A DNA stretch of 64,000 nucleotides from an uncultured Actinomycetota bacterium (GTDB taxonomy: Bacteria; Actinomycetota; Actinomycetes; Propionibacteriales; Nocardioidaceae), in NCBI GenBank assembly GCA_963786795.1, contig CAWBAQ010000016.1, positions 70,230 through 134,229 of the forward strand, written 5' to 3'. A program made the translations under genes and the position numbers. The notes beneath the pieces are model-generated. The model saw only the letters and a list, made by a program, of their open reading frames with translations, searched no databases and was not told the DNA's origin. Below, piece after piece: positions 1-64,000 of the stretch (positions within the stretch are counted from its first letter, which is position 1; each line of letters opens with the position of its first letter).

Positions 1-1260
1 GTCCGGGTCCACGTCCTCGTAGACGCCGTCGAGCATGTACTGCCGGTCACAGGCCAGCGCGAGCTCCAGCAGGAACCCGGCGAAGCAGCTGCCGGGTTCG
101 ATGACGGCGACGAGGCTGCGGCTGGTGACGTCGAGCCGCTTGAACGTGCGCTTGAGGTACTGCGTCGTCTCGTGCACGAACCAGTCGTCGGTGAGGTCGC
201 CGAGCTGTCCGTCGTACGCGAGGACGGCGTCGACGTCGCCCTCGGTGCGGAGGACCCACGTGCCGAGCTCCTGCTCGTTGGTGCGCAGCCGGAGCACCAG
301 GTCGTCGAGGGCCCGGGCGACGGCGAACGGGTAGTAGTCCACGCCCTGCTCGACGGGACTCTCCGGCGGCGCGTCGGTCGGGCCGGCGACGGTGATGTCG
401 ACGCGGCGGGCCGCGCGGTCGACCTTCGCGGTCACGTGCGGGTAGGTGATCGTGTCGCCGTCCTCGGTGCGCTCGAGCGGGGTCAGCGAGATGCCGGCGC
501 CGGCCCGGCGGGGCGACGCGTCCGCGGCCTCGCGGGCCCGGCGGGCGATGTCCTCGTCCCAGCTCTTGCGGGCCACGGTCGCGTCGACGAGCCCCCACTC
601 GACGGCGGTCGAGCCGCGGTAGCCCTCGGACTTGGTGGCGAAGAGGTCGGCCCGGTCCTTGCGGACGTGGCGCTTGTCGACGACGCGGGTCAGGCCGCCG
701 GTCCCGGGGAGCACGCCGAGCAGCGGGACCTCGGGGAGGCTGACGGTCGAGGAGCCGTCGTCGATGAGCACGATCTCGTCGCAGGCCAGCGCCAGCTCGT
801 AGCCGCCGCCCGCGGCGGTGCCGTTGAGCGCGGCGATCCAGGTCTGGCCACTGGTCTCGTGGGCGTCCTCGATGGTGTTGCGGGTCTCGTTGGTGAACTT
901 GCAGAAGTTCACCTTCCACGCGTGGCTCGACTGGGCGAGCATCCGGATGTTCGCGCCGGCGCAGAACATCTTCTCCAGCCCGCCGGTCATCACCACGGCC
1001 TTGACCTCGGGGTGCTCGAAGCGCAGCCGCTGCACCGCGTCGTACAGCTCGATGTCGACACCGAGGTCGTAGGAGTTCATCTTCAGCGCGTAGCCCTCGA
1101 CCAGGCCGGCGTCCTCGTCGACCGTCAGCGTCAGCGTGGCCACGTCGCCGTCCACGTCGAGCCGCCAGTGCCGGTAGCGGTCCGGCGAGGTGTCGAAGTC
1201 GACCACCGGGACCTCGGGGGCCTGCTGGTCGGCTTCGCGGTCGGACTCGAGCACGGTCAT
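1..1260 (-). CDS. boxC: 2,3-epoxybenzoyl-CoA dihydrolase (crotonase family), 3' end outside the window
   Basis: Manual translation from ATG 1260: MTVLESD...DFDTSPDRYRHWRL...LKMNSYDLGVDIELYDAVQRLRFEHPEVK...FCAGANIRML...HAWKVNFCKFTNETRN...GGGYELALACD...VSLPEVPLLGVLPGTGGLTRVVDKR, typical BoxC motifs. AGGAG RBS upstream. Missing from the ORF track because it runs off the edge. Confidence 0.92.
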   Translation of the reverse strand, partial: MTVLESDREADQQAPEVPVVDFDTSPDRYRHWRLDVDGDVATLTLTVDEDAGLVEGYALKMNSYDLGVDIELYDAVQRLRFEHPEVKAVVMTGGLEKMFCAGANIRMLAQSSHAWKVNFCKFTNETRNTIEDAHETSGQTWIAALNGTAAGGGYELALACDEIVLIDDGSSTVSLPEVPLLGVLPGTGGLTRVVDKRHVRKDRADLFATKSEGYRGSTAVEWGLVDATVARKSWDEDIARRAREAADASPRRAGAGISLTPLERTEDGDTITYPHVTAKVDRAARRVDITVAGPTDAPPESPVEQGVDYYPFAVARALDDLVLRLRTNEQELGTWVLRTEGDVDAVLAYDGQLGDLTDDWFVHETTQYLKRTFKRLDVTSRSLVAVIEPGSCFAGFLLELALACDRQYMLDGVYEDVDPD

Positions 1261-1305
1261 GACAAGCACCTCTCCTGCGTGCACTGCTGGCGTGTGGTCA
1301 ACAAC

Positions 1306-1348
1306 ACTCTACGCTCGACTCGCAGATCGTCAAGAGTTTGTCGACTGT
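1306..1348 (-). promoter_or_regulatory. Putative boxC promoter (TTGACG-16-TAGAGT) with overlapping 18-bp motif
   Basis: Minus strand reads TTGACG-N16-TAGAGT. CAAGAGTTTGTCGACTGT (1331-1348) matches 7403-7420 at 17/18 positions. Confidence 0.55.
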
Positions 1349-1388
1349 CAATCCACGCGGAACGGCGGGGCGATGCGAGAATGTCCCC

Positions 1389-2240
1389 GTGTCCGAGCCG
1401 TCCCCGTCCTCCCGCCGGCGCGAGATCGGCTCCGCCAGCGCCCGGTCGCTGCTGCTGACCGTCCTCGGCGAGTTCGTGCACCCCCGGCACGCCTCGGTCT
1501 GGACCGCCACCCTGCTCGAGGCCCTCGGCGCGCTGGGGGTCGAGGAGAAGTCGGCCCGGCAGGCGTTGTCGCGCACGGCGTCCGAGGACCTGCTCGTGTC
1601 CTCGCGGCACGGGCGCCGCGTGCTCTGGGAGCTGACCGACGACGGCGCGCGGCTGCTCGAGGAGGGCACCCGGCGGATCTACGAGTTCATGCGCGAGCGG
1701 CACCCCTGGGACGGCCGGTGGCTGGTGCTCAGCGTGCCGATCCCCGAGACCCAGCGGCAGCTCCGGCACCGGCTGCGCACCCGGCTCACCTGGCTCGGCC
1801 TCGGCTCCCCGACCTCCGGCCTGTGGGTCACCCCCGACGCGACCAAGGCGGCGGACGTGCACCAGGTGGTTCGCGAGCTCGGCCTCGAGGCGCAGGCGTT
1901 CGCCTGGGTCGGACCGGCCAGCGGCATCGGTGACGAGAGCCGGCTGCTCGCCGACGCCTGGGACCTCGCCGACGTGGAGGACCGCTACCTCGGCTTCCTG
2001 GACGTCTTCGAGTCCCGGCGGGCCGACGGCCCCCGCGATGCGTTCGTCGCCCAGGTCGAGATGGTCCAGGAGTGGCGGCGGTTCCCGTTCCTCGACCCCG
2101 ACCTGCCCGGCGAGCTGCTCGACCACGACTGGCCGGGCCCGCGGGCCGCCGCCGCCTTCCACGACCGGCACGCCCGCTGGCACCGGGCCGCCCAGGCCGA
2201 GTGGGACCGGATGGACCGGACCGCCGGACCGAGGTCCTGA
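1389..2240 (+). CDS. paaX: PaaX-family transcriptional regulator
   Basis: SARSLLLTVLGEFV N-terminus, WDGRW and LGLGSPTSGLWVTP motifs, C-terminal WRRFPFLDPDLPGELL..DWPG. Divergent from boxC. Confidence 0.9.
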   Translation: MSEPSPSSRRREIGSASARSLLLTVLGEFVHPRHASVWTATLLEALGALGVEEKSARQALSRTASEDLLVSSRHGRRVLWELTDDGARLLEEGTRRIYEFMRERHPWDGRWLVLSVPIPETQRQLRHRLRTRLTWLGLGSPTSGLWVTPDATKAADVHQVVRELGLEAQAFAWVGPASGIGDESRLLADAWDLADVEDRYLGFLDVFESRRADGPRDAFVAQVEMVQEWRRFPFLDPDLPGELLDHDWPGPRAAAAFHDRHARWHRAAQAEWDRMDRTAGPRS

Positions 2241-2331
2241 CCTCGCCGGCGGGGCATGGACAGGACCGCTCGGTAAACGTATCTTCACTAGTTGACCGAC
2301 GAAGAACCTCTACTCGGGAGAGGCCCTCGCC

Positions 2332-2828
2332 ATGTTCAACGACCACGCACGCGGCTTCGTCGCCACCCTGGTCCTCGCCGCCTCGGGCCCCCGCCTGGGC
2401 TGCGCCCGCGGCCCTCGCCACACCCCCCGCCGCCGGGACTGCTGCGGGCAGCTACCGGGACGCACCCGCGTCCTACGAGTCCAAGATCCTCTACTGGACG
2501 AACGTGCAGCGACGCGCGCACGGCGTCCGCCCGCTGAGGGCGGCCGCCTGCGCCGACCGGTTCGCCGAGTCGTGGGGACGCCACCTGGCCCGCACGAGCT
2601 CGTTCTACCACCAGGGCCTGACGCCCGATCCTGCGCACCTGCCGCAAGCGCGCCGCCGGCGAGAACATCGGCAGGGGCAACGTCTCGGCCAGGACCATGG
2701 TGGCGATGTGGATGCGTTCGCCCGGCCACCGCGCGAACCTGCTCGACGGCACCTACACCCGGCTCGGCGTCGGCGCTGCCTACTCGGGCAGCGGACGGCT
2801 CTACACGGTCCAGGACTTCACCAGCTGA
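2332..2828 (+). CDS. CAP/SCP-domain secreted protein (frameshifted in the assembly)
   Basis: Pieces in different frames: TNVQRRAHGVRPL...SSFYHQ and GENIGRG...MVAMWMRSPGHRANLLDGTYTRLGVG...YTVQDF, typical CAP motifs. Signal-peptide-like N-terminus. Confidence 0.75.
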
Positions 2829-2893
2829 CTTCGGGCCCGCTGAGGCGCGCCGGACCGTTGAGCCCGACTGACCCGCGGGTCTAGCGTCGGCCC

Positions 2894-3379
2894 ATGTCCT
2901 ACCCACCTCCGCAGCACTTCGGGAACGGCGAGGCGAGCGCCCGGTACCGCCCCGTCGACACCCCTCCGGAGCTCCCCCGGCCCGGGGGAGCCGCGAGCTA
3001 TCTCGCGACAGGAGCATCCACCGGCGGCAAGTTCGGGCTGTACCGCTGGGACATGGGCCCCGAACCGGCAGGCGCCGACGCCCACTTCCACCGCACCTTC
3101 ACCGAGTCGTTCTTCGTGCTGTCCGGGAACGTCCGGCTCTTCGACGGCCACGGCTGGTTCGACGCCCGTCCGGGCGACTTCGACTTCGTGCCCGAGGGCG
3201 GCTTGCACGGCTTCCGCAACGAGTCCGGCGCCCCCGCGTCGCTGCTGATCCTGTTCGCGCCCGGGGCACCGCGCGAGGCCTACTTCGAAGGCCTGGTCGA
3301 GCTCGCCGAGGGCCGGTGGAAACCGAGCCACGAGGAGCTCCAGGCGTTCTTCGTGGAGCACGACAACATCTACGTCTGA
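2894..3379 (+). CDS. Cupin-domain protein
   Basis: HFHRTFTESFFVLSG...VPEGGLHGFRN cupin motifs. Leaderless TAGCGT-N6-ATG. Confidence 0.85.
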   Translation: MSYPPPQHFGNGEASARYRPVDTPPELPRPGGAASYLATGASTGGKFGLYRWDMGPEPAGADAHFHRTFTESFFVLSGNVRLFDGHGWFDARPGDFDFVPEGGLHGFRNESGAPASLLILFAPGAPREAYFEGLVELAEGRWKPSHEELQAFFVEHDNIYV

Positions 3380-3497
3380 GGACCCATGGCCCTGGACACC
3401 CGCGTCCCCGTCGCCTAGGTTCGAGGGGTCGGGTTGGGATGACAGCCCGCGGCCGAAAGCCAGGCCGCGAGAAGCTTCTCCCACAAGGAATTCGTGC

Positions 3498-3911
3498 ATG
3501 CCGGTCAGACACCTCCCCCACGCGGACGCACGGCAGACCACTGAGCGACTGCTGGACTCGCTGAAGCACTGGCACGTCGCGGACCTGACCGCAGCGCCGA
3601 CGCCGCTCGTCCCCGAGCTTCGCGCGATCAACGCCAACCGCGCCGTCGTCGAGCAGGCCAAGGGTGCGCTGATGCTGCGCTACGGGCTCGACTCCCACCA
3701 GGCGTTCGCCGTGCTGGTCCGCTGGGCGCGAGAGACCCACACACCCGTGCACACCATCGCCCACACGCTGATCCACGGCATCTGCGAGGGCAGCCCCCAG
3801 ACCGGACGGCGCCAGGCGCCCCTGCTGCGCTGGATGGAGAATCGGCTCCGGCACAACGAGCCCGACCTCGCACAACCCTCCGGGCCGGCCTGGGCCGGGA
3901 CCGAGCACTGA
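3498..3911 (+). CDS. Stand-alone ANTAR-domain protein
   Basis: NRAVVEQAKGALMLRYGLDSHQAFAVLVRWARETHTPVHTIA ANTAR signature. Confidence 0.8.
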   Translation: MPVRHLPHADARQTTERLLDSLKHWHVADLTAAPTPLVPELRAINANRAVVEQAKGALMLRYGLDSHQAFAVLVRWARETHTPVHTIAHTLIHGICEGSPQTGRRQAPLLRWMENRLRHNEPDLAQPSGPAWAGTEH

Positions 3912-3995
3912 GACTCCGCGCTCCTCAGGAGGGTGCGGACAAGGGGGTGTGCAGGGGCACCGGCTCACGCAGTCGGCTGCCCCTGCACCGCCCGC

Positions 3996-4688
3996 TCACG
4001 ACGGCGTCTGCCGGGTCCGGACGAGCTCCTCGGCCACGCGGCTGAGCCGCACGTTGCGGCTCTGCGAGACACGACGGAGTACGGCGAACGCCTGCGCGGG
4101 CGGGATGTCGAAGCGCTCCATCAGGATGCCTTCGGCGCGGCCGATGACGGTCCGGTGGCTGATCGCCGTCTCGAGGTTCTCGACGTTCTCCGACGCGGCC
4201 AGCGCGACGGCCACGTGCGCCGCCAGGGCATACCCGGCGTAGACGTCTGCCGCGTCGAAGGCGTCGGGGGTCCTGGAGTAGAGATTCATCGCACCCAGGA
4301 TGTCCTCGCCCGTGAAGAGCCGGTAGCTGACGATGCTGAGGGCCCCGGTCTCCTCCACCACGCGGGGTCCCCAACGGGGCCATCGCTCGTCCGTGGTCAG
4401 GTCGCGGCTACCCACGGTGTCCTGGGTGTGGAGCGCGTCGTAGCAGGGCCCCTCCCTGAGCTCGAACTGGAGCTCGTCGACGCGCCTCACCGCCTCGTCG
4501 CTGGCGGCGGGGGTGTCGATGCCCTCCCGGTGGACGACAGAGATCCCGACCAGGTCGCACCCGTGGATGAGATCGGTGGCGACGGAGACGACCCTGTCCA
4601 GCGTCTGCTGGGTGCTCGCCCAGCCCTGCATCGAGCGCGCCGCCTCTGCCAGCTGGGCGGTCGAAGCCCCCCGGAAGCCTCCATGCAT
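3996..4688 (-). CDS. GAF and ANTAR domain protein
   Basis: GAF (VDELQFELREGPCYDA...RWPRWG...LGAMNLYS) plus ANTAR (HRTVIGRAEGILMERFDI...AFAVLRRVSQSRNVRL). Start codon uncertain. Confidence 0.88.
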   Translation of the reverse strand: MHGGFRGASTAQLAEAARSMQGWASTQQTLDRVVSVATDLIHGCDLVGISVVHREGIDTPAASDEAVRRVDELQFELREGPCYDALHTQDTVGSRDLTTDERWPRWGPRVVEETGALSIVSYRLFTGEDILGAMNLYSRTPDAFDAADVYAGYALAAHVAVALAASENVENLETAISHRTVIGRAEGILMERFDIPPAQAFAVLRRVSQSRNVRLSRVAEELVRTRQTPS

Positions 4689-4775
4689 CGGATACTCCGC
4701 CCCCACCAGGGACCCGGGCAAGGGAACGGCAGGCTGGACCGGACCGGCTAGACACTTCCGCCAGCGGCGCCGGGC

Positions 4776-5260
4776 TCAGGAGGGTGGGCGACCGCTCGAC
4801 CGGAGCGTGCAGGACACGTCACGCACGTCGGACCAGGGACCGGGTACGTCGACCAGCGGCCAGCGCCGAGGTCGGCAGCGCGACCGCCGCACCGGTGAGC
4901 CGTTCGACGAGCTCCTCGAACCCGGGGTTGTGACCCACCAGGACGGCGGTTCCGGCCTCCTCCGGCAGCCCGGCGACCACGGACAGCAGCTCGTCCACGG
5001 ACGCGGCGTAGACCCGGTCGTCCACCCGGGACGGCGGGACCTCGGAGAGCTCGGCGGCGACCAGGTCCCAGGTGCTGCGGGCCCGGGCGGCCGGTGACAC
5101 GACGACGTGGTCGAGGGCCGGGCCGTGCTCGGCCAGCCACCGGCCCGTCTCGGGTGCCTGGCGACGGCCGCGGTCGGCCAGCGGGCGCTCCCGGTCGTCC
5201 TCGCCGGTCGACCAGTCGGACTTCGCGTGGCGCAGCAGCGACGAGCGTGTGTCGGGACAT
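4776..5260 (-). CDS. SixA-type histidine phosphatase family protein (frameshifted)
   Basis: MSRHTL..LLRHAKSDW...DRERPLADRG...VSPAARARSTW...LVGHNPGFEEL...LPTSALA across frames. Confidence 0.8.
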
Positions 5261-5273
5261 CACGGCCTCCCCG

Positions 5274-5856
5274 TCAGTACTGGTGGTCGTCGACGTCGAC
5301 GTAGCCGCCGGACTCCTCGTGTCCCGGCGCGCGGTCGCCGTCGGCCGCCGGGTCGTAGGCACGCGACGGAGCGGGCTCGGCCTCCGACGAGCCGGCAGCC
5401 CGGCGCGGTCCTCCGCAGGTCGTCGGCGCCGACGCGCTTGCGCAGGGCGGTGTCTCCTTGGCCACCGACCGAACCGCGGTAGCCACGCACGGCCAGCCAG
5501 TCGTGCAGGTCGTCGCGTTGCGGGTGCGCGTCGCGGACGGTGTTGTAGACGTAGTTGAGCCCGCGCTTCGCGGCCTCGTCCTCGAGCCTCGCGATCACGA
5601 ACGACCCGACGCCCTGCTGCTGCGACGACGCGTCGACGGCCAGCAGGATCTCGGCGTCGCCGCCCCAGGTCGCGTCGAGCCAGCCGTAGCCGACCACCAC
5701 GCCCTCCGACGTACGCGCCGACCACCAGTCACCGGGCAGCGCCGCGCCGTCGGCGTACGACAGGTCGAGCGCCCCGGGGGGCGCCGACCCGATCACGCGT
5801 TGCTTGTCCGCGTCCCAGGTGGGGCTCGGCTCGTGCGACCAGGTCAGGTCGCTCAC
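5274..5856 (-). CDS. GNAT-family N-acetyltransferase (frameshift near the 3' end)
   Basis: GTG overlaps the boxB stop (GTGA). VVGYGWLD...AEILLAVDASSQQQGVGSFV acetyl-CoA-binding motif A. Confidence 0.78.
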
Positions 5857-7346
5857 GCCAAGCCCTCCTCGGCGAGGTGCACGTAGTCGAACTCGACCGG
5901 CTGGTCGTTGATGCCGGACTGGGGCGGCGCGATCCAGCCGGCGAACTTGCCGTACTCGTACTCCGGGACCATCAGGTCCGCGACGGCTCTGCGGTCCTCC
6001 GCGGACGGCAGGTAGCCGTCGACCTGGGCCTCCCACTGCTCGTCGGCGAGCACCTCGCCCTCGGGGCTGACGTGGTGCGCGGCGTACACGCCGACCCTGC
6101 GGTTGAAGCCCTCGTGCGGCAGGATCAGCCGCTCGTCGAGCCCCGCGTCCTCGAGCGCCTGGTTCCAGCGGCGCACGCCGTTGGCGCAGTCGGCGACGTA
6201 CTCGTCGCGGAGGTCGAGGTTCAGTGCCGACAGGGTCGGGACGGTCTTCTCCTTGATCTCGCCGTCCTCCACGTAGCGCATCGTGCGGGAGTCCTCGAGC
6301 AGCACGTGGTCGTCCTTGCGGCGGGTCTCCTGCCAGCGGCCCTTGAGCCCGGAGGAGTAGTAGTTGCCGGCGTTCGTGGACTGCTCGGAGCCGAAGAGGT
6401 CCATGGAGACGGAGAACTGGAAGTTGAGGTACTTCTGGATCACCGAGAGCGGGATGCCGCCGTGCTCCCAGATGTCGTCGGTGCCGTGCTCCTTCATCAG
6501 CTCGGCGGTCCGCTCCACCGTGCGCTGCACGCCGGTGGTGCCGACGAACATGTGGTGCGCCTCCTCCTTGAGCATGAACTCGCAGGTGCGGGCCAGCGGG
6601 TCGAAGGCCGACTCCTTCAGGGTGCCGAGCTGGTACTTCCCGTCGCGGTCGGTGAAGTAGGTGAACATGAAGAACTGGAGCCAGTCGGTGGTCTCCTCGT
6701 TGAACGCGCCCAGGATCCGCGGGGCGTCGATGTCGCCGCTGTTGCGCTTGAGCAGCTGCTCGGCCTCCTCGCGCCCCTCGCGGCCGAAGTAGGCGTGCAG
6801 CAGGTAGACCATCGCCCAGAGGTGACGGCCCTCCTCGACGTTGACCTGGAACAGGTTGCGCAGGTCGTAGATGCTCGGCGCCGTGTTGCCGAGGACCCGC
6901 TGCTGCTCCACCGACGCCGGCTCGGTGTCGCCCTGCACGACGATCAGCCGCATCAGGTCCGCCCGGTGCTCGCCCGGGATCTCCTGCCAGGCCGGCTCGC
7001 CCTTGTGCTTGCCGAACGCGACCGTGCGGTCCGGGTTCTGCTCCGCGAGGAAGATGCCCCAGCGGTACTCCTCCATCGGCACGTGGTCGAAGTGCGCCCA
7101 CCCGTCCCGGCCGACCGCGATCGCCGTACGCAGGTAGACGTCCTTGGTGGGCAGCGCCGGGCCGAGGGTCTTCCACCAGTCGATGAACTTCGGCTGCCAG
7201 CCCTCGAGCGCCCGCTGCAGCCGCCGGTCGTCCGCGAGGTTCACGTTGTTGGGGATCCGCTCGGAGTAGTCGATCTTGCTGAGCGGTCCGGTCGGCGTGG
7301 GGGCTGCGCCGGTGCGGTCGTCGGTGCTGGTCGCTGGGGTGGTCAT
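5853..7346 (-). CDS. boxB: Benzoyl-CoA 2,3-epoxidase subunit BoxB (di-iron)
   Basis: IPNNVNL..DRRLQRALE.WQP, VYLRTA, QGDTEPASVEQQ, NVEEGRHLWAMVYLL, FTDRDGKYQL and EEAHHMFVG di-iron motifs. Intact 497 aa ORF. Confidence 0.96.
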   Translation of the reverse strand: MTTPATSTDDRTGAAPTPTGPLSKIDYSERIPNNVNLADDRRLQRALEGWQPKFIDWWKTLGPALPTKDVYLRTAIAVGRDGWAHFDHVPMEEYRWGIFLAEQNPDRTVAFGKHKGEPAWQEIPGEHRADLMRLIVVQGDTEPASVEQQRVLGNTAPSIYDLRNLFQVNVEEGRHLWAMVYLLHAYFGREGREEAEQLLKRNSGDIDAPRILGAFNEETTDWLQFFMFTYFTDRDGKYQLGTLKESAFDPLARTCEFMLKEEAHHMFVGTTGVQRTVERTAELMKEHGTDDIWEHGGIPLSVIQKYLNFQFSVSMDLFGSEQSTNAGNYYSSGLKGRWQETRRKDDHVLLEDSRTMRYVEDGEIKEKTVPTLSALNLDLRDEYVADCANGVRRWNQALEDAGLDERLILPHEGFNRRVGVYAAHHVSPEGEVLADEQWEAQVDGYLPSAEDRRAVADLMVPEYEYGKFAGWIAPPQSGINDQPVEFDYVHLAEEGLA

Positions 7347-7377
7347 GTCGGCTCCTGTCGAAGAGGCTTCCTCTAAG

Positions 7378-7420
7378 TTCTACACTTCCTTTGCGAACAC
7401 GACAAGACTTTGTCGACTGT
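7378..7420 (-). promoter_or_regulatory. Putative boxB promoter (TTGTCG-17-TAGAAC) with overlapping 18-bp motif
   Basis: CAAGACTTTGTCGACTGT at 7403-7420, in the same position relative to the -35 as the boxC copy. Confidence 0.55.
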
Positions 7421-7468
7421 TTCTGCCCCGCCGGGCGTACGACGCGCCGCGGACGGGATACTTCGCGG

Positions 7469-7885
7469 GTGAGCGAATCCCCTGCGATCGGCCCCCTCGA
7501 CGACGACGTCACCGGCGCGTTCGTCCGTCACCTCGGCGTCGAGTTCGACGAGGTCAGCGGCGACCGCGTGACGGCGACCTGGACCGCGAAGCCCGACCTG
7601 CACCAGCCCTACGGCATCGTGCACGGCGGCGTGCACTGCTCCGTGATCGAGACGCTGGCCAGCGTCGGCGCGGCGATGTGGATGGGCGAGAGGGGCAAGG
7701 TCGTCGGCGTCAACAACAACACCGACTTCTACCGCGCCGTCCGCGAGGGCACGCTCACCTCGACCGCGACCCCGCTGCACCGCGGCCGGTCGCAGCAGGT
7801 CTGGCTCGTCGAGACCGTCGACGAGGCCGGCAAGGTCACCGCGCGCGGCCAGGTCCGCCTGCAGAACCTCTACCCCGACGCCTGA
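7469..7885 (+). CDS. PaaI-family (hotdog) thioesterase
   Basis: LHQPYGIVHGGVHCSVIETLASVGA motif. Divergent from boxB. Confidence 0.9.
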   Translation: MSESPAIGPLDDDVTGAFVRHLGVEFDEVSGDRVTATWTAKPDLHQPYGIVHGGVHCSVIETLASVGAAMWMGERGKVVGVNNNTDFYRAVREGTLTSTATPLHRGRSQQVWLVETVDEAGKVTARGQVRLQNLYPDA

Positions 7886-8535
7886 GGGTCCACCAGGACA
7901 CCGGCGCCGACACCGGCCCCGCGGATCATCCAGACGCTGACGGCCAGCACGAAGACCAGGAACGCCAGCGGCGCCACGACACCGAGCACCGTCGACCCCA
8001 GGACGCTCAGCAGGGCGTGGGCAGCGGCGACCAGAGCGAGAAGCGCCCCGGACGCGCGCAGCCAGGTGGGGTGTCCCGCCTGGGCGCAGGCGAGGCCCAG
8101 GCCCGCGACCGCCAGGAACAGCAGCACGTCCGTCCAGTCGGTGGCGTCGGCGAACAGCCGCACCGCTCCGCCGTCGAGCGACGGGACCAGGGCCAGCACG
8201 AGAACCGCGAGACAGGTGAGCACCGACGCGGCGACGACAGCCAGGCCGGCCACCCGGACCCGGCGCAGGCCGACCGAGGTCATCCGGGTCGTCCGGGCCG
8301 ACGTGGCCACGAAGGCGGTCAGCCACCGCCACAGCAGGTAGGAGCAGAAGAGCTGGACCACCTGGTCGACGGCGATGAAGGCCCGATGGTCGGCGTAGTA
8401 CGCGGCGATGAAGGCGTCGGAGTGCGTCGTCCTCGGCAGCGACACGGCCGCCTCCGCGAGCAGCAGCAGGACGACGAAGACCACGCCCGCCCATCCCCCC
8501 GCGGGTGAGGGCCGGTCGTCCTCCGCCGTACGCAT
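7870..8535 (-). CDS. Hypothetical multi-pass membrane protein
   Basis: About six hydrophobic segments. No recognisable family. Confidence 0.6.
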   Translation of the reverse strand: MRTAEDDRPSPAGGWAGVVFVVLLLLAEAAVSLPRTTHSDAFIAAYYADHRAFIAVDQVVQLFCSYLLWRWLTAFVATSARTTRMTSVGLRRVRVAGLAVVAASVLTCLAVLVLALVPSLDGGAVRLFADATDWTDVLLFLAVAGLGLACAQAGHPTWLRASGALLALVAAAHALLSVLGSTVLGVVAPLAFLVFVLAVSVWMIRGAGVGAGVLVDPQASG

Positions 8536-8593
8536 CCCGCCAGGTTTGCAGCAGCGCGACCGCCGCGCCATGGCCCGACAGGGCGGTCCGGCC

Positions 8594-9814
8594 CTAGGAG
8601 CTCAACGCGCGGTCGACCGCGGTGGAGTCGAGCACCTCGCGGATCGCCATCGCGGCGCAGCCGACGACGCCCGACCGCTCGCCGTGGGTGACCGGCACGA
8701 TCCGCAGCTCGCGGGTGGCCAGCGCGGAGGCCTGGGAGTACACCGACTCGCGCAGCCCGGCGACGAACGTGTCGTAGGCCTGCGCCAGGTCGCCGCCGAC
8801 CACGACCGCCTCGGGGTTGAGCAGGTTCACCGCGGACGCCAGCGCCTCCCCGATGCGTCGGCCGGCCTCCCGGACCAGGTGCCGCGCGTCGGGGTCGCCG
8901 GAGACGGCCAGCCGGACCAGGTCACGGATGTGCTCGACGGGCAGGCCGCGCTCGCGGGCGGACTGCACCAGCGCCCAGCCGGCGGCGACCGCCTCGACGC
9001 AGCCGGTGTCCCCGCACCGGCACGCGAGCCCCTCGGCCGACGCGGTCTTGGTGTGCCCGATCTCGCCGGCCGCGCCGGAGGCCCCGCGGAGCACCTGGCC
9101 GGCGGAGACGATGCCGACCCCGATGCCGGTGGACGCCTTCACGAAGATCAGGTGCTGGAAGGTCTCGAGGTGCCCGCGGCGCTCGGACAGGGCCATCACG
9201 TTGGCGTCGTTGTCGACGAACACGGGCGCGCCCGACGGCAGGGGCAGGTCGCGCAGGAACGGCGCGAGCTCGACCCCGTCCCAGCCGGACATGATCGGCG
9301 AGTCGAGGCTGGCCCCGCGGGCGAAGTCGACGGTGCCCGGGATCGACAGCCCCACGGCGCGTACGTCGTCCGGGGCGCGACCGGCCTCGTCGAGCAACGA
9401 CCCGAACGCGGCCACCACCTGCGGCATCAGGGCCTGCGCCGTCGGACCGACCTCCTGGTCGAGGTCCACCGAGACCAGCACGGTCCCGTCGAGGTCGCAG
9501 ACGGCGAGCTGGGTGCGGCTCCGGCCGATGGCTCCGGCGAGGACGACCCCGGCGTCGCGGTTGAAGCGCAGGTGCACCGCGGGACGCCCGCCGGTCGAGG
9601 GCGCCCGGTCGTCGTCGTCCAGCCCCTCGACGACCAGCCCCGAGCCGAGCAGCGCGGTCAGCCGGGCCGCGACCGCCGTCCGCGACAGGCCGGTGAGCCG
9701 GCCGACGTCGCTGCGGGTGAGCGCGCGGCCGTCCCGGATCAGGGAGAACACCTCACCGGTGGTGGCGGGCCCGGAGGTGGGCGCCGACGACGGGGCGGCC
9801 GGCAGGGTCGACAT
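8594..9814 (-). CDS. ROK-family transcriptional regulator
   Basis: N-terminal HTH (TRSDVGRLTGLSRTAV), STGGRP, VDNDANVMALSE, GEIGH...CRCGDTGCVE zinc motif. Divergent from zwf. Confidence 0.92.
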   Translation of the reverse strand: MSTLPAAPSSAPTSGPATTGEVFSLIRDGRALTRSDVGRLTGLSRTAVAARLTALLGSGLVVEGLDDDDRAPSTGGRPAVHLRFNRDAGVVLAGAIGRSRTQLAVCDLDGTVLVSVDLDQEVGPTAQALMPQVVAAFGSLLDEAGRAPDDVRAVGLSIPGTVDFARGASLDSPIMSGWDGVELAPFLRDLPLPSGAPVFVDNDANVMALSERRGHLETFQHLIFVKASTGIGVGIVSAGQVLRGASGAAGEIGHTKTASAEGLACRCGDTGCVEAVAAGWALVQSARERGLPVEHIRDLVRLAVSGDPDARHLVREAGRRIGEALASAVNLLNPEAVVVGGDLAQAYDTFVAGLRESVYSQASALATRELRIVPVTHGERSGVVGCAAMAIREVLDSTAVDRALSS

Positions 9815-9963
9815 GCCTCGCATTGAACCACCTCCAGTTCCCGGAAATCCCGATCGCCCCGACTTATGCTTTCTCAAATACATATCACTGTCTTGCCAGC
9901 ACGCATATCTGTCCCTACCGTGGATGACTGACGCGCACCCGCCCCGTCCCGAGAGATCCCCTG

Positions 9964-11477
9964 ATGTCCCTGCAGTCCCTGCCCACCTCCCCGTCGACCG
10001 GCCCGCAGCCCGTGGCCCCGTGCGACTTCGTCGTCTTCGGTGGCACCGGCGACCTCGCGGTCCGCAAGCTCCTCCCCGCCCTCTACCTCCGTGACCGCGA
10101 CGGCCAGCTGCCCGAGGAGACCCGCATCGTCGCGGTGTCCCGGGCCGGCTTCGACGAGGCCGGCTACCGCGACAAGATCCGCGGCGAGCTGCCCCGGTTC
10201 CTCGCCGCCGCCGAGCTCGACCCCGAGCACGACGGCGCGGCGGTCGAGCGGTTCATCGCCCGGCTCACCCATGTCAGCCTCGACATCGACGACGAGTCGA
10301 GCTGGACCGGCCTCGTCGAGCAGCTCCCGGTCAGCGAGCGCGTCCGCGTGTTCTACCTCGCGATCGGTCCCGCCCTGTTCGGCCGGGTCAGCCAGCAGCT
10401 CGCCGCCCACGGCCTGGTCACCGAGACCACCCGCCTCGTGCTGGAGAAGCCCCTCGGGCACGACCTGGCCTCCGCCCGCGAGGTCAACGACGCCGTCGGC
10501 GCCGTGTTCGAGGAGCACCAGATCTTCCGGATCGACCACTACCTCGGCAAGGAGAGCGTCCAGAACCTGCTGGTGACCCGCTTCGCCAACACGTTCCTCG
10601 AGCCGCTCTGGAACGCCAACTGCATCGACCACGTCCAGATCACCGCCTCCGAGTCGCTCGGTGTCGGCAGCCGCGGCGGCTACTACGACGGCTCCGGCGC
10701 CCTGCGCGACATGGTCCAGAACCACCTCCTCCAGCTGCTCTGCCTGGTCGCGATGGAGCCTCCGACGTACGTCGACCGCGAGACCGTCCGCGACGAGAAG
10801 CTCAAGGTCCTCCAGGCGCTGCGGCCGCTCGAGGGCGGGGACGTCGACCGCTCCGTCGTCGCCGGGCAGTACTCCCCCGGCCTCGTCGACGGGATCGCCG
10901 CATCGTCGTACCGCGAGGACGCCGAGCGCCCGGACTCCACCACGGAGACCTTCGTGGCGATCAAGGCCGAGGTGCAGAACTGGCGCTGGGCCGGGGTGCC
11001 GTTCTACCTGCGCACCGGCAAGCGGATGGATCGCCGGTGCTCGGAGATCGTCATCCAGTTCAAGGCCGTCCCGCACGCCATGTTCCCGGGCAGCGAAGGC
11101 AGCAACGAGCCCAACCGGCTGGTGATCCAGCTCCAGCCGGACGAGGGCATGAAGCTCCACATGACCGCCAAGGAGCCGGGCCCCGGCGGCATCCGGCTGC
11201 GGCCGGTCTCCCTGGACCTGAGCTACGCCAAGACGTTCCAGCGCCGGTCCCCCGACGCCTACGAGCGCCTGCTGATGGACGTCGTCCGCGGCAACCCGAC
11301 CCTGTTCATGCGCCGCGACGAGGTCGAGGCCGCCTGGGCGTGGGTCGAACCGATCCTCGAGCGGTGGTCCAGCCCCGAGCACAGCCCCCGCCCCTACCCC
11401 GCAGGCACCAGTGGTCCCAGCGCAGCGATCACCCTTCTCGAGCGCGATGGTCGCTCCTGGCACGAGAGCAGCAACTG

Positions 11478-11478
<1 letters not shown>
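9964..11478 (+). CDS. zwf: Glucose-6-phosphate 1-dehydrogenase
   Basis: [54 protein letters not shown]. Confidence 0.97.
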
Positions 11479-13325
<1,847 letters not shown>

Positions 13326-13333
<8 letters not shown>

Positions 13334-13946
13334 GTCCCTCCTCGACCGCGTGCCGGTCGTCCCCGTGGTCGTGCTGCACGACGTCGACCACGCCGTGCCC
13401 GTCGCCCGCGCCCTCGTCGAGGGCGGCATCCCGGTGATCGAGCTGACCTTGCGCACCCCGGTCGCCCTCGACGCCATCGAGGCGATCGCCACCCACGTGC
13501 CCGAGATCCTGGTCGGCGCCGGCACGGTCGTCGCGCCGGGCCAGGCCAAGGACGCGCTGTCCGCGGGCGCGCAGTTCCTCGTCTCCCCCGGTACGACGGA
13601 CACGCTGGCCGCCGCGATGCAGGACACGGGACTGCCGCACCTGCCCGGGGCCGCGACGGTCTCGGAGGTGCTGCGGCTGATCGAGCTCGGCTACTCGGAG
13701 ATGAAGCTGTTCCCGGCGGAGGCGTCGGGCGGCCTGGACTTCCTCAAGTCGATCTCCGCACCGGTGCCGCAGGCGCGGTTCTGCCCGACCGGCGGGATCA
13801 CGGCGTCCTCCGCCGCGTCGTACCTCTCCCTGCCCAACGTCGGCTGCGTCGGCGGCTCGTGGCTCACGCCCGCCGACGCGCTGCTGGACGAGGACTGGGA
13901 CCGGATCACCCGGCTCGCGACCGAGGCGACCTACCTGCCGCACTGA
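13326..13946 (+). CDS. eda: KDPG/KHG aldolase
   Basis: IELTLRT, VGAGTV, FLVSPG, KLFPAE..GG, FCPTGGI, VGGSWL. Confidence 0.95.
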
Positions 13947-13951
13947 CCCGA

Positions 13952-14006
13952 ACGTTGGTTGAGCTTGTCGAAACCGCCTGTCGGTTTCGACAGGCTCAAC
14001 CAGCGT
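13952..14006. repeat. REP-like palindrome / bidirectional terminator
   Basis: 25-bp arms ACGTTGGTTGAGCTTGTCGAAACCG and CGGTTTCGACAGGCTCAACCAGCGT (two G-U positions) with a 5-nt loop, between convergent genes. Confidence 0.8.
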
Positions 14007-14487
14007 GGGTCTTCATCGGGCCGCCGGGCCGGCCGTAGGAGTCGGCGACGATCTCCGCCACGACGGACAGGGCGATCTCGCCCGGCGCCTTGCCGCCGGT
14101 GTTCAGCCCGGCCGGGACGTGCAGCCGGGCCAGCGTCGTGGCGGGGAGCTCGGCCTCGAGCGCGTCGAACACCTTCTCGGCGCGGCGACGGCTGCCCATC
14201 ATCGCCACGTAGCCGGCGTCCCCGGCGAGCGCGGCCCGCAGCAGGGTCTCCATGCCGGGGGTGTCGTGGTCGCACAGGACGAACGCGTCGGCCTCTCCGA
14301 GCGGGTTCTCCTCGAGCCACTGCGCCGGGGTCTGCTCGACGTCCTCGTCACCCAGCAGCGTCGTGCGACGCCCGGCCACCTCGGCGATGGCGACGACCGC
14401 CCGGCCGATCGGGTTGTCCGTGACCACGACGACCCGGCCGTGCTCGGGGGTCTCGTCGGACCAGGGCTGCTCACGGTTCGTGCTCAT
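13996..14487 (-). CDS. XdhC-family protein (Rossmann domain only)
   Basis: VLCDHD...YVAMMGSRRR...RLHVPAGLNTGGKAPGEIALSVVAEI, the XdhC C-terminal signature. Confidence 0.82.
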   Translation of the reverse strand: MSTNREQPWSDETPEHGRVVVVTDNPIGRAVVAIAEVAGRRTTLLGDEDVEQTPAQWLEENPLGEADAFVLCDHDTPGMETLLRAALAGDAGYVAMMGSRRRAEKVFDALEAELPATTLARLHVPAGLNTGGKAPGEIALSVVAEIVADSYGRPGGPMKTHAG

Positions 14488-14523
14488 GCCGGCGACCCTA
14501 CGCCCGGCTGGCAGACTCACCGG

Positions 14524-15393
14524 GTGATCCTCGACGGCGGCCTCTCCAACGCCCTGACGGCCCGCGGGCACGACCTCTCCGACTCCCTCTGGACGGCGCG
14601 GCTGCTGCGCGACGCGCCCGACGAGATCGCTGCCGTGCACCGGTCCTACTTCGCCGCCGGGGCCGAGGTGGCGACGACGGCGAGCTACCAGGCGAGTGTG
14701 CCCGGTTTCGAGCGGGCCGGGATGTCGAGGCCGGAGGCGGAGTCGCTCCTGGTCCGCAGCGTCACGCTGGCCCGTGCGGTTCGCGACGAGCTGGCGGGCG
14801 ACGGCAGGTCACGGCTCGTCGCCGCGTCGGTCGGGCCGTACGGAGCGGTGCTGGCGGACGGTTCGGAGTACCGCGGACGCTACGGCCTGACGCCCGCCCA
14901 GCTGCGCGACTTCCACCTGCCGCGACTCGAGCTGCTCGTCGCGGCGGAGCCGGACCTGCTCGCCGTCGAGACGGTCCCCGATCTCGACGAGGCGGCGGTC
15001 CTGGTCGGGCTGCTCGACGAGCTCGGGCTGCCGGCGTGGCTGTCCTACTCGTGCGACGGGCTCTCCACCCGGGCCGGGCAGCCGCTCGCCGACGCGTTCG
15101 CCGTGGTCGCCTCCAGCACGGCCGTGGTCGCGACCGGGGTGAACTGCTGCGCGCCGGACGACGTGCTCCCGGCGCTCGAGGTCGCGAGGTCGGTCACCGG
15201 CAAGGCGGGCGTGGCCTACCCGAACTCCGGCCAGGGCTGGGACAGCGGCACGCACACCTGGAGCGGCGGCTCGGCGTACGACGTGACGCTGGCCCCGGCG
15301 TGGGTCGCGGCGGGAGCGGCGTACGTCGGGGGCTGCTGCCAGGTCGGACCGGACGACATCGCCGCCCTCGCCGCCGAGCTGGCTCAGGCGTAG
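14524..15393 (+). CDS. mmuM: Homocysteine S-methyltransferase
   Basis: ILDGGLS, LWTARLL, TTASYQA, AASVGPYGA.LADGSEY, GVNC, YPNSG and GGCC zinc motifs. Confidence 0.93.
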   Translation: MILDGGLSNALTARGHDLSDSLWTARLLRDAPDEIAAVHRSYFAAGAEVATTASYQASVPGFERAGMSRPEAESLLVRSVTLARAVRDELAGDGRSRLVAASVGPYGAVLADGSEYRGRYGLTPAQLRDFHLPRLELLVAAEPDLLAVETVPDLDEAAVLVGLLDELGLPAWLSYSCDGLSTRAGQPLADAFAVVASSTAVVATGVNCCAPDDVLPALEVARSVTGKAGVAYPNSGQGWDSGTHTWSGGSAYDVTLAPAWVAAGAAYVGGCCQVGPDDIAALAAELAQA

Positions 15394-15403
15394 CCGCTCG
15401 GTG

Positions 15404-15434
15404 CGATGACTTTCGGCGCAGTCCCGGGTCTACC
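15404..15434 (+). promoter_or_regulatory. Putative SigG/ECF56-type promoter
   Basis: CGATGA-N18-GTC upstream of two VOC genes. Confidence 0.45.
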
Positions 15435-15462
15435 CCGGTGACGACGACGAAAGGAACTGCCC

Positions 15463-15855
15463 ATGCTGGAGCAGAGCAAGGCGTTCAGCGGCTTCTCGGT
15501 GAGCGACCTGGACGCGGCACGAGCCTTCTACGGCGAGACGCTGGGACTGACCCTCGAGGACGGCGGTCCGGGCTTCACCCTCAAGCTGGCCGGCGGCACG
15601 AACGTGCTGGTGTACCCCAGCCCGGGCCACCAGCCCGCGTCGTACACGATCCTCAACTTCCCGGTCGCCGAGATCGAGCCGGCCGTGGACGAGCTCACCG
15701 GGCGAGGCGTCACCTTCGAGACGTACGCCGGAACTCCGATGGCCACCGACGAGAAGGGCGTGTTCCGCAAGGGCGGACCGCTGATCGCCTGGTTCAAGGA
15801 CCCGGCCGGCAACACGCTCTCGGTCATCGAGCTGGACGAGGAGACGGCCGGATGA
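15463..15855 (+). CDS. VOC/glyoxalase family protein
   Basis: FSVSDLDAARAFYGETLGL...IAWFKDPAGNTLSVIE. Confidence 0.88.
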   Translation: MLEQSKAFSGFSVSDLDAARAFYGETLGLTLEDGGPGFTLKLAGGTNVLVYPSPGHQPASYTILNFPVAEIEPAVDELTGRGVTFETYAGTPMATDEKGVFRKGGPLIAWFKDPAGNTLSVIELDEETAG

Positions 15856-16331
15856 GCGACAAGATCACCACCTGCCTGTGGTTCGACACCGAGGGCGAGG
15901 AGGCCGCCGAGTTCTACTGCACGCTGTTCCCGGACTCGAAGGTCACCGGCGTGACCCGCTACGGCGAGGCGGGTCCCCGTCCCGCCGGGACCGTGCTGAC
16001 CGTGGACTTCGAGCTCGACGGCCGTCCTTACGTCGCGCTCAACGGCGGCCCGGACAACCCGTTCACCGAGGCGGTGTCGTTCCAGGTCAGCTGTGCCGAC
16101 CAGGACGAGGTCGACCGCTACTGGGAGGCGCTCACGGCCGACGGCGGCGAGGAGGGCCCGTGCGGCTGGCTCAAGGACCGCTTCGGGCTGTCCTGGCAGA
16201 TCGTCCCCACCGCGCTGCCGGAGCTGCTGTCCGACCCGGACCCCGGCCGGGCGAACCGGGCCATGCAGGCGATGCTGCAGATGACGAAGATCGACATCGC
16301 GGCGGTGCGCGCTGCGGCGGACGGCGCCTGA
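15852..16331 (+). CDS. VOC family protein (PhnB/3-demethylubiquinone-9 methyltransferase-like)
   Basis: KITTCLWFDTEGEEAAEFY...ALNGG...CGWLKDRFGLSWQIVP. Confidence 0.9.
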   Translation: MSDKITTCLWFDTEGEEAAEFYCTLFPDSKVTGVTRYGEAGPRPAGTVLTVDFELDGRPYVALNGGPDNPFTEAVSFQVSCADQDEVDRYWEALTADGGEEGPCGWLKDRFGLSWQIVPTALPELLSDPDPGRANRAMQAMLQMTKIDIAAVRAAADGA

Positions 16332-16335
16332 CCGC

Positions 16336-17976
<1,641 letters not shown>

Positions 17977-17980
17977 GGGT

Positions 17981-19203
17981 TCACTCCGTTCGGACGGGCG
18001 GGTGGGACGGTAGCGTGCTGCGGGTGAGCGGCGGTACGCGTACGGCGACCACGGCGATGTCGTCACGCGCGGTGTCCTTCTGGAACGCGAGCACGTCGCC
18101 GAGGATGCTCTCGGCCGGCAGCACCGCACCACGATGCTCCCGCACGGAGTCCGTCAGCCGGTCCTCGCCGAAGAACTCGTCGCCGCGGCGGCCCTCGGTG
18201 ACGCCGTCGGTGTACATCACCAGCAGGTCGCCCGGCACCAGCCTGACCTCGGTGTCGTGCACCGCGACCGTCGGCAGCACCCCGACCAGCGAGCCGGACT
18301 CGCCGGCCTCGGCGACCGTGCCGTCCTCCGACGACGTGGAGCGGGAGGGGGTGGCCGCCGGAGCTGATCGTCGCCACCCAGCCGTCGGGCTCCAGCCGCA
18401 ACCGGACCAGCACGACCGTGCAGAACCGGTCGGTGCCGTCGTCGAGCAGGATGAGGTTGAGGGCACGCAGCACGGCGCTCGGCTCGCTCCTCCTGCACGG
18501 TCAGGGCGCGCAGCGAGTAGCGGACCAGCGCCGTCACCACCGCGGCCTCGACACCCTTCCCGCACACGTCGCCGAGCGCGACGACCCAGTCGCCGGACTT
18601 GATCTGGAAGACGTCGTAGAAGTCGCCGCCGACCTCCTCGCCGTCCCCCGCCGGGCGGTAGGCGGCGGACACGTCCAGCCCGGGAAGGTTCGGCGGCGAC
18701 GGCGGGATCAGGGTCGACTGCAGGGTCCGCGCCAGCGCCTGGGCCCGGGCCTCCGACCGCTCGGCGCGCTGCTTGGCGAGCAGCAGCTCCCGCTCGTAGG
18801 CCCGGCGGTGCGTCGCGTCGAACACCGCGATCCGGACCAGCTTCGGGCTGCCGTCCGCCTCCGCCTCGAGGACCGCGTTGACCAGCACGGGCAGCCGGTC
18901 GCCGTCCGAGCGGACCAGGTCGAACGCGACCTCGGCGACCGTGCCGTGCATCCGCAGCAGCGGGGCGAAGTGCGTCTCGTGGTAGATCCGGCCGCCCGCC
19001 GTGAGCAGCTCCGCGAAGCTGCGGCGTCCGACCAGGTCCTCGCGGTCGTAGCCGATGAGCGCCGCGAACGTCGCGTTCACCTTGACGACGGTGCCGTCCG
19101 GCGTGGTGGTCAGGTAGCCGCAGGGCGCCCGCTCGTAGAGCTGTTCGGGGTCGTCGTCGAGCAGGGCTGCGTAGAACGCCTCCGTCGCTGCCTGCCAGCT
19201 CAT
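17981..19203 (-). CDS. PAS-domain PP2C/SpoIIE phosphatase, RsbP-like (frameshifted)
   Basis: PAS (YERAPCGYLTT...GGRIYHETHFAPLL), coiled coil, VGGDFYDVF, GDVCGKG, YTDGVTE, DDIAVV. Confidence 0.88.
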
Positions 19204-20015
19204 GCGCCGACGGCGGCACCCTGGACGAACGGCCACATCGCGGCGACCGTCTCCTCGGGTGCGCTCATGTGCGGGCAGTGGCCGGTGGCGTCGAGCATCA
19301 CCAGCGTGGCGTTCGGCATGGTCTCGGCGACGTACTCACCGACCGTCACGGGGGCGATCGCGTCCCGGCTGCACTGCAGCACGAGGGTCGGGGTGCGTAC
19401 GGCGGGCAGGTCGGCGCGGTTGTCGGACAGGAAGGTCACCTCGGCGAACCGTCGCGCCCGGTCCGGGTCGGTGCGGCAGAAGCTCTCGGTCAGCTCGGTC
19501 CCGAGCTCGGGGCGGTCCGCGTTGGCCATGATCGCCGGCGCCATCGCGCTCGACCAGCCGAGGTAGTTGCTCTCGAGCGAGTCCAGCAGCTCGCGGATGT
19601 CGGGCTCGCTGAAGCCGCCGACGTAGTCCTCGTCGTCGATGTACCGCGGCGACGGCCCGATCATCACCAGCCGCTCGAACAGCTCCGGGGCGGCCACGTC
19701 CGCCAGCACGCCGATCATCGACGAGACCGAGTGGCCGACGAAGATCCCGTCCGTCACGTCCGAGCTCGCGGCAGATCTCGACGACGTCGTCGGCGTAGCC
19801 CTGCAGCGACGAGTGCCGCTGCTCGTCGTACGCCGAGGGGTCGGCCTGCCCCGACACCGGCGAGGTCGAAGAGGATGACCCGGAAGTCGTCCTCGGAACG
19901 CCGGCGCCACCCAGCGCCACATGTGCTGGTCACAGCCGAACCCGTGGGCGAACACGATCGCGGGACCGTCAGGGCGCCCCGACACGGAGACGTTGTGGCG
20001 GGTCGACGCATTCAT
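19200..20015 (-). CDS. RsbQ-like alpha/beta hydrolase (frameshifted)
   Basis: RHNV, FAHGFGCDQHMW, GHSVSSMIG nucleophile, GPSPRYI, FCRTDP, FLSDNRADL, ATGHCPHMSAP. Overlaps the phosphatase start. Confidence 0.9.
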   Translation of the reverse strand: MNASTRHNVSVSGRPDGPAIVFAHGFGCDQHMWRWVAPAFRGRLPGHPLRPRRCRGRPTPRRTTSSGTRRCRATPTTSSRSAASSDVTDGIFVGHSVSSMIGVLADVAAPELFERLVMIGPSPRYIDDEDYVGGFSEPDIRELLDSLESNYLGWSSAMAPAIMANADRPELGTELTESFCRTDPDRARRFAEVTFLSDNRADLPAVRTPTLVLQCSRDAIAPVTVGEYVAETMPNATLVMLDATGHCPHMSAPEETVAAMWPFVQGAAVGA

Positions 20016-20963
20016 GCGGTGAGCCTAGCCCGGGCGGCGACCGGACGGGTTCCGACGCCCACCCGGGACCGGCTCAGCGCGGAGAGCGGGAGGGAGAAGG
20101 CGGCGGCCATGGAGGGCGCGGGGGCGGCGTTGCGGAGGTAGGGCAGGCCGGCGACCTCGTCGTAGAGCCGGGTCAGCGAGTAGTGCGTGAGCGGCGTCGT
20201 CACGACGTGGTGCACCTGGCTGGGGTGGATGACGACGGTCAGCACGCTGTTGCCGTGCTCGCGGTCGTCCTCGTCGGCGGTCAGCACGACGGCGAGCCGG
20301 CCGGCCTTCCAGTCCGGGCCGGCGAACACCTTCGCCATCTGCGCGCGGAACCACGCGTCGGCGGTGGCGAGCGAACCGTCATGGGCGTCGTGCTCCAGGT
20401 CCGGCACGACCATCCCGACGTTCGGGAGGCGTCCGGTGCGGGCGTCAGCCGTGAACGCGGCCATCCCGCGGTCGTGGCCGATGCAGGCGGTGCGCTCCCG
20501 TGGCGAAGTAGGTCCACGGGTTGTGCTTGGGGGCGTAGGCGCCGCTGTTCGAGCGCCCGCACCGCACCGGCATGCTCTGCGCGTACGTCGCGGCGGTCCT
20601 CCCGTGGCGGAGCGCCTGCCCGAACACCGACCGGCCGGTCAGCCGGTGCGACGTCGGGGCCCCGTCGTCCTGCACGCCGTACGTCGACCCGCCCGCGATC
20701 GCGATGTAGTTGGGCAGGGACGGGTGCCGGATGGCGCGGTAGTCGGTCGCGTAGCCGTACCGCTCGGCCAGCTCGGCCGTGTAGGGCATCCCCGCCCTCA
20801 TCTGGTCGAGCGAGTGGTTCTCCTCGACGAAGACCAGCAGCTTCGTGACCGGCGGCGGGGTCCGCGCCGCAGTCGCGGGCAGCTGCGCCTGCGACGGCGG
20901 GGCGTACGCGACGAGCGCGACGCCGACGGACAGCAGCGCGGCCAGGAGCCGGGGAGAGCGCAT
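20012..20963 (-). CDS. Secreted phosphoesterase / acid phosphatase family protein (frameshifted; 3' end uncertain)
   Basis: Signal peptide, VFVEENHS, HPSLPNYIAIAGGST, YAPKHNPW, HDAHDG, TADED, THYSLTR. Confidence 0.78.
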
Positions 20964-21029
20964 CGTCCCAGTGTCCGCGGCGTGCCCCGTCCGTGTCACG
21001 CGAACACGCCGCGCACCTAGGCTTCCCGC

Positions 21030-21423
21030 ATGAGCGGTGAACAGGACCTGGGCCGGCTGCTCGCGTCGATGCGTCCCGAGCTCCGCGACGGGCCCTTCGT
21101 GTTCACCACCGTCGACGTCCGTCCCCGAGGGCGCCGACCCGGTCGTCAGCGTGCGCGAGCCGGAGGGAGTCACCCTGGTGCTCCGCCGCGACGAGGCCGA
21201 CCGGCTGCGGCTCCCCTACGAGTACGTCGCCGCGATGGTGACCCTCGACGTGCACTCGGCGCTCGACGCCGTGGGACTGACCGCCGCGGTGGCAAGCGAG
21301 CTGACCGGGCACGGGATCAGCTGCAACGTGGTCGCCGGCTACTTCCACGACCACCTGTTCGTGCCGTTCGAGCGAGGCGGGGACGTCGTCACGCTGCTGG
21401 AGGCGCTGGCCGCCCGCAGCTGA
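21030..21423 (+). CDS. ACT-domain protein, DUF2241-like (frameshifted)
   Basis: MSGEQDLGRLLASMRPEL...EPEGVTLV...TLDVHSALDAVGLTAAVA...ISCNVVAGYFHDHLFVP. Confidence 0.82.
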
Positions 21424-21433
21424 GCCGGGAGCG

Positions 21434-21749
21434 TCACTCCTCGGCGCGGATCTCCTCGGTCAGGACCGGCGAGTCGAACGACGTGGACTCGAGCTGTTCG
21501 CCCAGCGACTCGACCGCCTCCTCGATGGCGGCCTGCGGGCAGCCAGGACGCCATCTCGGTCCGGCTGTACGGACCGACCAGGGCGAGAACCCCCTCCGCC
21601 GACGCGCGCTCGAGGTAGGCGGACTGCACCGTCGCGTGCAGGGTCGACCAGCAGTCCACGTGGAACCTCATGTCCGACCGGGCGTGCCGGACGGCGGCTT
21701 GTCGGCCCCTGATCGGGTTGCGGCAATGTGCGCAGCGCTGATGCTCCAC
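21434..21749 (-). CDS. Small hypothetical protein with CxxC...HxxC motif (frameshifted)
   Basis: VEHQRCAHCRNPI...RFHVDCW and an acidic C-terminus. AAAGG RBS upstream. Confidence 0.5.
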
Positions 21750-22030
21750 AGACGTGGCCTTTCGTGTGCCGGGACCACCTCTGGACCGCGACTTCCCCCG
21801 CCGTCCGAAGGGCCCCGACGTTCCCCCGTGAGTCTCGTACGGCGCCCTGATCCTGCGATCCGACGTACTCACCTGACGTAGAAAGGATAGGGCCGGAGCC
21901 GCCGCGACACCCTGAGCCAAACGGACATTTCTGGCATGGTCCGTTCGGGCGAAGGTCACCGATGCTGGTGTGCGGAGCCGCCCGCGGGGCACGATCAGCG
22001 GAGCAGGGCACACGACCCAGGAGGGATCAG

Positions 22031-23205
22031 ATGAGCGAGGTCTTCGGATCGATCATTCCCGGCGGCACCGGTGGCGGCGGCTGGCGCGACCGTCCGCCGT
22101 TCCGCGCGGACCACGTCGGCAGCCTGCTGCGCCCCCAGCACCTGCTCGACGCCCGCGCCCAGCACGCCGCAGGTGAGATCGACGCGGCCGAGCTGCGCGA
22201 GCGGGAGGACCAGGCCGTCGCGGAGGTGGTCGGGCTGCAGCGCGACGCGGGTCTCCAGACCGCGACGGACGGCGAGATGCGGCGTACGTCGTGGCACATG
22301 GACTTCATCTACCAGCTCAGGGTGTCGACCGGACCGACGAGAAGATGCAGGTGCACTTCCACAACGCGGACGGCGACCTGGACTTCGAGTCCCCCGCCCT
22401 GAAGGTGCACGACCGGGTCCGCATCGGCGACACCATCTTCGGCGACGCGTTCGCCTTCCTCGCCGAGACCGTCCGGCAGACCGCCGAGGGGCTCACCCCG
22501 AAGCTGACGATCCCGTCGCCGAGCATGGTGCACTACCGCGGTGGCCGCGCCGCGATCGACGAGGACGTGTACCCCGACCTCGACGAGTTCTGGACCGACC
22601 TGTCCTCGGCGTACGCCGACGAGCTGCGCCGGATCGCGGAGCTCGGCTGCACCTACCTCCAGCTCGACGACACCAGCCTCGCCTACCTCAACGACCCGAA
22701 GCAGCGGGAGATGGTGGCTGCGCAGGGGGCGGACGCGGAGCACCAGCACGAGCAGTACATCCGCACCATCAACGCCGCCATCGCCGACCGGCCCGCGTCG
22801 CTCCGGGTCACCACGCACATGTGCCGCGGGAACTACCGGTCCTCGTGGGCGGCGGAGGGCGGCTACGACTTCGTGGCCGAGGCGCTGTTCTCCGAGCTCG
22901 CCGTGGACGGGTTCTTCCTGGAGTACGACGACGAGCGTTCGGGTGGCTTCGAGCCGCTCCGCTTCGTGCCCGAGGGCAAGCAGGTCGTGCTCGGCCTGGT
23001 CACCACCAAGAGCGGGCGGCTCGAGGACAAGGACGACCTCAAGCGGCGCATCGACGAGGCGTCGAGGTACGTCCCCCTGGACCAGCTCTGCCTCTCGCCC
23101 CAGTGCGGCTTCTCCTCCACCGTCGAGGGCAACGCCCTGACCCTCGACGAGGAGCTCGCCAAGCTCCGCCTGGTCGTCGAGACCGCCGCCGAGGTCTGGT
23201 CCTAG
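22031..23205 (+). CDS. Cobalamin-independent methionine synthase, catalytic-domain-only (YxjH/Mes-like) (frameshifted)
   Basis: PPFRADHVGSLLRP, TDGEMRR.SWHMDF, YLQLDD, THMCRGN, FLEYDDERSG, LSPQCGFSS zinc ligands. Confidence 0.88.
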
Positions 23206-23209
23206 CTCT

Positions 23210-23410
23210 CCCCCTCCGCCGACCCGTCACCAATGCAGTGGTTTCCGCGGCGTGTCGAAGCAGAACTGACGGGTCGCGGGCAGCCGGAACAGCGGTGCGG
23301 CCGCCGGCTGCGCGGGGCGTCAAGGCCCCGGACCCGGCCGGCTGACCCGTCACCTCCGCGGCGACACACCGCAGAAAAGGCTGCATTGGTGACGGGTCGG
23401 CGACAGGGGG
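23210..23410. repeat. Composite nested inverted repeat (REP-doublet/MITE-like)
   Basis: 22-bp perfect terminal IR CGCCGACCCGTCACCAATGCAG (23217-23238 and 23381-23402). The ~65-bp arms are each internally palindromic (GACCCGTCA...TGACGGGTC). Confidence 0.8.
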
Positions 23411-23411
23411 G

Positions 23412-24593
23412 TTAGGGGCCGAGGGTGACGAAGAAGTCGGGTGGGGCGACGACGTCGTCGCGGGACAGGTCGTGGACCGAGGAGTGGTTGAGCCCCAGCA
23501 GGGCCGAGTCGATCCCGCCGCGCAGGATGTCGAGCACGTTCTCCACGCCGGCCTGGCCCTCGGCCGCGAGCCCCCAGAGGTACGCGCGGCCGATCATCAC
23601 CGCCCGGGCCCCGAGGGCGACCGCCTTGACGACGTCGCTGCCGCGCCGGATGCCGCCGTCGAGGAGCACCTCGACCTGGCCGCCGACGGCGTCCACCACC
23701 GCCGGCAGGGCCCGGATCGGTGCCGGCGTGCCGTCGAGGTTGTTGCCGCCGTGGTTGGACACCGAGATCGCCGTGACGCCGGCGTCGACCGCCTTGCGGG
23801 CGTCGTCGACCCGGCACGACGCCCTTGAGCATGAACGGCCCGCCCCACTCCTCGCGCAGCCAGGCGACGTCCTCCCACGACGGCGGGTCGGTCTGCATCC
23901 ACGCGCCGTACGCACCGAAGAAGCGTGGGCGCCGGCGGTGCTCGCCCTCGGCGAGGTTCGGGGCGGTCAGGTCCGGGATGCCGCCGTGTCCGGGCGAAGT
24001 CCAGGAGCCACCGGGGGCGGCGGATGCCCTCGGGGGCGAGCTTCACCATCGTCTTGAGGTCCATCTTCTCGGGGATGCGACGGGCTGCCCCAGTCGCGGC
24101 CGTGCGAGAACGACCAGTCCAGGGTGGCGATCAGGCCGACGCAGCCGGCGGACCGGGCGCGCTCCATCCGGGCCCGCATGTCGTCGCGCGAGCCCATCCA
24201 GTACATCTGGAAGAAGGTCTGCGGGTTGGCCGCGACGACGTCCTCGACGGGCTTGCTGGCGAACGACGACAGGCCCATCGCCGTACCCCGCGCCGCCGCC
24301 GCCCGCGCGACGGCCACCTCCCCGTCGGGGTGCACCGCCTGGACACCGGTCGGCGAGATGACCACCGGCATCGAGATGTCCTGGCCCATCACGGTGGTGG
24401 CCTGGTCGCGCTTGGCCGAGGCACCGGCGACGTGCGGCGCGAACCCGAGCTCGGCGGAACGCTCGGTGTTGTCGGCGTACGACGTCCCGGCCTCCGAGCC
24501 GGCGAGCAGCGCGCCGTACACCGAGGGCGGCAGCCGCTTCTTGGCGCGGCGCTGGGCCTCGGCGACGGACTCGAACCAGGTGCTCTTGCTCAT
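23412..24593 (-). CDS. mftD: Pre-mycofactocin synthase, FMN alpha-hydroxyacid oxidase family (frameshifted)
   Basis: [76 protein letters not shown]. Confidence 0.92.
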
Positions 24594-26029
24594 GAGGTGC
24601 CTCTCCTGAAGGGGAATCCACGGAACGCCGGGACGAGGGCGCGGGCGCTGCGGGCCCGGGCGGCGCCGACCCAAGCCCGGTGCCGTAGGCGAGGTCGTCG
24701 AGCCGTCGGGCGGCGCCGAACCGGACCAGGTCGAGGTCCGGCCGCACCCGCCGGTGGTCGAGCACGGCGTCGGCGACAGCCGCGACGACGAGGGCGCGCC
24801 GGGCCCGCCGCGACCGGGTCGCGGCCAGCAGGGCGAGCGGCCAGTAGTGCCGCGTCAGCGCCGACGCCGCCTGCTGCAGCGACGACACGGCCCCGAGCGC
24901 GGTCAGGGACGCCGCGGTCCGCACGCGCTGCTCGCCGGAGGCGAGCTTGCGGGCACACGGCGGCCGTCACCGCGGCGCACACAGCGCCGGCGCCGGGAGC
25001 GACCAGCGGCGCTGCGCGAGCACCGACACGGCCAGCGCCGCGGTCCACGGGTTCAGCACCAGCGGCGCGACGTCCGAGCCGTGCCGGTCGGCGAGCAGCG
25101 CGGCACCGGTGCCGTAGTACGCCTTGCGCCGCAGCCAGGGCCCGAGGGTGGTCCGGTGGTCGTGGCGTACGACGGACGCCGGCTCGTAGCGCACCCGCCA
25201 GCCGGCGGCGAGCACCCGCCAGACCAGGTCGACGTCCTCGGCCACCGGCATGTCCTCGTCGAACCGTCGGTCCGCACCGACGCCGCAGGGCGGACCGGCG
25301 GACGAGCAGCGCGGCGCTCGGGCAGGTAGGCCACCCTGCCCAGCGGCTGCACCGGCCCCGGGCTCGGCCCGAGGTCGAGGGAGGAGCGGGCCGCCTCGTA
25401 GCGGCACAGCCAGCCGTCGTCCGGGCGCGGCACGCTCCCGAGCACCCGCGGTCCGACGATCCCGACAGCGGGGTCGTCGAGGTGCCGGCGGCAGCAGCCC
25501 GAGCCACCCCGGCTCGGGCACGCACGTCGGAGTCGAGGAAGGCCACGAGGTCGGTGCGCACGCGAGCCAGGCCGGTGTTGCGGGCGGCGGCGGGACCGCG
25601 GCTGACCTGGTGCCGGAGCACCTGGCGCGCCGAACTCGTCCAGCGACCGCGCGGGTGGTCCTGGGGTCGGCGGAGCCGTCGTCGACCACCACGACCGGCA
25701 GGCCCGGCGGCAGGGCGGCGAGCAGCCGCGCGAGCTGGCGGGGCCGGTCCTTGACGGGCACCACGACGGTCACGTCGGTGACCCCGTCGTCGGGCACCGT
25801 CGGAGCGGAAGACCGGGTCGGCCAGCCCGCGGTCGAGCAGCAGCCGCGCCACGGTCGAGGAGTCGGCGTCCTCGGCGGTCAGCGTGCCGTCGCGGAGCAT
25901 CGCCCGGGCCTTCGGTCGCAGCCGGAGCACCGCGCCCGACCCGCCGACCAGGGTGCGGCCGCCGTCGCGGGCGTAGGTCCCGGAACCGAGACGCACCTGG
26001 AAGCCGGTGGGCAGCTGCGGGCTGGTCAT
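24590..26029 (-). CDS. mftF: Mycofactocin glycosyltransferase (frameshifted)
   Basis: LPTGFQVRL..., LVGGS, LLDRGLADP, VVVDDGS, GPAAARNTG, FLDSD, RYEAARSSLDLG, AEDVDLVWR, RHYWP, RLDDLAYGTG. Confidence 0.88.
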   Translation of the reverse strand: MTSPQLPTGFQVRLGSGTYARDGGRTLVGGSGAVLRLRPKARAMLRDGTLTAEDADSSTVARLLLDRGLADPVFRSDGARRRGHRRDRRGARQGPAPPARAAARRPAAGPAGRGGRRRLRRPQDHPRGRWTSSARQVLRHQVSRGPAAARNTGLARVRTDLVAFLDSDVRARAGVARAAAAGTSTTPLSGSSDRGCSGACRARTTAGCAATRRPAPPSTSGRARGRCSRWAGWPTCPSAALLVRRSALRRRCGPTVRRGHAGGRGRRPGLAGARRRLAGALRAGVRRTPRPPDHPRALAAAQGVLRHRCRAARRPARLGRRAAGAEPVDRGAGRVGARAAPLVAPGAGAVCAAVTAAVCPQARLRRAARADRGVPDRARGRVVAAAGGVGADAALLAARPAGRDPVAAGPARPRRRGCRRRRARPPAGAAGPRPGPVRRRPTARRPRLRHRAWVGAARARSARALVPAFRGFPFRRGTS

Positions 26030-26805
26030 CCGCCGAAGCCTCCGTCCGCGTGCAGCACGGAGCCGTGCACGACGGTGCCGGCCGTGGCCGCGAACTCGAC
26101 GACGGCGGCGACCTCGTCGGCGGTCAGCGCGCGGCCGGCGGCCTGGGACGGCGGACGAGGTCGGCCGTGTCGACGCCGTAGATCTCCGCGGTCGCCCGCA
26201 GCATCGCGGTGTCGGTCGACCCGGGCGACACCGCACAGGCGGTGACGCCGGTGCCGACGAGGTCGGCGGCCAGGCCGCGGACGATGCCGACGACCGCGTG
26301 CTTGGCCATGCAGTAGGCCGCCAGGTGGAAGAGCCCGCGCTCCCCGCGGCCGAGGCGATCGCCACGAACGAGGGCGTGCTCGTCGAGCGCAGCAGGTGCG
26401 GCACGGTCGCGTGCGCGGTGTTCCACACGCCCACGGCGTCGGTCTCCCAGAGCAGCCGCAGGTCCGCCTCGTCGGTCTCCCAGAGCGGCGCGCCACCGCC
26501 ATCACGGCCGCGCCGGCCACCACGACGTCGAGCGAGCCGTGCGTCTCCACGGCCGCGGCGGCCGCGCGGTGCAGGGCGTCGAGGTCACGCACGTCGGCGA
26601 CGACGGGCACCACCCTCGACGGGTCCAGGTCGACGACCGCGTCCAGGTCCGCCTTCGACGCGAGCGCGTACGACGTACCTCCGGACTCCGCCGCGCAGGA
26701 GTCCAGCGCGTGCACGACGAAGCCACGGTCGAGCAGTCGGCGCACGACGGCCGCGCCGATGCCGCGGGCGGCGCCCGTGACCAGCGCGACGGGTGGACCG
26801 GTCAC
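26026..26805 (-). CDS. Mycofactocin-coupled SDR oxidoreductase (frameshifted)
   Basis: ALVTGAARGIG, D.C...Y.LAS..DL insertion typical of mft SDRs, YCMAKHAVVG, VSPGSTDT.ML.ATA.IYG. Confidence 0.85.
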   Translation of the reverse strand: MTGPPVALVTGAARGIGAAVVRRLLDRGFVVHALDSCAAESGGTSYALASKADLDAVVDLDPSRVVPVVADVRDLDALHRAAAAAVETHGSLDVVVAGAAVMAVARRSGRPTRRTCGCSGRPTPWACGTPRTRPCRTCCARRARPRSWRSPRPRGARALPPGGLLHGQARGRRHRPRPGRRPRRHRRHRLCGVARVDRHRDAAGDRGDLRRRHGRPRPPSQAAGRALTADEVAAVVEFAATAGTVVHGSVLHADGGFGG

Positions 26806-26812
26806 GACGTCC

Positions 26813-27580
26813 TCACTGGGCGCCCAGGGGCTGGCGGGCGCCGCCGAGCCGGCCGTTCGCCGTCACGTCGAGGGCGGTGAGCTCGGCCACCAGGTTGCGG
26901 ACCAGCCGGTCGAACAGCTCCCGGCCCCGCTCGACGCTGCTGGTGGTGGGGTCGCCGAGGACGCCGTTCGGCGGAGACCCCGCGCACGCCCGTCGTCGCG
27001 CAGCCGGGGCATCAGCTCGGACGACCGGCTCGGTGGCGCCGGCCGCCATCAGGTCGACGCGGACCGACCAGGGTGCCAGGAAGCGCAGCAGCGACGTCTC
27101 CGTCTCCCCCGCGTGCGCGTCGGCGTCCGGCAGCGCCGTGGACGTCCACGCCACCGCCCGGCCCTCGTAGCGCAGCAGCTCGACGGCCTTGGTCAGCGTC
27201 GCGGCGTTGCCGCCGTGCCCGTTGACGAAGACGACCCCGCTGGCCCACTGGCACGCGGACCGGCCGAACTCCGCGAGCAGCAGGAGCAGCGCCTCGTGCC
27301 CGATCGAGACGGTCCCCGGGAAGCCCTCGTGCTCGCCGCTCGCGCCGTAGTTCACCGACGGCGCGACGAGCACCCGGGCGCCCGTCGAGACGAGCCGCTC
27401 GGCCGCTGCACGGGTGACCGCGTTGGCGATCATCGTGTCGGTGGCGAGCGGCAGGTGCGGGCCGTGCTGCTCGACCGACCCGACGGGCACCAGGAGCAGC
27501 ACCTCGCCCGGGTCGACCTTGGGCCAGCGCTGCTGCCCGAGGCCCAACGACGCCGCCGTCGGCACGACCGTCCCGCCCAC
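26813..27580 (-). CDS. mftE: Mycofactocin peptidase, creatininase family (frameshifted)
   Basis: PVGSVEQHGPHLPLATD, YGASGEHEGFPGTVS, VNGHGGN, DAHAGETETS, NGVLGDPT. Confidence 0.9.
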   Translation of the reverse strand: MGGTVVPTAASLGLGQQRWPKVDPGEVLLLVPVGSVEQHGPHLPLATDTMIANAVTRAAAERLVSTGARVLVAPSVNYGASGEHEGFPGTVSIGHEALLLLLAEFGRSACQWASGVVFVNGHGGNAATLTKAVELLRYEGRAVAWTSTALPDADAHAGETETSLLRFLAPWSVRVDLMAAGATEPVVRADAPAARRRACAGSPPNGVLGDPTTSSVERGRELFDRLVRNLVAELTALDVTANGRLGGARQPLGAQ

Positions 27581-27591
27581 GATCGACGACC

Positions 27592-28819
27592 TCAGCTTCC
27601 GGGAGCCAGGCCCGCGAGCGGGTTCTCGTCGCAGGCCTTGTCGGGCGGCCGTCGGGTCAGCAGCGTCAACGGCACGGGTGCGTTGCGGACCGTCCCGGTG
27701 TGCGAGTGGTCGCCGGAGGCCACCGGCCGGACCGCGCCCGGCACGCCGGCGTTGCCCTTGACGCACTCCGGGTCCGGGCCGTCGAGCGGGAGGCCGGTGA
27801 AGAACTTCGCGGCCATGCAGCCGCCGCGGCACGAGTCGTAGGCCGAGCACATCGTGCAGGCACCACCGGTCTGCGGCGAGCGGAGCTCCGAGAAGAGGTC
27901 GGAGTGCTTCCACACCTCGTCGAACCCACCCGGACTGCGGACGTTGCCGGCCAGGAACTGCTCGTGGATCGCGAACGGGCACGCGTAGACATCCCCGACG
28001 GGGTCCACCAGGCAGACCACGCGTCCCGCTCCACACAGGTTCAGGCCGGGCAACGCGTCGCCGTACGCCGAGAGGTGGAAGAACGAGTCGCCGGTCAGCA
28101 CCGAGTCGCCGTGCGCCACCAGCCAGTCGTAGAGCTCGCGCTGCTGCTCCGGGAGCGGGTGCAGCTCCTCCCACACGTCGGCGCCGCGACCGGAGGGACG
28201 CAGCCGGGTGAGCCGCAGCTGCGCGCCGTAGCGGTCGGCGATCGCCTTGAACTCGTCGAGCTGGCCGATGTTGTGGCGGGTGCACACCACCGACATCTTG
28301 AAGTCCTTCATGCCGGCGGCCTGGAGGTTGCCCATCGCGCGCATCGCGGCGTCGTAGGTGCCGGCGCCCCGCACGTGGTCGTTGACCTCCGCGGTCGCGC
28401 CGTCCAGGGAGATCTGCACGTCGACGTAGTCGGTCGCGGCGAGCTTGGCGGCCCGCTCCGGGGTGATCCGGAAGCCGTTGGTCGAGAACTTCACGCCGAC
28501 GTGGTGGTCCACCGCGTAGTCCAGCAGCTCCCAGAAGTCGGGGCGCACGGTCGGCTCCCCGCCGCCGATGTTCACGTAGAAGATCTGCATCCGCTCGAAC
28601 TCGTCGACGAGCGCCTTGCACTCCTCGGTCGACAGCTCGCGGGGGTCGCGGCGGCCGGACGAGCTCAGGCAGTGCACGCAGCTCAGGTTGCAGGCGTAGG
28701 TCAGCTCCCAGGTCAGGCAGATCGGCGCGTCCAGGCCCTTCTCGAAGTGGTCGACCAGCCGGCCCGGCGCGGGCGGCGGCGCAGCGGGGCGTTCTGGTCG
28801 GTGGGCGAGCGATCGTCAT
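27592..28819 (-). CDS. mftC: Mycofactocin radical SAM maturase (frameshift near the 5' end)
   Basis: GLDAPICLTWELTYACNLSCVHCLSSSG, FYVNIGGGEP, SPASM CGAGRVVCLVDPVGDVYACPF...CRGGCMAAKFFTGLPLDGPDPECV. Confidence 0.96.
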
Positions 28820-29113
28820 GCGAGGTCCCTCCTGGTGATCATGCCGCCGCGGGCGAGGCCCTCGAGCGCTCCGACGTACGCCGGCCAGTGCGGCTCGGGC
28901 ACCCCCGAGGCGACCAAGGCGTCGCGGACCGTCCCGGAGGCCAGGTTCCGTACGACGTCCACGAGCTCGGGGGTCTTGAGGAAGCTGAGCCGCCGGGTGC
29001 CGAAGTGGTAGGCCAGGGCGCCGAACGGCTCGGGACGCAGCGCGACCGAGTCGTGCAGCCGCCAGGCCTCGTCCAACATCGTCGACCGGCCGGCCGACGT
29101 GGTCGGTGGGCAT
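28816..29113 (-). CDS. mftB: Mycofactocin RRE chaperone (frameshift near the 5' end)
   Basis: WRLHDSVALRPEPFGALAYHFGTRRLSFLK signature. ATG overlaps the mftA stop. Confidence 0.93.
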
Positions 29114-29236
29114 CAGTAGACGCCACACATCCCGTCGATGGACACCTCTTCGACCAGAGCGGTCTCCGCGAGGTCAGAAGGGGCGAGGTCGGACTCGTCG
29201 GTGGGGGTCTCGGTCTGGGGCCTGGGGGTCGGTCAT
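29113..29236 (-). CDS. mftA: Mycofactocin precursor peptide (one extra base in the leader)
   Basis: Manual translation ends ...LAETALVEEVSIDGMCGVY*, the invariant MftA C-terminus. Absent from the ORF track. Confidence 0.95.
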
Positions 29237-29459
29237 GGGACTCCGCCTTCTCGTGCGCTCTGGATGGGTGGAGCCGGTGACCTCACGCTAGGTGCGCCAC
29301 CCTCCGACGTACACCCCTCGGCAGGGCCCGGAGTACCTCTCCGTGCGGAGAGGCCCGACTCCGCGGACCGTGGGTTGGTAAAAAAGCCACGAGTCGGACA
29401 AGCCGGGCGTACCGTCGAAGGACCGCCTCCCGCCCGTGGAGCCCGACCCCGGAGGGGCC

Positions 29460-29618
29460 ATGACCGTCGTCCTGCTGCTGTCCCTCACCGCCGTCCTGTG
29501 CGCCCTGGCGCTCTGGGGAGCCCTGCGGCACCGGGCCACGCTGGCGTGGAGCCGCGAGCTCGAGACCGCGTTCCACACGGACGAGCGGCGCGACCTGCCG
29601 CGCCACCGGCTCGGCTGA
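29460..29618 (+). CDS. Small membrane protein (52 aa)
   Basis: GGAGG RBS and a single hydrophobic N-terminal helix MTVVLLLSLTAVLCALALWGAL. Divergent from mftA. Confidence 0.55.
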   Translation: MTVVLLLSLTAVLCALALWGALRHRATLAWSRELETAFHTDERRDLPRHRLG

Positions 29619-29621
29619 CCC

Positions 29622-30922
29622 TCAGGCGACGTAGGGGATCGTCTGCGGACCCTCCGGCAGCACGCACACCCGCGCGTCCCGGCCGGCCCGGCCCAGGGCC
29701 TCGTGCACGGTCGCCGCGACGTCGTCGGTGTGGCCGAGGTGCGCCGAGGCGAGGTCGGCGGCGGAGAGGTACGACGAGCGCACGACCACGTCCGCGTGGA
29801 CCTGCACCTTCGCCTGCACCTGGACCTGCCACTGGTCCGGGACGGTGCGCTCCCGCGCCGCGATCGACGCGAGCAGCGCCTGCGGCGACGGCTCGGAGGC
29901 GAGCACCTCGCGGTAGGACCCGTGGTCGGGGAACCCGTCGCGGCACTCGGCGGCGCAGACGATCGTGCCGCCCTGCCGGACCACGGTCATCGCCGGCCGA
30001 CATGCCCTTCACGGCCTGGTAGAGGTTCTGGTCGAGCGGGTAGCCCGCGTTGGTGGTGACCACCACGTCGAACAGCGCGGGCACGGGCTGCATCGCCAGC
30101 CGCTGCGACGAGGCCCGGGCCGCGGCGTGCATGGCGGGGATCGGGCCGCCGAACGCCTCGACGATCCGCTGCTCGCGGTTGAGCACCACGTCGAGCCCGA
30201 AGTCGACCCGGCCGACGGCCTCGACCACCGCCCGGATGTCGTCGTGCACCGGGTTGCCCTCGCACACCGCCCACGTGGCCTGCGGGTCCCCGATCCGCTT
30301 CGCGTCGTGCAGCGTGAGCACCGTCTCCAGCCCCGCGAGACCGGGGGCGACGAGCTTGGGGCCGCCGCTGAACCCGGCGAAGAAGTGCGGCTCGACGAAC
30401 CCGGTCGTGATCCGCACGTCGGCCTCGACCCAGTGCCGGTTGAGGAACACGGGTACGTCGCGACCGTGCCGGCCGAGCCACACCAGGGACGCGTCGTCGC
30501 GGGCGTCGTGGTTGACCACCCGGACCGCGTCGGCGACCTCGTCGCCGAGCATCGCCCGGATCTCCGCCTCGGTGTTCCCGCGGTGCGTGCCGGTCGCGAC
30601 GAGCACCACGACGTCGTCGAGCGCGCACGATGCCCTCGAGCTCGTCGAGCACCGCCGGGATCATCAGGTGCCGGGGCTGGGGGCGGGTGCCGTCGCACAT
30701 CGAGATCGCCACGGTCTGCCCCGGCCGCACGAGCTCCCGCAGCGGCGGCCCCTCCACGGGGTGCCGCAGCGCGTCGCGCAGCAGCCCCGCCTGGTCCTCG
30801 GCCGCCGCGACGTACGTCGGCTCCACGACCGTCGTACGCTCCGCCGGCAGCTCCACGTCGAGGCCGTCCTCGCCGTAGGCCAGTCGGACCGTCACCGTGT
30901 CCGGAGCTTCCCGTCCCGTCAT
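29622..30922 (-). CDS. larA: Nickel-dependent lactate racemase family protein (frameshifted)
   Basis: DGTRP, ATGTHR, EPHFFAGFSGGPKLVAPG, LHDA, GYPLDQNLYQAVKG, AECRDG, DQWQVQ and LPEGPQTIP LarA motifs. Confidence 0.9.
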
Positions 30923-30941
30923 GGCTCCACCTTCCAGGTCA

Positions 30942-31623
30942 TCAGATGACGCCGAGCTTGCTGGCCTCGTAGACCGCCTCCGCCCGGCGGGAGACGCCGA
31001 GCTTGCGCAAGATGTTGCCGACGTGGAACTTCGCGGTGGTCTCGGAGATGTACAGCCGGGCGCCGATGTCGCGGTTGGAGAGGCCCCGGGCCAGCAGGCT
31101 CAGCACCTCGCGCTCGCGGGCGGTCAGCTGCTTGGTCTGCTCGACCGGCGGGGCGTTCAGGCCACGGACCATCGCGGCGGCGCTGCGGGCGTCGAACGCG
31201 CTCTCGCCCCGCGAGACGTCCCGGATGGCCCGGATCAGCGCCGAGGTGTCGACGTCCTTGACGACGTAGCCGCGTGCGCCGGCCCGGATGGCCTGCAGCA
31301 CGAGGTGCTCGTCGAGGAACGTGGTGAGCACCAGGACGCCGACCTCGGGGTACGTCGAGGTCAGCTCCTGGCAGAGCCTCGAGGCCCTCGCTGTCGGAGG
31401 AGGTGGAGAGCTTGAGGTCGAGCAGCACGATCTGCGGGTTCGCGCGGCCGACGACGGCGAGCGCCTCGCTGGCGCTGGACGCCTCGGCGACCACCCGCAG
31501 GTCGTTCTCGCGCTCCAGGATGGAACGCAGGCCCTGTCGGACGATCGCGTGGTCGTCGACCAGCATGATGCCGACGACGTCGCTGCTGCGGGCGCTGTGC
31601 TGGGACGGTGCGAGCGTGGCCAT
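30942..31623 (-). CDS. NarL-type response regulator, MnoR/MadR-like (frameshifted)
   Basis: LVDDHAIVRQGLRSIL...LDLKLS...LTTFLDE...GYVVKDVD...LTAREREVL...SETTAKFHVGNILRKLG. Confidence 0.9.
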
Positions 31624-33067
31624 CAGGCCTCCTCGATCTCGGGGTGTTCGGCCGCTCGGCGGGGACGCCGACCAGCTCGCTGACGAGGGCGGCGGGACGC
31701 GGTGCCAGCGGCAGCGGGACCCGCATCTCGACGCGGACACCGCCGAGCCTGGCCCGGCGGAACGCGAGGCTGCCGCCGAGGTCACCGATCCGGCTGTCCA
31801 TGTTGACCAGCCCTCGGTGCCGGCCGTCGACCATGGTGGCCCTCTCGAGACGCAGCTTGCGGCTCAGGTCCTTGGGGTCACCCTCGCCGTCGTCGGCCAC
31901 CGAGACGGTGATCTGGTCGGGCCGGTAGCGCAGCCGCACGATCGCCCGGCTGGCCTGCGCGTGGGTCGCCACGTTGAACAGCGCCTCCCCCACGGTGCGG
32001 GCGATCTCGTGGTCGGCGTCGTTGGGCAGCCGGACCACGTCACCCTCGACGCGCAGCTGCACCGCGAGGTGCGGCTTGTGCTGGTGGGCGACCTCGTTGA
32101 GCAGCTCGGGCAGCGTGGAGACCGTGTCGCGGCTGCGGATGGTGCAGCGCGTAGATGGCCCGCCGCAGCTGGTCGACGGCGTCCTGCGACAGCTTCTTCG
32201 CGGTGGCCAGGCGGGCCAGGATCGAGGACCCGGGCCGGCCGAGCGCCTCGGCCTCGCCTCGGGCGATCTCGACGGCCATGCCGGCCGACAGGACGTACTG
32301 GGTGACGCTGTCGTGCAGCTCCCGGGCGATCCGGTGCCGCTCCCCGTCGATCAGCTCGCGCTGGTGCGCCAGCAGCAGTCGTTCCTCGACCTGACGGAGC
32401 TCGGCCGTCCGGTCCGCGAGGTTGCGGGCCTGGGCGGTCGCCTCGTCGTACAGGTGCTGCGCCCGACGGTGCAGGGTGAGTCCGGCCTGGTACTGCTCGG
32501 AGGTGTGCAGCGAGACCGCCGCCTGGTTGGCCAGGATGCGCAGCACCGACAGGTCTCCGGGCTCCGGGTCGACCTGCAGACGGTGCTGGGCCACGAGGCT
32601 GCCGACGGTGCGGCCCTCGAGCGTCATCGGCACCCGGATCCAGCCGGAGGGCTCGATCACCGGCCGGGTGTGCCCGGCGCGGATGGACACGGAGCTCGCG
32701 CTTCACCGCCGTGGGGAGGTCGGACTCGTCGACGGTGATCGTCACCGTCGGGGTCGGCGGCCAGGAACCGGGGCCGGGCGCCCTTGAGGTGCCCGTCGGC
32801 GAGCGCCAGGACCGTCCACTCGGCGTTCAGGTGCGCGGCCGCGGCGCGGACCACCTCCTCGAGCAGCCCGCGGGGACCCTCGACGGTGCGGACCAGCGCG
32901 CGGGAGATCGAGTCCATCGCACGGACCGCGTGCTGCATCCGCTCGTCGGAGCGGACGTAGGCGCGGTAGTAGGACGTCTTGCCGGAGCGCACACCGGTCA
33001 GGGTGGCCAGGTCGAGCCGCTGCCGACGCGGGCTCACGCGCGTCCCACCAGGATCGTCAGGAATCAT
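31623..33067 (-). CDS. Soluble GAF-HisKA_3 sensor kinase, MnoS/MadS-like (frameshifted)
   Basis: LTGVRSGKTSYY N-terminus, GAF, ERHRIARELHDSVTQ H-box, EALFNVATHA, VADDGEG. Confidence 0.88.
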
Positions 33068-34284
33068 CACAGGGCGGCCAGGAACAGCTGCTCGACGTCG
33101 CCCGACGAAGCCGGGCGCGGGTTGGTCGTCAGGCACGCGTCGTCGAGCGTGTTGAGGGCGAGCCGCGGGATCGCGCTCTCGTCGACCCCCAGCTCACGCA
33201 GCCCGCGGGGCACCCCGACGTCGTCGGCCAGCTCCCGGACGTGCACGGCGAGCATCTCCGCCGCCTCGCTCGCGGGCACCCCCTCGACCTGGAGCCCTGC
33301 CGCGCGGGCGAGCTCCACGAAGCGCTCGGGGCTCTCCTGGGCGTTGTAGCGGATCACGTGCGGCAGCAGCACACCGTTGACGACCCCGTGCGGGGCATCG
33401 AGGAGCCCGCCGACCTGGTGGCTCATCGCGTGGGTGGCGCCGAGGATGGCGTTGGTGAACGCCAGTCCGGCATTGAGGCTGGCCTGCGCCATCTTGGAGC
33501 GGGCAGCCTCGTCCCGGGGGCGGAGGATCGTGGTGCGCAGGTTGCTGCAGACCAGGCCGACGGCGTTCAGCGCATGGATGTCGGCCAGAGGGTTGTGCGC
33601 CAGAGACACGAACGACTCGACGCCGTGGGTCAAGGCGTCCAGCCCGGTCGCGGCGTTGAGCCACTCGGGCATCGTCATCAGCAACCGCGGGTCGGTGATC
33701 GAGATGTCCGGCACCAGGGCGCGGCCCATGATGGTGATCTTCACCGATCGCTCGGTGTCGGTGACGATGCAGAACTGGGAGACGTCGGCGCCGGTGCCCG
33801 ACGTGCTCGGGATCATCAGCAGCGGCGGGATCGGCTTGGCGACGAGGTCGACGCCTCCGTAGTCCAGGATCCGGCCGCCGTTGCCCGACAGGATCGCGAC
33901 GCCCTTGGCCGCGTCGATGCACGAGCCGCCGCCGAGCGCGACGAGGACGTCGCAGCCCTCCTCGACGTACCGCTCGTGGGCGGCGTGGATCTCGTGGTCC
34001 TTGGGGTTCGGGGTGACGCTGGACCAGACCACCGGGGTGAGCCGCGCCTCGCGGAGATGGCCGAGGAGCTCGTCGCACCAGCCGGCCTCGATGACGCCGG
34101 GATCGGTCACGACCATCGGGCGGCGTGCGCCGAGACGGGCGGCCGCGAAGCCGGCCTCGCCGAGCGATCCGAGCCCGAAGACCACCTCGGGGGCGTGGAA
34201 CTTGACCAGCGGGGGCCACGGGAGCTCGAGGTCGGGCTCGTCGGCGGGCTGGGTCGGTAGGTCAGGTCCCGCGATCGACTGCAC
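33067..34284 (-). CDS. Iron-containing (type III) alcohol dehydrogenase, ErcA/MSMEG_6239-like
   Basis: KFHAPEVVFG, TPNPKD, GGGSCIDAAKG, TGADVSQFC, GLDALTHG, THAMSHQVGG..D.PHG. Stop overlaps the kinase start. Confidence 0.92.
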   Translation of the reverse strand: MQSIAGPDLPTQPADEPDLELPWPPLVKFHAPEVVFGLGSLGEAGFAAARLGARRPMVVTDPGVIEAGWCDELLGHLREARLTPVVWSSVTPNPKDHEIHAAHERYVEEGCDVLVALGGGSCIDAAKGVAILSGNGGRILDYGGVDLVAKPIPPLLMIPSTSGTGADVSQFCIVTDTERSVKITIMGRALVPDISITDPRLLMTMPEWLNAATGLDALTHGVESFVSLAHNPLADIHALNAVGLVCSNLRTTILRPRDEAARSKMAQASLNAGLAFTNAILGATHAMSHQVGGLLDAPHGVVNGVLLPHVIRYNAQESPERFVELARAAGLQVEGVPASEAAEMLAVHVRELADDVGVPRGLRELGVDESAIPRLALNTLDDACLTTNPRPASSGDVEQLFLAAL

Positions 34285-34481
34285 GGCGCCTCCCATCAAG
34301 ACGCCTCCAAACTACACGCGGGTCCTGGGACCGGGAAGCGGACCGTCGGCCGGTCTCGGGCGGATGGCGGCAGGGGCAGGCACCTGACCGGATGGGTAGG
34401 TGCGTCGGTGGTCGCGCGGGGCTTGACTGGGCTTCACCGGACGTATCGACGAAGCCGGGGGCCAGGCCGAGGAGGACATGG

Positions 34482-35597
34482 ATGAAGACCAGAGCAGCAG
34501 TCGTAGTCGAGGCAGGCAAGCCCATCGAGATCGAGGAGCTGGACCTCGACGGGCCGAAGGAGGGCGAGGTCCTCATCCGCTACACCCATGCCGGGCTGTG
34601 CCACTCCGACGTGCACGTCGCGCACGGCGACCTGGAGGCGCGGCTGCCGATGGTGCTGGGCCACGAGGGCGCCGGCATCATCGAGGAGGTCGGACCCGGT
34701 GTCACCCGGGTGAAGGAAGGCGACCACGTGGTCTGCTCCTTCATCCCCAACTGCGGCACGTGTCGCTACTGCGCCAGCGGACAGCAGTCGATCTGCGACA
34801 TGGGCGCCACCATCCTCGAGGGGTACCTGCCCGGCGAGCGGTTCCCGTTCACCGGGCCGCGGGGCGACTACGGCGCGATGTGCATGCTCGGCACGTTCAG
34901 CCAGTACAGCACCATCCACCAGAACTCCGTGGTCAAGGTCGACGACGACCTGCCCCTGGACAAGGCGGTCCTCGTCGGCTGCGGGGTCCCCACCGGCTGG
35001 GGCTCGGCCGTCAACACCGCCAACGTCCGCCCGGGCCAGACCGTCATGGTCTCCGGCATCGGCGGCATCGGCATCAACGCTGTCCAGGGCGCGCGGTACG
35101 CCGGCGCGAAGTACGTCGTCGCCGTCGACCCGCTGGAGAACAAGCGCGAGAAGGCCATGGAGCTCGGCGCCACGCACGCCTTCGCCACGGTCGAGGAGGC
35201 CCAGGAGACGATCACCGACCTCACCCGCGGACAGATGGCGGACTCCGCGATCCTCACCCCCGACCTGATGACGGCGGAGATCGTCGCGGGCGGCTTCAAC
35301 GCCGTCGGCAAGGGCGGCGTCGTGGTGCTGACCGGCCTGAACAAGGTGATGGAGCCCAACATCCAGCTCCCCGGCACCGTGATGACGCTGTACCGCAAGA
35401 CGCTCAAGGGCAGCCTGTTCGGTGACTGCAACCCGACCGTCGACATCCCCCGGATCCTCGGGCTGTACCAGTCCGGTGACCTCAAGCTCGACGAGATCAT
35501 CACCCGGACCTACACGCTGGACCAGGTCCAGGAGGGCTACGACGACCTGCTCGCGGGCAAGAACGTGCGCGGCGTCGTCGTGCACTCGCACAACTGA
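34482..35597 (+). CDS. Zn-dependent NDMA-dependent (nicotinoprotein) alcohol dehydrogenase, mycofactocin-associated type
   Basis: GLCHSD, GHEGAG, structural Zn CGTCRYC..G..SIC, AMCMLGTFS, GCGVPTGWGSA, GIGGIGINAVQGA, GSLFGDCNP..DIP. Confidence 0.9.
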   Translation: MKTRAAVVVEAGKPIEIEELDLDGPKEGEVLIRYTHAGLCHSDVHVAHGDLEARLPMVLGHEGAGIIEEVGPGVTRVKEGDHVVCSFIPNCGTCRYCASGQQSICDMGATILEGYLPGERFPFTGPRGDYGAMCMLGTFSQYSTIHQNSVVKVDDDLPLDKAVLVGCGVPTGWGSAVNTANVRPGQTVMVSGIGGIGINAVQGARYAGAKYVVAVDPLENKREKAMELGATHAFATVEEAQETITDLTRGQMADSAILTPDLMTAEIVAGGFNAVGKGGVVVLTGLNKVMEPNIQLPGTVMTLYRKTLKGSLFGDCNPTVDIPRILGLYQSGDLKLDEIITRTYTLDQVQEGYDDLLAGKNVRGVVVHSHN

Positions 35598-35605
35598 CGT
35601 GCTCG

Positions 35606-36511
35606 TTGGCTGAGGTGCGAGCGGGGCGGGCCTCGAAGCCACTGGTCGTCCTCGACCGGGCCCGCGAGGTGGAGCTGCTCGTCGCCGCTCTCGACGGTGG
35701 CGCGCACGTCCTCCTCGAGGGTCCGCCGGGGACCGGGAAGTCGACGCTGCTCCGCTCGGTGGCGTCCGAGCGGGCAGCGCCCTTCCACCTCGTCGAGGGC
35801 AACGCCGAGCTGACCCCGGCGCGGCTGGTCGGGCACTTCGACCCCGCGCAGGTGCTGGCGCAGGGCTACACCCCCGACGTCTTCGTCGACGGACCCCTGG
35901 TGCAGGCGCTGCGCGAGGGCGGACTGCTGTACGTCGAGGAGATCAACCGGGTCCCCGAGGAGACCCTGAACGTCCTCATCACGGTGATGTCCGAGGCGGA
36001 GCTGACCGTGCCGCGCCTCGGCCTGGTCCGGGCCGAGCCCGGGTTCCGGCTGGTCGCGGCCATGAACCCGTTCGACGCGGTCGGCACGGAACGGATCTCC
36101 TCGGCGATCTACGACCGGACCTGCCGGATCTCGATGGACTACCAGTCCGCGGAGACCGAGTCGGCGATCGTCGCGCTGCGCTCCCCCTCGGACGACGCGT
36201 GGCGGGCGCAGGTCGTCGACCTGGTCCGACGTACCCGCGGCCACGGCGACGTCCGCATCGGCTCGTCGGTGCGCGGGGCGATCGACCTGGTCGCCATCGC
36301 CACCCGGCTGTTCGAGATGCGCGGCGTCCCCGCTGGCGACTGGCACGCGGGGCTCGACGCCGCGCTGGTCTCGCTGTCGGGACGGATCCGGATGCACGAG
36401 TCGGCCGGCCGGCGACCCGAGGAGGTCGTCCGGGAGCTCTACGAGCAGGTCTTCGGCGCGCCGCCGTCGGACCGGCCGGACGGCGAGGGGTCCGACCCGG
36501 GGGAAGCCTGA
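35606..36511 (+). CDS. MoxR-family AAA+ ATPase
   Basis: Walker A GPPGTGKST, VEGNAELTPARLVG.FDP, Walker B YVEEINR, AAMNPFD, IGSSVRGAID. Confidence 0.9.
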   Translation: MAEVRAGRASKPLVVLDRAREVELLVAALDGGAHVLLEGPPGTGKSTLLRSVASERAAPFHLVEGNAELTPARLVGHFDPAQVLAQGYTPDVFVDGPLVQALREGGLLYVEEINRVPEETLNVLITVMSEAELTVPRLGLVRAEPGFRLVAAMNPFDAVGTERISSAIYDRTCRISMDYQSAETESAIVALRSPSDDAWRAQVVDLVRRTRGHGDVRIGSSVRGAIDLVAIATRLFEMRGVPAGDWHAGLDAALVSLSGRIRMHESAGRRPEEVVRELYEQVFGAPPSDRPDGEGSDPGEA

Positions 36512-37446
36512 GCCCGCCTCCTTCACAGCCGGCGGGCCGCCCCCAGCAACGCAGCAACCCCAAGGCCGACGCGGCCCGCAACCGGACCGTCGGCCGGTCG
36601 ACGCTGTCCCGGCACGCCCGGTTCGCGGAGGTCTCCCCCGAGGTGGGGGTGCTCGACGAGCAGGCGCTGGACCGGGCGCTCTCGTCCGACCCGGACGCGA
36701 CGCTGGCGATGGTGGCCGACCTGGTGCACGCCACGGACGAGTCGCTGCGGGCGCAGGCCCGCCGGCTCGCCGCCCGGCTCGTCATCGACCGGTCCCGCTC
36801 GGGACGCCCGACCCGGACCGGTACGGCGCGACCACGGCTCGTCCCGGCCGGGAGCGGCGGGGACCTCGACGTCGACGCCTCGATGGAGGGGATCGTCACC
36901 GCCCGCGGCGAGCGCCGGCCGGCCGACCTCGACGAGCTGACCGCCCGGGACTGGGGCCGCCAGGACCTCGCGGTGTGCCTGCTGGTCGACGCGTCCGGCT
37001 CGATGAGCGGTGAGCGGCTCGCGGTGGCCGCGACGGTCACGGCCGCGTGTGCGCTGCGGGCACCGGCCCAGCACGCCGTACTCGCTTTCGCCGGTGACGT
37101 GCGCACGCTGCGGACCCTGCACGGGCCCGACCCGGCGGCGACCGTCGTGGACCGGGTGCTCGCGCTGCGGGGTCACGGGGTCACCCAGCTCGCCGACGCG
37201 CTGCGGGCGGCGTCGAAGGAGCTCGCGTCGGCGCGGGCCCAGCGACGGGTCGTGGTGCTGCTGTCCGACTGCCGGCACACCGACGAGGACCCGGTCGACG
37301 TGGCCCGGACCGTCCCGGAGCTGGTGGTGCTCGCGCCCCGCGACGACGCGGAGCAGGCCCGGGCCTTCGCGGCGGCGGCGGGCGCCCGGTGCGCCGAGCT
37401 CGACGGCGCCGACAGCGCACCCGCCCTGCTCCGCGACCTCTTGTAA
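36500..37446 (+). CDS. VWA-domain protein (in the -1 frame relative to the AAA+ gene; no clear start)
   Basis: MIDAS DASGSM, G.T.L and LLSDC motifs. The frame is open through the AAA stop; the first GTG after it is at 36643 and lacks a clear RBS. Confidence 0.85.
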
Positions 37447-37521
37447 CGCGGGGTTATGGACGCTCCACCCACGGCACACCGCGTGCTAACCGTCCACAGC
37501 ACCTGCAAAGCAGCGCTCTGC

Positions 37522-37548
37522 TGTCGAGAACGCGCCGGCTCGTACGTC
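37522..37548 (+). promoter_or_regulatory. Putative ECF42-type promoter
   Basis: TGTCGA-N17-CGTC upstream of a VOC gene. Confidence 0.4.
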
Positions 37549-37598
37549 GGACTGGTGAGGTCGTCACCGCGGCGATCTCGTCGAACCAGGAGGACATC

Positions 37599-37949
37599 AT
37601 GAGCCACCCCGTCGTGCACGCAGAGATCCGGTCGAGCGACCCCGACGCGACCCGGTCCTTCTTCGGAGAGCTCTTCGGCTGGACCTACCCGGCCGAAGGA
37701 GCCTTTCCCGGCTACACCTTCGTCGAGACCGGCGTCCCTGGAGCGTTGTACACCGCCATCAGCCCGCTGCAGGGCGACGAGGACCTGGTCACGTTCTTCG
37801 TCGGAGTCGACGACATGGGCGACGCGGTCGCCGACGCGGTCCGGCTGGGTGGCCGCGTCGTGCAGGAGCCGGTAGAGGTCCCGGGCGTACGGTTCGCCCT
37901 CATCTCCGATCCGCAGGGCCACGTCGTCGGCCTCGCGCAGCAGCTCTGA
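37599..37949 (+). CDS. VOC/glyoxalase family protein
   Basis: MSHPVVHAEI...SFFGELFGW...FALISDPQGHVVGL. AGGAGG RBS. Confidence 0.88.
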   Translation: MSHPVVHAEIRSSDPDATRSFFGELFGWTYPAEGAFPGYTFVETGVPGALYTAISPLQGDEDLVTFFVGVDDMGDAVADAVRLGGRVVQEPVEVPGVRFALISDPQGHVVGLAQQL

Positions 37950-37955
37950 GCCGAC

Positions 37956-38660
37956 TCAGAACAGCAGCGGCAGCAGGAACAGCATCGCCGTCGACCAGGT
38001 GACGTGGGTCAGCACCGGCGCGAGGATGCCGCCGGAGGCCCGCCGCTCGAGGCCCACCACGACGCCGAGCAGCACGGCCGCGAACGCGAGCATGAAGTTG
38101 CCGGTGGCCAGGGTCGCGATCACGTAGGCGACGGTGCTGACCGCGACCGGGTAGCGGGGCGACGCGGCGTACAGCGCGCCGCGGAAGAACAGCTCCTCGG
38201 CGATGCCGTTGACGACCGTGATGAGCACCAGCAGCGGCGTCACGCCCTGGTCGGCGTGGTCGAGCACGCTGCTGATCTGCCGGTCGATCAGCGGCACCTG
38301 GCGGACGACGAGGGCGCCGACGACGAAGACGCCGGCCAGCGCGAGGCCCAGCACGATCGCACCGGCCACCGGGCGGCGCAGGTCGTCGTGGACGCCTGCG
38401 CGGGCGACCCGGCCGAGGTACAACGGGCCCGAGGCGAAGGCACCGATGGTCCACACCGCGGCGAGGACCAGCGTCGCGACGATGAACGTCGAGTCACCCG
38501 GTTCGATCTGCAGCGACCAGCCGAGCACCGCAGCGCCGATCACCAGGAAGACCCCGGTGACGATGCGGCGAACCAGGAACGGCCGGGGGTCCTGCCGGTG
38601 GTCGCGCGGCACCTTGTCCCAGAGCAGGCCGCGCAGGGCTCGCTCGGCGGACGTCCTCAT
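37956..38660 (-). CDS. CPBP (Abi/CAAX) intramembrane metalloprotease
   Basis: [32 protein letters not shown]. Multiple TM helices. Confidence 0.88.
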
Positions 38661-38694
38661 TCCCCTATTCCCTCACACCGGCCCAACCGCCGGC

Positions 38695-38982
38695 TCAGCG
38701 GGAGAGCCGCCCGCGTACGACGGCCAGGGTGCCGAACACGACCAGGCCGGCGATCGCCATCGCACCGAGCAGGATCCGGCCGAGCAGGACCGCGACGACG
38801 AGCAGTCCCACGAAGACCAGGGCGACCGTCGTGCTCTGCCGGGCGGCCGTGGCGTGCTCGCGGCGCCGCACCACCGGGTCGACGGAGCCGTGCCGCTCCG
38901 CGAACCGGGCCAGCACCAGCAGCACACCCACCAGCCCGATGACGATGAGGGCGATGAGCTCGAGGGTCTCCTGGTCGGGCAC
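38695..38982 (-). CDS. Small hypothetical membrane protein
   Basis: Three hydrophobic segments. Leaderless-type GACGCT-N6-GTG. Confidence 0.55.
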
Positions 38983-39010
38983 GACCTCAGCGTCGCACGG
39001 ACGGTCCGCC

Positions 39011-39598
39011 TTACGGCCGCGGCGGCGACGGCCACACGCCGGAGGACCCGCGGCGGTGGCTGTCCACGAGGTGGGTGTCGACGATGCCGACGGCCTCCAT
39101 CAGGGCGTACATGGTGGTCGGCCCGACGAACACGAACCCCCTCTTCTTCAGCGCCTTCGACAGCGCCAGCGACTCCGGCGACCGCGTCGGCACGTCGGCG
39201 TACGACGTCGGGGCGGGCGTCTCGTCGGGACGGAACGACCACACCAGGTCGACGAGCCCGCCGTCCTCGCGCAGCGCGACAGTGGCCCGCGCGTTGGTGA
39301 TCGTGGCGTGCACCTTGCGGAGGTTGCGGACGATCCCGGCGTCACCCATCAGCCGGTCGACGTCGGCGTCGTCGTACGCCGCGACGCGGTCGGGGTCGAA
39401 GCCGTCGAACGCCTCCCGGAACGCCGGTCGCTTGCGCAGGATCGTCGCCCAGGACAGCCCGGACTGGAACGCCTCCAGGCTGATCCGCTCGAACATCCCG
39501 GTCTCGTCCCGGACCGGCATCCCCCACTCGGTGTCGTAGTACTCCTGCATCAGCGGGTCCGACGCCGCCCACGTCGGACGCGCCAGACCCGTCCTCAC
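39011..39598 (-). CDS. tag: DNA-3-methyladenine glycosylase I
   Basis: [55 protein letters not shown]. Confidence 0.93.
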
Positions 39599-39717
39599 CG
39601 CAGCAATCGTCAGGGGCCCAGCGTCTCACGAGGAACCGCCGACGCACGAGTACTGCCGCAGCCCGGTGGAAGGTGGTGCGCTGACCCGTCCTGGAGCGCT
39701 CCAGTAGCGTGGGCGCC

Positions 39718-40662
39718 ATGGAGGAGCACGCCTGCTGCGCGCCGTCCGCGGAGACCCGTGCTCCGCGGGCCGACGTGGCGAGGAGCAGCCGCCGCCCGCG
39801 CGGCCAGGTCCCCGTCCCCGCCGGCACGCTTCGAGATGGGCGACGCGTTCGACGAGGGGTACGCCTCCGACGGCGAGACTCCCGTGCACGCCGTACGCCT
39901 GGACGCCTTCCGGATGGACGCCACCACCGTCACCAACGCGCAGTTCGCCACCTTCGTCAAGGACACCGGCTACCTGACCGGCGCGGAGGAGTTCGGTGTC
40001 TCGGCGGTGTTCCACCTCGCGTGGCAGCGCAACACCGACCGCCACGAGCGCGACCTGCTCAACCGGGCGGCCGGCACCCCGTGGTGGCTCGCGATCCGCG
40101 GCGCCGACTGGAAGTCGCCCGAGGGCCCGGGGTCGGACGTCGCGCGTCGCCAGAACCACCCCGTCGTGCACGTGTCCTGGTACGACGCCCAGGCGTACGC
40201 CGCATGGGCCGGCAAGCGGCTGCCGACCGAGGCGGAGTGGGAGTACGCCGCACGGGGCGGCCTGGACCGGAAGCGGTTCGCCTGGGGCGACGAGCTCACC
40301 CCGCGGGGCCGGTGGCATGTGCAACATCTGGCAGGGCGAGTTCCCGACCCACAACACCGAGGACGACGGCTTCCTCACGACCGCGCCGGTGAAGTCCTAC
40401 GCCCCCAACGGCTACGGCCTCTCGTGCACCGCCGGCAACGTGTGGGAGTGGTGCGCGCGACTGGTTCGCCCCCGACTACTACGCGCACGCGCCCGAGCAC
40501 GACCCGCGCGGCCCGGACGACGGCGAGCAGCGCGTGATGCGCGGCGGCTCCTACCTCTGCCACGACTCCTACTGCAACCGCTACCGGGTCGCCGCCCGCT
40601 CGTCGAACACCCCCGAGTCCACGTCGGGCAACATCGGCTTCCGCTGCGCGGGCGACGCCTGA
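39718..40662 (+). CDS. Formylglycine-generating enzyme (frameshifted)
   Basis: [65 protein letters not shown] (both catalytic Cys), NIGFRC. Confidence 0.88.
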
Positions 40663-41054
40663 TGCCCCGGGTGCGCGAGCTCGAGGGCGACCACCTCGAG
40701 TTCTGGCGCCAACGTCACCTGTGCACGGTCACCACGCTGCGCGACGACGGCTCGCCGCACGTCGTACCCATGGGGATCGTCGTCGACGTCGAGGCCGGCG
40801 TCGCGTGGGGCATCACCTCGCGCACCTCGCAGAAGGTCGCGAACCTGCGCGCCGGCACCGACCCGCGCGTCGCGGTCTGCCAGGTCGACGGCCGCCGCTG
40901 GTCGACGATCGAGGGCACCGCCGAGGTCCGCGACGACGAGGCATCCGTCGCGGAGGCGGTCCGCCGCTACGCCGAGCGCTACCGGCAGCCCCGCGAGAAC
41001 CCGGACCGGGTCGCGCTCCGCATCACCGTCACGTCCGTCATCGGCAACGTCTGA
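40662..41054 (+). CDS. PPOX-class F420-dependent oxidoreductase
   Basis: [53 protein letters not shown]. Confidence 0.85.
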
Positions 41055-41068
41055 GAGGCAGCCACCCC

Positions 41069-43283
41069 GTGAAAGAGCACTTCCGGCTCGACACCCACCC
41101 GATCGCCGACCCGGCCAACGTCGTGGTCGGGGACTGCTACCGGATCACCGTCCTGGACGCGGGCCTCGTGCGGCTGGAGTACGACGAGTCCGGCTCGTTC
41201 GAGGACCGGGCGTCGCAGACCGCGATCAACCGGGCGTTCGCCGCGACCGACTTCGAGGTGACCGAGACCGAAGACCTGCTCGAGATCCACACCGAACGGC
41301 TGCACCTGATCTACAACAAGGGCCCCTTCACGACGTACGGGCTGTCCGTCCAGGCCAAGGGCGGCTTCCACTCGAACGACTCGGTGTGGCGCTACGGGCT
41401 GAAGACCCCGAACCTCGGCGGCACGGCCCGCACCCTCGACGACGTCGACGGTGCGATCCCGCTGGAGGACGGCGTGCTCGCCTTCAACGGCGTCGCGGCC
41501 GTCGACGACTCGCACACCGTGCTGCTCGACGACGACGGCTGGATCGCGGCACGCCGGCCGGGCACCCTGGACCTGTACGTGTTCGCGTTCGGCCACGACT
41601 ACAAGCAGGCCCTCAAGGCGCTCTACGAGCTGACCGGACCGACCCCGGTGCTGCCGCGCTACGCCCTGGGCAACTGGTGGAGCCGCTACCACCCCTACAC
41701 CGCCGACGAGTACGTCGAGCTGATGGACCGGTTCGCCGCGGAGGACGTGCCGCTCTCCGTCGCGGTCATCGACATGGACTGGCACTGGGTGCGAGATCGA
41801 CCCGAAGTACGGCAGCGGCTGGACCGGCTACACCTGGAACACCGACCTGTTCCCGGACCCGGAGAAGTTCCTCGCCGACCTGCACGAGCGCGGCCTGGCG
41901 ACGTCGTTGAACGTGCACCCGGCCGAGGGGGTGCACGCGCACGAGGAGGCCTACGCCGCCATCGCGAAGCGGATGGGCGTCGACCCGGCGTCCGAGCTGC
42001 CGGTGAACTTCGACCCGACGGACCCGGACTTCATCGAGGCCTACCTCGAGGAGCTGCACCACCCGCTCGAGGACGGGGGCGTCGACTTCTGGTGGCTGGA
42101 CTGGCAGCAGGGCGGCGTCACCAAGATCCCCGGCCTGGACCCGTTGTGGCTGCTCAACCACTTCCACTACCTCGACTCCGGGCGGGAGCGGAAGCGTCCG
42201 CTCACGTTCTCCCGCTACGCCGGCATCGGCAGCCACCGCTACCCGATCGGCTTCTCCGGGGACACCTTCATCACCTGGGAGTCGCTGGACTTCCAGCCGT
42301 ACTTCACCGCGACCGCCTCGAACGCCGGCTACGGCTGGTGGAGCCACGACATCGGCGGCCACTTCAAGGGCTACCGCGACGACGAGCTGGCGACCCGCTG
42401 GGTGCAGTTCGGCGTCTTCACGCCGCTGAACCGGCTGCACTCCGGCCTCAACCCCTTCAACACCAAGGAGCCGTGGCGGTTCCCGCCCGCGGCCGAGACG
42501 GTGATGACCGACTTCCTGCGGCTGCGGCACCAGCTGCTGCCCTACCTCTCGACGATGAACCTGCGGGCGCACGCCGAGGGCGAGCCGCTCGTGCAGCCGA
42601 TGTACTACGACCACCCCGACGAGGCTGCGGCGTACGACGTACCGAACCAGTTCATGTTCGGCAGCGAGCTGCTCGTCGCGCCGATCACCTCACCGGCCGA
42701 CCGCGCCACGGGGCTCGGGCGGGTCAGGGCGTGGCTGCCCGAGGGCACCTGGACCGACGTGTTCACCGGGCTCACCTACACCGGCGGACGCACGGTCTAC
42801 CTGCACCGCGACCTGACCTCGATCCCGGTGCTCGCCAAGGCCGGCGCGATCGTGCCGACGGTGCCGGCCGACGCCCTGCCGCGGGGCGCCGACCTCTCCT
42901 CCGTCGTGGAGGTCCAGGTCTACCCCGGGGCGGACGGCTCGTTCACGCTGGCCGAGGACCGGGACGACGACCGCTGGGCCCGCACCCGGATCACCTACGA
43001 CGACGCGAGCGGCGAGGTCACGGTGCACGACGTCGAGGGCGACGCGGCGACGCTGCCGGCCGACCGGACCTACCGCGTCGAGGTGGTGCGCTCCACCCTG
43101 ACCACGGAGGAGCGGGTGTTCGCGCTGCTCGACCGGGCGCAGATGGGGTTCGAGCTCAAGGCCGCCGTGCACGACGCGGTGCGGACCGCTCCGGACGCCG
43201 GGTCGGCCGTGCTCGTGCTCCAGGGCCTCGACCTGCCGACGAGCCTGCTCGGTGCCGTGAGCGAGATCCTGCTCGCCCGCTGA
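41069..43283 (+). CDS. Glycoside hydrolase family 31 (one frameshift)
   Basis: PRYALGNWWSRY, VIDMDWH, GWTGYTWN, FWWLDWQQG nucleophile, GFSGDT acid/base, WSHDIGGH. Confidence 0.92.
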
Positions 43284-43289
43284 CGGGAG

Positions 43290-44267
43290 TCAGGTGTCGA
43301 GACCGGTCGCCTCGAGGACGTAGGCCCAGAGCCTCAGCAGGCCCTCGTCACCGGACCGCGTCCGCCGGAGGTAGTGCTCGGGGCGGGGGGCGCGGTCGTG
43401 CCAGAACTGGCCGCCTCCCGGCGCGGGCTCGGTCGCGGCGAGCCACACGATCGTGTCCGCTCCGGTCGCTGCGTCGCGCAGCAGCGGCCCCATCACCTTG
43501 TGGAAGCCGGGCAGCGACGTGACCACGCCCGGGGTGTCGGCCCAGCCGGGGTGCATCGTGTGCACGGCGATCCCGTCAGCCGGCCCAGCGCTCCTGCATC
43601 AGCGGCGTCAGCGCGACCTGCATCCGCTTCGTGCGGGCGTAGGCGGTGGTGCCCGAGTAGCTGCCCTGCAGGTACTCCGGGTCGTCGGCCGCGAGCCTCT
43701 GGGCGTACATCCCGCCCGACGACACGACGACCACCCGCGCCTGCCCGGCCGCGGCGAGCACGGGACGCAGCAGCTCGGTCATCAGCAGCGGTCCGAGCAC
43801 GTGCGTGGCCAGGGCCACCTCGTGGCCGTCGGGCGGTCTCCTGCCGGTCGGGCGGCAGCGCTCCCGCGTTGTGCACGAGTACGTCGACCCGGTCGACCGA
43901 CCCGCGCAGGGCGGCGGCGAAGGCCCGCACGGAGGACAGGTCGGACACGTCGCACCGGTGGAGGAGCACCTCGGCACCGGGCACCTCGCCGCGGATGTCG
44001 GTGACGGCCGCCCGGCCCTTGGCGAGGTCGCGCACCACGAGGTGGACCGTCGCCCCGAGCCGCGCGAGTGCCACGGCGGTGGCCTTGCCGAGCCCCGAGC
44101 TGCCGCCGGTGACCACGACGGTCTTGCCCCGTCATCGACGCCGGGCGGCGGGTCGTCGGCCGTCCCAGCATCGGCCGGCGCAGCCAGTAGCCGATCTTGG
44201 AGTAGCCCGGCACGACGGTCCGGTCGAGCGCGGTGTCGAGGGCGTTGCCCAGCACGTGCGGGATCAT
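43290..44267 (-). CDS. SDR oxidoreductase, DHRS12-like (frameshifted)
   Basis: VTGGSSGLG, VHNAG, VSSGGMY, YARTKRMQV, MHPGWADTPGV..SLPGF, GADTIVWLA. Confidence 0.85.
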
Positions 44268-45537
44268 CGGTGCACTCCCAGGTCGGCGATCACGGCGGAG
44301 GCGGCGCGACGGCCCGAGACGAGCGCGCCCTGGATGGAGCTGGTGTCACGGTGGTCGCCGGCGACGTACACCGACTCGGCCCCCGCTGGTGAGGCGCACC
44401 GGCTTGCGCAGCGGGTGCGGTGCCGGCATCCCGGGCAGCGCCCGCGGGAGGTCGTAGGTCGCGAGCAGCTCCCACGACGAGGTGTCGGTGCCGTGCAGCC
44501 GGGCCAGGGCGGAGCGCACCTCGGGGCCGTCGAGGTCGTCCGGGAGGGAGCTGCCGTGCACCATCGACGTGGACACCAGCGACTGTCCGGGCGGGGCGTA
44601 CTCCGGCGCGGCGCTCGACAGCACGATCGTGTTCGCGACCGGGGAGCGCTCGGCGTCGAGCAGCAGCATCGCGGCTGGCCTCCGGGAACGCCGGCGTCGA
44701 CGTGGTAGACGGTCGTGACGCCGCGGGCCGACGGTTCCGGCATCGCGTGCGGCAGCGAGGCGCGCGGCCGTCCAGGCGTCGGTGGCGACGACCACGGCCC
44801 GGGCCCGGACGGTGCCCCGCGGTGGTGTCGACCGACCCGGCGGAGACCCGGTGCACGCGCGGTGTCGAGGTGGACCGTCCCGGCGGGCAGGGGCGCGGCG
44901 ACCTGCTCGGGCAGGCGCTGCATGCCGCCGGCCGGGACGGTGGACCCGCCCCGCACGAACATCCGCATCATCAGGTCGGTGAACCGCCGTGACGTCGACA
45001 GGTCGTCCTCGAGCAGGACCCCGGAGAAGAACGGCCGGAGCACGCCGTCGACGACGTCCGGCGGGATGTGCGCCCGGCGCCAGGCCTCGGCCGCGCTGAC
45101 GTCGTCGCGGCTGCTTGAGTCCCGCGACGGGCAGGGTCGCGCAGAGTCCGGCGTACAGCCCGAGCGCCGCCTTGCCGCCGACGCCGCCGACCGGGAGCCC
45201 CAGCGCCGACGGTCGCGCCGCGCGGCCGCTGGAGCCGGGTTGACGACCTGCACCCGCTCGTCCGTCGAGGTGGATGCCCGACCGCCGCGTCGAAGGGCCG
45301 CAGGTCGAGGGCGTCGAGGTCGACGAGCCCGCGCAGCGCCGGGTAGGCGGTGTTCAGCACCTGGAAGCCGCGGTCGAGGGTGTAGCCGTCGACGTGGTCG
45401 GTGCGCACCCGGCCGCCCACCGCGTCCCCCGCCTCGAGGACGCGTACGTCGAGACCGCGGCCGGTCAGGGCACGGGCGCAGGCGAGACCGGCCAGCCCGG
45501 CCCCGACCACGACGACGTCGGCGGACGGGAGGCTCAC
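44264..45537 (-). CDS. FAD-dependent oxidoreductase, amine oxidase/phytoene desaturase-like (frameshifted)
   Basis: VVVGAGLAGL, VGGRVRTD.VDG..LDRGFQVLNTAYP, LRPFFSGVLLE, GDHRDTSSIQGALVSGRRAA. Confidence 0.85.
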
Positions 45538-46298
45538 GGCCGGCTCCGGTGGGCGTGACGGAACAGCGGGGGCAGGTAGCGCACCATCAGGGTGGACCAC
45601 GTCAGGTGCGTGAGCAGCGGGGCCTGGAGGCCGCCGGAGGCGCGGCGCTGCAGGCCGAACAGCGTGCCCATCACGCCCGCGGCCAGGACCAGCGCCGGGT
45701 TGCGGGTGGCGACGGTGGCCAGCGTGTAGACCGCCGTCGACGCCACGACGGCCCGGTCGGCGTCGAGCGCGGCGTACAACGCGCCGCGGAAGAACACCTC
45801 CTCGCCGAGCCCGTTGGCCAGCGTGGTGGCGACGACCAGCGGGCCGCTGCCCTCCTCGGCGAACGTCAGCACGTTGCCGATCGCGCGGTCGAGGACCGGG
45901 ATGCTGCGGGCGACCAGCGCGCAGCCGTAGAAGAACGCCGAACGCGCCGACGCCGGTGGCGACCGGGGTGACGACCGGGCGGCGCAGGTGCTGGTCGCGG
46001 CCCTGGATCCAGCCGAGGTGCAGCGGGCCCGGACAGCAGCCCGCCGGCGGTCCAGGTGGCCGCGACGGCGGCGGTCAGCCCGTAGAACTCGCTTGCGAGT
46101 CCGGCTTGGTCGACAGCGACAGCCCGAGCAGCCCGGTGCCCAGCACGGAGACCCCGGCGACGACCCGGCGCCGGCGCCGGACCACCGGCGCGGTCTCCGG
46201 GTGCTGCACCGGCACCACGTGGGTGATCGGCATCGGCAGCCGTCGCCTCGACCTGCGACTGCGCACGGCCGCCACCAGCGGCGGGTGCGCGGGTTCAT
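45534..46298 (-). CDS. CPBP intramembrane metalloprotease, paralog of 37956-38660 (frameshifted)
   Basis: [34 protein letters not shown]. Confidence 0.82.
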   Translation of the reverse strand: MNPRTRRWWRPCAVAGRGDGCRCRSPTWCRCSTRRPRRWSGAGAGSSPGSPCWAPGCSGCRCRPSRTRKRVLRADRRRRGHLDRRRAAVRARCTSAGSRAATSTCAARSSPRSPPASARSAFFYGCALVARSIPVLDRAIGNVLTFAEEGSGPLVVATTLANGLGEEVFFRGALYAALDADRAVVASTAVYTLATVATRNPALVLAAGVMGTLFGLQRRASGGLQAPLLTHLTWSTLMVRYLPPLFRHAHRSRP

Positions 46299-47215
46299 CG
46301 AGACGCTCTCCTCCCGGTCGTGCTCGTCCAGGGCGGTGCGCACGGCGTCGTCGTAGCCCATCGGCTCGAACGGCACCACGGAGCGGATGCTGTCGTCCTG
46401 CACGACGACCTCGTTGGCCATCGAGTCGACCAGCGACCGTCCCGCCTGGGTGTCGACGTCGGTCACCAGCGACAGCCAGCGCGACGACAGTCCCGGGCGT
46501 GAGCAGGGGCACCGGGACGATGACCAGCGGCCGGTTCTTGATCGTGGCCACCCGGCGCAGCATCGTGACGTACTGCAGCACCTCGGGGCCGCCGATCTCG
46601 AAGACCTGGCCGAGCGCCTCGTCGTGGTCGAGCACGCCGACGAGGTAGCGCACCACGTCGGCCACCGCGATCGGCTGGGTCCTGGTGCGCACCCACCGCG
46701 GGGTGACCATCGCCGGCAGGTGGTCGACGAGCTGGCGGGTCATCTCCCACGAGATGCCGCCGCTGCCGACGATGATGCCGGCGCGCAGCACGGTCACCGG
46801 CACCCCCGCGGCGCCGAGCAGGCCCTCGACCTCGCGGCGGCTGCGCAGGTGCGACGGACAGCTCGTCGGACTCGCTGCCGAGGCCGCCGAGGTAGACGAT
46901 CTGCTGCACCCCCGCCGTCGGCCGCGGCCTCCCCGAAGGCGGTCGCCGCCTCCGCGTCGAGCCGCTCGAAGTCCTTGGAGTCCAGGGAGTGCACGAGGTA
47001 GTACGCCGCGCGGCAGCCCGGCGAGCGCCGCCGGCAGCGAGCCGGCGTCGTGCACGTCGCCGTGGACCGGGCTGCCCTCGCCCGTCGTAGGTGTCGGGGT
47101 GCCGGGTCATGGCGCGGACGTCGTGACCGGCCTCCACGAGGTCCGGCACCAGCCGGCGCCCGACGAAGCCGGACGCGCCGGCGACCAGGACCGGTCCCTG
47201 CTCGGGTGATGTCAC
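46295..47215 (-). CDS. NAD(P)H-binding atypical SDR, YbjT-like (frameshifted)
   Basis: VLVAGASGFVGRRL, YYLVHSL, IVYLGGLG, HLRSRREVE, LRAGIIVGSG..SWEM, PRWVRTRTQPIA. Confidence 0.85.
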
Positions 47216-47253
47216 TCGTTCTCCTCGTCGTGCGTCGTCGGTCCGACCGTCAG

Positions 47254-47286
47254 AAATTACACACTTTCCTGAACAGTCTGTTTAGG
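47254..47286 (-). promoter_or_regulatory. Putative MerR-type promoter/operator
   Basis: Minus strand TAAACA-N19-TAATTT. Dyad CCTGAACAG-T-CTGTTTAGG at 47268-47286. Confidence 0.5.
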
Positions 47287-47303
47287 TTTACCCTCTCATC
47301 GTG

Positions 47304-48197
47304 ATGCCAACCCCCTCTCCCGCGCAAGCCCCGACGACGACGCCCTCACCATCGGCGACCTGGCCCGACGCACGGGCATCGCCCCGGCCACGCTGCGCAT
47401 GTGGGAGTCGCGGCACGGCTTCCCCCGCCCGACCCGGCGGGACAGCGGGCACCGCCGCTACGACGAGCACGACGTCGAGCTGGTGCTGCAGGTGCTGCGC
47501 CGTCGCGACGACGGCATGCGGCTCGAGGTCGCGATCGCCGGCGTGGCGCTCGCCGAGGCCTCGGTCGGCGCCCCGCCCGGCGCGCCGTCGGTCTACGCGA
47601 CGCTGCGCCGGCTGCACCCCGCGCTGCACGCCGCAGCGGCTGACGAAGTCCACGCTGCTCGCGCTGTCGTGGGCGATCGAGGACGAGTGCTGCTCGCGGG
47701 CCGAGCGGCCGATGATCTTCGGCGCCTTCCAGCAGGAGCGCTACTTCCGGGCCGCCCAGGAGCGCTGGGCCGAGCTGGCCCGGGTCTCCCGCTCGACGAT
47801 GGTGTTCGCCGCCTTCAGCGCCGAGCCCGGCGCCGGTCGAGCGGCACCACCTTCGTCGACCTCCCCGACGACGCGCCGATGCGGCGCGAGTGGGCGGTGG
47901 TCTGCGACGCCGAGGACTACCCGGCGATGCTGACCGCCTGGGAGCTGCCGGGACAGTCGACCGTGCCCGACGGCAAGCGGCTCTTCGAGGCCATCTGGAC
48001 GGTCGAGCCGGCCGCCGTACGCGACGCGGCCCGGGCCTGCGCCCAGGTGGCCCAGCAGCTCGGCCACCCCGAGGGCGGCACCGCTGCTCTACGAGCTCGC
48101 CGAGAACCCGCCGCCGCCCCCGGTGGAGCTGCTGCAGGCCACCTCGCTGCTCAACCGGGTCGTGGCGTACGTCGACCGGGCCGCCGAGGCCGGCTGA
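47304..48197 (+). CDS. MerR-HTH plus DICT sensory domain regulator (frameshifted)
   Basis: [34 protein letters not shown], then DICT K.TLLALS.AIED...FGAFQQ.RYF...EWAVVC...LTAWE...R.FEAIWT.EP..V..AA. Confidence 0.85.
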
Positions 48198-48203
48198 GAG
48201 CGC

Positions 48204-48686
48204 CTACGGGGTGTCGGTGACGACCTGCTGGCCGAGGTACTGCTGCACACCCACCCGCTCGATCGCGTCGAGCTGGCCCTCGAACCAGTCGGCGTGCGAC
48301 TCCTCGTCGCGGACCATCTCCTCGAAGACCGCGGCCGTGCCGTGGTCGCCGAGGTCGTGGCACTCGCGGGCGCCCTCGTTGAACTGCGCCACCGCGGCCC
48401 TCTCCGACTCGAGCGCGAGCCGCAGCATCTCCTCGGCGGTCTCGCCGACGGTGATGGAGCCGAGCTTCTGCAGGTTGGGGTGCCCGTCGAACATCAGGAT
48501 CCGGTTGATGAGCGCGTCGGCGTCCTTCATCTCGTCGATCGACAGGTCGTAGAAGACCTTGCCGAGCCGGCCGAGACCCCAGTTGTCGAGCATGCGGGCG
48601 TGCAGGAAGTAGGTGTTCGTGACCGTGAGCTCGAACGTGAGGGCCGCGTTGAGCAGCTCGACGACACGGGGGCTAGCTGGCTGCAA
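48204..48686 (-). CDS. bfr: Bacterioferritin
   Basis: LN.AL..EL...N.YFLHARM..NWG, SIDEMK.AD.LI.RIL..DG.PNLQ, DEE.H.DW. TTG start with GGAGG RBS. Confidence 0.9.
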   Translation of the reverse strand: MQPASPRVVELLNAALTFELTVTNTYFLHARMLDNWGLGRLGKVFYDLSIDEMKDADALINRILMFDGHPNLQKLGSITVGETAEEMLRLALESERAAVAQFNEGARECHDLGDHGTAAVFEEMVRDEESHADWFEGQLDAIERVGVQQYLGQQVVTDTP

Positions 48687-48873
48687 CGTCGACCTCCAGG
48701 ACCGGTGCGGATGCCTCATGCTCACACACGATCCGCTTGAGGGAGAAGACGCAGGAGCCGCAGTCCTGGCCGGCGCCGGTCGAACGGCAGACCGCCGCGA
48801 GCGAGCGGGCACCGTCGCGGACCGCCTCGGTGACCGCCCGGTCGGTGACGACGCGGCAGTGGCACACGATCAC
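48673..48873 (-). CDS. bfd: Bacterioferritin-associated (2Fe-2S) ferredoxin
   Basis: IVCHCRVVTD...GAGQDCGSC motif. Confidence 0.9.
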   Translation of the reverse strand: MIVCHCRVVTDRAVTEAVRDGARSLAAVCRSTGAGQDCGSCVFSLKRIVCEHEASAPVLEVDVAAS

Positions 48874-48893
48874 GGCAGGCTCCTCGGCGGTCT

Positions 48894-48932
48894 CGAAGTA
48901 AGGCGGACCTAAATTATGTGAGGCATACCTAA
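48894..48932. promoter_or_regulatory. Tandem IdeR/DtxR iron boxes
   Basis: TTATGTGAGGCATACCTAA (48914-48932, 15/19 to TTAGGTTAGGCTAACCTAA) and a weaker CGAAGTAAGGCGGACCTAA (48894-48912), directly upstream of bfd. Confidence 0.82.
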
Positions 48933-49014
48933 CTTTGCGCAAGTGCGGGGTCCGGGCCCGCGCGCCGCGTCACCCGGGACGCGACCGTCCGTGGGGAGGC
49001 CTAGGCTGGGCCCG

Positions 49015-50062
49015 ATGTCACCCCGGACCCTGCTCGCCGTCGACGGCAACTCGTTGCTGCACCGCAGCTTCCACGCGTCCGCCCGCAGCGGGTTCCGCAC
49101 GCCGGACGGCCGGCCGATGTGGGCCGTGCGAGGGCTGCTGTCCCAGCTGGTCGCGGCCGTCGACCGGGTCTGCGCGGACGCCGTCGTCGTGGGCTTCGAC
49201 GACCGCGCGTCGAGCGTGCGCAAGGAACGCTGGCCGACGTACAAGGCCCACCGCGACGCCAAGCCGGAGTCGCTGGAGGAGCAGCTCGACACCGCGATCG
49301 ACGTGCTCCGCGCGATCGGCATCGTGGTCGCGGTGCCCGAGGGTCTCGAGGCCGACGACGTGCTGGCGAGCGCGGCCGCCTACGCCCCGACGGTCGGCGC
49401 GCGCACCGTGGTGGCGACCTCCGACCGGGACTCGTTCGCGCTGATCGACGAGCACACCAAGATGCTCCGGATCCTCAACGGCGGTGTCGACGCGTCGCCG
49501 CTGCTCGACCCGCACCGGCTGGTGATGGTGACCGGAGTGCGGCCCGAGCAGTACCTCGACTACGCCGCCCTGCGCGGCGACGCCTCGGACAACCTGCCCG
49601 GGGTCGCGGGCATCGGCCCCAAGACCGCGGCCCGCCTGCTGGCCGAGTTCGGCTCGGCGGCGGCCGCCTTCGACGACGCCTGCGGCGACGGCGAAGCGGT
49701 GCACGCAGGTGCTCGGCCGGTCGACGGCCCGCAAGCTCGCCGACCCGGCCGCCCGCGAGCGCTGGCAGCTCAACTGCCAGGTGATGACCATGCACCCGAC
49801 GGCGCCGCTGGGCCTCGACCTGGACGCCGGGGTGGGCTGCCTGCCGCTGGACGAGGCAGCCGTGCGGGCGACGTTCGGCCGCCTCGAGCTGCACGTCCCG
49901 ACGGCCGTGCGGGCGCTGACCGGCAAGGAGACGTCGCTGCCGCAGCCGGCCGACGTCGACGCGGGCTGGATCCCCCGGCCGCGCCCGGCGCCGATGCGGC
50001 ACCCACCCCTGCGCAAGCCGGTCGAGCCCGAGCCGGCGTACGTGCAGGAGACGCTCTTCTAG
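49015..50062 (+). CDS. Stand-alone 5'-3' exonuclease (PolA N-terminal/FEN-like) (frameshifted)
   Basis: LLAVDGNSLLHR, YKAHR, EADDVLAS, TSDRD, LRGDASDNLPGV.GIGPKTA. Confidence 0.88.
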
Positions 50063-50701
50063 GACCGCGCCGAGCTGCGTCGAGCTCAGCCAGTCCTGGA
50101 GAAGGCTGACCGTCGCCGCGGAGAGCCCGTGACCGCCGGGGTCGCGGTGCGACGTGAGCGCGGCGCCCGACGCGTCGTGCAGGTAGGACCAGGTGCGGTC
50201 CAGCAGCTCGGCCGGGATGACCCTGTCCTGCTCCCCCCGGGCGAGCAGGACCGGCACCCCGTCGAGACGGCCGGCGTCGACCGGGACCCCCGCGTCGAAC
50301 GGCAGGGTGCCGAGCAGCACCGCTGCACCGGTCCAGCGCGCCGGGTCGGACAGGAGCAGCCCCCCGGCGAAGGCCGCGCCACCGCTGAACCCGACGAGCA
50401 GGACCGGCCGGTCGCCCGCGGTGGCGTCGAGCCAGCGCCGGAACCAGGCCATCGTGTCCGCCAGCGACTCGGCGACGGGCCGGCCGATGCCGCGGTTGGC
50501 GAACCACGCGAACCCGCCGCCCTCGGCGATCGGCGCCCGCACGGCGGCGTACGCCAGGTCCTGCGGCAGGTGGTCGGCCAGCGACGCGATCTGCTGCTCG
50601 TCGGAACCCCGGCCGTGCAGCAGCACGACCAGCGGGGCGTCCGGGTCGGTCGAGCCACGGCGCGCGACGACGGGCTCGCCGAACGCCGACGGCTGGCTCA
50701 C
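50059..50701 (-). CDS. Phospholipase/carboxylesterase (alpha/beta hydrolase)
   Basis: LLHGRGSDE, WFANRGIG, GFSGG nucleophile elbow, D.VIP, GGH. Confidence 0.82.
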
Positions 50702-51222
50702 GAGGACGCGTCCTCGACGATCCGGCCCGCGGTGCGGCGACCGGCCCAGCGACGCACCTCGCCCGCGAGGTCGAGGCGCTCGGTGGTGGCGCTGTCGGCC
50801 ATCGCGCCCCACTCGGCCCGCGGCAGCATCCACATCACCTCGAACTCGTTGCCGTCCGGGTCGACGCCGTAGACGCTCTTGGTCGCGCCGTGGCTGGACT
50901 CGCCGGTGTAGGCCTCGAGGTTCGCCAGCGTCAGCCGGGCCTGCTCGAGGTCCTCGATCGTGTCGACCTGCCAGGCCAGGTGGTAGAGCCCGACCGTGCC
51001 GGGACGGCGCGGGGGTGCGCCCGCGCCGATCCCGAACAGGCCGAGGTCGTGGTGGTTCTCCGAGCCGGGCATCCGCAGGAAGGCTGCGTTGGCGCGGGGC
51101 TCGCGGGCGACCACCTCGGTGCCGAAGGCGCGGGCGTAGAAGTCCAGCGCGCGCTCCAGGTCGGAGACGAAGAGCACCGCGTGGTTGAGGCGCACGGCCC
51201 GGATCGTCGACGGGATGGTCAT
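50698..51222 (-). CDS. VOC family protein (extradiol dioxygenase-like)
   Basis: LNHAVLFV, NHHDLGLF, GLYHLAWQV, SHGATKSVYG.DPDGNEFE. Confidence 0.85.
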   Translation of the reverse strand: MTIPSTIRAVRLNHAVLFVSDLERALDFYARAFGTEVVAREPRANAAFLRMPGSENHHDLGLFGIGAGAPPRRPGTVGLYHLAWQVDTIEDLEQARLTLANLEAYTGESSHGATKSVYGVDPDGNEFEVMWMLPRAEWGAMADSATTERLDLAGEVRRWAGRRTAGRIVEDASS

Positions 51223-51239
51223 GACGGGAACCCTTTCGG

Positions 51240-51878
51240 TCAGGAAGCGGCGGGAACCGCGATGGCGGAGACGTCGAACTCCAGCTTGATCTTCTCGCTG
51301 ACCAGCACGCCACCGGTCTCGAGCGCGGCGTTCCAGGTCAGGCCCCAGTCCTTGCGGTTGATCGAGGTGCTGCCCTCGAAGCCGACCCGCAGGTTGCCGA
51401 ACGGGTCCTTCGCGGAGCCGGTCGACTCGAAGTCGATGGTGACCGGGTTGGTGACGCCCTTGATGGTCAGGTCGCCGGTGACGGTCCAGGTGGTGGCGTC
51501 GGCGCGGCGTACGTCGGTGGTGACGAAGGTGATCTCGGGGAAGGTCTCCACGTCGAAGAAGTCGGCGGAGACGCAGGTGACCGTCGCGGTCGGCCTGGCC
51601 GGTGGTGATGCTCGCGGCGCGGATGTTGACCTTCGCCGAGGAGGCCGAGGGGTTCGCGGTGTCGAGGTGGGCGGTGCCCTCGAACTCGTCGAACTGGCCG
51701 CGGACGGTGGTGACCATCGCGTGCCGGGCCGAGAAGCCGATCCGGGTGTGCGTGATGTCGAGGGTGTAGTCGCCGGCGATGTCGTCGACGGCCGTGGTGC
51801 CCGCGTCGAAGACCGGCGGCCGGGGTGACGGCGGCCGGCGACCGGTGGGACCGTGGTGGAGCGGCTGAACAGACCCAT
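51240..51878 (-). CDS. YceI-family polyisoprenoid-binding protein (frameshifted)
   Basis: HTRIGFSARHAMVTTVRGQF, RDGHL.SADFFD.E.FP, GDLTIKG, INRKDWGLTWNAALETGGVLVSEK. Confidence 0.9.
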   Translation of the reverse strand: MGLFSRSTTVPPVAGRRHPGRRSSTRAPRPSTTSPATTPSTSRTPGSASRPGTRWSPPSAASSTSSRAPPTSTPRTPRPPRRRSTSAPRASPPARPTATVTCVSADFFDVETFPEITFVTTDVRRADATTWTVTGDLTIKGVTNPVTIDFESTGSAKDPFGNLRVGFEGSTSINRKDWGLTWNAALETGGVLVSEKIKLEFDVSAIAVPAAS

Positions 51879-51891
51879 GAGAACTCCTGTA

Positions 51892-51949
51892 AGTTGAAGG
51901 TTCAAGTCGATGACTCCGAACCTACTCCTCTTTAGTTGAAGTGTCAACT
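51892..51949. promoter_or_regulatory. Two MarR/RosR-type palindromic operators
   Basis: AGTTGAAGGTTCAAGT (51892-51907) and AGTTGAAGTGTCAACT (51934-51949) upstream of yceI. Confidence 0.7.
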
Positions 51950-51976
51950 GTCTGCAGGTCACACCCCCCTCACGCA

Positions 51977-52041
51977 CGGATAGTCCGTGACGGTCCGCAG
52001 GGTTCAGAGCGAGAAAACCTGCAGTCGTCACGGACTATCCG
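51977..52041. terminator. Long hairpin downstream of the lactate permease
   Basis: Perfect 16-bp arms CGGATAGTCCGTGACG and CGTCACGGACTATCCG, with further imperfect inner pairing. Confidence 0.65.
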
Positions 52042-52055
52042 GTCGGGACCGGGTG

Positions 52056-53775
52056 CTACGGGCACCATCCAGCCGAGCACCGGCGTGGACTGCAGGCCGA
52101 CGATGATGCACATCAGCACCAGCAGCGCCAGGCTCCAGCCGATCACCTTGCGGAAGATGTCGCCCTCCCGGCCGGCCATGCCGACGGCGGCCGCCGCGAT
52201 CGCGAGGTTCTGCGGGCTGACCATCTTGCCGAGCACGCCGCCCGAGGAGTTCGCGGCCGCCATCAGCACCGGGTCGAGCCCGGCCTCCTTGGCGGTCTGC
52301 ACCTGCAGCGCGCCGAACAGCGCGTTCGCCGACGTGTCCGAGCCGGTGACCGCCACCCCGATCCAGCCCAGGATCGGCGAGAGGATCGCGAACGCGCCGC
52401 CGGTGCCGGCGAGCCAGGCGCCGAGCGAGGTGGTCTGCCCGGACAGGTTCATCACGTAGGCCAGCGCGAGCACCGCCATCACCGTGATGATCGCCGACTT
52501 CAGCTCGACGTAGGTCCGGACGTAGGTCCGCGCGCGCCTCGCGCCGGGGAGACCTTGAGGATCAGCGCCGTGATGATGCCGGCGAAGATCATCAGCGTGC
52601 CGGCGGCGGGCAGCCAGTTGAACATGAACGTCGTGGTGGCGACCGGCTCGCCGGCGGCGTTGAGCACGTCGAGGCCCGGCCAGGCGAAGCGAACGTCCAC
52701 GGCTCCTCGGCCAGGAACTCCTTGACCGCGGTGATGTTGGTGATCGAGAAGATCGCGATGATCACGAGGTACGGCGCGTAGGCCCGGACCACGTCGGCGC
52801 TGCTGTCGCTGGACCGGGCCGCGGTCGTCGACCGGCCGGTGGTGCCCGCGCCGGCACCGACCGTGCCGGCTGCCGGCGTCCGGCGTCCTGGCTCGACGCC
52901 TCGGACGGCCGGCTCGGCGGTGAGCACCTCGGCCGGCTGTCCAGACCCGCAGCAGCAGCACGACGGAGGCCGCCGCGACCAGCGCGGCGACGATGTCGGC
53001 CAGCGGCACGGAGATGTAGTTGGCGGCGACGAACTGCGCGAGGCCGAACGCGACGCCGCAGACCAGCGCGGGCAGCCAGGTCTGCCTGACGCCGCGCCGG
53101 CCGTCGACGACGAAGACCAGGATCAGCGGCACGATCACGGCGAGGATCGGGGTCTGCCGGCCGACCATCGACGCCGAGGGTGTCGACGGTCAGGCCGGGG
53201 TCGTTGCTCGCGCCGGAGGAGACCGTGGCGAGCGTGACGATCGGGGTGGCCAGCGCGCCGAACGCGACCGGGGCGGTGTTCGCGATCAGCGCGACGGCGG
53301 CAGCCTTGACCGGCTGGAAGCCCAGCGCCATCAGCATCACCACGGTGATCGCCACCGGGGTGCCGAAGCCGGCGAGCGCCTCGAGCAGCGCACCGAAGCA
53401 GAACGCGATGATGATCGCCTGGATCCGCTGGTCGGGGCTGACCTTCTCGAACGACCGCCGCAGCACGTCGAAGTGCCCGGAGGCCACCGTCAGGTTGTAG
53501 ACCCAGATCGCGTTGATCACGATCCAGAGGATCGGGAAGAACCCGAACGCCGCACCCTCGGTGCCGGCGAGCAGCGCCTGCCCGACCGGCATCGCGAACA
53601 GCACGACCGCGACGGCGAGCGCGACGACCAGCGAGATCAGCCCGGCCAGCCACGCCTTGAGCCGCAGGCCGCCGAGCAGCACGAACAGGGTGACGAGGGG
53701 GATGGCGGCGCACAGCGCGCTGAGGGCGAGCGAGTCGCCGACGGGTTGGAGGTTCTGCTGGAACTGCTCGAACAT
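52056..53775 (-). CDS. L-lactate/glycolate permease, LctP/GlcA family (frameshifted)
   Basis: FCFGALLEALAGFGTPVAI, ANTAPVAFGA, GVAVTGSDTSANALFG.LQ, ANSSGGVLGKMVSPQN. Confidence 0.9.
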
Positions 53776-53808
53776 GTGGTTCAACTCCCGAGCGGTGGAG
53801 GGACGGGT

Positions 53809-55198
53809 TCAGGCGGGGACGAACGTGCTCGCGGGCGCACCCCGGATGGAGGCGTCGAGCACCTCGATCGGTGTGCGCCATCCCCATCGGGTGGCCGGAC
53901 CGCTCGATGGCGGAGGTGACCTGCATCAGGCAGCCCGGGTTGGCGGTGACCAGCACCTGGGCGCCGGTCGCCACGATGTTGGCGGCCTTGCGGTCGCCGA
54001 GCTCGCGGGCCGGCTCGGGGTTGAGGATGTTGTAGATGCCGGCCGAGCCGCAGCACAGCTCGGCCTCGGCGATCTCCTTCAGCGCCAGGCCCGGGATCGC
54101 CTCGAGCAGCCGGCGCGGCTGGGCGCGGACGCCCTGGGCGTGGGCGAGGTGGCAGGCGTCGTGGTAGGCGACCGTCATGTCGAGCGGGTGCCGCGGGGCC
54201 ACCGGGCCGAGCTCGTCGAGGATCTCGGAGACGTCGCGGACCTTGTCGGCGAACGCGCGGGCCCGGTCGGCGTACGCCGGGTCGTCGGCCAGCAGCTCGG
54301 CGTACTCCTTCATCGTGGAGCCGCAGCCGGCGGCGTTCACCACGACGTGCTCCACGCCGCTGGACTCGAAGGAGTCGACGAGCCTGCGCGCGTACTTCTG
54401 CGCCTCCTCCTCGCGGCCGTTGTGCACCGAGAGCGCGCCGCAGCAGCCCTGCGAGGCCGGCACGACGACGTCGCAGCCCTCGGCCTGGAGCACCCGCGCG
54501 GTCGCGGCGTTCACGCCCGGGAAGAACGCACCCTGCACGCAGCCGGTGAGCAGGCCGACGACCGCGCGGCGCGGGCCGGAGGCCTGGATGTACGGCGGCA
54601 GCGGCTCGGGCTTGCCCAGGCGGGGCGCGAGGCTCTCCATCGCGGCGAGCTGCGGGGCCATCCGCTCGAGCAGCCCGGTGCGCCGCATCGCGCGGTCGAG
54701 GCCGGTGGCCTGCATCGCGCGCAGCGGGCCGCGCAGCAGCCGGAGCCGCTTGGGGTGCGGGAACAGCGAGAAGATCAGCCCGCGCAGCGCCTTGTCCTTG
54801 GCCGAGCGCTCGTGGCTGCGCTCGACCTGGGCCCGGGTCTGCTCGATCAGCGTGTCGTACTGCACGCCCGGACGGGCACGCGGTCACGCAGGCCATGCAG
54901 CCGAGGCAGGCGTCCCAGTGCGACACCATCGAGTCGCTCATCGGCTCGCCCTCGAGACCCTCCTTCATCAGGTAGATCCGGCCGCGCGGGCGAGTCCATC
55001 TCCTCGCCCCACAGCACGTAGGTCGGGCAGGTCGGCAGGCAGAAGCCGCAGTGCACGCAGTCGCCGATCAGGGCCGCGTCCGGCGGGTGGTGCTCGTCGA
55101 AGGCGCCGCCGGGGGCGGGCATGCCGAGGTCGACGAGTTCGACGAGCTGCCCATCTCCCCCAGGGTGCCGCCGGTGTCGTGCTCGGCGTGTCGGTCAT
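53809..55198 (-). CDS. glcF: Glycolate oxidase Fe-S subunit (frameshifted)
   Basis: [31 protein letters not shown] domains (GCCGAL..H.G, YHDACHL.H.Q, CCGSAG.YN, TANPGC). Confidence 0.88.
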
Positions 55199-55199
55199 C

Positions 55200-56472
55200 T
55201 CAGATGCCTCCCACGAAGCGGCCCGGCGCGAGCCGGTGGTCGGGGTCGAACTGGTCCTTGACCCGGCGCATCAGGTCGAGCGCGGGCACCGGTCCCCAGA
55301 CGTCGACGGCCGGCCTTGACGTCGGCCGGCGCGTCGACCACGACGGCGCTGCCGCCGTGCCGCGGTGCAGGCGCGGCGCAGCCGGTCGAGCGCCGCGCCC
55401 ACCGTCGTCGACGGGAGTGCCGGCGGGCAGCGCGGCGTAGGCGACGCCGGCACCGGCGGAGCCGCGCAGGTGCGCGCCGGCCTCCGTCGCGGCGGCAGCA
55501 CGTCGGCCAGCCCGGAGAGCGCGAAGGTCAGCTTGAGCGCGGTCGCGCGGTCGTCGCCGGCGGCCGCGACGTCCCAGGGGTACGTCGCGCCGCCCGCGGG
55601 CTCCTCGGCCGCCGACTCGGTCGACGTCTCGCCGAGCAGGCGCGCGGACCGTCGCGGCCCGGCCGGCGACCCCCTCCTCGCGCCCCTCGAGCAGCACGCT
55701 GCACGGTGCCGGCGCCGTCGGGGGCCCAGTCGACCTCGATCGCGGCGGGCACGGCCTGCGCGTGCAGCACGGACTGCGACGAGTCGCTGCGCCTCGGCCG
55801 GGTCGGCGGCCGGCACGCTGACCCAGCTCCGCGCGGCCGGCAGCGGGATGCAGCCGGAAGGTCGCGTCGACGATGACGGCCAGCGTGCCGAGCGAGCCGA
55901 TCATCAGCTTGCCGAGGTCGTAGCCCGCGACGTTCTTCACCACCCGGCCGCCGGCCTTGGCCACCACGCCGTCGGCGCGGACCACGGTGATGCCGATCAG
56001 CAGGTCGCGGGCGGTGCCGGTGGCGACGCGGCGCGGGCCGCTGGTGTTGGTGGCGAGCAGGCCGCCGATGCTGGTGCCGGGGACGGTCTCGTCGAGGGCG
56101 AGGCGCTGGCCGGCGCTGCCCACGGCCTCCTGGACGTCGGCGAGCCGGGCGCCCGGCCTGGGCGGCGACGATCAGGTCGCCGGCGGCGTGGTCGAGGACC
56201 TGGTCGAGCGCGCTCACGTCGAGCACGCACGTCGGCGCTCGACGGCGGCGTGCCCCAGGACAGCTTGGTGCCGCGGCCGCGCGGCACGACGCTCAGCCCG
56301 TGCGCGGTCGCCGCGCGGAGCACCTCGGCGACCTGGGCGGTGTCGCGCGGGCCGGGCGACGAGCCCGGGCGCCACCCCGTCGACGTGCGTCCGTGCTCGG
56401 CGGGTCGCGCACGTCGGCGCAGGCCGAGGCGACCGCCTCGCGCGCCGTACGGTCGAGGGTGCCGGTGCTCAT
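55200..56472 (-). CDS. glcE: Glycolate oxidase FAD subunit (multiple frameshifts)
   Basis: SGPRR...G..RDLLIG, AGGRVVKNVAGYDLGKLMIGSLGTL, VKDQFDP...LAPGRF. Confidence 0.85.
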
Positions 56473-57965
56473 CAGAACACCTCCGCCAGGCCGGCTTCCT
56501 GCAGCGGGTGGGCGCCCTTCTTGCGTCCGGGCACCTCCCCGCACAGCCGCGGCGTCGGGAAGACCTTGCCGGGGTTGGAGATGTTCTGCGGGTCGAAGGC
56601 GCAGCGCACCAGCTGCATGGTGTCGAGGTCGTCGTCGGTGTACATCCGCGGCATGTACTTCGCCTTGTCCATGCCGACGCCGTGCTCGCCGGTGATCGAG
56701 CCGCCGTGCTCGATGCAGAGGTCGAGGATCGCGCCGCTCACCTTCTCGGCGGCGTCGCCGGCTCCCTCGACGGCGTCGTCGAAGAGCACCAGCGGGTGCA
56801 GGTTGCCGTCGCCGGCGTGGAAGACGTTGGCCACCCGGACGCCGGACGTGCCGGACAGCTCGGCGATCGCCGTGAGCACCTCGGGCAGCGCGGTGCGCGG
56901 GATGACGCCGTCCTGGACGATGTAGTCGGGGCTGATCCGGCCGACCGCCGCGAACGCGGACTTGCGGCCCTTCCAGATCAGCGCCCGGTCGGCGGGGTCG
57001 GTGGCCAGCCGCTGCTCGAAGGCGCCGTTCTCGTGGCAGAGCCGCTCGACCTCGACGTACTCCTGCTCGACCTCGATCGCCGCACCGTCGAGCTCGATCA
57101 CCAGCACCGCGCCGGCGCCGTGGGGGTAGTTGCAGTGCACCGCGGCCTCGGCGGCCTCGATCGCGAGGGCGTCCATCATCTCGATGGCGGCGGGCACGAT
57201 GCCCGCGGCGATGATCGCCGACGTGGCCGCGCCGGCCTGGTCGGTGGACTCGAAGCCCACCAGGATCGTGCGGACCTCCTCGGGGAGCCGGACCAGCCTG
57301 ACCGTGGTCGAGGTGACGATGCCGAGCGTGCCCTCGGAGCCGACGACGGCACCGAGCAGGTCGTAGCCGGGGCTGTCGGGTGCGTCGCCGCCGAGCGGGA
57401 CCGTGTCGCCCTCGGGGGTCACGAAGTCCGCGCCGAGGACGTGGTTGGTGGTGAAGCCGTACTTCAGGCAGTGCGCGCCGCCGGAGTTCTCCGCGACGTT
57501 GCCGCCGATGGAGCAGATCTGCTGGCTCGACGGGTCGGGCGCGTAGTAGTAGCCGTGCGGCGTCGCCGCCCTGGTGACGTCGAGGTTGATCACGCCCGGC
57601 TCCACGACGGCCCGCTGGTCCTCGGGACGCACGGCGGTGATCGCGCGCATCCTGGAGGTCACGACGAGCACCCCCTCGGCGTGCGGGAGCGCCCCTCCCG
57701 ACAGGCCGGTGCCGGAGCCGCGGGCGACGTACGGCACGCCGTGCTCGGCGCAGGCCCGCACGATCGCGGCGAGCTGCGTCGCGTCCTCCGGTACGACGAC
57801 CAGGGCCGGCGTCACCCGGTAGTGCGCGAGCCCGTCGCACTCGTAGGTCCGCAGCCGGGCGCGGTCGGTGATGACGGCTGCCTCGGGGAGCAGCCGCCGC
57901 GCCACCTCCGCGACGGCCGTGACCGCCGGGGCTCGCGGGGCTCGGACGGCCGGGGTCCTGGACAT
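56472..57965 (-). CDS. glcD: Glycolate oxidase FAD-linked subunit
   Basis: ARGSGTGLSGGA, YAPDPSSQ..CSIGGNVAENSGGAHCLKYG, GSEGTLG, FHAGDGNLHPL, GEHGVG..K. Confidence 0.93.
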   Translation of the reverse strand: MSRTPAVRAPRAPAVTAVAEVARRLLPEAAVITDRARLRTYECDGLAHYRVTPALVVVPEDATQLAAIVRACAEHGVPYVARGSGTGLSGGALPHAEGVLVVTSRMRAITAVRPEDQRAVVEPGVINLDVTRAATPHGYYYAPDPSSQQICSIGGNVAENSGGAHCLKYGFTTNHVLGADFVTPEGDTVPLGGDAPDSPGYDLLGAVVGSEGTLGIVTSTTVRLVRLPEEVRTILVGFESTDQAGAATSAIIAAGIVPAAIEMMDALAIEAAEAAVHCNYPHGAGAVLVIELDGAAIEVEQEYVEVERLCHENGAFEQRLATDPADRALIWKGRKSAFAAVGRISPDYIVQDGVIPRTALPEVLTAIAELSGTSGVRVANVFHAGDGNLHPLVLFDDAVEGAGDAAEKVSGAILDLCIEHGGSITGEHGVGMDKAKYMPRMYTDDDLDTMQLVRCAFDPQNISNPGKVFPTPRLCGEVPGRKKGAHPLQEAGLAEVF

Positions 57966-58089
57966 CGGTGACCATGTCCGGACACCTCACTTTCGAGTGC
58001 GTTTCCGTATGTCAGAAGAACTTTCCGCGATCCAGGCACCCTAGGCGTGTGCTCGCGGTCACGGCAAGGTGTTCCCCCGGCCGGACCTG

Positions 58090-58520
58090 TCAGTCCGGCT
58101 GGGCGCTGAGCCCGGCGGCCTCGATCCCGGCGACCGCGGCCGCCTCGTCGTTGTCGGAGGTGTCCCCGGTGACCCCGACGGCGCCGAGCAGCCCGCCCTC
58201 GGCGTCGCGGACCAGGACCCCGCCCGGCACCGGCACCAGCGCGCCGCCGACGGCCGAGGTGACGGCGGCGATGAAGTACGGCTGCTGCTCGGCGCGGCCC
58301 ATGATCGAGCGGGAGCCCATGCCGCAGCGACAGCGCGCCGTGCGCCTTGCCGTAGCCGATCTCGAAGCGCTTCATCGACGAGCCGTCCTCGCGCTCGACG
58401 GCCACCACGTGGCCGCCGGCGTCGAGGACCACGACGGTCATCGGCTTGAAGCCCGCGCCCGCGGCGTGCGACCGGGCCCCGGCGACGATCGCGCGGGCGG
58501 TGTCGAGGTCCAGGCTGCAT
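58090..58520 (-). CDS. glcG: GlcG/HbpS-family heme-binding protein (frameshifted)
   Basis: [12 protein letters not shown]...REDG...[33 protein letters not shown]. Confidence 0.85.
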
Positions 58521-60718
58521 CAGGCGCTCCTCTGTCTCGTCGTTCTTCCGGCTGGCGCCGGCGGCGGTGCAGGATCGGCTCGGTGTAGCCGCTGGGCTGC
58601 TCGAGCCCCTCGAAGACCAGCGCCCGGGCCGCCAGGAAGGCGTCGCCGTCGAAGTCCGGCGCCATCGGGACGTACGTCGGGTCGCCGGCGTTCTGCTCGT
58701 CGACGACGGCGGCCATCCGGCGCAGCGTCTCGTCGACCTGGTCGGCGCTCGACGACGCCGTGGTGCAGCCAGTTGGCGACGTGCTGCGAGGAGATCCGGC
58801 AGGTGGCCCGGTCCTCCATCAGCGGCTCGCCGGTGATGTCGGGGACCTTGGAGCAGCCGATGCCGGCGTCGACCCAGCGCACGACGTACCCGAGCAGGCT
58901 CTGCAGGTTGTTGTCGATCTCTGCCTGGCGGTCCTCGTCGGACCAGGACGGCCGGGTCGCCGAGCGGGAGCTCGAGCAGCTCCTCGCGGGTCGCTCCTGC
59001 GCCCGGCGGCCCGCAGCTCCTCCTGGCGGGCGCGGACGTCGACCTGGTGGTAGTGCAGCGCGTGCATGGTCGCGCGCGGTCGGCGACGGCACCCAGGCGC
59101 AGCTCGCGCCGGCCTGCGGGTGGCCGATCTTGGCGTCCAGCATGTCGGCGAGGCTGTCCGGCGCGGCCCACATGCCCTTGCCGATCTGGGCCCGGCCGAG
59201 CAGCCCGCAGGCCAGCCCGATGTCGACGTTGAGGTCCTCGTAGGCCTGGATCCAGGTCTCGCCCTTCATGTCGTTCTTGCGGACCACCGGGCCGGCGAGC
59301 ATGGAGGTGTGGATCTCGTCGCCGGTGCGGTCGAGGAAGCCGGTGTTGATGAAGGCGACCCGCTCGCGTGCGGCCTCGATGCAGGCCTTGAGGTTCAGCG
59401 ACGTCCGCCGCTCCTCGTCCATGATGCCGACCTTGATGGTCAGCGGCGGCAGGCCGAGCACCTCCTCGACCCGGGTGAACAGCTCGACGGTGAACGCGAC
59501 CTCGTCCGGGCCGTGCATCTTCGGCTTGACGACGTACATCGAGCCGGTGCGCGAGTTGGCCAGCCTGCGACTCGCCGCGCAGGTCCTGCAGGCTGCCGAG
59601 CGCCGGTGACCAGCGCGTCGAGGATGCCCTCGGGCACCTCGTTGCCGTCGCGGTCGAGCACCGCGTCGGTGGTCATCAGGTGGCCGACCTGGCGGATGAA
59701 CAGCAGCGAGCGGCCGCGGCAGGGTGACCTCGCTCGCCGGACGGGGTCGGTGTAGGTCCGGTCGGGGTTCATCGCCCGGGTGAAGGTCTTGCCGCCCTTG
59801 GTGACCTCCTCGGCGAGCGTGCCCTCCATCAGCTGCAGCCAGTTGCGGTAGCCGACGACCTTGTCGTCGGCGTCGACCGCGGCGACGGAGTCCTCGAGGT
59901 CCATGATCGTGGAGACCGCGGACTCGAGCAGCAGGTCCTTGACCCCGGCGGCGTCGGTGGAGCCGATCGGCGTCCTCGCGGTCGACCTGGATCTCGACGT
60001 GCAGGCCGTGGTGGACCAGCACGCACGGCCTCGGGCGCCTCGGCCGCTCCCCGGTAGCCGACGAGCTGGGCCGGGTCGGCGAGCCGGACCACGTCGTCCT
60101 TGACCGTGACGGCCAGGCCCTCGCCGTCCACGGCGTACGACGTGGCGTCGGCGTGCGACCCGTCGGCCAGCGGGAAGTGCTCGTCGAGGAAGGCGCGGCC
60201 GCGGGCGATGACCTCGTCGCCCCGCACGGTGTTGTAGCCGTCGCCGGGGGCGAGGTCGCCCTCGCTGGGGGACCACGTCGGTGCCGTAGAGCGCGTCGTA
60301 CAGCGAGCCCCACCGGGCGTTCACGGCGTTGGTCGCGAAGCGCGCGTTCAGCAGCGGGACGACCAGCTGCGGGCCGGCGATGCGCGGCCACCTCGTCGTC
60401 GACGTCGTCGGTGCTGACCTCGAACGTCGGCGGGCTCGTCGAGCAGGTAGCCGATCTCGCGTGAGGAAGGCGGTGTAGGTCTCCGGCGTCGGGCACGCCC
60501 GGGGTGCTCGCGGTGGAAGTCGTCGATGCGGGTCTGCAGCTCGTCGCGCCGGGCGAGCAGCTCACGGTTGCGGGGCGCGAGGTCGTGGACGAGCGCGTCG
60601 GCCCCGTCCCAGAACGCGTCGGGGTCCACGCCCGGAGCCCGGGCAGCGCCTCCTCGACGATGAAGCGGTGGAGGCTCGCCGCGACGGCGAGCCCCCCGAC
60701 CTGGATGCGCTGGTCCAT
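58520..60718 (-). CDS. glcB: Malate synthase G (multiple frameshifts)
   Basis: [94 protein letters not shown]. Confidence 0.93.
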
Positions 60719-60737
60719 GCCACTCCCTTGCCTGTGT

Positions 60738-60773
60738 TTTCGTATTGTGGAAGTGTTTGTCTTCATCTTGGAA
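60738..60773. promoter_or_regulatory. Putative IclR-family operator
   Basis: TTTCGTATTGTGGAA (60738-60752) in the AT-rich glcB/IclR intergenic region. A related TTCCGTATGTCAGAA lies at 58003-58017 upstream of glcD. Confidence 0.5.
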
Positions 60774-60843
60774 ACTAGGCAGTCGCACCCGGCGCTGTCA
60801 ACCGCCGTTCACCGCCAGAGCCGCCCAGGAGGACCTGGTCCCC

Positions 60844-61624
60844 ATGCCCGAGTCCGGAGAACCACAAGCGCCGGGACGGCGGCGTGCAGTCGCTGCACCG
60901 GGCCCTCGACCTCGTGGAGGTCGTCGCGGCCCGGGGCGGGCACCTGACCATCGGTGAGATCGCCGCCGATCACCGACGTCCCGCTGCCCACCGTGCACCG
61001 GCTGCTGCGCACCCTCGTCGACCGCGGCTACATGCGGCAGATGCCCAACCGGCGCTACGCCCTCGGGTTCCGGCTGGTCCCGCTCGGCTCGGCGGCGAGC
61101 TCGATGGTGGGCGCGGACACCGAGGCGGTCCTCGGCCGGCTGGTCGACGCGCTCGGGCGAGACCGCCAACCTCGCGATCCTGTCCGGCTCCCACGCGGAG
61201 TACGTCGCCCAGGTGCCGTCGCGGCACACGATGCGGATGTTCACCGAGGTCGGCCGCCAGGTCGACCTGCACTGCACCGGCGTGGGCAAGGCGCTGCTCG
61301 GCCAGCTCGACGACAACCGGGTGCGCGAGATCATCGGGCGCGCCGGGCTGAACCGGCAGACCGAGCACACCCTGGTCACCGCTCCCCGACCTGCTGGCCG
61401 AGCTCGCCGAGGTCCGCGCCCGTGGCTACGCGGTCGACGACCAGGAGCAGGAGGCCGGGGTCCGCTGCGTCGCCGTGCCCGTCGGGCCGGAGCCGATGTC
61501 GTGGATGGCGGTGTCGGTCTCCGGCCCGGTCACCCGGATGACCGACGAGCTCGTCGACCGCGCCGTGCCGCTGCTGCACGAGGCCGGCCGGCAGCTGACC
61601 AGCCGGATGCTGAGCGCGGACTGA
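60844..61624 (+). CDS. IclR-family regulator (frameshifted)
   Basis: GVQSLHRALDL, TVHRLLRTLV..GY, MRMFTEVG..V.LHCTGVGKALL, GYAVDDQEQE.GVRCVAV, VSVSGP. Confidence 0.9.
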
Positions 61625-62213
61625 CCCCGGCGCCTTCCTTCGCGCGGATCATCCAGATCCCCAGAGCGCCGACCGCCAAGCCGAGCGGGACGCCCCACGG
61701 TGAGAGGAGCGCCTGGAAGCCCAGGGCTCCCCCGATCACAATTGCCCCCGAGATCGCCCGCGGAAATACGCGAGCCCGGAAGGTGGCGACGCCGAACAGG
61801 ATCCAACCTGCAGCGAACGACGCGTAGCTGGCGATTGCTCCGAGCGCGAGCAGGATGGTCGGGTCGGTGTCGAACGCGTTCGGCGCCTCGTCCGCGAGCC
61901 ACGGGACCGCAAAGGTCTCGAACCAGAGATCACCCCCCAGGAGCATCGTGCCCACCACGGCGGCGAGCGTCGCGACGACACCCAGGCGTCCGGATCGGGC
62001 TTCGTGCCACCCGTGTGCCGCGACGGCGAAGAGCAGGAGTGCCACGAAGCCGGCCAGGTAGACGACGCCGCCGATCTGGAAGACAGGGGACGTCGTCGTG
62101 GCCACGTGGTCCTTCGGGTCGAACGGCAGCATGACGAGCTGCGCGCCGACCATGAGCACCCCCGCGGACACCGCGAGGGGACCTGCGAGCCGAGACAAAG
62201 ATGAGTCAGACAT
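61530..62213 (-). CDS. Hypothetical membrane protein
   Basis: Five to six TM segments, LGGDLWFETFAVPWLA motif. The 3' end overlaps the IclR gene. Confidence 0.65.
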   Translation of the reverse strand: MSDSSLSRLAGPLAVSAGVLMVGAQLVMLPFDPKDHVATTTSPVFQIGGVVYLAGFVALLLFAVAAHGWHEARSGRLGVVATLAAVVGTMLLGGDLWFETFAVPWLADEAPNAFDTDPTILLALGAIASYASFAAGWILFGVATFRARVFPRAISGAIVIGGALGFQALLSPWGVPLGLAVGALGIWMIRAKEGAGVSPRSASGWSAAGRPRAAAARRGRRARRSSG

Positions 62214-62343
62214 GACGGTCGTACCTTTCCCTGGGAGTCCGCGGAACCGAGCGGAGGATGTGTGTCCCTCCACCTTCGGCGGGCCGAGGCCAGATGGAAT
62301 CCGTAGGACCACCAGTGTTCTCTCCGGCGCCTAGTGTGGGTAG

Positions 62344-64000
62344 ATGCTGCACGGGCGGAGTGCACCTGATCGCCTTGATCGAGGCGTTGCTCGCCGACGC
62401 TCGCGACCACCGCAGCGGAGCCCTGCTCCTGCACGGCGAAGCAGGCATCGGAAAGTCCGCTTTGCTCGACTACGCCCAGTCGCGCGCAGACGACATGAAC
62501 ATCGTGCGGGGCACCGGGTTCCAGTCCGAGTCCAGCTTTGCTTTCGCCGTGCTGGGTCAGGTCGCCGGCCCGCTCGATCTCCTTGATCGACCGTCTGCCG
62601 GGTCCGCAGGCCAGAGCGCTCAGCAGCGCACTGGGCCTGGACGACGAGCCGGTCGCGGACCGGCTGCTGGTGTTCGCCGGGTTCTTGTCCCTGTTGGCGG
62701 AGTCGGCCGAGGACCGCCCGACGCTCTGCCTCCTCGACGACATCCAGTGGGCTGACCAGGGGTCGGTCGACGCCCTGGCGTTTGCAGCGCGCCGGCTGCA
62801 CGCCGAGCGGCGTGGCCATGCTGCTCGCGGCTCGCGTCGACGGGGCGGAGGATCCCACGATCCGTGGTCTTCCGGACTGCCCGCTGGAGCGGCTCGGCAG
62901 GGCGGACGCCCTCAAGCTGATACGCGAGCACGGCACCTCACTGAGCGCTGCGACGGAGAACCGCCTGGTCGAGGCGAGTGCAGGCAACCCCCTGGCCCTG
63001 GTCGAGTTCCCGCGTGTCTTCGACGAACGACCACCCGGGGCAGCCGAGTGGTCGCACGACCCGCTGCCGCTGAGGGCGAAGATCAACAGCGCCTTCCTCG
63101 AGCAGTCGCGCCGGCTGTCGACGGACGCCCGGACGATCCTGGTGGTCATCGCCGCTGACCTGGAGCCCACGGTCGAGGAGTCGATGGCGGTGGCTCGCGA
63201 GCTGGGCGCGGACCCGAAGGGGTTCGCCGAGGCAGAGGACAGCGGGTTGGTCTGCCGCACCAGGGGGAGGCTGGGCTTCCGCCATCCGCTGATCCGCCCC
63301 GCTGTCTACAACGACGCATCCGCTGAGCTCCGGCTACGGGTTCACCGCCTGTACTCAGAGGTCTTCCGGAGCGAGCGGCAGATCGAGAGCAAGGCGTGGC
63401 ACCGGAGTCTGTCGACGAGCGCACCCGACGAGGAGCTGGCCGGCGTCCTCGAAGCCTCGGCGGGCTGGTCGCAGAAGCGCGGTGCGCTCGAAGCGTCGTC
63501 GTGGGCCTGGGCGCGCGCCGCGGACTTCAGCGAGGACTCGGAGTCCGCAGCATGGAGGATGAAGACTGCGGCCGACACAGCCAGGTTGGCGGGAGACCCG
63601 GCGCGGGCACGAGCGTTGATCGACCGGGCCGGTCGCCTTCACGGTGGTGAGGATCTCCGCGCTGAGCTCGATGTGCTGCGAGGCGGGCTCGAGCTGCGGA
63701 CGGGAAGACCAGCGGATGCGCACGCGATCCTGAGCTCGGTGGCCAGCAGGATGGCCGCCTCGGATCCTGTGCGCGCTCTTCGCATCTTGACCGAGGCGGG
63801 CGAGGCCGCCTCGTACGCCGGCGACCGCGACCTGATCGTGGCGACGGGAGCCCAGGCTGCAGAGCTCGTGGCGGTGGTGTCGGGTCCGGCCCGGTTGCCG
63901 GGTCTGGTGTTGATCGGCTCCGGCAAGGTCGTCTCCGGCGAGGCGGAGCGCGGTCGGTCGATCTGCCGCGAGGCCGTGTCCATGGCGGACGAGGCCACTG
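62344..64000 (+). CDS. LAL/MalT-type AAA-ATPase LuxR regulator (frameshifted; 3' end outside the window)
   Basis: Walker A GEAGIGKSALL, Walker B LLDDIQWAD..S..AL.F.ARRL, GNPLALVE, FRHPLIR.AVY, AWH. Leaderless TAGTGT-N6-ATG. Confidence 0.85.

What the first reader, a model, noticed from the sequence alone, without database searches (positions are those of the whole stretch)
36485..36540. Candidate programmed -1 ribosomal frameshift joining the mycofactocin-linked AAA+ ATPase to its VWA partner
Seen: the AAA+ gene ends GAC CCG GGG GAA GCC TGA. The VWA frame is exactly -1, is open across this point, and has no good start or RBS of its own. About 45 codons of linker-like sequence (GGSLSPPPSQPAGRPQQ...) precede the first GTG. 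The junction has three parts: an internal SD-like GAGGGG (36485-36490), an X_XXY_YYZ heptamer C_CCG_GGG followed by GAA (rarer than GAG in this DNA), and a perfect 7-bp GC stem GCCCGCC/GGCGGGC (36512-36537) starting 6-9 nt downstream. Known: E. coli dnaX uses SD + slippery site + hairpin, and frameshifted chlD chelatase genes make an AAA-only and an AAA-VWA subunit from one gene. Inference: this locus makes a short ATPase plus a minority ATPase-VWA fusion at a fixed ratio, building a mixed ring that matures or reactivates the nicotinoprotein ADH. I know of no description of this for mycofactocin loci. Caveat: the assembly is indel-rich and the site is a G5 run.
Basis: partly seen in the sequence, partly recalled or inferred. 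Interest (0 to 1): 0.82.

Follow-up and report, generated by a model that had tools for sequence, protein, structure and literature searches.

The report
Ribosome slip fuses ATPase to adaptor
An ATP-driven motor gene and its partner-domain gene overlap at a slippery sequence and hairpin that are kept across actinobacteria, so ribosomes likely shift back one base here and make both a short motor and a fused motor-adaptor protein, which probably service the neighbouring mycofactocin-type alcohol dehydrogenase.

Summary
The junction is real. Contigs from five runs in four studies cross it without gaps, and 17 of 17 same-genus orthologs that span it keep the same core.

Of 162 homologous actinobacterial AAA-VWA loci, 121 have VWA in the -1 frame behind a slippery site, usually with a hairpin 5-7 nt downstream. 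Eighteen are in-frame fusions, 15 of them with G_GGA_AAA and a -1 stop 8-26 nt later (opposite polarity). Thirteen have one in-frame TGA (likely readthrough), nine are plain fusions and one is ambiguous. One family thus appears to make short and long products by three interchangeable recoding routes.

The ATPase is MoxR/NorQ-like, not ChlD or MadB. The upstream gene is usually a TIGR03989 ADH or a TIGR03971 SDR. Frameshifting, the product ratio and the client are untested, and plain fusions argue against an obligatory fixed ratio. I found no description in ten paper searches. This scan noted the frameshift and the readthrough before, on other DNA.

The parts
34482..35597 (+). NDMA-dependent (mycofactocin-type) Zn alcohol dehydrogenase, presumed client
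   Evidence: TIGR03989 525 bits vs cut-off 440; homolog directly upstream in 90 of 108 type A loci
35606..36511 (+). MoxR/NorQ-like AAA+ ATPase, short product of about 301 aa; start codon uncertain
   Evidence: Pfam AAA_5 92.9 bits vs 22; best bacterial PDB sequence hits NorQ and CbbQ; start region variable among orthologs
36485..36490 (+). Internal SD-like element, ending 8 nt before the slip site
   Evidence: duplex with this genome's 16S 3' end -7.5 kcal/mol; clade-wide peak of about -8 at 6-8 nt upstream vs about -2 elsewhere
36499..36505 (+).
   Evidence: kept in 17 of 17 same-genus orthologs; 1 in 305,634 background codons
36506..36511 (+). 6-nt spacer holding the 0-frame stop TGA (36509-36511)
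   Evidence: sequence; the stop lies 6-81 nt from the site in relatives
36512..36537 (+). Predicted stimulatory hairpin GCCCGCC/GGCGGGC
   Evidence: 98.5% of cells paired in 45 orthologs vs 39-49% for slid controls, 4 cells with a change on both sides
36499..37446 (+). -1 frame: linker, helical region and VWA domain (315 aa); first GTG at 36643; MIDAS D164-x-S166-x-S168 at 36988-37002, T229, D257
   Evidence: Pfam VWA_2 43.6 bits vs 27; MIDAS residues invariant in 84 orthologs; 59% identical over residues 2-315 to the C-half of natural fusion P0004
26813..29079 (-). Context: mftB, mftC, mftE
   Evidence: TIGR03967, TIGR03962 and TIGR03964 over cut-off
30942..34299 (-). Context: MadR-like regulator and MadS-like kinase (broken pieces) and an ErcA-like Fe-ADH, divergent from the ADH-AAA-VWA unit
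   Evidence: NF047785, NF047786 and NF041833 best hits, all below cut-off

Best explanation
The AAA and VWA frames are likely one gene decoded by programmed -1 ribosomal frameshifting at G_GGG_GAA, which would give a short ATPase of about 301 aa and a fused ATPase-VWA protein of about 613 aa. Shown: the site, the -1 geometry, their conservation, and the lack of a conserved VWA start. Inferred: the hairpin 6 nt downstream stalls the ribosome and the SD-like element 8 nt upstream biases it backwards. The P-site tRNA-Gly re-pairs GGG to GGG and the A-site tRNA-Glu moves from GAA to GGA with one G-U pair; if the A site is empty, GGA is read as Gly instead. Inferred from NorQ/NorD: the products assemble into a hexameric ring carrying a tethered MIDAS-VWA adaptor that grips and remodels the co-encoded nicotinoprotein dehydrogenase, for example to load or release its tightly bound NAD or its zinc. 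I put the frameshift at about 0.88 and the dehydrogenase as client at about 0.55.
For: (1) No indel at the junction in contigs of five runs from four studies. (2) 121 of 162 homologous loci have VWA in -1; 117 of these have one of five rare heptamers in the AAA frame (G_GGA_AAA 56, G_GGG_GAA 38, G_GGG_GGA 14, T_TTT_TTC 7, A_AAA_AAA 2) and 4 have A-rich variants. (3) The best local hairpin starts 5-7 nt after the heptamer at 99 of 127 non-duplicate sites against 90 of 508 control windows; mean folding energy is lowest, about -16 against -8 to -10, right behind the site. (4) The hairpin tracks the slip site while the AAA stop moves from +6 to +81. (5) The -1 linker has a stop in 0 of 91 loci (the +1 frame in 38 of 91), and 42 of 91 have no ATG/GTG/TTG before the conserved SPEVG motif. 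Invariant R33 and near-invariant L36, F42, S46 and P47 lie before the first GTG. (6) Natural in-frame fusions of about 600-650 aa exist, up to 70% identical in the AAA part. (7) 15 of 15 in-frame fusions with linker G_GGA_AAA have a -1 stop 8-26 nt later, against 9.5% of control positions. (8) Control: 0 of 15 loci of a different AAA family (sub-threshold NF047784 hits) have such a heptamer, and all 14 resolved ones have ATG/GTG within -1 to +18 nt of the stop, with mixed offsets. (9) PRFect (PMC10885494, passages) reports GGGGGAA in about a thousand annotated, mostly untested SEA-PHAGES frameshifts and explains it by G-U pairing.
Against: There is no expression, ribosome or protein evidence. 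G_GGG_GAA is not a strict X_XXY_YYZ. Covariation in the stem is thin (2 of 6 pairs, 4 cells), kin are not independent, and the heptamer list was drawn up after seeing the loci. The six T_TTT_TTC sites show no hairpin excess over shuffles (mean z about 0). The SD signal is weak in the G_GGA_AAA class (about -4.5). Nine loci are plain fusions, and G706, G746 (single-contig, 100% complete) and G830 have no second close ATPase, so the short form is not universally needed. The -1 codon overlapping the stop is CTG in 79 of 106 loci and ATG or GTG in 7, which leaves room for reinitiation. The client is inferred only from gene order.
Confidence: 0.85

Rival explanations
1. Termination-reinitiation: ribosomes stop at TGA and restart at the overlapping CTG (C-TGA), using GGGGG as a ribosome binding site, so that VWA is a separate protein.
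For: The overlapping -1 codon is CTG in 79, ATG in 4 (L110, L114, L115, L162) and GTG in 3 of 106 loci. Known MoxR/VWA pairs such as NorQ/NorD are separate proteins (PMC13036017, passages).
Against: In 20 of 106 loci that codon is GTA, CTA, ATA or TTA. The stop moves while heptamer and hairpin stay fixed (L050, L054). A hairpin 1 nt after the start codon would be expected to hinder initiation (general knowledge). The idea does not explain the same heptamer in in-frame fusions.
Confidence: 0.06
2. RNA polymerase slippage on the G5 run (A4 or T6 in relatives) adds a base to some transcripts and gives the fusion at the mRNA level.
For: All sites are short homopolymer runs, and the protein outcome would be the same.
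Against: The runs are only 4-7 nt, are phased to codons in the AAA frame, and have a hairpin 5-7 nt downstream and an anti-SD match upstream, which is ribosome geometry. Polymerase slippage usually needs longer A/T runs (recalled).
Confidence: 0.05
3. Assembly artefact or pseudogene: the true gene is a plain fusion and the G run lost a base.
For: The assembly is 62.6% complete and nearby genes are broken. Seven relatives had indels elsewhere in the pair and L098 reads as an in-frame fusion. Plain fusions exist.
Against: Gap-free bridging contigs in four studies, the same offset in single-contig genomes (G190, G231, G359, G468) and RefSeq isolates (L094, L096, L144, L145), and an intact MIDAS.
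Confidence: 0.01
4. The frameshift is real but regulatory: it sets or throttles the amount of the fusion, which is the only working form, and the short ATPase is a by-product.
For: Plain fusions without a short paralog exist, and the same heptamer serves both polarities.
Against: In-frame fusions keep a site whose only effect is to make the short form (15 of 15). G769 carries an AAA-only gene directly before a plain fusion (L295). A TGA clade keeps its stop in 71 of 71 loci.
Confidence: 0.2

Closest known systems
Frameshifted chlD (fs-chlD) of class I chelatases (PMC3711429, passages; PMC9227772, first quarter of the text plus passages; Antonov 2020 not held and not read)
   Same: One gene is read as an AAA-only and an AAA-VWA subunit by mostly -1 frameshifting with a downstream structure; fused homologs exist.
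   Different: The protein fails the ChlD models (TIGR02031 41 bits vs 499.55; TIGR02442 40 vs 779). The neighbours are nicotinoprotein dehydrogenases. The site here is G-rich, not AT-rich. The family also shows truncating frameshifts and a likely TGA readthrough. JGI labels many of these fusions 'magnesium chelatase subunit D', so some may sit unrecognised in the chlD surveys.
NorQ/NorD and CbbQ/CbbO MoxR AAA+/VWA chaperones (PMC13036017, passages)
   Same: The AlphaFold model of a fused homolog (pLDDT 87.7, disordered linker 300-328) matches NorQ best (Foldseek E 1.5e-18, target TM 0.83). MIDAS is intact. One VWA partner per hexamer would explain a need for spare short subunits.
   Different: There the two parts are separate genes; here VWA is tethered to one ATPase subunit. 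Identity is about 23%. The client differs and is untested.
E. coli dnaX (SD, heptamer and hairpin truncating an AAA+ subunit; arrangement recalled, not read here)
   Same: Three-part signal; the in-frame type B relatives have the same truncating polarity.
   Different: At this locus the shift extends the protein, and the heptamer is G_GGG_GAA rather than A_AAA_AAG.
Actinobacteriophage tail assembly chaperone frameshift, GGGGGAA motif (PMC10885494, passages)
   Same: Same heptamer, -1 direction, short and long products, actinobacterial ribosomes.
   Different: Phage genes, unrelated proteins; most of those annotations are not experimentally tested.
MadB-type ATPase (NCBIfam NF047784) of alcohol dehydrogenase loci
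   Same: An AAA ATPase beside a mycofactocin-type dehydrogenase; the window has MadR-, MadS- and ErcA-like neighbours.
   Different: 54 bits against a cut-off of 475. The MadB-like hits I sampled have ordinary downstream starts and no slip site.

Membership tests
Bacterial -1 PRF cassette (dnaX/IS type) | Strict X_XXY_YYZ heptamer in the 0 frame | tested here: not met
   The conserved site G_GGG_GAA needs a G-U pair in the A site; the strict-form C_CCG_GGG is kept in only 22 of 51. Relatives have strict forms G_GGA_AAA, G_GGG_GGA and T_TTT_TTC.
Bacterial -1 PRF cassette (dnaX/IS type) | 3' stem-loop about 5-9 nt after the site | tested here: met
   6 nt here; 99 of 127 sites at 5-7 nt vs 90 of 508 controls
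Bacterial -1 PRF cassette (dnaX/IS type) | Internal SD about 10 nt 5' of the site | tested here: met
   GAGGGG ends 8 nt before the heptamer; clade-wide anti-SD peak; weak in the G_GGA_AAA class
Bacterial -1 PRF cassette (dnaX/IS type) | Measured frameshift product | not testable with these tools
   no reporter, ribosome profiling or proteome available
fs-chlD chelatase genes | ChlD/BchD or cobaltochelatase family score | tested here: not met
   TIGR02031 41.3 vs 499.55 and TIGR02442 39.9 vs 779.45 for the AAA part; no ChlD hit at E<=1e-12 for the full fusion P0004
fs-chlD chelatase genes | AAA and VWA frames joined by a conserved frameshift, with fused homologs | tested here: met
   (the frameshift itself is inferred)
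fs-chlD chelatase genes | Function with a large subunit CobN/ChlH | not tested
   upstream genes are ADH or SDR; cobN was not searched
MoxR-class AAA+/VWA chaperone pairs (NorQD, CbbQO) | AAA_5/MoxR-type ATPase fold | tested here: met
   PF07728 92.9 vs 22; NorQ and CbbQ top fold matches
MoxR-class AAA+/VWA chaperone pairs (NorQD, CbbQO) | Partner VWA with intact MIDAS (DxSxS, T, D) | tested here: met
   D164, S166, S168, T229 and D257 invariant in 84 sequences
MoxR-class AAA+/VWA chaperone pairs (NorQD, CbbQO) | Hexamer engaging one VWA and remodelling a client | not tested
MadB ATPase (NF047784) | Score over curated cut-off | tested here: not met
   54.1 vs 475
NDMA-dependent ADH TIGR03989 (upstream gene) | Score over curated cut-off | tested here: met
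   525.3 vs 440

The most novel reading that the evidence does not exclude
A phylum-wide MoxR-type chaperone family dedicated to mycofactocin-dependent nicotinoproteins builds a mixed ATPase ring from one gene and has repeatedly swapped the means: an extending -1 frameshift (five slippery motifs), a truncating -1 frameshift, programmed UGA readthrough, and gene duplication. It would be a chromosomal bacterial family in which frameshifting and readthrough are interchangeable, and a missing maturation or repair factor for enzymes with non-exchangeable NAD.
Probability: 0.5. Interest if true: 0.85.

Novelty: new variant of a known kind. Interest (0 to 1): 0.72.

Why it matters
Conserved recoding in chromosomal bacterial genes is rare. 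This family is mis-annotated in many actinobacterial genomes as two genes with a truncated VWA protein, or as 'magnesium chelatase D'. It offers a natural series of slip sites in high-GC ribosomes, including the phage-type G_GGG_GAA, and a matched readthrough clade, so interchangeability of recoding routes can be tested on one protein pair. It also names a concrete candidate helper for mycofactocin-dependent dehydrogenases.

Tried and rejected
Assembly artefact: rejected. The literal GAGGGG is not conserved; only an anti-SD match at that distance is. Membership of ChlD or MadB: rejected. The only other in-frame G_GGG_GAA in the 849 background ORFs is at the end of an FtsK-like ORF (name from my recognition of the sequence) and has no hairpin. 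No RNA holder was listed. Runs X6, X14 and X20 had no contig bridging the site. Literature: ten full-text searches listed no paper on recoding in this family; the MoxR/VWA/frameshifting search returned only a halovirus paper (listing only). Two of three supplementary files of PMC3711429 had no hit for AAA_5, VWA, MoxR or three genus names; file 1 could not be searched. Antonov 2020 (Mol Biol Evol) was not held, so its fs-chlD list may include members of this family. I found no paper with an experimental test of GGGGGAA in phage L5. The FastTree tree needs at least 7 changes of architecture but has long branches and no root, so I draw no order of events from it.

Full report
OBSERVATION. The window carries, on the + strand, a TIGR03989 alcohol dehydrogenase (34482-35597; 525 bits vs cut-off 440), an AAA_5 ATPase (35606-36511) and a VWA frame in -1 (36499-37446). 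About 6 kb away on the other strand lie mftB, mftC and mftE, with MadR-, MadS- and ErcA-like genes in between. The genome is an indel-rich, 62.6% complete assembly, so I tested the G run first. Contigs of runs X1, X3, X5, X7 and X11 (four studies) bridge it with no gaps; X6, X14 and X20 had no bridging contig. All 17 other same-genus loci that span the junction, from 49 genomes searched, have CGGGGGAAG(C/G)CTGAGCCCGC inside an otherwise variable linker.

WHICH SITE. In 849 long ORFs of this genome (305,634 codons; the AAA ORF itself was not among them), in-frame C_CCG_GGG occurs 50 times, G_GGG_GAG 102 times, G_GGG_GAA once and G_GGA_AAA never. The stem starts 6 nt after G_GGG_GAA and the SD-like element ends 8 nt before it. 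PRFect (PMC10885494, passages seen) reports GGGGGAA as the only form of its 'fivetwo' motif in about a thousand annotated phage frameshifts and explains the A-site re-pairing by G-U; those annotations are mostly untested.

THE FAMILY. I examined 168 homologous loci from genus, family, class and phylum samples and a GTDB scan. Twenty distant hits (L148-L161, L163-L167 at about 22-33% identity, plus repeats of loci already held) were left out. Six of the 168 lacked VWA within the DNA held. Of the other 162, two are duplicates of others, and the classes below include my manual reassignments. Type A, VWA in -1: 121 loci, seven of them read across an indel away from the junction. Of these, 117 have G_GGA_AAA (56), G_GGG_GAA (38), G_GGG_GGA (14), T_TTT_TTC (7) or A_AAA_AAA (2) phased in the AAA frame, and 4 have A-rich variants. 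Type B, in-frame fusion: 18 loci; 15 keep G_GGA_AAA with a -1 stop 8-26 nt later (control positions 9.5%), and 3 have odd A-rich sites with a nearby -1 stop. Type C, one in-frame TGA: 13 loci. Plain fusions without a site: 9. Ambiguous: L098. Named RefSeq isolates include Pseudonocardia spirodelae, Nocardioides ginsengisoli, Blastococcus jejuensis and Pseudonocardia endophytica (type A) and Pseudonocardia sp. NPDC049635 (type B).

SIGNAL STATISTICS. At 127 non-duplicate sites the mean folding energy of 32-nt windows is lowest directly behind the heptamer (about -16 vs -8 to -10 kcal/mol). The best hairpin starts 5-7 nt after the heptamer in 99 of 127 against 90 of 508 control windows. In 45 distinct junctions of this clade the 6-bp core is paired in 98.5% of cells (slid controls 39-49%), with only 4 cells changed on both sides; 47 of 51 loop lengths are multiples of three. 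The T_TTT_TTC class shows no excess over shuffles. The match to this genome's anti-SD peaks 6-8 nt upstream in the G_GGG_GAA and G_GGG_GGA classes (about -8 vs -2) and only weakly in the G_GGA_AAA class. The AAA stop moves between +6 and +81 while the hairpin stays with the heptamer. In 91 type A loci with a recognisable SPEVG motif (18 more lacked it and were not counted) the -1 linker has no stop, and 42 have no start codon before that motif. Conserved residues R33, L36, F42, S46 and P47 precede this window's first GTG. As a control, 15 loci of a different AAA family (sub-threshold NF047784 hits; their downstream ORFs were not confirmed as VWA by a family scan) had no such heptamer, mixed offsets (0: 6, -1: 4, +1: 4, one unresolved) and ordinary starts next to the stop. 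Kin are not independent, and I drew up the heptamer list after seeing the loci.

THE READTHROUGH CLADE. A pattern for the peptide upstream of the type C stop, not including the stop, matched 98 metagenome stretches, of which 80 were returned as loci. After dropping 8 duplicates and 1 truncated locus, 71 of 71 had TGA, never TAA or TAG, always followed by AGA or AGG and by a conserved peptide (R-x-V/I-x-A-D/E-S-P) in the same frame. On the tree this clade groups with the T_TTT_TTC frameshifters and a stop-free locus (L301) in a starred set.

PROTEINS AND NEIGHBOURS. 1,471 longer proteins scored E<=1e-40; most of the best 120 are AAA-VWA fusions of about 600-650 aa, matching the 613 aa predicted here. 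The window's -1 frame aligns over residues 2-315 at 59% with the C-half of fusion P0004. AlphaFold on P0004 with 114 sequences gives two ordered halves joined by a disordered linker at 300-328, where the slip site lies; the top fold matches are NorQ and CbbQ. The MIDAS residues are invariant. A TIGR03989-like ADH lies directly upstream in 90 of 108 type A, 12 of 18 type B and 5 of 8 plain-fusion loci; a mycofactocin-coupled SDR in 9 of 14 type C and 2 of 6 T_TTT_TTC loci (loci in the tree set; 19 of 20 upstream genes picked for a family scan were ADH, SDR or MftE).

MECHANISM. Shown: geometry, conservation, coding continuity, fused homologs and neighbourhood. Inferred: ribosomes pause at the hairpin and a fraction slips back one base on G_GGG_GAA, reads past the TGA and makes the fusion; the rest release the short ATPase. 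In NorQD one VWA partner engages a hexameric ring through its pore (PMC13036017, passages), and active CobST is described the same way (10.64898/2026.10.09.757910, passages). A tethered VWA would then call for spare VWA-less subunits, which fits four routes to both forms: extending shift, truncating shift, TGA readthrough, and an AAA-only gene directly before a plain fusion (G769, L295). Against an obligatory fixed ratio: G706, G746 and G830 have only a plain fusion, and G_GGA_AAA serves both polarities. The client is inferred from gene order alone. These enzymes are proposed to hold a non-exchangeable NAD (PMC6529628, passages), which makes cofactor loading or release a plausible task.

COMPARISON AND NOVELTY. 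It works like fs-chlD but fails the ChlD models, and it is not MadB. The Atkins review (PMC5009743, passages from the first 300,000 characters) discusses chelatase frameshifting, lists G_GGA_AAG among shift-prone heptamers, and notes frameshift/readthrough interchange for retroviral GagPol. Ten paper searches listed nothing on this family. Antonov 2020 and one supplement of PMC3711429 could not be read and may cover some members under the chlD name. This scan's earlier AI notes report the frameshift (e1-4007278) and the readthrough (e1-9891139) on other DNA. I had written down both readings before the look-up and tested them here; the notes are not independent support. Verdict: a real, conserved recoding signal; new variant of a known kind; interest 0.72.

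Noticed in passing
L075-L082, L308-L313, L168-L247: A sister clade has one in-frame TGA between AAA and VWA (71 of 71 non-duplicate metagenome loci), mostly in GGT-TGA-AGA context with a conserved peptide after it: likely programmed readthrough. The base before TGA is T in 60 of 71, which makes an overlapping TTG in the -1 frame; unexplained.
   Followed up: partly
L072-L074, L113, L123, L126, L129-L132, L134, L136, L140, L143, L294: In-frame AAA-VWA fusions keep G_GGA_AAA plus a hairpin with a -1 stop 8-26 nt later: dnaX-like truncating polarity. Type A locus L293 falls inside this clade on the FastTree tree.
   Followed up: yes
L295 (G769:C1:1777000-1783000): An AAA-only gene directly followed by a plain AAA-VWA fusion, behind a TIGR03971 SDR: a two-gene route to the same pair of products.
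   Followed up: partly
L110, L114, L115, L162: GGG GAA is followed at once by TGA, giving an ATGA overlap; these could use frameshifting or coupled reinitiation.
   Followed up: partly
L112 (Leekyejoonella antrihumi): In-frame fusion inside the G_GGG_GAA clade with G_GGG_AAG and what looks by eye like a retained hairpin, but no close short ATPase in the genome.
   Followed up: partly
window 37441-37499: An interspersed repeat of about 60 nt right after the VWA stop; 12 BLAST hits in this genome, some as inverted pairs, and many copies in same-genus genomes.
   Followed up: partly
window 29485-30922 (- strand): A LarA-like nickel-pincer racemase gene (split by an indel; NF033504 below cut-off) sits between the MadR-like gene and mftB.
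   Followed up: no
window 35597-35650: The AAA start is poorly defined (TTG at 35606 with no clear RBS), and the spacer after the ADH stop is longer than in most same-genus orthologs.
   Followed up: partly
G437, G468, G495 and other f36 genomes: Single genomes carry two or three paralogs of the pair with different junction types, for example G_GGG_GGA, G_GGA_AAA and TGA in one genome.
   Followed up: partly
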